Below are positions 1 to 64,000 of a stretch of DNA of 64,000 nt, in pieces. The notes under the pieces were generated by a model, which saw only the letters and a list, made by a program, of their open reading frames with translations, made no database searches and was not told the origin of the DNA. Source of the DNA: Eledone cirrhosa (Eukaryota); NCBI GenBank assembly GCA_964016885.1, contig OZ024740.1, positions 116,126,001 to 116,190,000 on the forward strand. Direction: 5' to 3'. Made by a program: the position numbers and the translations under genes. How positions within the stretch are numbered: the first letter of the stretch is position 1; every line of letters starts with the position of its first letter.

Positions 1-900
1 AAAGCAAGGAACTTATCAGGGCAACCAAGTTTCTGGAGAAACTTCCATAATGCATCTCTCTTAACAGTATCGAAAGCTTTTGTCAGATCGACAAACACCT
101 GATACAGATCCAAGCCTTGTTCCATGCACTTCTCCTGGAGCTGTCTAGCTGAGAAGATCATATCAGTAGTGCCGCGTCCAGCACGAAAACCAGATTGACT
201 TTCAGGAAGAACACAATCTGCAATGTGTGTCAGCAGACGGTCCAGAAGCACCCTACATAAAACTTTCCCTACGACAGAAAGCAATGATATACCTCTGTAG
301 TTCCCACAATCATTCCTGTTACCCTTTCCCTTGTACAAGACCACCATTACTGCATCTCTCCAGTCCTCAGGTACGGATTCATTAGCCCATATCCTGCCAA
401 ACAAAGACTGAAGATGTTGCAGGAGTCTCTCACCACCATATTGTAGGAGCTCAGCATGTATGTCACTCATACCTGGAGATCTTCCACTGCTCAGCTTCGA
501 AATAGCCACTGTAACCTCCACAAGCGTCGGAGGTTCTGAGAGAGCTACTTTCACAGGACTTTCTGAAATGAGATTGAATAAATCTTCACTGACGACAGAC
601 GGCTGATTCAAAAGATCATCAAAGTGCTCTCGCCACCTTCGTAGAATTCCTTGTGAGTCACGAAGAAGTTCTTTGCCATCCTTGCTGCGAAGTGGTGTCA
701 CCGGAGAAGAAGACGGTCCATAAACCTCACGCAAGAGACTGTACAACAGCTTTATGTTATTTGAATCTGACGCAGTTTGTATCTCACCAGCCTTCTCACT
801 CCACCACTGATCCTTCATCTGAGAAAGACTCCGCCTAACACGTGATTTTACATCCTTGAGTTCCTCATGCAACGTATTCCTCTCCTGTGGTTTTGCCGTC
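1..900 (-). mobile_element. RTE/BovB-like LINE ORF fragment (linker plus RT N-terminal part), runs off window start
   Basis: Manual minus-strand translation gives MKDQWWSEKAGEIQ, LRRWREHFDDLLNQPS, CGNYRGISLLSVVGKV, LPESQSGFRAGRGTTDMIFSARQLQEKCMEQ and FVDLTKAFDTV, typical RTE RT motifs. Confidence 0.9.
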
Positions 901-1579
901 AAGTAGCGTGACATTTTTAAAAAATAAAATGTGATTTGAGGACGATTTGTTTGCTATTTCTCCCAATTTGAACTACCATATAGAGACTCTTTCATTGTCT
1001 CACATGATGTCACAGTAAACGTGAGCCATGGTAGTTCTACTGAATTGAACTTCTCTAAATCTGGAAAATTACCCCAGAAGTCAAGTTTTTATCCCAATTA
1101 CTTAATCACCCCAGTCTGTCCTGCCATTGTGTTCCAGCCCTGGTCTCTGGTTACACACTGTGTGTAAGGGCTACTACACAACAATCCACTCCACATTAAG
1201 CCTATCACGCAACGGGCGTTTATCATGTGGGGTACAACTTTGAGGGGTTCAATAGACACTCAGTGTAGTAATAGAGTGACGTTTCAGCTTCCAGTACGTA
1301 AATTAAAATTCTGAGACACGAATTACATACCTTTTTTTCTTCATTACACCCTCCAATACACACACACTGACAGAGACACGCACACTCTACACTCATGCAA
1401 AAACATGAGATGAATATGCAGTATCTTTTTGCTTCAAAAGTTTTCTCTCTATGCTCATTTATGGGACTTTAACTCGTACTGGAATCTTCAGGCACCGTCG
1501 TGGCAAACGGCAATGATGGCGTGTCTTGGATATTTGAAATCTGGTGGAGCATATCTTCCACAAATACCGATTTCTTCCA

Positions 1580-1658
<79 letters not shown>

Positions 1659-1669
1659 AGAAGAAGAAT

Positions 1670-1790
1670 CGACCCCAGTACTTGTCTGATACTTTATTTA
1701 TCGACCTCGAAAGGATGGAAAGTAAAGTTAGCCTCGGCGAATGTTTGAATTCAGACGGAGGGAATACCACAAAGCCGACGTTTTAACGAC
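1670..1790 (-). mobile_element. degenerate tRNA-derived SINE (family A)
   Basis: tactttattatcgacctcgaaaggatggaaagtaaagttagcctcggcgaatgtttgaa matches the reverse complement of the family A core seen at 31401 and 48070. Confidence 0.65.
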
Positions 1791-3691
1791 TATGCTAATG
1801 TCCCGCCTTTTAAAAAGAATACCCTCGATGTCACTCACCACTAAACCCACATTAACCTTATCTTATCTTCCATGAAAATCTATTCAGAAAAAATTTTAAG
1901 AAAAGCTAGTTGAGATTTATTTCCTAAGGAGAAATCCTCTGCTTGTTATATTATAACATGAGTTATAAAATGTATGACGTATTTTTTGTCAATCAACTCT
2001 CATACTTATAAAGATACTCAACAGCATATAATATCAATTAAAAGATACTAGAAATACAAACATACTTTGAGGCTGATAGAGATTTACCACTTATTGGTTT
2101 TTAACAGGTGCAGTGGAGTTGTGTCAGTAACCAAGTCGTAGAAATTCGATGAAAATTCTAACAACTGAAGAAATAATTGAAAAATAAATGTACAAGTTTT
2201 TTTCCCTCATAATTTATCAAAATAGTTCTTCAGTGATTGCACTGCGTCATTGATAAATGAGTTTTAAATCTTTTTCTTCTAACAACATGCAGTAGCTACA
2301 ATGACGGATATACAATATATACCCGTATTAATCCTTTTGTTATCGAGCCACCTGAAACCACCCTTTATTCTATGATGCAAAAAAAAAACATCCAGCATAA
2401 TTTTATGTCACAATGTTTATAGAATTATGTTCCAAACACCAACTTAATGGTTTCTGATTTAAGCACAATGCTAACAATTTGAGGGAGGGAAAAAGTCGAT
2501 TAAATCGACTCCATTGTGGTACAGGTGCTATATTTTATCGACCCTGTAAGGGTGAAAGCAAAGCTAACATCGACGAGATTTAAATCCCAAACACCAACTT
2601 AATAATGAAAAAGTTGTTTATTTTATTACATCCTTGGAAATTCTTGATTATTTTCAAAATTGTTTAAAAATGATAGGCAATGCCTGTCATTTGAACTATA
2701 GTACTGAAAAGGACAATGGATACATTAATCATCGGAATTATGAAGCGATGTTCCATCATTATGTCGTCAAAGCTAATTATTCCAGAGTTCACTGCTTTTC
2801 ATACGGGCACTGTGGCTGTTGGGGGTTTACATCCTCGTCTATCTGCTCTTACAGCTATTTGTTGGGGATTCTATATTGTAGCCTCTTGTTTCAAATTAGT
2901 AGACCAGTCAAAACACCGGATAAAATGTTTTTTCGCAGTATTCGTTACAACTGTGTACGTTCTGAATCAACTTTGTCTTTCAACGTTCTAAGTAAAAATC
3001 CAGTGCTAGGATCGATTTCTCTTTCATCCTCTTTCATTCTCACTTTTCTCTCTGGAAGAAATAAGTTGGGTTCCGACCTGGAGAGGAATGGACTCTGCCA
3101 GAATTAATTGGATATGACACGCCATGTGTCACGACGGGGCCACCACAACTTTATTAGAAATTCAGAGTCCATGGATGGGTCTCTTACTAGACTGAGTCTA
3201 TGAGACACTATCTGTCAATTAAATCGATAACAGTACTTTAATGGTACTCTATTTTAACAACCCCAGGAAGATGTAAAGTAAACTTGAGCTCAGTATGATT
3301 TGAACACAGAACATAAACGGCAGGAATTAAACACCACACACCATTTCTAACGATTCTCTCAACCAACCACATGAAGACATTCTCCTATATACAAGCCTAC
3401 AAGCTAGGTAGATAATAGAGGAAGATAACATTAATAAAATATAATAAAACCACCAAACAAAAATATAAACAAAAGAATAAACCTGTAACATGAAGCAAAG
3501 ACACTTCAAAAGATTTGTTAATCAACACATTCTGTTAACGAGTTACTGAATGTTGATGCATTAAGTCCTGTCTTAAGATTATGAGAACAGAACAAGCTGC
3601 ACCACTGTACACCCCCCTCCCACTCTCAAGCGTGAACCTAATACTAACACTTTGTACTGCACTCTTCGCTTTGGTTTTGTTTTCTGTTTTA

Positions 3692-3757
<66 letters not shown>

Positions 3758-3797
3758 AGAGAGAGAGAGAGAGATACATATATGCACATATACATAA

Positions 3798-3872
<75 letters not shown>

Positions 3873-4834
3873 ACACACACACACACAAGCACATACATAA
3901 TCTATTCTGACAGCAACTGTTAAAGTTTGACAATATCAGCTTGGAAGTAATTATGTTTGCTACGACTTAATTAATCATTTCATTAATTTTCCTCTTTTAC
4001 AGAAAAAAATATTTCTACATATTCCTAGCTAAAAAAATGTGTAAATCATATTCTCCTGTATATATTTTTAAATAGAGATCACGCGACTGAGCTTAGATAA
4101 TACCACATGTTTAGAAACATCAAGCAAATACGTATGCCACAACAATAAAACTGTACTATCGTGTGTAGCTCTTTTTATTGTGTTTATGTTTCTAAAAGCT
4201 CCATATATTTCATGTATGCACAGAAGCAATAACGTTGCAGCTCACGAGATTCAAAACATTCTTTATCTTTCATCGAAATGTTAAATCCATTCATATCTTT
4301 TGTGTAGTTCTTAGCAATGGTGGGGCCTAGATAATTTTGTTGCCCCTTTCTCTCCCACTCCTACTCTCCACCGCTCTCTCTCTCCATCTCCCTCTATTCT
4401 TTCCCTGTTTGTATGTCTGCCTGTTTGCCCCCTATCTCTCTCTCTCTCTCTCTCCCTTCCTGGCACACTAATTCACGTGCGTCAAATTCCAGTCCAGATG
4501 GGTACATTGAATTGAAGAGATAGACGTTAGATATAGTACACACACATACATACACACACACAAACACACACACACATACACATATATTTAGACACACACT
4601 CTCACACATATACAAACATGTATATATACGCAAGCACACATACACACACAAAAACATACACTTATATTTTACAGTTTTTAAATTAGAAGCCTCGCTGTGA
4701 AAAGAATGAAGTGAAAGTACACTTTCTATTATACCCCCAGGGCACAGAAAGGAACAGAGATTATCTTTACGTATTTCTGTCGTTTCTTTAGTCTATAGGT
4801 TTTCTTTACACACAGACAGAGAGAGAGAGAGAGA

Positions 4835-5130
4835 GACGATTTAATATGGGACAGGGAAAAGAAGGCATACACAATAGTGGAAGTTAGCTGCCCAGCAGAT
4901 GCCAAACGAGAATATCTATGCAGAACTAATGAGAAATCTGTAGATACTCCACCCTGACTATACCTTCACATTTATACCGGTGATTATTGGGGCACTGTGA
5001 TATGTTAGTAACTGCCTCAGTACAAATCTTGAGAAGCTGAGCTTCATAGAAACAAGAACACAACTAGTTAGGAAATTACAAGTACAAACAATTAATGGAA
5101 CGGTAAAAATAGGTAAAATATTCTAAACAT
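4835..5130 (+). mobile_element. C-terminal restriction-like endonuclease (RLE) remnant of an R2/R4/NeSL-type non-LTR retrotransposon
   Basis: Translation across frameshifts gives DLIWDREKK.YTIVEVSCPAD..YAELMRNL..YTFTFIPVIIGAL..LQVQTINGTVKIGK, resembling the RLE PD..D..E(V)S.P and P(V)IIG(A)LG motifs. Confidence 0.65.
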
Positions 5131-5629
5131 TTTGCATCTAATAACTGCTTGTACACATGTACAGATACAAAGCATATACACATGCACACATATAACTCAA
5201 AGCATACACATCCTCACATACAATAACATCCATATCTGAACACACATGCATGCATGCATGCATGCAGACATGCAGACATGCAGACATGCAGACATATCTA
5301 CCTAGTTGATGTTGTGTAAATTCCAATGAGAGAGTATTGTATCCGTGTTAGAAACCGACTCTCTCTCTCTATTTGTAAAATTTCATAAAATTATAAAACC
5401 AGAAGAACATACATACACACACACATAGTGTAGTGGAATGTTGTCCGTTAAAGAACGGAAGGAAAGCACAAGTAAAGAAAGGTGCTCCTTAGATCAGGTA
5501 GAGAGAGTACTTCGTTATATTCAGTTAGATGTAACTTTTACATGCGTATTTCTATTTCGTTCGAGGTTGATATCGTCAGAAAGCTTTCAGACGATTCCAT
5601 CGCCGAATGAAGTATAACTCATGTAAAAG

Positions 5630-5664
<35 letters not shown>

Positions 5665-5666
5665 CG

Positions 5667-5757
<91 letters not shown>

Positions 5758-5869
5758 GATGTCGGACCAGCGTTGGTCCCGACGAAGAGTTTGAACAACG
5801 GAACAGCCTACAAGAGAAGTTAACATACATACGTGTGAACATTACAGAAACGCATGTAGCTATAACGTA

Positions 5870-6047
5870 ATAACGCAATTCTCGGGGAGATTCAACGTGA
5901 TACAGCTTGTGACTAATCTACCCCTTTGAATCACAAGCACTACTCTTATCCCTTCAGCTAAATTAAAGTGTCTTTTTGAACGAGAAAATGCACTGCCAGG
6001 AATCGAACTTACGATAGCGAGCTGATCACTTTAACTAAGCCATGCGC
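5870..6047 (-). mobile_element. tRNA-derived SINE (family C-like), degenerate
   Basis: Minus strand begins ggcgcatggcttagttaaagtg..atcgtaagttcgattcctgg, a tRNA-like head with A/B boxes. Confidence 0.55.
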
Positions 6048-6056
6048 CTCCACACA

Positions 6057-6109
<53 letters not shown>

Positions 6110-6115
6110 ACTCTT

Positions 6116-6197
<82 letters not shown>

Positions 6198-6202
6198 ACC
6201 CC

Positions 6203-6228
<26 letters not shown>

Positions 6229-6233
<5 letters not shown>

Positions 6234-6730
6234 AAAGAAATCAAAGAACGCCTACATACTCATACAATTTTTATTTGCTAACAATGTTTCATCCATACCA
6301 TTGAGCAGGAATCATCAAAGCTTTAAAAATAAAATTACAATGCTGAGTATAGGCTCTACCGAGCTTCGTCGCATGAACATTAGAAATACAATAGAGGGCA
6401 ACCAGAGGGAGATCGGAAATGGCGAGTATTGAGAGAGTTCATAGTGGGGTTGTTTTTCGGCACTACAGCTAAATGCAATGGTACAGGCAGATTTTTTCAA
6501 GATGCAGAAGCACGTGAGGGCATACAAAAGCAAAAAATATAAACAATTCCTGCCCAATGGTATGGATGAAACACTGTTAGCAAATAAAAATTGTATGAGT
6601 ATGTAGGCGTTCTTTGATTTCTTTTACATATAACGGCTCTGTTCTTGTACATTGAGCTTATACAATACTGTCATAAACACGACACGGTGCAGGTGCGTTT
6701 ATGCGCACACGCTCAGTGGTCTAAGTTTTC
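6229..6730. mobile_element. (TA)n-flanked element with ~85 bp inverted repeats (6229-6312 / 6546-6631); possible PLE terminal fragment
   Basis: gcaaaagaaatcaaagaacgcctacatactcatac..gcaggaat is mirrored by attcctgccc..gtatgagtatgtaggcgttctttgatttctttt. Confidence 0.6.
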
Positions 6731-6773
6731 ATATATATAAATATATATATATATATCTATATATATATATATA

Positions 6774-6870
6774 CAGGGAGTCCCTCCAAAATGTATACAC
6801 ACTTTGATTACCTGTGCAGGCAATATTTATTAGGATGCTGTTGAAGTGTCTATACATTTTTGGGACACCC

Positions 6871-6872
<2 letters not shown>
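6774..6872. mobile_element. Tc1/mariner-type MITE (~99 bp) in a (TA)n tract
   Basis: Left end cagggagtccctccaaaatgtatacacact; right end reverse complement cagggtgtcccaaaaatgtatagacact; TA-rich flanks. Confidence 0.8.
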
Positions 6873-6965
<93 letters not shown>

Positions 6966-7765
6966 TTATTAAAATAACAGATTAAAGTTTAAGCAAAGAA
7001 TCGTGGGAATAAACCTAAAATTAGTTACACCAACTATGCCATGTTTCAGTCAGATCTAATACCAGGCTATGCATATTTGATCTTGTAACGTTCTCTAAAG
7101 TGGTCATATTTAAATAGTTTTGTTGTATACTATGATAGTAGCCACAAGTGCCGCAGAAAAGCCATGGTATGTATTACTCCAGTGCAGTATGTATTTAGCA
7201 AGGAAGTCAATGTTAGTGATATTTTGGGATAGATGCGTGTTCTGTGTTCAACTGAACCGGATAAAGGGGGTCATTTTTCCTTTCAAAGTTTTGTGTTTTT
7301 ACATTGAGAAAAGTTAAGATATCTATTTTTCACTAGTTATTTAGTAACAAGAAGGTAAATAAATAAATATATATATATATAAACGAAACATGAATATATA
7401 AAGACAAAAATAGCAACAACGTGAAAACAGAGATGGTTACACCCACGATATAGTATTATGAGTTGGAGTAATAGTATCGTTATATGCTGGATTGAATGGT
7501 GTTGAAAGGTTGGTTGAACTTATATCATGTAAACCGAGATCGAACAACAACAGCAACAACAACAACCAGAAATCGTTTGATCTATTATGTATAATAGTAA
7601 AAGATGTATCCAATATATCCAATAATTTGATCATATGGCTTCGCAATCCCGTAGTTTCGTGTTCAGACCAACTGCATAGTAACTTAGTTCTAATATAGTC
7701 TCGGCTTGACCAAAGCTTTGTGTGTCAAATTTGGTAGACGAAAATTGTCGAAGCTCCTTATATAC

Positions 7766-7868
<103 letters not shown>

Positions 7869-8003
7869 GTGTAATAAATTCTTTTACAATGAAATTACCT
7901 CAAAGAAAGAAATATTTCTGAGCCGTGTATAAACTAATATATATGATGAAACACAAATACCAACATATCTGTATTTATATTGCAAAAGAATATATATATA
8001 TAT

Positions 8004-8149
8004 ATATTGTTATACTTTGGGAGGGTCATGTTGCCAATAAGAAACACATGCACCAGGCTTATTGGCAACATGACCCTCCCAAAGTATAACAATATCGGTT
8101 TCAACACACGATTTCAGATAAAGAATCTTGCTAAACAAATTCAGAAACG

Positions 8150-8203
<54 letters not shown>

Positions 8204-8476
8204 ACGTGTGTTGAAACAGATATTGTTATACTTTGTGTCACACAAAAACAAGAAGGTGTAGGACAGAACAAAGGAGAGACACAAAATAAAAACCGCCACT
8301 GGGTGGTCACAGAATGTGTGACGAAGGGACTTTGACAATATATAATAAACCATCCGGTTATCGAACCAACCAACCAACCAACCAACCAGCCAACCGGAGA
8401 CATAATAAATTGAAGTGAAATTCAAAAGGTGCGTGTGTTCTTATTGGCAGCATGACCCTCCCAAAGTATAACAATA
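8004..8476. repeat. nested inverted-repeat element; internal part also present inverted at ~23919-24040
   Basis: 38 bp perfect hairpin 8004-8041 / 8058-8095; the arm recurs at 8438-8476; 8080-8116 mirrors 8199-8235. Confidence 0.75.
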
Positions 8477-8480
8477 TATA

Positions 8481-8585
<105 letters not shown>

Positions 8586-9344
8586 TGTGTGTCTGTGTGT
8601 GTGTGTCTGTGTGTGTCTGTGTGTGTCTATGTGTGTGTGTATCGCGCCCATGTTTGTCTTTAACTTTATGCTTGTGTTTGTAATAACATACCTGTTCGAC
8701 AAAAAGATTGATAAAATGAGTTCGTGGGTTGATATTGTCAACTAAACCCTTACAATAACTGTGCATGGTCGGCCTCCGGTTGTATTGCTGTGGATACACT
8801 CGCTGGAGTAGACTCCACAGACGTCGGACGTCTGTGAGTGCCATGTCTGGATAACCTCAGTTCTTGATACTCTGGATTCATCATGGGTAAACGCCAATAC
8901 AAGTAACTACAGTAAAAGGCACTATTCATTTTATGCCCTTATATGGATGTCCGGAATCCAGTTTCATAGACACATTTCAATGAGAGAGAGATGGTTAGAA
9001 GTGAAGAGAGAGAAAGAGGGTTAAAAGAGAAGAGAGAAGTGAGAGAACGAGAGAAGAAAGGGAGGGGAGTAGAGAAGAGAGAGAGGGAAAAAGAAGAAAG
9101 ATAAGAGAAGAAAGAGGTAGGGGGAGAAGAGTAAAGAAAGAGGGGAAGAAGAGAAGATAGAAGACCAGTGAGAGTGGTGGAGGGGACTAGAAGAGAGAAG
9201 GAGACGAGTGATACGTTAGAATTAAAGAGAATATATGGGAAATACTCTGAAGCAAGTTTGATTGAACAAACAGAATAAGAGATAGTGAAGTTATAATCCC
9301 CCTGTCTATTTAGAAATACATAGAAGCTAATGCTTCCTTCCTTG

Positions 9345-9930
9345 TTTAAAGCATTGGCTTGTGATTCGCTATCAAGTCTCTTTATACTCTAATCCCCCAC
9401 GCCGAAGGTCTCATGGCCCTCCAGCATTTCCTTGACCTTAGACCATCGTCTCAACCTCCCACCTACATCCTTATCTGTCTGTCCGCGCTGGTCATCATCA
9501 TCAACTGTTTCTCTTTCCCGAATAAGATATACCAACAGACGATGTGGGATAACCATGAGTACAAGAATGAGCCCCAGCTATGCCAACTTATTCTTCTCTA
9601 CTATGTTGAGGCCCAAATCTTTTCCCAATATATCGGCCCTATTCCTGAACTATGCAGACATTCCTTAGCCAGATACACTTAGACACCATCAACGAACAAT
9701 GTCTACCAATACATACGTTGATACACACAAAAAAAAAAAAATTTAAAACAACATACACACACTTACATGTCATCTTTTTTTACCAATTTTTTTATTTTCT
9801 TATCTGAATTATTGTACTCCTGATGAAGGACTAACGTCCTTATAATTCGGACCTTTTCTCCCTCTTTTATCCAAAGCGTGAAACTAATAAGAATAATTGT
9901 TTTTGTATATATGTATTTGTCATTTTACAT
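9345..9930 (+). mobile_element. Penelope-like RT fragment plus 3' terminus with degenerate HHR (9820)
   Basis: SLYTLIPHAEGLMALQHFLD..INCFSF..YQQ..GITMSTRMSPSYANLF corresponds to PLE RT motifs (SLYT.IP; G.AMGT.M.P.YANLF). Confidence 0.8.
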
Positions 9931-10033
<103 letters not shown>

Positions 10034-10241
10034 ATGTATATATATTAGGGATTCCGTTCTCAACGTGAAATGATAGGGGAAATGTTTACAGATTTTCAAA
10101 ATATAAACATTTCCTTAAGATCAATGAACTCAGAACAATTACAATACTTTAAACTCTACTACTACTATAACTACTGGTTCTTATTCGTCTTACGTCTATT
10201 CTCGTTGTCTTCTCTGTCTCTCTCTCTCTATCTATCTATCG

Positions 10242-10340
<99 letters not shown>

Positions 10341-10345
10341 TATGT

Positions 10346-10510
<165 letters not shown>

Positions 10511-11043
10511 ATTCACATCCAACATGAATCCGAAGTCCCACACCGCCCCCAACTATTTATGTATTAGAAAATAAATAAATGTTTTCCTATCATAACTGAG
10601 TGACTTAAGAGGGAAATTTTAGTGTACACATGTTTGACTATCAACTTAAAAACCTTACTAAAGAAAACAATTTTTCCTCTTTTTTTGAAAACCTACAATG
10701 TTAAACGTATGGCGTATGAAGCTATGCGGCTATGAGGCTTGCTTATTCTGAAAGGGGCGTACAAAATGTGAAATGTTCTTTATATCAGCAAATAATGTGT
10801 TTTTTTAAGCTCCTCTGTAGTTCTATTATGTTTTAAAAGACTTTCTGTTTAGGCCATCAACACAGGTGCTTCTTCGATTTTTACTTATTACTTAACAAAC
10901 GCTGTGTCCTTCATCGCTGTGACTCATGTATTTACAGCTATGTCAACAGACTGGGAAAAGATAAGAAAACAGTCGTTTCTCGCCCATTATCACTTCGAAG
11001 AGCTCAACATGAGAAGGAGAAAGGAGCAGAGAGAGAGGAGAGA

Positions 11044-11134
<91 letters not shown>

Positions 11135-11389
11135 GAAGAGAGAGAAGTGGATATTTGCAAAGAAAGAAAGAGGAGAGAGAAAGAGAACTGATAATAGTTT
11201 CTTACATCTTACATGAAAGAAGCGAAAAAAAAAAACTATGATTAAAGTGTTTATTCTTTTCTAAATGTTTATAGAATATTTTAAATGATACTATAATATA
11301 AAAATCCACATAATCACAATTAATGTATTTATAACGAAAACACACACACACACACATTGATGTTAGTTATTTCTACACAGTTGTTCTTG

Positions 11390-11423
<34 letters not shown>

Positions 11424-11490
11424 CTCTCTCTCTCTCTTTATACAAACACACACCACACACACACACGTATATATACATATATATAAATAT

Positions 11491-11534
<44 letters not shown>

Positions 11535-11547
11535 GTATATATATGTA

Positions 11548-11580
<33 letters not shown>

Positions 11581-11598
11581 GTATGTATATATATATAT

Positions 11599-11658
<60 letters not shown>

Positions 11659-11676
11659 ATATATATATATACATAC

Positions 11677-11810
<134 letters not shown>

Positions 11811-11824
11811 ATATATATATATAT

Positions 11825-12058
<234 letters not shown>

Positions 12059-12085
12059 TATATATATATACATATATATATATAC

Positions 12086-12192
<107 letters not shown>

Positions 12193-12194
12193 CA

Positions 12195-12542
12195 TGGACA
12201 CACTGGAAGAGGAAGACCAAGGTTGACGTATGTTGATGCCCTAAGGAAAAACACTGGTCTGTTGGATACACAGGACATGGCAGCGATAAGTGTTTCTACT
12301 ATTGGCACAAGGCCAGCAATTATCCAGTACATTACTGGTACTCTATTTTATCGACCCCGTAAGGATGAAAGGCAAAGTTAACCTCGGCGGGATTTGAACT
12401 CAGAATGGCAAAGGCGGTAACTCTATGCGTCAAAGCATGGTGTCCGACCCTCTACCGATACTGCCAAATGGCAGCGATAATGAGGGCTAGAGACCGCTGG
12501 AGAGAATTCGTCCATGGATCTCGGGAATTTTACCCGCCCTAG
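12195..12542 (+). mobile_element. 3' end of an RTE-type LINE ORF interrupted by a family A SINE
   Basis: Removing the SINE gives [42 protein letters not shown], an RTE C-terminal GRP..(W/Y).D..DR..W motif. Confidence 0.7.
12290..12467 (-). mobile_element. family A tRNA-derived SINE with 13 bp TSD
   Basis: Near full-length match to family A; TSD atggcagcgataa at 12277-12289 and 12468-12480. Confidence 0.9.
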
Positions 12543-12554
12543 ATATGTATATTT

Positions 12555-12671
<117 letters not shown>

Positions 12672-12747
12672 TAGAGATATTTAACTAATAATTCTCAATG
12701 AATGAATATATGCACATGTGAGTGTGCACGCGCATATGTGCGTGTCG

Positions 12748-12793
<46 letters not shown>

Positions 12794-13399
12794 ATGTATG
12801 TACGTTTGTATGTGTGTGTGTTTAAGCAATATTTCTCAATGAATATTCATGACAAAACATACGATTCTAAAAACAATGTTATTTCTTAACTACAGTTCTA
12901 TGATTAGTTTTCAGCATGGTGCACTTATTGACCCTGTTCTTTTACTCCAGATTATGCTACACCAAAAAAATATCAGAATTCTTCTAACCTTTATAGTTTT
13001 CTTTAAGAGTGTTAGTTGAATGGAATAATCATTTATTCAGTATAAATTTTCACGGAGATTCTTTTTTCTATTCATCCTAGCTCATGTTGATTAGGATGTG
13101 TTCTCAAGCAGAATTTTTCTTCCCATCCCATGTTATTTTATCGTAGTTTCCAGCCAAGATTGTCCATACATCCACTGCTAGATTGGTGTAGATCCCAGTC
13201 ACACATCTCATGCATATATATACTGCCATAACAGTATATATATATATTCCGTATGTAAGGGTTTTTACCGTATTTTATAAGCTATTTTATAAGCATCACC
13301 ACACATGAGGACAACACTCTTTATATTAATATTAATATATATATAAACATGTATATATATATATATATGTGTGTGTGTGTGGAGGGGGGGGGGGGGTGT

Positions 13400-14190
13400 A
13401 TGTAAACATGTAGTGACATAGGCCTCGGTTGGATACTCCTGTCACCTGTCATTTCTGTCCTCCTGGTCATTCTTCGTCCTGGTTGTCCTTTTACATCATG
13501 GATCACAGGCCTCGCGCATCAGGACTGAACAAAGTCTGATTCACCGCCTTGAGTCCTATCCCCTCTTGGACTCAACTCACCCATTATCACAGCCCTAGAT
13601 TCCTATCGCTTTTTCTTGATCATTAACATCTTCTCTTACAACTAATACAGACCGACTCTATATGCTCACTCCACTTTTCCCTTCACAACTATACACACAT
13701 ACACACCCTTATATTAACATACTTTTGCTCATAGCTTCGTACTTACATGCACACACTCTTTTACTCACATATACACACACATTTCTTCTTAGCGTCGTAC
13801 GGACGTATATTAACACACACACACACACACACACATGCTTGTGCACGTGCACAAATATAGCTCTTTTTACAAAACGGTTTTTTTCCATTTCAGGTAGACG
13901 CGCTCCATCATCCTCTTTTCTAAAAAAATAAATCATACACAAAACGCTAGGACAAACAGTTTTGCAAGAGATGTCAACATGAATGGACCTGTTATTTTTA
14001 TCGAAAGACATTTTTTCCAATTCCAAACCGTCCGTCCTCTCAATCTATCTTATTTCTCATTCTTTCGTCTGATGAAGGACTAGCGTCCGAAACGTTAAGA
14101 CCCTCTTCCTGCTATATCAAGCGTTAACCTAATATATCCATTCCATATACTATACCGATTGTGTTGTTATTTCTGTTTACCTTTTACATA
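13400..14190 (+). mobile_element. PLE 3' remnant: GIY-YIG C-terminus, 3' UTR and HHR
   Basis: TEQSLIHRL..PLGLN-like end at ~13523-13577; HHR core at 14069. Confidence 0.6.
14064..14101 (+). ncRNA. minimal type-I hammerhead ribozyme motif (family 1)
   Basis: CTGATGA-A-GGAC-tagc-GTCC-GAAA-CG-TT-aagac; core intact, stem I imperfect. Confidence 0.65.
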
Positions 14191-14224
14191 CATATATATA
14201 TATATATATATACTATTACTGTTA

Positions 14225-14590
14225 TAGTTGTCCTCCGGTATTCGCGGGGGTTACGTACATTGAGTACTCGCGAAGCGTGAACATCCGCGAATATCGGACG
14301 TGGTACATAAACGTACCTATAAATGTCAAAATATAATGTGAGATATAATAAAAAAGACGGTATGTTGTTATTAATAATTCAACGTTAAAAAATATAGAAA
14401 GTCGATTAGATCGCTGGTGCTTTATTTATCGACCCTGTAATCATGAAAGGCAAAGTTAACCTCGGCGAGATTTAAAACATAATATATTGCTATGAAAAAA
14501 GCCTTTAAAATATCACGAAAGATATTTACGATCCCGAGATTATGCGTTGGTTTCCTCGAACAATTATTAGTAAGGTTCTAAGAAAACATT
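14225..14590. mobile_element. truncated Tigger/pogo-like MITE with an internal SINE fragment (~14400-14475)
   Basis: agttgtcctccggtattcgcgggggttac start; colinear with 15825-16174. Confidence 0.65.
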
Positions 14591-14755
14591 CTGAATTGGA
14601 AGGGGGTGCCACATTTGGTCAATTTAGTTGTAGTTATTAGTTTATCTCTTTGCACTCTCAAATAGTCAGAATACTTCGACATGCGATAAACATAACATGT
14701 ACATAATTGTAGCGCATATGCAAATAGATGTGTGTTTTGGTAGTTTGGGGAGAAA

Positions 14756-15620
14756 CTATACGGAACTCTCTTCTAATACCCCTCTCTATATCAATTAACG
14801 CCAAACTCTCCCCCTCTCTATATTTACTATACAACACTCTGTCTCATTTCCTCTAACTCTATTCATCACTACCAAACTCTCTCCCTCTCTATATCTATCA
14901 ATACCTATCTCTATAAATCCTCTCACTCTATTCATTACCACCGAACTCTCCTCCTCACTACATCAACCATACAACACTTTTTCCCATTCCCACTCTATAT
15001 ATCAATTAACACCAAACTCATTTCTCTCTAGAGCTACTACACGGAACTCTCTTCTACCCCCACCCCCCACTTTATATCAATTAACACCAAACTCTCCCCT
15101 CTCTATATCTACTACACAGCACTCTCTTCCAATCCCTCCTCTCTATATCAATTAACGACAAACTCTCCCCATCTCTATATCTAATATACAACAAACTCTC
15201 TTCCAATACCACCCACTATATCATTCACAAACAGACTCTCCCCCTTCGTATATCTACTACACGGAGCTCTCTTCCTCTCTCTATATCTACCATACAACAG
15301 TCTCTCGCATTCCCTCTCACTATATTCATTACCTCCAAACACTCCCCCTCTCTACATCAACCATACAACACTTTTTCCCAATCCACCTCTCTATATCAAT
15401 TAACACCAAACTCTTACCCTCTCTATATCTACTACACGGATCTCTCTTCCTATATCTACTTCATAGAACTTTCTTCCAGTCCCCCTCTCTATATCAATTA
15501 ACTCCAATCTCTCCCTCTTTACATATCTAATATATAATACACTCTATCTCTCCCATCTATCTCTCCTATATATCTGATATGCAACACATATCTATCTCTT
15601 CTATTTATCTCTACTAAAAA
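14756..15620. repeat. C/T-rich degenerate minisatellite (~30-35 bp subunits) flanked by ~60 bp direct repeats
   Basis: Recurrent ctctatatcaattaacaccaaactctccc and ctctatatctactacacggaactctcttcc; flanks atgtacata..aatagatgtgt.ttttggtagtttggggagaaa at ~14697-14755 and ~15620-15679. Confidence 0.8.
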
Positions 15621-15824
15621 TGTACATAAATTGTAGCACACATACAAATAGATGTGTATTTTGGTAGTTTGGGGAGAAAAATAATTATTTGGGGGTTGTA
15701 CATGCTCTCCCCCAAGTTCTACCGCCCCTGCATATAGGTAATACGCACGTCGAGGGCTGCTTACGTATCACAATCGGCCGATTACTTGCTCAACTAACAC
15801 TGACTGCTTGAAATATTATATATA

Positions 15825-16174
15825 CAGCTGTCCCCCCCCCTCCCCCGGTATTTGCGGGGGTTACTTTCTTAGAGCACCCGCAAAGAGTGAAAAACCAATA
15901 TTATTGGACGTGGTCCATAAAAATGGCTATAAACGTCAAAACAACGTAATATATAGGCCGGCAAATACGGTATATTGTTATTAATAATTTAGAGTTAAAA
16001 AGCGTGAAAAGATAAATATTACCACGAAAAAGCCATAAAAATATCGCAGAAGATATTTACGATTGTGCGAATATGCGGTGATTTCCACGAAAATGATTAG
16101 TTAGGTTTCTAAGGAAAATTTCGCGAATAACCGGGACTGCGAACGCCGGGACCGCGAATGCCGAGGGTACACTG
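15825..16174. mobile_element. Tigger/pogo-like MITE
   Basis: TA|cagctgtcc..cggtatttgcggggg..ccgcgaatgccgagggtacactg|TA; imperfect TIRs with TA TSD. Confidence 0.8.
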
Positions 16175-16177
16175 TAC

Positions 16178-16242
<65 letters not shown>

Positions 16243-16248
<6 letters not shown>

Positions 16249-16645
16249 TATTCCGGGTTCAAAAGAGGGTAACCACAGTAAGTAAGGTACACAATACAAG
16301 GCAGAGTGTAAATATTTAATATAAAAAGGCTTCTCCAGGACTAGAACTGTTTCATTCGAGAGAAATCATCCGGAAGCCGACTGTCCAAGTAATATGGTGG
16401 TATTTATATCTTTTCTGGTGGTAGGAGAGGGTGGTGATTGGGATGGGTGGAGGTTATTGGTTGATGGGTTGAAAGAAAATGGAATTTTTTTAAAAACTAT
16501 ATTTTTTACCTCCACCCATCCCAATCACCACCCTCTCCTATCACCAGAAAAGATATAAATACCACCATATTACTTGGACAGTCGGCTTCCTGATGATTTC
16601 TCCCGAATGAAATAGTTATAGTTCTGTAGAAGCCTTTCTATATTA
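16243..16645. mobile_element. fold-back PLE-terminus element (arms ~16316-16454 / 16508-16645) with family 2 HHR on both strands
   Basis: Mirror arms visible; bounded by (TA)n; same family at 23731-23878 and 57401-57451. Confidence 0.8.
16584..16634 (+). ncRNA. type-I hammerhead ribozyme motif (family 2)
   Basis: GGCTTC-CTGATGA-tTTC-tccc-GAAt-GAAA-TAG-ttatagtt-CTG-TA-GAAGCC: 6 bp stem I, 4 bp stem III, GUA triplet. Confidence 0.75.
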
Positions 16646-16656
16646 TATATACATAT

Positions 16657-17088
<432 letters not shown>

Positions 17089-17149
17089 TTTATACTTTCA
17101 CTCGTGTAGGACACCTCGGTTATTTTTCATTTTGTAAAAAAAACCTCAC

Positions 17150-17182
<33 letters not shown>

Positions 17183-17649
17183 AGGATTAAAATACTGGAG
17201 CGTGTTGGAGTTAAACACCCTCTTCGTATTATAGAAATGATAGTAAAAGGTATAGCTCAATGTAATTAAATGTAATTAAATATTTATATATATATATATA
17301 TATAAATATTAATAATAATTAAATAACTCATTGCTTATATATATATTCATTTTATTAAGGCTAAATAGTGAATCTTCTTACTCTGGAGTTTTGCCCGTTT
17401 ATCACAAGATCATCAGACAAGTTCTTGCCATTTTACCCCCGTTCCTTTCTCTTCTCACTCTTTATCTTTCTTTTTTATCTTCTATTTCTAACTATATCTT
17501 CTAGTGAAAGACTAGTGTCCGAAATGTTGAGACTCTTTTCCTGTCATTTCAAGCGTTAAACTAATATATTTCTTCAAATTACCGTGTCGTTGGTTTTTTT
17601 TTTATTCCTATTTATTTTTACACACATACACACATATATATAGAGAGAG

Positions 17650-18594
<945 letters not shown>

Positions 18595-18595
<1 letters not shown>

Positions 18596-18862
18596 AGCTC
18601 GGAGGCTCATCAGGTAGGTGCTTATCCCGGCTTCCGTGACGTAAAGCCACTTAGAGTACAAGACTTCCCCCAGGACAGGACACTAGTTTATCACAGGGTT
18701 AAACCCCCAGCTATTGCCTGTACTCATTTTCAGCTGAGTATACCGGAGCAACCTGAAATGAAGTGCTTTGCTCAAGAACACAACGCGCAACCCAGCTCAG
18801 GAAACGAACCCACGACATTATGATTGTAACTCCGACACCCTTACCTCTAGACCACGTGCCTC
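18595..18862 (-). mobile_element. family C tRNA-derived SINE
   Basis: Minus strand ggaggcacgtggtctagaggtaagg..tcgtgggttcgtttcc..gcgttgtgttcttgagcaaagcacttc..actcagctgaaaatgagtac. Confidence 0.8.
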
Positions 18863-19047
18863 CAGTGGTAAGGGTGTTGGAAAGATACGTCTACAATATC
18901 CACTATATATGTATGTATATATATATATATAACGAAGGAAGCGTGGTAAGTACCAGATGGACCATAACGCACCAGAGTACTCAATACTTAGGGTACTAGA
19001 GTGGGTAATAGGAAAATGTTTAAGACCTCGACGGCTGAGCTCAAGCC

Positions 19048-19110
<63 letters not shown>

Positions 19111-19112
19111 TA

Positions 19113-19152
<40 letters not shown>

Positions 19153-19156
19153 TATA

Positions 19157-21200
<2,044 letters not shown>

Positions 21201-22329
21201 AAAATTTTATTAAATGTTTAATTAATAAATTTGATTAAATGTTTAATTAATAATTTAATAATTTAACAATTAGTTTAAATGTGTATGTTAGATTATTAAA
21301 AAATTAAAAAATTAAAAAATATTAAAACTTATTATATATTATTTAAAAAAATATATTAAAAAATATACATATTATTATAAAATATATATATTATTAATTA
21401 TTAATTAATAATATATATTATATAATATTATAATATATATATATATTAATTATTAAAAAAATTGTAAGTTAAAAATTTTAAATATCCAAATAATTCTAAA
21501 TTTATGGAAATTCCGAGAGTTTACAGAAGAATAACCCCATATTTGAATTATAATAGCAGTAAAGCGTAAAGGAAACTTCCTTTACGCTTAGTGATTTATT
21601 AATAACTCAGATGACTCTAAGAATTAAATGCTATAAGGTTAAATGCTATAAGTTAAAAAGTTAAATTTTCTATCTTAAGAATGTAATTAGAACATGAACC
21701 TTATGTTGTTTTATACGAAGTCACAAATTTATAAATTCATAAATTTACTTCTTATAAAGTTATAACATTTAAAACATAAATTTACTTGTTATAAAGTCAT
21801 AACATTTAAAAATTATAACATTTAAAAATTTTTCATAAGAATATATTTAAACCATAAAGCATAAAAACATTTTTATAAGAATATATTTACAAAATATATT
21901 TAAAGCATAAATTCTAGGTTATACCACACATACATAAAAAAACACTATGTTTATCACATATGTATAAACATTTGGATATATATATATTTTAAACATTTGG
22001 ATATATATATATATATTAAACCTTTGAAAATTATAAGAATATAGAAATATAAAAATATAAAATATAAAATATAATTTTTCTATACCCTTCAAAGGAATTT
22101 TCAAAAGATTTTTCTTAAACTCTTCAGTAAGTTTATCAAGAAAAAAGTTATCAAGAAAAAATTTTCTTTAAGGGAGTTCCAAGCAGTCATATACGGGAAT
22201 TTAATGATTTATCGATAGGTGTAATAATAATATATGTGAAGTAGAGATAATGGAAAATAAGTTATAGAGGACATTATGTAAAAGAGATGAGTTATATATT
22301 ACATTTTATATATATATTTAAAAGTTAAA

Positions 22330-23680
22330 TGTAACCGATGTTTGCAAGAACTGAATAAATTATTCATTAAATTAACAGAATTCTTACTTTTTAATATAAA
22401 GAATATTTCTTCTATACAAAGTGCGCAATTTTCGGATAAAGCATTGAATGAAGGCGCTTTGGAGATAATATTACAAAGTAAAGAATAGTTAATGTTCTTT
22501 GATTTTAGGTCCCATAGTAAATTAGATAGAGAAGTTGAAGATTTTTTTACTAATATTCGTAAAAGAGCATTTGTGTTTATTAAAACGGGACTTAAAATCT
22601 GTGGACGTAGAGCCTAAGGAGTTTACATTAGTTTTTACATTACAATTGTATACTATATTTTTAACTAAACAGTTATTATTTAGAGGACAGTTAGATTTAT
22701 TTCTACAGTTACATTTATCTAAATTTAAGTTACTAGGAGCCATACTATTATATTGGATATTGCTAGGGGTATTAATTGTATTCTGGTTAGGTTTTAAGTT
22801 TCTATTATTAATTCTATTAATATTCTGCGCTAAATTCATAGTGGTGGAATATGATAATTTGATAGTATGTCTATTAAATATTGAGTAATATCTATGTGTT
22901 CTAGGAAAGCATTTATCTAGAGCTTTAAAGAATAATTTAGCAATAGGAGTTTTAATACTTAATGAGAAGGAGGAGCGAACCATAATATATTTCTAGTTCT
23001 ATTTCGTCTTTTGGTTTTCGAGTTATTGTAAGGTTTTCTATTATAGTTTTTATAGTTATGGTTAGTTGGCACATCGTTATTATCAATGTATTTAATTTTA
23101 TTACTATATCCTACTCTACCTAACGCTTCGTTATATAATATTGTGCTTTATCTTCAAAAATATTCTTATTAACTGAAATTCTAGAAATACGTTGCTGCAC
23201 AGAATTTACTATAGTGTTTTTAACGGATCTGGGGTGATTGGAATTAAAGTTAACATAGTTTAGATTCTCATTTATTTTATGAAATGGGTAATAAAGACAT
23301 GTGTTAAGGTTTAAAGTTACATCTAGAAAGTTTACTATTTCATAATTATTCTCTACTTCTACTTTAAGATTAAGGCAATTAATAAATTGTATAATTTCTT
23401 TTCTTTTCCTATTTATTTCACAGTTATTATTTTCTATAAGTAATAGCATATCGTCGCCATATAAACCACTGGTCATCTCCCGTATTTTCCTATGTAGAGT
23501 ATTATTAATAAAAAGCCTCACAAGATCCGTTATTTGTGCCGAATCTGATGACCTCATAGTAATATCAAAATTACTATCTCTGTCTGCTCTAGTCCAGATG
23601 TGGTTGTTAAATTTAATTAATGTTTTCCGTGCAATATTTTTAAGCTTGTTGTATCCCAACAAATTAAATATAACCTCTGC
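22330..23680 (-). pseudogene. 5'-truncated PLE RT plus GIY-YIG endonuclease (ORFs 23120-23737, 22522-22983)
   Basis: FDITM..DSAQITDLV, GLYGDDML, VNFLDVTLNL, NSNHP, IFNRHTIKLSYSTT, CNCRNKSNCPLNNNCL..IVY..GSTSTDFKSRFNKHK. Confidence 0.9.
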
Positions 23681-23713
<33 letters not shown>

Positions 23714-23730
23714 CATATATATTATTATAT

Positions 23731-23874
23731 AAATCATCAGAGAGCTCCCTGATGATTTCTCACGAATGAAACAGTTCTAGTCCTGTAGAAGCTCTTCTAT
23801 ATTAAAACTGTTATACTCTGCTATGTATTGAGTACCTTACTTACTGTGGTTACCTCTGATTCAACCCGGAATAA

Positions 23875-23878
<4 letters not shown>
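23731..23878 (+). ncRNA. family 2 HHR-bearing PLE terminus (HHR 23742-23794)
   Basis: gagctcc-CTGATGA-tTTC-tcac-GAAt-GAAA-CAG-ttctagtc-CTG-TA-gaagctc; downstream tail equals the reverse complement of 16243-16320. Confidence 0.75.
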
Positions 23879-23920
<42 letters not shown>

Positions 23921-24599
23921 GGATTGCTGTTTAGTTATTGGTTATCAAAACTCTTTCGTCACGTATTCTGTGACCTCCCCAGTGACTACTTTTGTTGTTA
24001 TTTTGTGTCTCTCCTCTGTTCTGTCCTACACTATCTTGTTATGTATGTATGTATATATGTATATATGTATGTATGGAAATAAGATTGCCTTAACCCGTAA
24101 ACAAATCTCAACGGGTCGTAGGTGGCGGATAGCAATATGGCTACCAGATATGATGGCTAGTTGTGATATAATCGGGTAACTTCCGGACGAATAAGCAACC
24201 CCTAACCAATAACGATAAACTACCAGGGGAGATGGAGCAATGGGTGACACCTGTAGCTTCCAAGAAAACTTTCACAAACTAATGACGTAGCTACGACGAG
24301 TTGAGTAAAGGCCGCCTATAAAATGCTTAGTCTTCGCAGGTTTGACAATGTACCAGATTGGTGACTGGTGCGAATAAGACCTCTGGAACTGAAATATGAT
24401 GAGGAAAGCAAAGTAGAACCATAACACATCGTCCTTCTGCAGGGTTAACAAGGGACGCGTTCAGGCCTTAGGTAGAGGAGCCTGTTCGAAAAATATATTG
24501 CAGTCTCAATTTCATACAGCAAAAACTGGTGATGGGCCTGCGACCTGTCCTGGGAAGCGTGGGAGGGACGCACAAAGATTGCATATCCCGAGACTTGAA

Positions 24600-24935
24600 A
24601 GAGTGTCCGGAAGGGAGCAAACCTTGACAGTTGGAACCTGGAACATCACAACCCTTACAGGTAAGGAGCAGGAACTAGTGGAGGAGGCTAGATGCTACCA
24701 ATAGATATAGTCGGGATTTCCTCAATAAAGTTCCGTGGCTCTGATACTGCAGATTTGCATGGAGGATGGAAACTTCAGTATTCAGGTGAGGCGCCGGAAA
24801 GGACTGCACAGGCTGTTAGAATGTGTTATGGCTTGGATCCCATTAGGAGGGAGTATTTTTCTTTTGAAGCTTAGACTGAAAGATAGGTCTCTGTGGGTAG
24901 TGCAAGTTTATGCACCAAACAAGGAGTGGCTATAT
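24600..24935 (+). pseudogene. AP-endonuclease domain of an RTE-type LINE (probable 5' UTR from ~24080)
   Basis: LTVGTWNITTLTGKEQELVEEA..IDIVGISS..GWKLQYSG..VVQVYAPN across frameshifts. Confidence 0.85.
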
Positions 24936-25312
24936 ACACCATCTATGAACTTACTCGCCACATTTTCCTGCACGGCACCCAGGAATAATGTAAATAGCAT
25001 GGAAGCAAGTATACAACTTTGCTTTACTCCATGAGCAGCCGAAAAGGGGGATGAATTGTCGCTTTCAAGAGACATGGTAGCAGATATACTATCATGGAGA
25101 TGCTTGAGTATCTTCACAAATTTCTCTGGACATATATACCTCTTCAGCAGGCTCCTTTGGATCTCTCTTCTCACACTGCCGAATGACTTTGTAAAGTCGA
25201 TGAATACGACGAAAATTGGGACTCATTGTTCGAAAGCTTTTCCCTGAATCTCTCTCAGGGTGAAAATCATGTCATTAGTGGACATAAATGCGCGAAATAC
25301 AAATTGGCTTTT
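24935..25312 (-). pseudogene. RTE-type RT fragment in opposite orientation
   Basis: STNDMIFTLREIQ.K..FIDFTKSFGSV..CPEKFVKILKHLH..GVKQSCILASMLFTLF. Confidence 0.85.
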
Positions 25313-25316
25313 GAAA

Positions 25317-25434
25317 ATAATTGTTTCTACTTTAGGCACAAGGCCAGCAATTACCCAGTGCATTACTGGTACTTTATTTTATCGACCCCGTAAGGATGAA
25401 AGGCAAAGTCAACCTCGGCGGGATTTGAACTCAG
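25317..25434 (-). mobile_element. 5'-truncated family A SINE
   Basis: aattgtttctactttaggcacaaggccagc..cggcgggatttgaactcag. Confidence 0.85.
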
Positions 25435-25494
25435 CTTTTGAAAATAATGATTTGGGAAAACGCTTTCTATCCCCGTCAATTTAAGTGAAGACTC

Positions 25495-25730
25495 GTGATC
25501 TAGTGTTTAGGATGCTGAACTTACGATCGTAATGCCGTGAATTTGATCCCTGGACTAGATGTTGCGTTGTGTTCTTAAACAAAGCCCTTCATTTCACGTT
25601 GCTCCAGTACAATCAGCTGGAAATGAGTACCATCTGTATCTGGGATTAACCCTGCGATAGACTGGCGAGGAAACTTCGATAAGCACCGGCCTAATGAGTC
25701 TCCCGGCTTGAGAGAGGCTTTAACTTTCTA
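25495..25730 (+). mobile_element. family C tRNA-derived SINE
   Basis: gtgatctagtgtttagg..gcgttgtgttcttaaacaaagcccttcatttcacgttgctccagtacaatcagctggaaatgagtac. Confidence 0.75.
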
Positions 25731-25869
25731 TTCTTGTCAATGTAATTAATTTTCCACAACACTGGGAAGTACATTATCTCCCTGTTTCCTAAACAGTTGA
25801 AACTTTCAGTATCATACTTTATTGCTAATAAAAATAGTTTTTTTTATGACTTCACGAATACTTATTAAA

Positions 25870-26062
25870 TAATTGTTTCTACTTTTGGCACAAGGCCAGC
25901 AATTATCCAGTGTATTACTGGTACTTTATTTTATCGACCCCCGTAAGGATGAAAGGCAAAGTTAACCCTGGCGGGATTTGAACTCAGATCATAAAGGGCC
26001 GTAACTCTATGCTGCAAAGCATGGCGTCCAACCCTCTACCGATACTGCCAATCCACCACCCT
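25870..26062 (-). mobile_element. full-length family A SINE with ~17 bp TSD
   Basis: TSD aatacttattaaataat at 25857-25873 and 26067-26083. Confidence 0.9.
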
Positions 26063-26429
26063 TATTAATACTTATTAAATAATACATTTTTTTTACTATT
26101 TGAAATATGTTATCATTGACAATAAATTGGTTTTATTAGTGTAGATTGTACTTTTTCTCTGGTAGTAATTGACTGATTTTTATTAATGTAAACATAGCAA
26201 TACTACATATAATGTAAAACTACTTTTGATTCCATTATACTATATTTGGAGTTTATCATATTTCAGTGAGTTTGGTTGGTGTGTCCATGAAGGGTCTGTG
26301 AGACTGTGATTGGAAATGACCTACTCAATCTTTACTGGTTATAGGTTCTGCAACCATGACTGACTGACGATGGGTTGCCTCTCTAAGGCACGAACTTTGG
26401 CAGCGTGTATTGTGGAAGACCACAAATAA

Positions 26430-26665
26430 CCTATGCATTCAAGTATCCCTTCTCCACGACACCGATGTTGTATAAGGGAAAAACAAATGCCGATGGAGTT
26501 TGACACCAGTATCATCGCAACTCAATTTTTACCTGCTGAGTGGACTGGGGCATTGTGAAATAAAGTGTCTTGCTGAAGAACACAACGGGCTATCCGATCC
26601 ACGAATCGTACTCATGACTTTACAATCGAAATCCTAGCAGAGTAACCACTAAGCCATGTGCCTTC
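26430..26665 (-). mobile_element. family C-like SINE
   Basis: Minus strand aaggcacatggcttagtggtta..gttgtgttcttcagcaagacactttatttcac..cagtccactcagc. Confidence 0.7.
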
Positions 26666-26689
26666 ACAAAGTTTGATAGGATTAACAGA

Positions 26690-26865
26690 TTCATAAGTTT
26701 GTGAAGTCTTATTTTACGTAATGGAGAATTACGGCATTCTTATTGCCAGTTCATAGCTACCTTCTTCAGCAATGTTGACGTCATAGTGACAGCTGACTTC
26801 CACAACAGAGCATGTTTTTCTTTTCATTTAGGTCCTAGATAACGATGTTAGGCCGTTTGTTCCGT
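26690..26865 (-). mobile_element. RLE-domain remnant of an R2/R4/NeSL-type LINE
   Basis: IRNKRPNIVI*DLNEKKTCSVVEVSCHYDVNIAEE resembles the RPD(I)V..D..C..(I/V)EVS.P.D.N motif. Confidence 0.65.
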
Positions 26866-27044
26866 ATATATATTTATGTATGTCTCTTCCTTTATTTATT
26901 CTTCTCTGCGTTCCTACATTAAAGAACCAGATGGTTTCTAACTAAAACAGAGAACTCCACCATTAAGGTTTACACTGAAACAACTGAATCAGAAGCTAAA
27001 CATTAGAAAATACAATACTTTTTTCATAGAATCTGAAAGTACGT

Positions 27045-27300
27045 GGTTTAGGGGGTTAAGGTATTTGCCTCATGATCGTAAGACCGGGAGTTCGATTTCC
27101 GGTTGTGCTGTGTGTCTTTGAGCAGGACACTTTATTTCACGTTTCTCCAATCTACTCAGCTGACAGTAAATGAGTTGTAGCTGTTATTCAAATGGTCAGC
27201 CTTGTTGCATGTTGTGTTACCTGTCTGTTGAATGCTCAGCCACTTGCACGGTAATTACATAAGTGGAATTTCCCGTTGATCGAACACCTGCAACACTCGT
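27045..27300 (+). mobile_element. family C SINE followed by a family A fragment (~27370-27455)
   Basis: gagttcgatttccgg..tgtgtctttgagcaggacactttatttcacg..actcagctg; then aaatcccgccgaggttaactttgcttttcatt. Confidence 0.7.
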
Positions 27301-29857
27301 CTTCAGAATCGATGGAGGTCCAACACATTCTTTATTTGAAAATAGCTTTCATTCTAGCTCTTTGTGCTCTCTGGATCCAAATCCCGCCGAGGTTAACTTT
27401 GCTTTTCATTCTTTCGAGGTCGATAAATATGGTTCCAGTCCAGTACTTGGGTCAATACTTCTTCTATATACTTTTTCTCACATCCTCTCTATTTCTCTGA
27501 GAAAAGAATCAGCTGTGTTCAGAGCTGGAGAAAAATAGTTTCCGCCAGATTTTAGTGTCATGACGGCGTCACTACGACTTGATCAGGAGTTAAGGGCTGA
27601 TGCATGTATGCATCATTGTTTAAACAATTTGGCGATTTAACCAATCCTACCAGGTATCACATGCTAATATTTAAATCTATAGAAAGATCAGTTAACAACT
27701 GTTCTCCCAAGTATTTTCATTTTATTAACGAGTTTGAATTGGCAGAAGCGTTAGAACGTTGTTTAATTTATTCCGCCTCCTTGCATTATGATATAAAACC
27801 TATTGAAATCGATTTTACCGTCCATTCTTCTGGGGTTTATAACTAAAGTACTAGTCTAAGGTGATGGATTTGCTGAATCGTTTGAGCATCGGATAGGATG
27901 CCTTGTGGTATTTGTGCCAGGTCTTTACAAATTGAGTTCTTGGATGGTAGACTTTATCTGTTTCCTAGTTTAATATTACCAGCCATCTGGGTATCTTTAA
28001 CAATGTTTACTTTCTTGATAGAAATTCTGGTCTAGGTCTCTAGTTTGAGGATACCTTCTTCCCGCACTCCTTCCATTCAACAATAAGAATACACACCAAA
28101 CCACCAGGTTTGGTGAAAGTAATGGAAATTGACAAATTATACGAAAGAATGGGATATACACAAAACTAGTAGTATTTCTTAATTGTACTCGGGGGTAGCT
28201 ATTTCCTTGTAAGAAGTCGATACCTACACACATTCTTCCGCTACATGGAATAAACTTCTGTCAATTTTATTGATGAGTGTTCCAGTCATTCACTCAATGG
28301 AACAACCACCTCGGGAAATTAATACGCATGTGACTGAGTACTTCACAGATACGTGTACCCTAAACTAATTCTCAGGGAGATTCAACTTTACTCTACATCA
28401 GAAAAGGGTGGACCTTTGAATTACAGTAAGTTCATCTTCTATTATTGCTTAAGTGACAAAGAATTTCACAGACATGAATATTTTAAAAGTAATTCTAAGG
28501 GATATTCAGCGTAACACGTTGTGTGAAAAGATTAGCTCTTTTGAATTAGAGGAATAGTCCACTGAGCGGGCTTCCAAACTGTTTCCGTATATCCAATTTT
28601 ACTCACAAAGCTTGGCTCGACCAGAAGCTATGGTAAATAATATTTAGTCAGTATGCCGAGCAGTGGGATCGAATCTGGAATCTGATGATTGCGACGCAAT
28701 GCGATATTCTTAACTATTCGACTAATCTGCGGCATCTAAATACATGTAGCTTAACATTTCATGCAAGACATGAAATGGTTCAGGTACCTGATTTCCTTTA
28801 ATGATACCAACACCTACTCTTTATTAAAGAAATTGTCTTACACTACACACTCCATGCCCACGAACACCACATCTAAACCTCAGTAACTCATAACATTTGA
28901 AAGACTTCATTTCCCCCAAAACAGGCTAAATGTATATATATTTATCTTGAATTAAATATGTCCTTTGTTCTACAGTCTATTAAGTGATTTTCCTTTTGTC
29001 TGATGTAAAAATATATGGTCTACCTTTGTTAAAAGTACCATTGAATAATATATTTCCACTGCTGTCAATGTATTTATAGAATTCACTAGAAAGGAGGAGA
29101 AAACTGTTGATGTGAATGTTTGCGGTTTTTAGAAAGCAATTTCCCATATTCTTTAAGGTGAAGCATTTTCTTGGCCAAGTTCCACGTCGGTATCAATTGC
29201 AAAGGTAGTTATTTAGTATGTCCAGCTGTCTCACTGTACTGTTGATATTCACAGTGCAGATTTCTTTTTTGTTTTATGAAAGAAATAACAGTAAGCTTAG
29301 TGCCAAAATAAATATAGGATCAGAGAGACTAACTCTTTTGTCTGTTTGTTTTGGGAGATCTGTAACATGAGAAGCAATCATTGTAATTTCTAGTTTCAAG
29401 CCTAATGATGGCTGATCTGTTCTCTGGGAGCTTTTCAATAGCAACTGTCAGGGCAGTTAGTGCTTTTAACATGTGTAGGGGTTGTAGTACTTATAAATGA
29501 GAATGAATTTACAAATAAGAATTAAAACAATCAGAAAATATCTACCGAGTATTTTTAAAATACAGATTGTACAGACATCCATATAAATTACTCCATATTA
29601 CCTCGTTGAACCCGGAATTGCTTTCAAAAAGTAGTTTAAACATTCCATACCTTTCTTCCGACACAAACGTAAGCACATACACGGCCGTCAAGTATGAAAT
29701 GCATAGACGGTTTTCCCCCTTGCTTCTGCTGGACACCACCAGAGGGCGTTATCCCCCCGGTGTTTGCATAGCTACGGCTTCTTCCTAAAACCGGATTTCT
29801 TTAGAAATACGAAATTTCTATACATAAAGCTATGCTTGAAACGAAATCTTATTTCTC

Positions 29858-29980
<123 letters not shown>

Positions 29981-30135
29981 ATGCGTGTATATATATATAT
30001 ATATATCGTAAAGTAAGTTTGTTGTTGATTTTTTAGGTCAACAATCTCTGGTGTGTTCCAACTTAAGCACTCAACGTCGTGGTTCTGTAAATGACACACA
30101 CACACACATCTATATGTATATAAATGTCTCGTTCT

Positions 30136-30173
30136 ATTTTCTGACGAAGGACTGGCGTCCGAAACGTTAAGAT
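30136..30173 (+). ncRNA. minimal type-I hammerhead ribozyme motif (family 1, best-preserved copy)
   Basis: ATTTT-CTGACGA-A-GGAC-tggc-GTCC-GAAA-CG-TT-AAGAT; stem I pairs fully with one G-U. Confidence 0.7.
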
Positions 30174-30241
30174 TCTTTTCCTACTATATAATTTTTCATT
30201 GTATTCTGCCGTTTGCTTTATTATTTCTGTTTGCCTTTGTT

Positions 30242-30485
<244 letters not shown>

Positions 30486-30924
30486 GGAAGTCACCGGCCA
30501 TAGCTTATACGCTCAATGAAATAACAAGTGTGCAGTTGATAGGTTGTTCGTTATCTTACAGATGGAACACAATTAGTAAGTTTTATGGTAGTTATCAGGT
30601 ATTGGTTGCGTCGATGTAACTCCTGGATGGAATCCCGTTTCATTGCAATCATCCGCTTATAACAGTTATTAGAAGCGTTATATGCAGAAGAAGATTACTG
30701 TTATAGAGCAATAACTTGTTAGATAACAAACCAGTCACTGGATCTTTACGTAGTAGCTGGACCTGCTGGAAATAGTAGCCAAAATCCCGTTAAACCACAA
30801 CCTACAACCTTCATAAAAAAATACATATTAGATAATTTTAGCTTTGAAACGCCTCAAAATGGGATGGTCATTGTTAGAATCCATTTCATCATAGCTATGT
30901 TTAATCAGAGGCGATGGTCTGAAC

Positions 30925-31240
30925 AACAAGAACACAGCAACAGTAACAGCAACGACAGTAGCAGCAGCAGCACACACCACCATCACCTCTACTATCACCA
31001 CCAATATCACCAGCAACAACACCATCATCACCACTACCATCATTAACAACCGCAACAACAACACCAAGACTACAAATACTACAACAACAAGGGTAAAGGC
31101 ATCAACAACACCAACATCAACTAAAATGCCACCACTACCACCACCGTCACCACTACAATCACCACCAACATCACCAGCAACAATAGCAGCAATAACCACA
31201 TCACCCCATCTCCAAAAACAACAACCAATACACACAAATA
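30925..31240. repeat. degenerate (CAA/CAC/CAG)n trinucleotide low-complexity tract
   Basis: Direct inspection. Confidence 0.8.
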
Positions 31241-31254
31241 AACAAGCCATATTA

Positions 31255-31400
31255 TGTGCTGGACAGTCAACTATAAGCGGACTACTTAATCTCAGACAAT
31301 ATATAGTGTGAAAGGATAGGTTTGAACAAAGGAAAATTGAAAGAGCAATTTTAGTTGATCTCACTGTGGCTTAATATACAGTTAACTGCAGTTTATTATT
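31255..31400 (+). mobile_element. Ingi/Vingi-like LINE RT remnant
   Basis: GQSTISGLLNLRQYI..FEQRKIERAILVDLTVA*YTVN resembles LLNLTQ.IEDGFE..FVDLSAAYDTVN. Confidence 0.55.
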
Positions 31401-31586
31401 TGGATTGGCAGTATCGGTAGAGGGTCGGACGCCATGCTTTGACGTATAGAGTTACGGCCCTTGCCATTCTGAGTTCAAATCCCGCCGAGGTTAACTTTGC
31501 CTTTCATCCTTACGGTGTCGATAAAATAAAGTACCAGTAATGCACTGGTGAATTGCTGGCCTTGTGCCAATAGTAGAAACAATTAT

Positions 31587-31590
<4 letters not shown>
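31401..31590 (+). mobile_element. family A tRNA-derived SINE; further copies 47363-47555(-), 48070-48256(+), 55143-55320(+, TSD ttattaacaaacaa)
   Basis: tggattggcagtatcggtagag..gagttcaaatcccgccgaggttaactttgcctttcatccttacgg.gtcgataaaataaagtaccag..tagaaacaattattatt: B-box GTTCAAATCC, Nin/Deu-like core, (ATT)n tail. Confidence 0.9.
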
Positions 31591-31644
<54 letters not shown>

Positions 31645-32036
31645 GAAAAGTATAGAAATAGTTGTAGCGAGAAGCTAACAGTATTCCATAACATATAAGT
31701 GACTATAGCGTCAAAATGGGAAAATAGTTAACATAAGATATGGGAAAAATAATTCAAACTCAATTCAAAAAGAATCAGGATATAGATTTATCCAACAGAA
31801 TTTAGAGAAATCCAGGGAAAAATCAATAGAGCCTTAACTCATGATAAAACAAAGTCTAAAGTACTCATCCTTCAATTTGGGACAACTTCAAATGCTCTGT
31901 ATAGTCTTGAAAAGACTATTTCACGAAAACTTTCAGTGGGGATGGTCACGGTTATAGGAAAAGGTTCAGGACTACCCAAAGTATCGAGTACTCTGGTGCG
32001 CTATAGTTCACCTGGTTCCTTACCACACTGCCTTCG

Positions 32037-32066
<30 letters not shown>

Positions 32067-32071
<5 letters not shown>

Positions 32072-32246
32072 TTCATTACGTTTATTGAGAAGTGACGCGC
32101 GTTTCGCTATTGATCAGCTTAAGGTTCTTTCTGCTGAGGTCCGACGAGCTTTTGATTCCAGAGTGGGGCCAAATCAAAACAGATAGAACCTTGAGTTGAT
32201 CAACAGCGAAACGCGAGTCGCTACTCAATAAACGTAATGAAGGCAT
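32067..32246. repeat. fold-back element (~70 bp arms) with HHR-like GAAACGCGCGTC end
   Basis: atgccttcattacgtttattgag..gacgcgcgtttcgct mirrored by agcgaaacgcgagtc..ctcaataaacgtaatgaaggcat. Confidence 0.75.
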
Positions 32247-32289
32247 AACAATTCGTCCTTTTACTATAATATATATATATATATATGAA

Positions 32290-33270
32290 ATAAACGAACA
32301 AAACACAGAAGGCAATTGTGCACAGTTATAGTAAGTTCAGGCTTTGTGGAAGTGGAGGAAGTTTCAATATTTCAGATATAAATCCTTCATCAGGAAAGTT
32401 CGGATAGGGGGGAGAACAGGAACTCCAAGAGGGAGTTAGGACGATTTTAAGGAGGGATGTTACAAAGCCAAGAACACAATATAATGAGAAAAATAAAAAT
32501 AAAATATGTATAAAAATTTAAAAAATAAAAAAATAAAAAATGTAATATATATATATAGGCTTTAAAATGGAATGAGAATAAGAATAAAGCAAGAACGGGG
32601 GGGGGGGGGGGTTCGTCGTCAATTGTCTACTGGGGGTCTCGGATATTTCAACGCTTTAAAGACAATATATCTACCCCGAGAGCGTTCAATAACTGGGTAA
32701 GTTATTGGGAAAACGGAGGAGGGAGAGAAGGAAAATAGAAGGGAAAAGGGAAAAGGAGAAGAAAAGAGAAAACACCGAAAAAACAACAAACCGAGAAACG
32801 TGCAAGCAACTTAAGGTAAGAAAATCCAAGACCACAGCGGTAACAGAACTTAAGTTCGAGAGAGTGTGGGCGAACGAAAAGACACGACTGACCCTAGCGA
32901 GTGTAAGTGATAAAAGGACTGCTAGAGGGTCAGGCGAGGGAAACAATGGGGTGGCTGCCAGAGAGAGGGTGAGTGAAAGTGAGAGGGCGAAAGGGAGAGG
33001 AAGAAAGAAGGGGAAGAATAGATAGTAACGAAATAGGTAGGTAGAGGGTGAGAGAAGACGGGTCACAGCGAAACATGATAAAATATATGAATAGGATGGC
33101 TGTGTAGTTGGTAGTTAAGTTAGGCTTAAAAATGGAATGAGAATAAGAAGAAAGCAAGACCTCCAGTAGACAACTGACGAGGACCCCCCTCCCCCGTTCT
33201 TGCTTTCTTCTTATTCTCATTCCATTTTTAAGCCTAACTTAACTAGCAACTACACAGCCATCCTATTCTT
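32290..33270 (-). mobile_element. PLE terminal-repeat-like element: HHR at 32362-32397 (-), hairpin 33089-33268, partial repeat 32556-32640
   Basis: Minus strand TTTC-CTGATGA-A-GGAT..ATCT-GAAA-TA-TT-GAAA; 32556-32640 equals the reverse complement of ~33155-33237. Confidence 0.65.
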
Positions 33271-34162
33271 CTATATATATATATATATATTGGAAAATGT
33301 GTGTAATCCTTGGTACAGTTAGGTATATTAAGACAGGGGGGAAGAAAAAATGGCTTCACTTGTGCTTTCAACAAATTTATTTTCTTCACAAAATCCAAAA
33401 AGAATTTTTCTTAAAAAAAATTATTTTATAAATTAAGTTGTTGGTTGTTGGTTAGGTCTTAGGAGTTCTTGGTTAACGTAGGAGGTATTGTTTCGTTTTT
33501 AGAAAGACCTTTCACGCTGAGGTGCGCTTGTCAAACTGATGTGTATGTGGTGTGTTGTTCTATATATAGGGATTTAACATGTCTGTGGTGTGGTAGGGGT
33601 TTCTTTTCTCCCCCTTTAATAAGTGCATGGGTGTAGGTGTGTTGAAAAAGTGTTCATAGCAGTAATGAGTTGAGACGGTGAGTAGGGTTGGGTGGGGAGA
33701 AACTTAGCAAGTGCGGCCTGCCCCGGTCATTCTCGAAAAATTCCTTTATTCAGGGGAAAAAGCTTTTAGCATCGCTTTTGTGTTGAGAATGGTCACAGGC
33801 AAATCGCACCTGTCAAGCTTGTGAATAATTATTTTTTTCTTTTTTTCCTGAAGAATTTTTCTACGTTCATCCCAAAGTTAGTCCTTTGTTCAACACACAC
33901 ATATATATGTGTGCATATATGTACATACACACACGGGCATATGTAGGAATATATAGGCACACACCATCAATCACACACCCCTGTACAAATACATACACAA
34001 AAACATATAGAGACACATATAAAAACACACATACACATACGTACACACACGAATATGTACACGTACCTCCACATGGGTATATATATATATATATACACAT
34101 ATATACACACATACATACACATATACATACATACATATACATATATATATATAAATATATAT

Positions 34163-34193
<31 letters not shown>

Positions 34194-34285
34194 TACACAC
34201 ACACACATACACATATATATATATATATATAGATAGATATAGATAGGTAAATATACACGGGTGTGTATGATTGTGTATAGAAGAT

Positions 34286-34679
34286 TATATTAATAAGAGG
34301 AATTCCAACTTTGTCTGATTTACTCGTTTTATTTACAATCCTTTAAAATATATATAATATGGTATTATAATGAAATAGTATGATAGAATATTAAATTCTA
34401 AGTGTTAATTGAACAAGTACTTTCATGCTTTCGCAATCTTCAGGTTCATGATATGTGGTGACAGTCGAGTTTGCAATTTTCAACTGTGGAAAATTGCAAA
34501 CTCGACTGTCACCACATATCATGAACCTGAAGATTGCGAAAGCATGAAAGTACTTGTTCAATTAACACTTAGAATTTAATATTCTATCATACTATTTCAT
34601 TATAATACCATATTATATATATTTTAAAGGATTGTAAATAGAACGAGTAAATCAGACAAAGTTGGAATTCCTCTTATTA

Positions 34680-34686
<7 letters not shown>
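34286..34686. mobile_element. ~400 bp near-perfect palindrome with intact HHR motif on both strands (34410-34448 -, 34522-34560 +)
   Basis: Arms ~195 bp around spacer caactgtgg (34481-34489); TGAAC-CTGAAGA-tTGC-gaaa-GCAt-GAAA-GTAC-TT-GTTCA. Confidence 0.85.
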
Positions 34687-34746
<60 letters not shown>

Positions 34747-34943
34747 TACATATACCTACATACACATACATACATATACACACATAAAGATACATAACTA
34801 AATATACATATATACACACATACACGCACACACACACACACACACGCACGTGTGTACACACACACACGCACACACACACACATATACATATGTCCGTATA
34901 TATACCCCTCCGTTCACACATACATGCATACACATACATGTAC

Positions 34944-34986
<43 letters not shown>

Positions 34987-35045
34987 TACATACACATATA
35001 TATACATATATATACACATACACACATATACATACATACACACAT

Positions 35046-35091
<46 letters not shown>

Positions 35092-35424
35092 GTGTGCGTA
35101 TACACGAGCACATAAAGACACATATACACATACACATACATATACATATACATACACACATATACACACATACATCTACATACATACATACATATACACA
35201 AACAGAAACATACACACATGTACACACATATGTACATATATGCACATACATACACACACACACACATATATATAGGTACATACACATACATACACACACA
35301 CATACATCCATACATCCCTACAAACATATATGTGTGTGTCTCACCGTTCATTCAGATATTCATGTGTATACATAAGAAGAGGGGTGGGGACTAGGGAAAT
35401 GGAATTTTACCTCCGAGTGTTAAT

Positions 35425-37054
35425 TCATTTTTTCGTGTTCAGTAGTGGTTTAAATTTTTCAATGAAGAATTCTTCTTTATATCTGCGGAAATGTTCGTTA
35501 TCCGACCATATCTTGAAGAAAGGGAAGATTGTGAATTTTCCCTTCCTGCATGATGCAAAGTGTGCGCTACATGTGGTATTTCTGACTGTGGGGTCTTTAA
35601 TCTGTTGTTTATGTACCCGGACTCTATCATGTAATCCCGTTCCGGTTTCCCCAATGTAATACTCTTTACACTGTGGACATGTTGCGCAATATATTAGGTT
35701 TTTCGTTTTGCAGTTCATGTTAGCATTGACCTTGAAATTATCATGGTTTTTGAATGACAACTGTTTGCCCTCTTCGATGAGTTCACAGGTTCCACATCTA
35801 GGGTCCCCGCATTTCGTCACTTGCATTGATTCCATGTTGGTCGTAAATTTTGCCTAGGTAAATAGTTTTTTAAGGTTGGGTGCTTGGCGTCTGCTATAAA
35901 TTATCTGTGTGTTTTTTAAGAGTGAATTCATTTTGGTAGATTGCTGTAGAATCGGGAGATACTGCTTAGCAGTTTTCACAATGTTGATGTTCCCTGGGTT
36001 GTGAGTGATGACAAAAGAGATAGCAGGGTTTTCTTTTTTATGTTGTGGGTTTGGTTTTCTCAGTGTTGTTATTGGGATGTTCTTAGCCTTGAAGATGGCT
36101 GCGTTGATGAGTTTCATCGGGTATTCTTGTTTTTTAAGGAATTTTTTCAGGTCACATAATCTTTTTTCTTGTAGTACGGGGTGTGTTGCTATAGTGCAGA
36201 TGCGCCTTGCCATGTTGAAGGGAATGTTCCTTTTCGTATGTGAGGGGTGTGCTGACCGGAAATTTAAGTATTGGTGTGTGTCAGTGGGTTTGCAAAATAG
36301 GTCCGTTATGATATTTTCCCCTTCTTTAATGATGAGGATATCTAGAAAGGGCAGTTCCTTTTCGTTACATTCCATAGTGAATTGTATAGCTTCATGAAGC
36401 CTGTTTAGGATCGAATAAAATGTTTGTAGGTCTGTTTGGCTTCTGTTCCAGAAGATGAAGCAGTCATCTAGGTAACGTTTCCAGTTTTTATTAATGTAGA
36501 AGGCGAAGTCGTGACTGAATGTTATCTGTAGTTGGGAATATAATTTTGCCTCTAAGTGACCCATAACGAGCGTTGCATATGTAGGGGCCACTTTGGTACC
36601 CATGGCTGTTCCTTTTATTTGTAGATAAAGTTCGTTGTCAAAGAGGAAGTGGTTGTTTTCCAATACTAATTTAAGTCCTTCCAAGATGAATTCTTTGGGG
36701 AATCTTTCTGAAATGTGACTTGAGTGTTTTGTAATCCAGAAGTCCACAGCTTCAATCCCTAGGTCGTGTGGGATGTTAGTGTACAGGCTTATTACATCAA
36801 AACTGACTAGGATTGTATCCTGGTGTACTTTTTGGGGGATATAGTTAAGGAATTCCATATCATCTCTGATGTAGCTTGGAACTTTTTTACATAGGGGTTT
36901 GAGTATGATGTCTAATAGGTTGCTTAGACGTTGTGTGCTTGAGGCTGGGCCAGCAATAATGGGGCGTAATTTTAAGTCTGTCGGTTTTGGTGCTTCGATG
37001 TATGATGTATTTTTCCCTTTTATGTTGTTTTGGATTTCTATGGATTTGTGAATT
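35425..37054 (-). pseudogene. Penelope-like (Neptune/Nematis-type) RT plus C-terminal GIY-YIG endonuclease; 5'-truncated, one in-frame TAG
   Basis: LRPIIAGP, SFDVISLYTNIPH, GTAMGTKVAPTYA, RYLDD, LPFLDI, KPTDTHQYL..HP; CGDPRCGTC linker; NLIYCATCPQC..YYIGETG..RVRVH; ORFs 35854-36858 and 35425-35835 are in frame across ACC TAG GCA. Confidence 0.95.
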
Positions 37055-37144
37055 ATATATATATATATATATATATATAGTGGTTGAACACTGGAAGGTA
37101 ATATCCGTAGTGGTAGAACACTCAGTCCATGGGACGAGTTAGGT

Positions 37145-37424
<280 letters not shown>

Positions 37425-37535
37425 GATTACACAACAGTTAGTTCACCATACCGGGAATTCTTGAAGGAATTTGTCCAAAGACTTTTTGAGTTTTATGGGG
37501 TCTGTTTCTGTTTCAATGTGCTATATATATATATG

Positions 37536-37587
<52 letters not shown>

Positions 37588-37754
37588 TGAGAGTGTGTGT
37601 GTGTGTGTGTATGTGTGTGTGTGTGTATGACTCCACACATACACACACACATATATATATATATATACAATTTTTTAAATGGTATGTATTTACATGGCTC
37701 ATTGGTTTTGTTAAAGGAAATAAATGTTTCCCTTTGTAAATTTGATAAAGAAGA

Positions 37755-38000
37755 GCCGCACAAACGATGTGCCCCAGGGTTGTTCAACATCTACGTATAT
37801 GACCAGTCTAAAGATTATAATACCAAATGTTTTATCTATGCCGATGATTTATACATAGCGTGTCAAAGAGGGAATATTTCAACGACATCGAAACAACCCT
37901 AAGGACTGCTTTAAATAATCTCAGCTATTACCCCTATAAAGACAATAATTTAATTTCTAATCCTGTGAAAACACAGGTTTCTGCATTTCACTTAAACAAG
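37755..38000 (+). mobile_element. Ingi/Vingi-like LINE RT remnant
   Basis: APGLFNIYVYDQ..TKCFIYADDL..NPVKTQVSAFHLN. Confidence 0.7.
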
Positions 38001-38549
38001 GAAATAGTCTTTCTGTATTGTTGTGTGTAACTTCACGCTCATCAATTCTTCTAATTTCTAGTACCGCTTACAACACAGTATGAAGCACCATGAACATATT
38101 TCAATTGGTATTTGAGAATTTACATGATCGCTTTATTAGGCTCATTATTTTCCATGAGAGTTCAGCCTGCAAGAAAAGAGGTATTCTATCTGTTGGCCGT
38201 AACTCGTGGCAGAAGCATCACTGCTTTTCCAGTAAGAGAAGGATCGATTTTAATTCACAATGCACAGATACCGATTCTACAGACAGATACCGATTCTACA
38301 GACCCTTGTCAAGTAACTTTATCCCCTAAACGATAAAACCTAAAGTTGAACTTGGCAGGATTTGAACTGAGTGCGGTGCAGAGGGTCAGAACGAATACCA
38401 AGATACCCTAACGCCTGGATATGTGTTTGTCTGGAAAGATATTCAGTGATGATGATGGGTAGGTTTTGTAGCGACATTGAGGGTTCTAAATGCACAGAAG
38501 TCATGTTTAGGGGAAATATTACGATATTGTTTTTGTGATTTTGGAAACA

Positions 38550-38700
38550 GCATAGCCGAATGGTGAAGAGATTAGCATTAGGTTCTGGGTATGATCCCAC
38601 TACGTGGCATCTTGGACAAGTATCATTTATCATAGCCTGTGGTCGATCCGAGCCTTGTAAATGAAATTAGCTAGACGAAAAATGTTTGGAAAACCGTACC
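38550..38700 (+). mobile_element. family B tRNA-derived SINE, degenerate; other copies ~7640-7760(+), 28570-28720(-), 40373-40540(-), 50065-50165(+)
   Basis: cccactacgtggcatcttggacaagt..atagcctgtggtcgatccgagccttgt..tagacgaaaa. Confidence 0.65.
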
Positions 38701-39466
38701 CCTAATTCAAAAGGCCAGCCTTCTTACATTCAATCTCACGCTGAATTTCTCCGAAGAAAAGAGATGACTAAGGTGTGTTCAGCCACTTACACGTTAATTT
38801 CATGAGCAGGCTGTTCCATTGGCACATTCATCTTCGAAACAGACGGATGTTCATTCCAGTACATTTTCTTGATATATGCCGAGATTCTGTTTTTCTACTA
38901 GAGAAGAAAAGATTAATCATGTTCCCATTTGGAGAGTGCTTTCCTCGTCCTTATTCATGGAGCCAAAACAAGTTTGGATATAGATGTCTAAGATGTTTGG
39001 GGTCAGGAGGTTAGTGATGAATGAAGGGTGGTATCATTAGTGTAGGTGATTCATCTATAGGAGAGAGTTAGTGTGGTATAAGACAGAACTTTGGTGCACA
39101 CAGAGTTGTGTGTCATTGGGGTGGTCAGCCGGAACTCCAACAGCAGAAGCAGTGATGCCGTGATGTGAAAACTAAGTAGTTCGTTCCGAGACCATTTTCC
39201 CTAGAACCCATTCATTTTTTTCTTTTTACTTTTTCACTGGTGACCGTCATGAGACTGCGGCCCAACTATGGCAATGCTGTCAAGAGATTTAGTTGTTTAT
39301 ATTGACCTCAGTGCATATTTTTTAAAGTCTGGTAATTATTTTAATTGATGTGTTTTTTTCGAACCACTATGTTGCGGGACACAAACACAAACACAGACAC
39401 AAACATCAACATCAACACGCATGCACATACATACATACACACATACACATACTCACACACACGCAT

Positions 39467-39513
<47 letters not shown>

Positions 39514-39683
39514 CACATGTTGTGTAACGAATAAATGAGGTAAATTCTAACCTTATGACTTCTACGTCATTATTATACTTAGACTCTGGAGTACATAGGC
39601 TTGCAATTATACTTCGTCGAGTGGTCTATCCTACGTACACTATTATCGGTTGTGTAACTAACACAAAATACAAAATATATCAA

Positions 39684-39762
<79 letters not shown>

Positions 39763-39932
39763 AATATGTTTAACCCCGACGCAGAGCTCAGGCCGTTTCG
39801 TTGGCTATTTACACATTTAGTGCAGAAATAGCCGTCGGGGTTAAACATTTTTCTATTACCCACTCTAATACCCTCAGTATCGAGTACTCTGGTGCGTTAT
39901 GGTCCATCTGGTTCCTTACCACACCTGCTTCG

Positions 39933-40020
<88 letters not shown>

Positions 40021-40236
40021 CAGAAAGGGTGAGGTAAAATATCAGGTGGACCATAACCCACCAGAGTACTCGATACTTGGGGTAGTAGAGTGGGTAATAT
40101 GAAAAGATTCAAGACCCCGACAGCCATCCTCCGCCCGTTTTGACAGCTAGATCATCCGAACTCTTATATATATATATATGCAAAGTTTTATTTAAATTGT
40201 TGGGTTAACAACGAGTAAATATTTATAACTGATTTT

Positions 40237-40317
40237 CATGTGTAATCTAACCTTGGGTTGACCAATGCCTTGTGAGTGAAAATTTGAAAAATCGGTAGAC
40301 AGAAACTGCAGAAGATC

Positions 40318-40375
<58 letters not shown>

Positions 40376-40456
40376 GATCTTCTGCAGTTTCTGTCTACCG
40401 ATTTTTCAAATTTTCACTCACAAGGCATTGGTCAACCCAAGGTTAGATTACACATG
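40237..40456. repeat. perfect 220 bp palindrome: SINE tail duplicated in inverted orientation around (AT)26
   Basis: catgtgtaatctaacc..gaagatcttc-(AT)n-gaagatcttc..ggttagattacacatg. Confidence 0.9.
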
Positions 40457-41188
40457 CCCTAGGTGCCGAGCCGTAGAATTGAACCTGAAACCACCTAGTC
40501 GTAACACGAACTCTTTACCCACACAGCTATGCTTGCCTTATCTTTTCTACATCTGTTCTCGACGTTTCCGTCTAAAGCCATGCATGAGTGTCTTATTCCC
40601 TGTTTCTTTTTCTAGCATGTGAGCATATCTCTGCTCGGTGCTGTCATAATCTGAAGTGTTTCCGACTCGATTCCAATGAAATCACCATTTATATTATATG
40701 TTTCAAGTCCCTCTTTATCTCGGTCAAGTCTTTCCTTTCACCCCAGATTCTCATTCAGAAAGTATCCACCACGTTTGCAGGAGCATACACCATATGGATT
40801 GCCTACCTACTTATTTTTATATACTGCTTCTTTACTTTATTTTCTCAGAATTATCTATTTATAATTGTTTCGTCTTTTTAACCCCCTAACTTTTGATGTC
40901 ATTGTTTCTTACACACGTCATACTTGCGAGTTATTGGCTTATAAATTTACATCTATCTATATTTATATAGAAACAATTCAAGATTTAACCGTAGCTGCAT
41001 AAATGTAGAAATAAATACACTGGCATATGAAGAAGGATAGACAGTGAAACATTGTGATTATAATAACCAAGATGGGGACACGAGTATTAACAAGAACAAC
41101 AACAATAACAACACATTTAAGCATTTTTCTTATTTAGCCCATGGTTAGGCTTAATCGAACTGATACATACATACACACACACACACAC

Positions 41189-41223
<35 letters not shown>

Positions 41224-41288
41224 CGCGTGTGTGTTTGTATGGTGTGTGTGTGGGGGAGGGGAATGTCGTTCATCTATATATATATATA

Positions 41289-41893
41289 CTAGCAGTGGTA
41301 CCCGGCGTTGCACGGGATAAGGTATTTTGGAACGCGGGCCGCCAACAGACCTAATCGTGGAAAAACTGAATGCCTGGACAATATATAAAGAAAATAAACC
41401 GAATACTCTGATGGCTGGATAATCTTTAAGATTTTCCTCGATGAAGCAAGAAAAATGCAGGGTTTCACCTAATGCAGGCCCTAGGGGATCAAGAAAATTA
41501 TTTTTTTTGATGTGCATAAAATGCCTTGAAATTTCGGAAAAATCGGTTAGACGTAACGCCTCAAAAGAGCACTAAAAAGCTTTTAAAATGAGGTTTTTCA
41601 CCTAATGCGGGCCCTAGGCCATAAAAAAAGTTGGATTTTCTTTGCTCACGGTATGAAGAAGAGACTGATTAATACATAGTTACAATTTCAAGGAAATCGG
41701 TCTGGCGTAACACCTCAAAATACCCCTAAAAACCTGAAAAAAACGCAGTTTTTCACCTAATGCGGGCCCTAGGAGATCAAACAGTTGAATTTTTTAATGT
41801 GCATAACACTCCCTCAAATATAAGTAATACACATGTAAAGTTTTTAAAAAAGTCGGTTGGGTACTTCTCGAGTTTTAGGGATTCAAACTCACA

Positions 41894-41989
<96 letters not shown>

Positions 41990-42345
41990 TCCCCAGGGAA
42001 GTGACGTAATGCAGACAGCCAGACATACAGAAAGATATTATGAGGGCGCGTTCTGGACGCAGAGGGGATTGTGGGAAGTGACGTAATGACGACATACAGA
42101 CAGATATTATAAGGGCGCGACGTTATATGTATGTATCTATCTAAAAAGAGAAAGACTAAGAATTATAGAGAGAGATCGCTAAATATGGGGTCCCTAGGGC
42201 ATAGAAAATTTTTAATTTTTTTACTCAGAACACTCCCTGAAACATAAGTATTACATGTGTAAAGTTTGAAAATAGTCGTTGTGTGCTTCTCGAGTTTTAG
42301 GAATTCAAACTCACACACACACAGACAGACTTCCTCAGTTTTATA
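41289..42345 (-). mobile_element. non-autonomous Helitron
   Basis: 3' end on minus strand cccgtgcaacgccggg-taccactgCTAG|T (hairpin plus CTAG); 5' end tatatataaaactgaggaagtctgtctg. Confidence 0.8.
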
Positions 42346-42353
42346 TATATATA

Positions 42354-42858
42354 CTAGCAGAAAACCACCCGGTGGGCGGTTTTCTGCTAGCAAATCTAGT
42401 GTATACACTGATATTGTTGAGATTTGGATGAGAAATGTTTTCGGCACCACATGTTCACCGTCTCTCGGTGTGTCTTTTATGTATGTATAAATATATATGT
42501 TATCTATACGATGAAATCTTTGAAATAAATATATGTTAAAACGAAAAAGGAGAAAAAGAGATTAGTGACGGAAATATAAACGTTATGATATATAAACTTT
42601 ATGATATAACGATGGAAATATATCTTCAAATGGTCCTTGGCATGGTGTCAAGTCAGAACCGCCTCGAACTGGTTACTTCTGGCTTGTGCAAAGTGTCTCT
42701 ATAGCAACCAGCGATTCCCTCGGCCTCAGTGACCAAAGTCAGTGGAGAGGGGAAGGTAATGTTTCTATAGCGACAGTGTTTCTCTTGGTAGTACCAAAGT
42801 GGAGAAAGGAAGGGGAAGGTAATATTTCTGTAGCATCTACATTTGAGTTTTAGGGAAG

Positions 42859-42896
<38 letters not shown>

Positions 42897-42912
42897 GAAA
42901 TGCCCATATATT
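42354..42912 (-). mobile_element. second non-autonomous Helitron with a palindromic double-CTAG end
   Basis: ctagcagaaaaccacccggtgggcggttttctgctag; 5' region tatatgggcatttctctgtttgtctgtc. Confidence 0.65.
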
Positions 42913-42937
42913 TCTGTGTGTGTATATATATATATAT

Positions 42938-43308
42938 ATACAAGTTAATATAAATTAATATATGATAAACACTAATATAAACATATGCCAATTTTCTGGA
43001 TACCTGCCGATGACCACAGAAATTGGAATTTTTCACTTTTTTAAATTATCGTTGCGAAACTTATTTGGGTTTTGAAATTTAAATTTGTCTGCGGAACAGG
43101 TTTCGATTTTGAAATTTAAATTTGTCCAGGTATCACGGCTATTGCCAATATGGGTTTGTTTTTATTGATTTATTATTTTAAATTGAGACAGGCAAACTGT
43201 ATTAATCTAATTAGTATTTTTCAATCTAGCTAACTTGGTCATTTACAATACAAACACTTATATGTTTATATTAGTGTTTATCATATATTAATTTATATTA
43301 ACTTGTAT
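42938..43308. repeat. (TA)n-adjacent element with ~50 bp inverted repeats
   Basis: atacaagttaatataaattaatatatgataaacactaatataaacatat mirrored at 43260-43308. Confidence 0.7.
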
Positions 43309-43717
43309 TTCACGGCTCAGAAATGCTTATTTCTTTGAGCTAATTAATTGTAAAAGACTGTTTGAGTTTATAACTCTAAATATAGTATATATATATATAT
43401 ATACTAGCAGTTTAGCCCGGCGTTGCTCGGGTTTGTTCATTTGCTATGAAAAGTTACATACAAGTAAACGTGGTTTGAAAGCGAATAAGCTTATCAATTA
43501 AGTGCATAAAGCAGTTGAACCAGTTATTAAAAGTTACGAACCAATTAGCATTTTGGTCAATCAATGATGGGTTAATAATCTTCCAATAGCGAATTTAGTA
43601 GACCAAAGTTGCAAGATGGTGGCCCTGATGCCGCTGGGTGTCAGATCTGTCCGCCATGGGATACCCTACCAGGAAATAGTGTTCCAGACGGCATAGCTCC
43701 AACACCTGCACCAACAT

Positions 43718-44979
43718 CTATAGCACCTCTTTGTAGACGATATTGCGTGTCATCCCTTGAGGAGAGTAAGCAAAAAGTCCATTCCTGCTCCCTGCGCGGG
43801 AACAGGCAACATAAAGTTGGCCATGGGAGAAGCATGGCTCCCCCAAATAGATGCCCGCCACCGACAATGTTTGCCCTTGTGACTTGTTAATGGACATGGC
43901 AAAACATGGTCTAACCGGGAATTGGGATCGCCGGAAATCGAACGGGATATCTGAAGCCGAGGGGAAAAGGTTCATCCTTGGAATGAAAACATTCTCCCCT
44001 CTTCCGCATCCCGTTACAATGGTGGTCTCAATCAAGTGGGTGTCAGTGACTTGACGACCATGCGAGTACCGTTGCACTGCTTTTGTGGACGCAAGTTCCT
44101 TATTAGCATAATGGGACAGCCAACCTTAAGCTTAATAATGTAAGGTGGGAGCCCTGGGGGCTCAAGGAGATTTAATAACTCAACCGGATAATTAACGATA
44201 TCGTCGGGGTCTGATTTGAAGATGTGCTCTTTACCGGGAATCTTCTCAATCAGCTGCTCGTTAATAAAATTAACCATGGTATTTTTCGGAGCAAGGATGG
44301 CTCTTTCGCTGAGCCAATCGAGGTTTTTAAAGTTAGATGAGACATTAGGAAAAACTGCTTCCCAAAGGTCAGAAGGGCTGCTCACAAAGTTGCACAGGGT
44401 GTCGATTGCTATGCCGCCCTTGTCATCCGCAGGGATCTTGCCCTCACCAAGTGCTAAAATGTTCTGTGCTGCAGACATGTTGTCACCATGCAAATGAGCA
44501 CGCATATTTGTGCTCAGGTACAAACTATTCACCTGGAGCCACAACATGGACGACTTAAGACAGGCACGCACTTCATCAGCTCTTGTCCATTTGGGGATGA
44601 CAGGCAGCGTTTTCCGAAAATCCCCTGATAACAGAAGGGTTACGCCACCCATAGGAGCCATAGAATCCCTAATGTCTTTCCGGGCCCTGTCCAATGCCTC
44701 AAGGGCACCCTTGTGTGCCATTGTGCACTCATCCCAAACAATGAGGCAACATCTTTTGAGAACCAGAGCTTTGTGTGAACTCTTGCTGATATTGCATGTT
44801 GGTGTCTCAGTTTTTACTAAATCCAAAGGGAGTTTAAAGGTTGAATGTGCTGTCCTGCTTCCCGGCAGCAAAGTAGCAGCGATCTCGGACGATGCAACGG
44901 ACAACGCAACTTTTTTCTCCTGACGAATCTTAGCGAGAATCAAATTCGTTACAAAAGTTTTTCCGGTACCCCCAGGAGC
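43718..44979 (-). pseudogene. Helitron PIF1-family (SF1B) helicase, frameshift near 44050
   Basis: APGGTGKT (Walker A, 44956-44979), TAHSTFKLP, IVWDECTM, SGDFR, STNMR, RAILAPKN, CNGTR, QFPVRPCFAMSINKSQGQTL, FSHGQLYVACSR, TRNIVYKEVL. Confidence 0.95.
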
Positions 44980-45014
44980 GTTTTTTTTATTGGGGGGATC
45001 AGGGGTTTTTTTTT

Positions 45015-45743
45015 TTACCTTGAGGTATAACCAGTCAGTAGTTCCTTCAAAGGCTCTGGCGGTTCCGGAAGAGGGGGCAAGGTGATCTTACCGTTTAAGC
45101 AGCACATTGCAGGTGGCTCCCCAACCCACTTTGTAGCATTGCAGAATTGGCAATTGAAGCGCATCTCGCCTATATTTATGTCAGAGCGCATCGAGTAATT
45201 AACGTTTTGCTCATACTTGAAAGCCCGTAGGTGCCAGTAAGGGCTGTTGGGGCTCGTCACACCGCGTGCAGCTTCTCGCTGTCGACTGTTACGCTTGAAC
45301 GTAGAACATTGGTCGTGTGGTTGGTGGGAAGGTCTGGCAGCAATAGCAGAAGCAACATTTGCAATGCTAATGGACCGCCCGTCTGCATCTTCAGAAGCCA
45401 TGGAAGTAGTCATAGCCGCAGCGTTCGGAGGAAGGCGAGCCGTCCGTTGTTTTAAACGTTCCAAAGACCTGGAAGCAGCATTAGTCGCATCGTTTCTAGT
45501 CAGGCGCTTCGACCTTTGTTCACGGCTCTCTGAAGCCCTGGAAGAAGCCTGGTATGAAGCCATTTTGGCTAGGCGTGCGGTGCGCTGTTGGAAACTTTCA
45601 GCGGCTCGACATTCTGCTGAACGTAAGGCTGTCTGTGAAAGTCTTGAAGCATTTTCCTCAGAGGACTCGTTTGCTATAGTAGCCTTTTGCGCCACTGCTG
45701 ACGCGGTATGTCGACTGAGGCGACTTCTCTTTTTAGGTGGCAT
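45015..45743 (-). CDS. Helitron N-terminal ORF: STPR-like 23-aa repeats plus Zn-finger-like motif, truncated before Rep
   Basis: ESSEENASRL / ESFQQRTARL / ESREQRSKRL / ERLKQRTARL at exact 23-aa spacing; IGEM..CQFCNATKWVGE..CCLNGKITLP..PPEPLKELL. Confidence 0.8.
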   Translation of the reverse strand: MPPKKRSRLSRHTASAVAQKATIANESSEENASRLSQTALRSAECRAAESFQQRTARLAKMASYQASSRASESREQRSKRLTRNDATNAASRSLERLKQRTARLPPNAAAMTTSMASEDADGRSISIANVASAIAARPSHQPHDQCSTFKRNSRQREAARGVTSPNSPYWHLRAFKYEQNVNYSMRSDINIGEMRFNCQFCNATKWVGEPPAMCCLNGKITLPPLPEPPEPLKELLTGYTSR

Positions 45744-46126
45744 TTTATGTCCAAAAGAAAGGGTGAAAGTTACTTCTACAGAAAAATTGACTTTGAAAGT
45801 CTACTGTCTGTTTATGAATATTGTTATTGTTGTTGTGATACAAATGTTAGTAAGTAAATGGGTATCGAAAAATAAAGGGTGAAAGTTACTTCAACATAAA
45901 AATTGACTTTGAAAGTATAAGGCTGATAATTGAATGTAAAAAGATTGATAAGAAAGACCCCCCAAAAAATTTACAGGTATTTGTATGTATGTGTGTATTT
46001 TTATGTCGAAAAGAAAGGGTTAAAGTTACTTCTACAGAAAAATTTAGTTTGAAAGTGTAAGGCCGATGTGTGTGTAAATTAAGTGACAGGTATTTGTATG
46101 TATGTGTGTATATGTATGTATGTGTG

Positions 46127-46158
<32 letters not shown>

Positions 46159-47009
46159 TGTATGTATGTATGTATGTATGTATGTATGTATGTATGTATG
46201 TATGTATGTATTAAAGGTTGAAAGTTACTTCAACATAAAAATTGACTTTGAAAGTATAAGGCTGATAATTGAATGTAAAAAGATTGATAAGAAAGGCCCC
46301 CAAAAAATATTTACAGGTATTTGTATGTATGTGTGTATTTTTATGTCGAAAATAAAGGGTTAAAGTTACTTATACAGAAAAATATAGTTTGAAAGTGTAA
46401 GGCCGATTGAAAAACTTAGTTTAGTAAATGAAAGTCAGCTTCGAAATGGAGTTTGAACGCGCTAATACAAACACACACACATATATCCGTCTTTTAGTGT
46501 GTCTGTTTCTCACTCCCTCTTTATCATTATATCCCTCTTTATCATTATATGCTATTGTTATTTCTAAAACAAACTGTGTATGCGTTGATTGATTGAAATT
46601 CCCGCGTTCCTGTTTCTATGACGTCAATCGTAACCATACCAACATATATGTGTGTGTATGCACCCACATATATGTGTGTATATGTTTTTTTTCAATGTTT
46701 CTCTTTTTCACAAACACTTATAAGAGAAGGTAGCAATTTTAAGGGGAGGTGATGAAGGGAGTAGATATAGGAAACGTATATCATATGAGAGAGGAGAAAT
46801 CATCGATTGTTGAAATAAATCGATTTTTCCGTAATTGTGGTATTTTTTACCCAATAAGTTCGCCCATGACCCAAGTTAGAATATTTGTAAACATTCTGCT
46901 TAATTATTCATTCAATATTTTTGGAATTGTGTAAATGTATAAAATTGAAACATACATACAGACACAAAAATCTGCCTTTTATAGATAATTATAGATAGAT
47001 AATGATGAT

Positions 47010-47243
47010 ATATTACACACAGAAATGTATATATATTTCTGTGTGTATATATATATATATATAATACACACACAGAAATGTATATATATTTCTGTGTGTA
47101 TATATATATATATATATTACACACACAGAAATGTATATATATTTCTGTGTGTATATATATATATTACACACACAGAAATGTATATATATTTTTGTGTGTG
47201 TATATATATATATATTACACACACAGAAATGTATATATATTTC
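47010..47243. repeat. tandem array of ~5 palindromic units acacacagaaat-gtatatat-atttctgtgtgt separated by (TA)n
   Basis: Direct inspection. Confidence 0.85.
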
Positions 47244-47559
47244 TTAGAACAAAATGATTATTAATGTTTTGCTGTTCATAACAATTGGAATTGAAAAATT
47301 ACTTTTGAAATTATTAGTTATTTTACTAATGCTTAGATATGTAAAAATGAAGCAATGTTTCTAATAATTGTTTCTACTTTTGGCACAAGGCCAGCAATTA
47401 CTCAGTACATTACTGGTACTTTATTTTATCGACCCCGTGAGGATGAAAAGCAAAGTTAACCTCGGCGGTATTTGAACTCAGACCGTAAAAGGACGTAACT
47501 CCATGCTATGAAGCATGGTGTCCGACTCTCTACAGATTCTGCCAATCCACCGCCCTAAT

Positions 47560-47826
47560 GTCTGTACGTAATGAGGGAGTGAGAGGGGAGAGAAAGAAAG
47601 ACAGAGGGGAAGTGACGAAGTGACTCTCTCCTCCTCCATCTCCCCATTCGTCACAGCGATAGAGGGGAGGAATGTTAGTGTGTTACAAAGAGAAAGAGTG
47701 AGAGTGAGAGAAACCGACAGACTAAAAGAGAGGGATAGCTGAAGAGAGAGAGAGATAGCAACCACGCGCGCATGTGTTTCCATTGTCGGACAGACAGACA
47801 GAGAAATTGCTGGTTATATATTATAA

Positions 47827-47830
<4 letters not shown>
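47560..47830 (-). mobile_element. probable 5' portion of another non-autonomous Helitron
   Basis: Minus strand aTCcttataatatataaccagcaatttctctgtctgtctgtcc resembles the 5' ends at 42345 and 42912. Confidence 0.5.
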
Positions 47831-47889
<59 letters not shown>

Positions 47890-49389
47890 TTTGTGTGTGT
47901 GATGAATAACATTCCAGCCGTGAGCTTTCCGTCTTTGTCATAAGCACAATGCACATAGAACCACCTTATACAATGAGTTCTTACTTTCTAAAGAGGCACA
48001 AAATGTGATTTGAGTGAGGTTTGGTTGTTATATCTAGCAACTTAACCAAGTGTACAGAAGCTCACTCATCGGATTGGCAGTATCGGTAGAGGGTGGGGTG
48101 CCATGCTTTGCAGCAAAGAGTTACGGCCCTTTATGGTCTGAGTTCGAATCATGCCAAGGTTAACTTTGCCTTTCATCCTTACGGGATCGATAAAATAAAG
48201 TACCAGTAATGTACTGGGATAATTGCTGGCCTTGTGCCAAAAGTAGAAACAATTATTTACACATTTAAATATTTAATCTCTGACACTATTTCACAAGTGA
48301 GAAATGTTTATTTGAAAACAATCTATATATAGGTCTTTATGTCCCGTATCTATTAAGTAATCTCCCCCCCCCCCCTCTCTGTCTCTCTCTCTCTCTCTCT
48401 TTCTCTCATATATATATATATATATATATATGCATAACATACAAATATACACACACACATGCACACAAACACACACACACACAAACACACACAGACACAG
48501 ACACACACACGCATACACACATATATATACATATATATTTATATGCAAGCCTGTATCTGTGGAATAATTATTCTTTAGTAGGCATATTTTCATTGTTTTT
48601 CTTCATCTGTTTGTCTTCGGTTCAATAGGTCTGTGTACGAATTGACACAATTCCAGAGCTAGAAGCCTCTGATGTAGAGTACATCAACAGAGAAACGACA
48701 ATTATATGAAGGGAAGCAGTAATTATGTGCGAATAATTGAAAGGTTAATACAAACGAAATATTAAAGTCCCCAGAGAAGGAAGACATATATGTGTTCCCT
48801 TCAAATATATTGTTATCAATATAAGCAATAGGGCTCTTATTAAACGAGAAGATTCATTTTCGAGGGGTTTAACATTAAGGTGTGTACCCTACCAAATGTC
48901 ATATCGTTAATTGTGACACTTCTGAAAGTATAATGTGAAACTCTTAACCGCTATAGTGGTATATGTCTAAGATAAGGATAAACTCTTAACCCCTGTGGTG
49001 GTATATATGTAAGATAAGGATATTGTTAGCCCTTATGTGAGTATATGTGTAGGATAATGAGATAATTCCCTTAATTATGATTGTGAGGTTGAAACTTTTG
49101 ATTAAGGAAATTTACTGTTGAGTGTGAACATTAGACTTAAAATTAAATATAAAGCTTTTCCCTATGAAGTTGCTTTCGAAAGTTGTGTGTATATTGCACA
49201 CACACACCTATATATATATGCAATATCACATATGCAAACACACATGCACACACACGCACACATGTGCGCGCGCACACACACACACACACATATAGATAGC
49301 TGACTGAATACACACGTATGTTTTTTTGTCGTTTTTCCATTCCTTCTTCTCAGTCTTTATATTTCTATTTTATCTTTTATTTCTATTTC

Positions 49390-49429
49390 TGTCTTCCGAT
49401 GAAGGACAAGTGTCCGAAATGTTAAGACA
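49390..49429 (+). ncRNA. family 1 HHR motif (U4-to-C variant) in a PLE terminus
   Basis: TGTCTT-CCGATGA-A-GGAC-aagt-GTCC-GAAA-TG-TT-AAGACA; 6 bp stem I. Confidence 0.55.
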
Positions 49430-49512
49430 CTTTATGCGTTATTTCAGGCGTTAAACTAATATATTTCTTCAATGTATGTACTGTGTCGTTTGTTTTGTTA
49501 TTTATGTTTACC

Positions 49513-49624
<112 letters not shown>

Positions 49625-50321
49625 TTTTTTTTTCTGTTGCTTGAGCCGGCAATTTTATGTGGTCCTCTAAAATTAAATCGTGCGAAACCACAACTCGTCT
49701 GAGACCTGAAAAGGTTAAAATATGTTTGTGTGATCTTGTCTCGTCCATTTTCTTCCTTTGATCCTTTCTTCCTATCACGTCTGTGGGCCAACAGACTTCT
49801 AGGCGCTCATTTCTGTCCTTTGAGGTAAATTTTACCCAACGCTGTCATTGACGGCATTTTGCTGTTTTAATAGCTATTCTTAAATTGAGGTTTTCTCATT
49901 ATTCAACCAATTCTAATACACTCACGCCCCAACTTAAAATAGGGAGTGCACAGGACAAAACATTGGAAAAAACTGAAAAAGAAGATATGTCCCTCAGTAT
50001 GATGTATCCCATCACCGCAGATTTAGACGGCAATGTGAAGAACAGATGTAGAAAAGAGAATGCAAGCATAGCTGTGTGGTTAACATGTTTCCTTCAAAAT
50101 CAGGAAGTTTCGGAATCAGTTCTACTGCATGGCACCTTGGGCAAATGTTATCTACTATAGACCCCTGCTTGCTATTCTTCTCAGTATGTACGCTACTCTC
50201 CTTTCGACCCTTATATTAATTCTGTACGTATCGCTCATTTATTCTAGCTCTACCCCTCTCTATATATGATGTCAAACATGACACCTGACATGGAACTAAC
50301 CGACCAGCCAGCCAGCCAACC

Positions 50322-50420
<99 letters not shown>

Positions 50421-50670
50421 GTATATATATATATATGTTTCTCTGTGTGTGTGTGGTTTCTGTTTAATATTTACCAACACAGAATAGAAAATAAAGCATT
50501 GTTTGTTGTCTGTAGTTATCTATTCGAAATAATAACAATAACAACATTAACAATAATTTTATGTTTCGATCAACGTATGAAGGTCGCTGTGGTATATATT
50601 AAAGTTTCTATGCAGTTTGTCTGTTGGAAATGTGTGCACAGTGTACATATGACTGAAAAGAATATACAGT

Positions 50671-50702
<32 letters not shown>

Positions 50703-50715
50703 CATACATACATAC

Positions 50716-50891
<176 letters not shown>

Positions 50892-50909
50892 TATATATAT
50901 ATACACATC

Positions 50910-51015
<106 letters not shown>

Positions 51016-51048
51016 AGAGTATTGACCCATATATATAGAGATATTTAC

Positions 51049-51099
<51 letters not shown>

Positions 51100-51960
51100 C
51101 ACCTTTAACCCCACACATATATAGCTATACATATGTATATATATGACTGTGTTAGCGGTGTGTGTAGTGCTATAGTATTATATAGGGTCAGTTGACAGTG
51201 GGACCTACAGCGCCGTTCTCTAAGCTGGCAAGTAGCCAGAACCTTCTCTAAAGGGCAAATTATAAACTACTCTTGACCTAAATGGAGAGAAACGTTATAT
51301 ATCTGTCAATTGGTGTCTGTTAAAGTGACCTTTCTTTACACCCTGTAGAAGGATAAAGGAGCTCTTTCATTTCCTTGTCATTTAAAATCAGGCGGTGACT
51401 TGGCAAAGTCGTTAGAGCGTTGGTATTTGTTCCGGGTCTCTGCGTTCCGTGTTCATATAGCGCCGAAATCAATTTCCCTATCATTCTTTTGATATCGAGA
51501 AAATGAAATACCAATCAAGCACTAGGGTCAGATTAAATGTCTCTCAGAGACCGCCGAGACCAACCTTTCTTTTTATTCTCTTGGTGTTTATAAAGGATGA
51601 ATTAGTCCAGAAAGTGGTGGATTGGCGGAATTGTTAAAGAACTGGACAGGATACCTTGCGATATCTGATCCGGCTGTCTACACTCTGAATTCAGATTTCA
51701 CCTCCTTCTGTCAGGAGTTGCGATGGACAAATAGTATCAACAATGGAAAAACCAGTGGAAACATAGTTTCCTTTGTTCAATCTCACGTTTCGCTGCTTTC
51801 CTTTACTTTAAAACAGTTTCTTTCTATTAAACCTAAGAAAAAAATCATAATGAGAATAGATCGAAGACTGCTATGTTTTTACAGTATAACTCATTGTTTT
51901 AGGGGTGGAATACGTAATATTGGGTTTCTTCGACAAACCCTAACACAGCTACGTGTGTGG

Positions 51961-52008
<48 letters not shown>

Positions 52009-52026
52009 AATGTATGTATGTGTGTA

Positions 52027-52114
<88 letters not shown>

Positions 52115-52137
52115 TGTGTGTGTGTGTGTGTGTGTGT

Positions 52138-52306
52138 GAATGAGAGATAAAAGAAGAAATAGAAAGATAAACGAGAAGGGGAAGAAACGGAAGAAAATTG
52201 GAGAGAATGTACCTGTGTGCTTAGCCATTTTGGGGAAGATGCTCGTTTGTGTGTACATATGTTCAGGGAATTCTAAAAAAAAAAAGAATGTTTTTGCCAG
52301 ATCGTA
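52138..52306 (+). repeat. ~170 bp direct duplication after (TG)n; second copy 54696-54867
   Basis: gaatgagagataaaagaagaaatagaaagataaacgagaag..gtttttgccagatcgta is near-identical in both. Confidence 0.9.
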
Positions 52307-52369
52307 GCATTCGTATGACAGACGGACAAAAATGTTGCATAGTTATTAAAATATAGATTAGTCTAAGAT

Positions 52370-52850
52370 ATATTTCTTTATTTGCCACAAGGGCGTACAA
52401 GAAAAGGGGACAATTCAAAGACACACGCCGGGGATTTTACATACAGTCGTGTAAAAATATTGAAACAAACAATTATAACAATCGAAATCCCCAATAGAGG
52501 GGAGGCGCCACAAATGGGTTGTTTAATACCCCGTCGATAGAACAACCCTCAACTGCGTGTTGTGCAAGTGCTCCTTTCTTTCTTTTGTTCTTTTCTTCAA
52601 CCTACAGGTTTATATATAGAGAAGGCCCAATCGCTCGGGCTATTTTTGCTGCATTCACCTACCTTTCAGTAAATTTACTGGGGTACAGTGCCTCTCTCTC
52701 CACTCTGATTCTCCTTCTAAAGTGGTATCTAAAGAAGGGAATGAGTTGTTGTCCGAAGAAAAAGGCATCTGTTCTCAGTCCTCTCAATCTCGTCCACCAT
52801 ATAACCTCTTTCACCGTAGCCACTATACAGAGGAAAACAGCCTCTTTCGT
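52370..52850 (-). mobile_element. 3' end of an L1/Tx1-like LINE (ORF2 C-terminus plus 3' UTR)
   Basis: EAVFLCIVATVKEVIWWTRLRGL..FFRYHFRRRIRVERE; AATAAA near 52376. Confidence 0.55.
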
Positions 52851-54611
52851 TTTTGATAATCATGCAAAACCTGTCATTTTCATTTCGTCTAGAACGATGT
52901 GACAATATTTATTTGTTAGGCCAACACAACATGCTATGTAGTTCATTATATTTCTTATTGCTATCAGTCTGCATTGCAATTATATTGTCTGCTTTTAATG
53001 TTTTCTATTCTATGTATTTTCTCCATACAGCAATCAGGTAATACATGAGCAACCTCGCAGTCTTCAGCCATGAGCTCAGAAACAGCTACACCTATGTTCA
53101 GTTTTACATGATCCTATTTGTAAACCAAGATGATAAATATTTTACGATCTTATTTGTTATTTATTTATTCTATGTATCTCTTGCAGAACTAAAAATAATT
53201 GTCGGTTGAATGGCAAATGCTTAGGCAAACTAATCATATATCAATTATAAAATAGATTGTAAATATAACATTCCAAGTCAGTATGATAAAAATGAAATAA
53301 AGCTAAATATGTATGTGGAAGGCAGCTACACGGCCGATTTCTTCTATCAAATGTTAAGGTTTAGAATCAGGAAATAAGAAACACCGCAGCTTTACTAGGA
53401 TGTGTATGAAGACTGTATCCAACAGTTGCACAAACTACACCAGTAAGAACGTTAATAAACACCAAATCTTAACATAACAATACAATACAATACAAAATAA
53501 CATATATAAGTAAATTATATCCCGTTGCCGCCACACGGTTCTATTCTGGCGATTTATAATACTAAGATCGAGGCCGACTGAACACAAACAAATATAAGCT
53601 CTCTCATAGACACACCGGAAGTACAGAAAATACGCCCCCTCGCAACATTAATCGTCTCGAATAAATCTATTGCTATTTTGGTTTTTAATGTTTTCTTTGA
53701 AGAAGCGTCTAAGCATCAGGAGGAAACTGTGGCTAATGACCGCAATGGGATAACAGTCAACCTTAATAGATTGATACAATATATATATATATATGTATAC
53801 GTGTGTGCATGTGTGCGTGTGTATGTTTCTCATTAATACATTCTTGCTCTGATGGTATAATGGAATATCATGTATCTGTGTTTTCTGACCTGACATATGT
53901 ACGCCATAATTTGTAACTTCCGGGTTAGTGATCAGAGTAAAAATGGATTCGTGTCGAAACATAATTGCCGCGGCAGCCAATTGTACATTGTCCGATAGGC
54001 CACCTTCATTTAGCTTGGAAATATTCGCTCGAGCATATTAAACAATGAAAGGCCATTTGTTAAAACGTTTATGAATGAGAGGAAACGACTAAGATTTGTT
54101 TGTGTCCTAAATGATGTTGCGATATTCGATCAGGGTGTAACAGAAGGCCAGGGTGATATTAGATATATCACCCTATTTTCAAGTAAACACCGTCAGAAAG
54201 ATACTATCTGAACAATGAAAGTTTTATATTATCTTATACAAATATTAATCCCAAACTAATCATTTATTTCTCTAAATAGCTTATCCGCGGAAAAATATCT
54301 TTACACGATAAAGATTCTAAAAGATAATAAATGTGAAATACTTATTTAAATTTTACAATTACTGGATTACATACAAAAGATGTTAAATATTTGCTAAGTG
54401 TAAATAAAAATATAATTAATAAATGGATTAAGTGTGAGGCTGTGTTACTAAAATATGAAGGTTTAAATGTAAAGAGAGCTGACGCTACTATTAAAGACAA
54501 CAAAGCAGTCGTTTAAGGCTCTGGTTTCAAAGATCTACATTACTGAACCTTATAGATTTTATAATTAACATAAATTAACATAAATGCATAATATGTTCCT
54601 GCGATCAATAA

Positions 54612-54700
<89 letters not shown>

Positions 54701-56708
54701 AGAGATAAAAGAAGAAATAGAAAGATAAACGAGAAGAAGGAGAAGAAACAGAAGAAAATTGGAGAGAATGTACCTGTGTGCTTAGCCATTTTGGGGGAAG
54801 ATGCTCGTTTGTGTGTGCATATGTTCAGAGAATTCTAAAAAAAAAAGAATGTTTTTGCCAGATCGTAAATATAGCGCTAAACGTCTTCCCCGTGTGAGGT
54901 GTTGGATGAAAAGTTAGTTAATGACAATTCAAAATGGGGCAGGAATTGAGAAAACCTGCAAGAGGCGGAGATGACTTGGGTCTCTGAAAATCACTGGACT
55001 ACATAGTCAATCTAAATAGATTGCAGACAGGAATCCGGTAACAGGAAGTAGAATATGTGGTTTTCAACAGGAGAAGCCTGCGAGGATTAAGTTATACAAT
55101 CTCAGTTGAGAGAACTGTCAAAGGTTATTATTAACAAACAAGTGGATTGGCAGTATCGGTAGAGAGTCAGACACCATGCTTTCCAGCATAGTTACGTCCC
55201 TTTACGTTCTGAGTTCAAATCCCTCCGAGGTTGACTTTGCCTTTCATCCTTACGGGGTCGATAAAATAAAGTACCACTGGGTAATTCCTGGCCTTGTGCC
55301 TAAAGTAGAAACAATTATTAACAAACAATAGACGGGCTGTTTTATAGTGCAAACTGAGAATTAAGCAATAGAAACAATATTTACACTAAGTCTGAAACAA
55401 AACAAACCTAAACATACGGAATGGTCACGGCTAGAATGCTTTTGCTCATAGGTCTGCTCGATCTTGACTTGAGATTATACAACGACAATGTGTGGGGGGA
55501 ATGTAGTATAGGAACTTATAAGTTTCTAGAGACGGTGACACAGTTGTTGATCATATAATGAGAACGGCTTTGGACAGTTTCTGTTACCTCAAAAGCTGGA
55601 AAAATAAAAGAAAATCGAGCTGATCATTAGATAGTACCAAAGAAATGTTTCCATTGGTCTTTCTATTGCTGAAACTATCTACTGGTCAGAACTCCAAGAC
55701 TGGTAAGAGGAAGGAGGAAGGTATTGTGAAGCCGAAAACTACGGCTAAAAGCTTGCAGAACAATGGAATCCACTAAGGCCACCCAGGTTCCGGGCGTTAG
55801 TATTACAACGGGCGATGAATTAAGTCTATAACCCAAACCAGCAAGAACGGGATTTGATCTCAGAACGTATAGAGCTTCATCAGCTAGCACCAGACTCATT
55901 AACAATCTCCCAATCCCCGCCCCTAGACAGGTATTATATTTTATTAACCTCAAAAGGATGCAAGACAAAGTTAACAGCTGTGGGATTGCAACTCAGAGTG
56001 CAGTGATTCGAAGCAAATACTGAGGGTATTTAATTCGCCGCCCTAACGACTCTGTCCATTTGCCACCCACAGAGCAGGAAGGTTCTGCTGTTAGTATTGA
56101 GGCCCCAGCGGGAGATTTGAGTGAAAAACTAATACAAAGCAAAAACAAACATATATCCAGAACTCTGTGGTGAGTGGAAACGTAGCAACAAAGTAATGAT
56201 GTTCCCAATGTCGGGCAGGAATTTGTGAACCAGACTCAATGTTACAACTAAGGCCAATTAGGCAGCCGCCTAGAGACAAACCTAGGAGAGGCGTATTATT
56301 GAACGTTAAAGGATCAAAGTCTTATACAAATTTATATAATTTAATTAGATATATAATAATTTCCTGCAATCAATAAATAAATCATTAAAAATCTTTGCCG
56401 CTTAGCAGTGTTGTGGAAATATCCTAAGTGGTTATGGGTGGGAACTATGTAGTTAAATACGTGGGTTTAGTAATTTTTTATTGTCACAGTAAACAGTGTC
56501 GAAAACAACTGTAAGTAGAAAATATTATATTCGGGGTGCATACCTGGGAGAAGGCGGTGTATATCGTAAGATAGCACAGGGTACTATATATTCAGGCGTC
56601 GGTCCTTTCTGTATAGAAACAGTTAAAGATTTGACCAAAGGTGAATATAAATAAACATTGACATATAAACAAGCGTTTCATTTTCTGTGGACTGAAAAAC
56701 AGTGAAAG

Positions 56709-56750
56709 ACCTGACTAGTTTCAATTTTAATTGGAGCTATCCTCAGAGAC
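56709..56750 (-). ncRNA. HHR-like motif with degenerate stem II
   Basis: GTCT-CTGAGGA-(17 nt)-GAAA-CTAG-TC-AGGT; palindromic ACTAGT stem III, GUC triplet. Confidence 0.45.
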
Positions 56751-57093
56751 ATTCTATATGCATTGATCCGACTTTAAACATGTGCAGAGCCTTTTGAAAG
56801 CTTTTTACAGAGATTTTCAGGAGAGCCGGGAGAGTATTTTACAGTGGGTGAACCTTACCTTTCAACTGGCCTCATCCGGCATTCAATAGTAATGGTGGTG
56901 TGATGCTAGATACCTCTATGGATATAATAATATTTTGTATCGTTATTAATAGCACTAGGTATACCCAAGTTGTATGATCCCTCGGGTATTATGGAACGAA
57001 TGCAAGAGGATATAGGAAAGAAAATATAAATAGGAAATTTACGTCTCATAAATCTGTTGGAGTTATAAAGGTGTGAGTGTTAATGCGTTGAGG

Positions 57094-57124
<31 letters not shown>

Positions 57125-57304
57125 TGTATGTATGTATGTATGTATGTATGTATGCGTGTTTGTATATGAATGTATGTGAGAGTGTGTGTATGTGTGTGCG
57201 TACGTGAGTGTGTATATTTGCAATATGAATGTTAGTCTTAGCAAAACAAGGAAATGATCTTATATTTCTGTCAGTTTCTTTACATCCGTCTCTCTCTCCC
57301 TCAT

Positions 57305-57365
<61 letters not shown>

Positions 57366-57366
57366 G

Positions 57367-57397
<31 letters not shown>

Positions 57398-57551
57398 AAT
57401 GGCTTCTACAGGACTAGAACTGTTTCATTCGGAGGAAGACATCAGGAAATCATATATATATGTAGATAAATCTACCAAAATATACGGTAGTGTCCAATCC
57501 GTATGAAGAACTCAATGTAATCCAAATATCATGAAAAGAGAAGATGTATTC

Positions 57552-58128
<577 letters not shown>

Positions 58129-59611
58129 GGCAACACTCATCTTTTTCCATTTTTCCGAGGGTTATAAACCCCACTATCAGGCTAGAAATTTCTTTAGTCT
58201 GAAATACGGTGAAAGCTTATAATTTCTAATTTCTAATTTCAAACTCGCGCACCGTTTCAAAAACATACTTACATGTTTACGTTTATAATTTGCTTGTATA
58301 TATATATATGTAAAATTGGTGAATTTGAAGTTATTAGAACGTCGGATAGAATACCTCGCGATATTTGTTCCGACATTTTGTGGTCTGTTCAAATACTGCT
58401 AAGATCAACTTTATTTTTCATCAATTTAAGATCGATAAATAAAGTATCAGTTCAATACTAGGGCTGATTTTTCCTTTGTATTTCTTCCTCACTTCCTTTT
58501 ACTCGCCGGAGAAGGATGTACCTAGGTGTACATATATATATATTATTAGTAGGATTAAAAGTTTGACCAAACAATTTCTGATTTCACTCTATCCGGGGTC
58601 AACTGAAACTGAGAAATATCAATCTGTAGATGTAGAAGTAAATGTCTTTCTATTTTCTAAAGGCAATATTTGGTCGTCTTAATTTTGGAATATTTACTTT
58701 TGCGTCCCCAGATCAGATTGATATTTCTCAGTTTAAGAAGATTCCGCTTCGGGTGAAAGCAGATATTATTTGTTTAAACTTTTAATCTGACTAATAATAA
58801 ATATTTTCTCTACGGGTTTATATATATATATAGACAGTTCAAGAGTAAACCAATCTTAAATAGAGAGATAGAAGTAGGATAGGAGAGATTGGTGACGGTG
58901 TTAGAAGCCAAAGCTTAAAAGCAAGTGCTCGATGTGCAATATGCAGTGGAAAGCAGTTGGAAAACTGGATTCATGCTGAGGTTAGGTGTACAGAGCTGGA
59001 AATATTCAGTAGTTAAGCAAATCAAGACCACAAATTCACATAGAATACATTAGTAACAGAGTATCAACATTAAGTGCAGTTTAATATAGAAAGAGGATAG
59101 TAATGTCAGTTCAGAATTGTTTCACTACTCCATATAATGTTTCTGAATCAATCGACGGTAAGAAAGTTATTGATTTGGTGCAGAGAAATATAAGTAACAT
59201 ACATGTAGAATAATATTATGGAGCAGATCTTCGGAACTTGGGGAAATATAATGAGATTATTACTATATATAAAGCAGAAATAAAAATAAAATGGGAGGGT
59301 TACGTGTCCGTAATGAATCCTCAGATTAGCAACTCCCTAGATGGGGCACCATGGCACTGGAGAATTTCATGTGTATGGTATAAATAAACATTAGATGTTT
59401 GTCGAGGTTGAAAGTAAACACTGCTGCCTATCACATACCAAAATGGGTTCCTGTAGGAAAACTATCTAATTGTATAGAGATGGCTTTCAAGGGAGGTAAC
59501 TCCTTGGAGAGCCAAGAATCCCACTAGGAGCTGTAACCAATGTAGAGTAGGGAGGTAGCTTATAGGTATAGTTGGAGTGGGATTTGTAGCTAAGATAATG
59601 CCAGGGAGGTA

Positions 59612-61208
59612 ACTTATCTTACTAACAACCTATATTACCCTTATCATAAACCAGGTGAAATACTTACTTAAATTAGCCCATACTCTAACCACCCCCCGGC
59701 AGTCATCTGAGCGGTCATGAAGTCTATCTCATATAGGATTTCCTTGCTATCCGCCAATGAGGAGATATTTAATGCCCATGCGGCATATTATAATAAGGCC
59801 CTTTCTGAATCTGGTTATACACAATCTATCTACTACATACCTAAAGGCCATAACACAGAACTTCACCACAACCCCAATAACTGTAACACTAGAACTAGAA
59901 ACATATTAGCATTTAGTCAGATTTGCCGGAATTCTAGGCCTACCTATACCTATACAGGTAATCGTAATAGTGGCAGAGGCCTACTCCCTACTCCTAGTAA
60001 CAGACTAAGAATCATCCCTAGATTAAGACATGATAATAGGCCGACCATTAGCAAGCATACTGGCAATAATAACCCTAGTAATGCCCCCGCCAGCTCTGCT
60101 AGACCCCATAGACGCAACAGACCTAGAAAAATTCCCTGGCTTAACCCTCCCCCCCCCCCCTTCTCATCTAATGTAGCTACCAACATCCCTAAATGCTTTT
60201 TCTCCATCCTATCTAACCCCCCCCTCCCAACCATAGATATTACAAGCTCTTTAATAAAAACAATATGAAAATCTCCTCCACTACACCGAACCTAGCTAGC
60301 CACATCACATTTAGCAACTATCATAAACTAAAAAAATATAGCTCCCCGCCTGCGCCCCCCCCCCCCCCCCCATAAGTACTCCACGTAGCCGTACCAATAC
60401 TCATCGTAATAACAGAACACCCCCCCCCCTCCAATCCCACTAGTACACACCATCTGCATAGTTTAAACAACCCTACTCCTACTAATCGCAACCGTAATTG
60501 CAACTGCCGTAACCCCACTGCGTGCCCACTTAACGGCCAGTGCCTTACGCCCAATATCGTATATAGGTGCAGGGTTAGAACGGCCTCATCCACTAGCTCT
60601 TATATTGGCTCTACATCAAACCCCTTTAAGGTTCGCTATAATGCGCACTCATTTTCCTTCCGCGACCCTAGCAATAGATGCTCAACCTCTCTAACTAGGC
60701 TCATTAAAAACCTTAGACTAGCCAACATTGAACATTCAATAGCTTGGGATATCTTAGCTAGATCTCCTGCGTTTAAAGGGAGAAAAAACTCTTGCGATCT
60801 CTATCTTACCGAGGCCTACCACATAATTTTGTCAAGCCCCCCCCCCCCCCCATCAATGACAGGAACGAGTTGGTCATCAACTTCCACCACCGCAGAGCGA
60901 GTTCCTTCGCCAACAGAATATTCGACCCTGCTTAGCCTATCCTTTAGTCATGTTCCTCCCTAAAACTAACAAATTAATGACATCATTAGTCCACCACATA
61001 AGTACCTATAAGTTACCATCCTGGCATTATCTTAGCTACAAATCCCACTGCAACTATACCTATAAGCGACCTCACTACCCTACCTTGGAGTTACTGTAGG
61101 TTCACCCGGGTGACCACTCGATGTTTAGGTTCACGTCGGTATCGAGGTGTAGAGTTAGACAGATTGTAATATAATAAAACAAGGACGAATGGTTACTAGG
61201 AGTAACCA
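59612..61208 (+). pseudogene. 5'-truncated PLE (RT C-terminus plus GIY-YIG, coding remnant to ~60934), same clade as 22330-23680
   Basis: YYPYHKP..SNHPPA..SISYRISLLSANEEIF..YNKAL..SGY; WLNPP.FS.NVATN; CNCRNPTACPLNGQCL..IVYRC..YIGSTSNPFKVRYNAH..WDILARS..CDL. Confidence 0.85.
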
Positions 61209-63371
61209 TATATATATATATAGAGAGAGAGAGGGGGGGGGTAAAAGAGGGATAGGGGAAAAATCGACGCCAGTACTGGACTCGCACTCTTTTTACTGAC
61301 CTCGAATAGATGAAAGACAAAGTTTACCTCGATGGGATTTAAATTTGGAATGCAGAGAAGCTGAACAAATTCCTCAAAACATTCTATCCGATGTTCTAAC
61401 GTCACCTATTCACTTCACTTTATATTTATGAAATATTTAGAGGTGTCAAAACTGTAGTCGTACAGTTTTCGAAATTTTGACAAGAAATAATTGATAAATG
61501 TAAATTTAATATTACAGTTATTGTGTATGTGTGTTTAAATAGCTAAAACAATCCTCTATTATGTAATTGAATACTTTATTATTAACTACTTTACGTTCGC
61601 AATGATATGTTCTTTATTTGAAAATAATCTAAGAGATATTTGAAGCACATTCATTTCAAATTAATTTGTAATTTCCGCTGAAAATTCCGGTACAGATAAA
61701 GTATTATAATAATCAATTTTGGAAACCATGATGGATTGGGTAGTATCTAGTGGTATTAAGATTATAAGGCCGTAGGTTCAATTCCTGGACCGGGTAACTT
61801 GTTGTTATCTTGATGAAAATACTGTATTCACGTTTATCTTTTTGCCATTGCTTTGTTCAGGTTCACTGCATTTTTGAATTCAAATCTCCCCGTGGGTAAC
61901 TTTGCCTTTCATCGTTTCGATGTCATTAAATCAAGTAACGGAAATATCCGGAACAAGGTATCTCATCATATGCTCTACCAATTCTGCAGATCTATTGATC
62001 TTGGAGAGGCAAAAGGCAAAGTGGATCTCGGTGAGATTTGAACTTAGACCGCAAAGAGACGGAAGAAATACCACAAGCTTTACATTCTTCATCTGTTAAG
62101 ATAAAATAGTAATTTCTGAATGATCATGCTCATGATGAAAACATTTTTCAAATTGTATTCATCTGTTTAAATCCCTTGTTAGTCTAGTTCAGCCTTTATT
62201 TCGGTGCAAAATGAAAAAAAGAAAAATGACATTCGTAAATTCAACGAAAGTGCTTTTATGGTTTACACAGCACACAGAGTACAACTATGATAAACAGGAA
62301 ATCATCAGAGATGAATTTAAAATTGTTTGGATTTGATATAAGATCTTATAGATATGATTACTCTTCCATGTTTATATAGCCAACGAACGCTGATATGTTT
62401 TAAAGAATGGAAAAGGATTTCTTTTGTGTGGTTTTCAAAGAATATTTAGCTATGTTTAGTGTGAATTGGGTGCAACTGTCAGTTGTCTAGGGTCAAGTGT
62501 CAATTGTGAAAAGAAGCCTCAAATTTTAATTGTCAGAGTGAACTACCTCGTGCTGAGCCTCTGTTATATTTTGCAATTCTCTTGCATCGCCTTTTCTATC
62601 TGTTAAAAGGAGTAACTATTACACGAGGCAGTATCATTATGGGAGCAATAGATGGGTTATGTTCTCAAGAACCCAGAAAAAAGGGAGATAATGTTATTTT
62701 TATTTTATTATTCATATAGATGGGATTCCCTTTAACCCGTATCACACGAAGGCGGCTGAAACCGCCCTAGCTTTATGACAAAAACTGCCAATTTTAAAGA
62801 GTTCATATTTATATAAAGACATACCACTATGATTATATTTAAGTAATTGGTCCAAACATTGGCTTACTATAAAAAAAATCAGTTATTTTATTAAATTCCT
62901 CCAAACGTTTTATATATTTTTAGAAATTAATTTTTTTATGGCTTGTTATTTCAAAAATCCAACTTTTTATTACTTTTTTATGACGTAGACAAGTGTGAAA
63001 TACATTGGCATAAGAGTTTACAAAGACTTCCGCCATTACTGTGACGCCATGCAAGATAATGACGTCACACAATAAAATGACATCAGACAATGGCGTTACA
63101 CATAAATGACATCAGACAATGGCGTTACACATAATCTTCGTTAGTGTTTTGACGAAAAGAGCAGAGAAGGAAAAGAAAAAAAAAATGAATTAGACAACGA
63201 AAGAAAAGGAAAGGGGAGGGAGCGACAGACCCTACATCCCAGTCAGAGCAGTATGTTTCAGCTGCGTCCCGCGGAGAGTGGCCAGCACATAATCGTTACA
63301 ACAACCACCCTACCTCGCAGAAGTCCTTCTTCAGGCGGGTGATGTCTTACCGATTTTGCAGTATCTGTTAG

Positions 63372-63449
<78 letters not shown>

Positions 63450-64000
63450 AAGAGAGAGAGTCGGGTTGTCAGCGACTACACCGGCAGCCCCACCAAGCTT
63501 GCTTGGTGAGGAGGGTGATTTTGGACACTCTGCGGGTTGAAAACACAAAGCACGTGAAAGAGCAGAGGAACTCAGGAGAGTCAACGCCCATCCAATAAAT
63601 TCTCTATATATTTTTTTTATATACATATCATACAAATGATGTACCGCTCACAGCTAAAATGATTTAGGTTTTTCAACAATTTATGACATTTTTAAACGAA
63701 AGGTCCATTTAATGCAATTCATGGCTGAATTTGTTGTTGGTGTATGGCAAATATTTTAAAGCTTTCAGAGTAGATGTAATCTAGTGCTGTGATCAACAAT
63801 TGTTTTTACGATTCGAACTCAAATATTATTGAAAGACTTGTAAAGAACCCTTAAAATTGATATTTCACGATTACTGAGAAACTTATAAATAACTCTTAAA
63901 TTAGATGATATAAACAATATATATATTTCAAAACCATGTCATGGAATTTACTACTGATTAGCACTTTATTGACAGAGTTAAAATATTACATCTACGAGAA

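What the first reader, a model, noticed from the sequence alone, without database searches (positions are those of the whole stretch)
34286..34686. 400 bp palindrome with two intact back-to-back hammerheads
Both arms keep a complete motif: 5 bp stem I (TGAAC/GTTCA), CUGAAGA, a GAAA-tetraloop stem II, GAAA, palindromic AGUACU stem III and a CUU triplet. Transcription from either strand gives one sense ribozyme plus its antisense. The hairpin could therefore silence the ribozyme or make it depend on co-transcriptional folding order (inference). The arms differ by about one base, suggesting a recent origin.
Basis: partly seen in the sequence, partly recalled or inferred. Interest (0 to 1): 0.75.

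Follow-up and report, generated by a model that had tools for sequence, protein, structure and literature searches.

The report
Head-to-head Penelope retroelement stub
This 400-base palindrome is two back-to-back end pieces of a young, abundant Penelope-type jumping gene, repeated with the same centre at over 120 places in the genome and likely a by-product of insertion with no switch function, but sister copies that begin exactly at the predicted ribozyme cut suggest the ribozyme likely does cut RNA in living cells.

Summary
The palindrome and both minimal hammerhead motifs are real. Each arm is the end repeat (pLTR) of a young 4.2-kb Neptune-type Penelope-like element (RT + GIY-YIG) with at least 1,491 pLTR copies. 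Near-identical palindromes with the same centre occur at 121 loci. The centre lies 31 nt below the parent's TATA box, a likely transcription start. One arm carries the tail in 67 of 73 cases, never both. Arms share private variants, several subfamilies contribute, and the ribozyme core is not protected. So this is a recurring insertion product of a known layout, not a regulatory hairpin; the scan found this layout before in other genomes. The added result is at family level: 13 insertions begin exactly at the predicted cut (window 34555/34556), against 2-4 at four control positions and 4 at the self-pairing stem III word. When one arm starts near the cut, its partner usually does too (12 vs 2). 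This is likely a genomic record of in vivo cleavage and of one RNA species copied twice. No RNA data were available.

The parts
34235..34285 (-). One-sided 'tail': the sequence that follows the pLTR in the full-length element, just before ORF1 (outer end uncertain by a few bases in TA repeats)
   Evidence: matches L042 after its pLTR; on exactly one arm in 67 of 73 palindromes
34286..34487 (-). Left (tailed) pLTR arm; its 5' end is the family's common start ACAGTTG, a likely transcription start
34486..34684 (+). Right (tail-less) pLTR arm, ending in the (TA)n flank; carries a rare variant G at 34641
   Evidence: that variant occurs at 10 places in G000
34482..34488 (.). Head-to-head junction on the quasi-palindrome ACAGT, 31 nt downstream of the parent's TATAAAA box (box itself absent here); recurring junction variant with G at 34488
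34522..34560 (+). Minimal type I hammerhead motif; predicted cut between 34555 and 34556 (pLTR position 70/71)
   Evidence: family junctions at position 71
34410..34448 (-). Mirror copy of the hammerhead motif; predicted cut between 34415 and 34414
34212..34234 (.). Left (TA)n target flank
   Evidence: (TA)5 or more at both outer ends in 56 of 64 intact one-tailed palindromes
34679..34702 (.). Right (TA)n target flank; no target-site duplication can be read

Best explanation
The palindrome is a short head-to-head insertion of two pLTR copies of a young Neptune-type Penelope-like retroelement in a (TA)n tract, likely made in one integration event and likely without a function of its own. Shown: the parent element, the copy numbers, the fixed 5' end 31 nt below a TATA box, the tail on one arm only, variants shared by both arms, and the mixed centre base. 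Inferred: the element's RT-endonuclease nicks both strands of the TA tract and primes two cDNAs, one from the tail site (about pLTR 250-258) and one from the pLTR end (about 197). Both run to the 5' end of the same RNA species. The two cDNA 3' ends (...ACTGT) anneal around a T.T mismatch, or the RT jumps from the RNA onto the other cDNA, which leaves T or A at the centre. In this copy the template was uncut RNA that began at the likely transcription start, so both hammerheads were copied whole. In roughly 5 of 100 sister arms the template likely had been cut by the hammerhead; those arms begin at position 71 and lack the motif.
For: Parent: L042 reads pLTR-tail-ORF1 (449 aa)-ORF2 (775-codon frame with RT, CX4CXXC and GIY-YIG)-pLTR-tail, unit about 4.2 kb. 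Copies: 1,491 exact pLTR starts, 684 preceded by the element's own 3' UTR, 279 starting at ACAGTTG without it, 121 exact palindrome centres. Of 73 palindromes examined, the tail is on one arm in 67, on neither in 6 and on both in 0; the centre is T in 40 and A in 27 relative to the tail (p=0.14). In 66 with both arms intact, the arms agree on subfamily markers (15 of 18, 20 of 21, 16 of 18 carriers), share 17 variants seen at no other locus, and differ at 1.8 sites against 3.5 between loci. Long head-to-head pairs have one tailed and one tail-less outer end in 31 of 33; 21 of 37 joints show 1-7 nt overlap. Solo copies start at the same base. Short-read contigs of run X1 hold both junction types as loose ends. 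In vitro a related PLE protein nicks and extends both strands, starts at two sites that delimit the tail, and is predicted to be a dimer (PMC11167929).
Against: No RNA data, so the transcription start is inferred from box spacing and the pile-up of 5' ends; no cap-derived G is evident at the junctions. Gene conversion between arms could also produce shared variants. L054 and L096 carry the same 48-nt duplication (positions 71-118) on one arm only, and on opposite arm types, which fits two templates better than one. Six of 73 palindromes have no recognisable tail. D. virilis Penelope has an internal TATA-less promoter (PMC2377424), so weak outward transcription from the centre is not excluded.
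Confidence: 0.85

Rival explanations
1. Single-molecule fold-back (self-priming): one cDNA or RNA snaps back at the junction and copies itself, as proposed for rotifer Penelope elements.
For: Arms share private variants and 5' ends; palindromes at inverted junctions were read as self-priming in PMC3846280; some junctions hold short templated inverted pieces (L122, L137, L156).
Against: Loops of 1 nt (121 loci) or 0 nt (L168) cannot be closed by one strand without later trimming. Fold-back from the tailed arm predicts one centre base, yet 27 of 67 have the other. Long pairs have arms of very different 5' extent, and either arm can be the longer.
Confidence: 0.1
2. The palindrome is itself a non-autonomous mobile unit (MITE- or retrozyme-like) copied from a master locus.
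For: 121 loci with the same centre and nearly the same length.
Against: At least three subfamily backgrounds, both centre bases and many junction variants occur; only 19 variants occur at two or more loci, 15 of them at exactly two; the parent's promoter boxes are missing.
Confidence: 0.04
3. A selected RNA switch: the hairpin silences the ribozyme or makes cleavage depend on folding order.
For: A read-through transcript would fold into a -316 kcal/mol hairpin that excludes the ribozyme fold.
Against: No constraint on the core among sister palindromes (p=0.72); a single arm hardly forms stem I either (0.002); the layout is a known insertion product.
Confidence: 0.02
4. For the sister junctions at position 71: reverse transcriptase stalls at the intermolecular AAGUACUU duplex or at stem I, or the site is a joining hot spot, without RNA cleavage.
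For: The 8-bp duplex begins at U70, next to the junction; counts are small and positions were chosen after seeing L142; a related element gave no reads starting or ending at its cut site (PMC11167929); other agents' notes report self-pairing words as hot spots.
Against: All 16 hits end at exactly one base and lack the self-pairing word; several are blunt joints to unrelated sequence (L163, L165, L168). The 8-nt self-pairing word itself gives only 4 palindromes. A stall would more likely fall before stem I (about position 76), and controls at 74, 79 and 86 are low.
Confidence: 0.3
5. Assembly or library artefact (a read folded on itself).
For: Near-perfect palindromes in microsatellite flanks are a typical artefact; no read or contig laid here spans this locus with its unique flanks.
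Against: One-sided tail, 2 arm mismatches, fixed centre at 121 loci with different flanks; short-read contigs of X1 show the inverted junction.
Confidence: 0.01

Closest known systems
Insertion unit of endonuclease-positive Penelope-like elements: inverted 5'-truncated copy plus one-sided tail (Craig et al. 2021, PMC8557442, passages read; Arkhipova et al. 2013, PMC3846280, passages read)
   Same: Head-to-head pLTRs, tail at one end, small palindrome at the junction, partial tandems, (TA)n target without readable target-site duplication.
   Different: Here both arms are the shortest complete copies and meet at one fixed base at 121 or more loci; the tail is about 50-60 nt rather than 30-40; the one-tail rule and matched 5' ends are counted.
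[quoted passage not shown]
   Same: 5-bp helix I, extra base before helix II, palindromic helix III, dimer layout; that paper already notes dual motifs 100-700 bp apart on opposite strands.
   Different: Helix II is only 3 bp and lacks G10.1-C11.1; the triplet is CUU with possible A14-U17 mispairing; the paper had no in vivo evidence, whereas this family has genomic junctions at the predicted cut.
Poseidon element PAc of Anolis (Frangieh et al. 2024, PMC11167929, parts 1-2 of 4 read)
   Same: Two reverse-transcription starts that delimit the tail, both strands nicked and extended, AT-rich target, uncut RNA as main template.
   Different: PAc RNA reads at the cut site were not found; here about 5 in 100 short arms start there. 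The parent here has a Cys-rich linker and an upstream ORF1 in another frame.
Twin priming of LINE-1 (recalled; a paper search for Penelope plus twin priming gave 2 listings, not read)
   Same: Two primers from the two target ends, an inversion, microhomology at the joint.
   Different: In L1 the two cDNAs cover different parts of one RNA; here both cover the same 3' part, so that part is copied twice.
Non-LTR retrozymes (bioRxiv 10.64898/2026.07.22.740005, part 1 of 5 read)
   Same: Derived from PLE pLTRs, type I hammerhead; L166 is a tandem unit that starts at the cut site.
   Different: Retrozymes are head-to-tail tandems with a working dimer in one transcript; this is head-to-head and cannot supply its own partner.

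Membership tests
Endonuclease-positive Penelope-like element | RT followed by a C-terminal GIY-YIG endonuclease in the parent element | tested here: met
   RVT_1 E=2.9e-6 (below Pfam's cut-off, 27.6 vs 29.6 bits) and GIY-YIG E=3.2e-6 in L042 ORF2; DKG and YLDD motifs visible
Endonuclease-positive Penelope-like element | pLTRs in tandem or inverted arrangement | tested here: met
   tandem spacing about 4.2 kb and many -/+ pairs; maps
Endonuclease-positive Penelope-like element | [quoted passage not shown] | tested here: met
   67 of 73 short and 31 of 33 long pairs
Endonuclease-positive Penelope-like element | RT groups with PLE RTs in a phylogeny | not tested
   no tree built; no reference set fetched
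Neptune clade | CX2-5CxxC linker before the endonuclease, CCHH within it, (TA)n target | tested here: met
   CNDNRCGTC and C..C..H..H read by eye in ORF2; TA flanks 56 of 64; definition from PMC8557442
Neptune clade | Placement against Nematis and Hydra by RT tree | not tested
   clade name rests on motifs only
Minimal type I hammerhead of PLEs | CUGANGA and GAAA boxes, UH site, helix I, palindromic helix III | tested here: met
   dimer layout is the minimum-energy fold of two copies
Minimal type I hammerhead of PLEs | G10.1-C11.1 pair closing helix II | tested here: not met
   helix II closes with U-A, flanked by U and U
Minimal type I hammerhead of PLEs | Self-cleavage as a dimer | not testable with these tools
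   indirect only: 13 insertions start at the predicted cut
Rfam hammerhead families | Covariance-model match | tested here: not met
Non-LTR retrozyme | Head-to-tail tandem units each with a hammerhead | tested here: not met
   arrangement is head-to-head

The most novel reading that the evidence does not exclude
This family is a genomic record of how Penelope elements integrate. Every insertion is two cDNAs, one started at the tail site and one at the pLTR end, copied from the same RNA species and joined at their 3' ends. The RNA has two natural 5' ends: the transcription start, which gives this 400-bp palindrome, and the hammerhead cut, which gives a shorter ribozyme-less palindrome (L168), template jumps and a tandem unit starting at the cut. 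That would be direct evidence that a minimal PLE hammerhead cleaves in the germ line and that the cut RNA is reverse transcribed. Matched cut ends on both arms would fit either one RNA copied twice or two RNAs cut together in a hammerhead dimer.
Probability: 0.55. Interest if true: 0.65.

Novelty: new member of a known kind. Interest (0 to 1): 0.42.

Why it matters
The locus itself is ordinary. The family matters because how Penelope elements form their inverted structures, and whether their weak hammerheads cut in vivo, are named as open questions in the papers read (PMC8557442, PMC4209133, PMC11167929). A young family with over a thousand near-identical copies turns both into counts: one tail per insertion, matched 5' ends, a mixed centre base, and a class of junctions on the predicted cut. 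Each is a prediction for an in vitro assay. Over a hundred near-perfect hairpins could also feed dsRNA silencing of the family if read through (untested).

Tried and rejected
Rfam: no hammerhead match; only generic hairpin (miRNA) models below threshold. Bacterial promoter scan: not applicable to this genome, not used. Sequencing runs: no RNA holder listed, so nothing on expression. The RAD-seq reads laid hardly cover the centre and do not test this locus. First idea, two RNAs from different source loci: rejected because arms agree on subfamily markers. Idea that G at 34641 marks a source element with two different pLTRs: not supported; 10 scattered copies, on tailed and tail-less arms. One search misjudged tails because alignments ran into TA repeats; redone. 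The control at position 74 was not independent: 5 of 7 hits are joints whose partner arm reaches 71 or 72. The binomial test of matched ends (6 of 8) is biased, because the search pattern misses start/cut joints that end in T; replaced by inspection from the other side. No cap-derived G found at junctions. Target-site duplications not readable. Lunse et al. (PMC5785218) is not held; known only from the review PMC6765202 (passages). Four paper searches bearing on prior reports listed no paper whose title or abstract start reports PLE insertions beginning at the hammerhead cut; most subscription papers, and all supplements, were not seen, so absence from print is not shown. No earlier scan note matched this sequence.

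Full report
Observation. The arms 34286-34484 and 34486-34684 pair around T34485 with two mismatches. Both hold the motif described: stem I 34522-34526/34556-34560, CTGAAGA, a 3-bp stem II with GAAA loop, GAAA, the palindrome and CUU, with the predicted cut after 34555. Stem II lacks the usual G10.1-C11.1 pair and U17 can pair with A14. Two copies fold into the double-hammerhead layout, but the over-paired form is 2.6 kcal/mol more stable than the active one. Rfam does not recognise the motif.

Parent element. The arm is a young repeat in a 3.0-Gb genome whose organism was not identified: the 40 best-scored places are 99-100% identical, and a 28-mer from its start occurs 1,491 times. Many copies lie 4.2 kb apart in tandem. 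One such unit (L042) reads pLTR, tail, ORF1 of 449 aa without Pfam match, a 775-codon frame with RT, CX4CXXC and GIY-YIG, a 3' UTR with CCAAT boxes and TATAAAA, then pLTR and tail. This is an endonuclease-positive Penelope-like element, Neptune type by motifs; no tree was built. The window's extra 51 nt are the tail.

The palindrome is a class. The exact centre occurs at 121 loci. I examined 73: 60 from the first 100 rows, 4, and 9 (these 9 were selected for likeness to the window's arm). The tail is on one arm in 67, on neither in 6, on both in none. The centre base is T in 40 and A in 27 relative to the tail. Seven loci with a damaged arm were dropped from the variant count. In the other 66 the arms agree on three subfamily markers (15 of 18, 20 of 21, 16 of 18 carriers), share 17 variants found nowhere else in the set, are identical in 23, and differ at 1.8 sites against 3.5 between loci. 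So the palindromes arose many times from different source copies, and both arms of one locus come from one source. The catalytic core is not spared (9 in 13 sites against 102 in 159, p=0.72), and 56 of 64 have TA repeats at both ends. Longer head-to-head pairs follow the same rule: one tailed and one tail-less end in 31 of 33; the other two were cut off or unreadable. Of 37 joints, 21 show 1-7 nt overlap, 3 are blunt, 12 have inserted bases, and one is L142.

Why this centre. Arms and solo copies begin at ACAGTTG or CAGTTG; 279 arms start there without the parent's upstream bases. The first A lies 31 nt below the T of TATAAAA, the usual spacing for a polymerase II start (established knowledge; not measured here). 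ACAGT is its own reverse complement except for the middle base, so two cDNAs ending there can anneal around a T.T mismatch, which predicts the mixed centre (inference). The window has a variant joint with G at 34488, identical in L224 and L258. The promoter boxes are left behind, so the stub is likely silent unless read through; an internal promoter as in D. virilis (PMC2377424, passages) is not excluded.

A second 5' end at the predicted cut. L142 has both arms starting at position 70-71. A pattern for position 71 preceded by two non-T bases gave 16 hits; all are true junctions at exactly 71, from 13 insertions. They include a spacer-less palindrome of two cut arms (L168), jumps from ORF sequence or TA repeats (L163, L165), and a tandem 845-nt unit starting at 71 (L166). 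The same pattern at other positions gave 6 hits (4 distinct) at 79, 2 at 86, 3 at 51, and 7 at 74, of which 5 are joints whose partner reaches 71 or 72. Thirteen against 4, 2, 3 and 2 gives p=2e-4; the site was chosen after seeing L142 and the patterns differ in conservation. The 8-nt self-pairing stem III word centres only 4 palindromes. L054 and L096 have a duplication and L055 a deletion that start at 71. Partners match: 12 loci have both arms at 70-75 and 2 mix start and cut. None of 50 start-class arms examined, including all 7 rows of the first 100 that could be a blunt start/cut joint, has a partner at 71. By the two pattern counts (16 and 279) about 5 in 100 short arms are of the cut class. 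Short-read contigs of run X1 hold both junction types; X1 may be the sample of the assembly. Stalling of the RT at the RNA duplex remains a rival.

Mechanism. Most likely the element's protein nicks both strands of a TA tract and primes two cDNAs, from the tail site and from the pLTR end. Both run to the 5' end of the same RNA species and are joined there. This matches the in vitro findings for PAc: both strands extended, two starts, a predicted dimer, uncut RNA as main template (PMC11167929). Whether one RNA is copied twice or two RNAs of one source are used is open; L054 and L096 lean to two.

Comparison. Inverted pLTRs with a one-sided tail and junction palindromes are described (PMC8557442; PMC3846280), and so are paired minimal hammerheads on opposite strands (PMC4209133). 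Earlier notes of this scan describe the same layout in at least ten genomes and were cautious about cut-site junctions; one prompted the control. The papers read state that in vivo evidence of cleavage was lacking or not found.

Verdict. Real, recent and ordinary as a locus; the regulatory reading is not supported. The family-level counts give testable rules for PLE integration and a likely record of in vivo ribozyme cleavage. Interest 0.42.

Noticed in passing
L042:1263-2609 and 2519-4843: ORF1 (449 aa, no Pfam match) overlaps the RT frame, which is in the -1 frame, with TTTTTTA at 2534, a possible slippery site; the two-frame layout recurs in several copies. ORF1 with a frameshift is drawn as optional for PLEs in PMC8557442.
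   Followed up: partly
L168 (G000:C4:42559891-42559942): Perfect spacer-less palindrome of two arms that both start at the predicted cut; no hammerhead left; tail on one arm.
   Followed up: yes
L166 (G000:C3:222071943-222072815): Tandem 845-nt unit from the predicted cut into ORF1, as from a circular RNA or an end-to-end jump; retrozyme-like.
   Followed up: partly
L054, L096, L055: The same 48-nt duplication (positions 71-118) on one arm in two loci, once tailed and once tail-less; a 39-nt deletion from 71 on both arms of L055. Unexplained.
   Followed up: partly
window 35400-37330: Older related Neptune-type fragment on the - strand (RT and GIY-YIG frames at 37152 and 35853) with its own 182-bp palindrome at 37145-37326.
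   Followed up: no
window 16172-16778, 16820-17087, 32039-32286, 33083-33274, 39828-40127, 40237-40456, 57544-58034, 58536-58804, 8004-8095: Further long inverted repeats, most beside TA tracts; one (16172-16778) holds a hammerhead-like core. Some are likely head-to-head stubs of other families.
   Followed up: partly
window 30135-30175 and 32330-32399: Other hammerhead-like cores of different sequence.
   Followed up: no
window 44000-45800 (- strand): Frames with a helicase-like GGTGKT motif, by recall Helitron-like.
   Followed up: no
L122, L137, L156: Joints with several short templated inverted pieces between the arms, as from repeated annealing and extension.
   Followed up: partly
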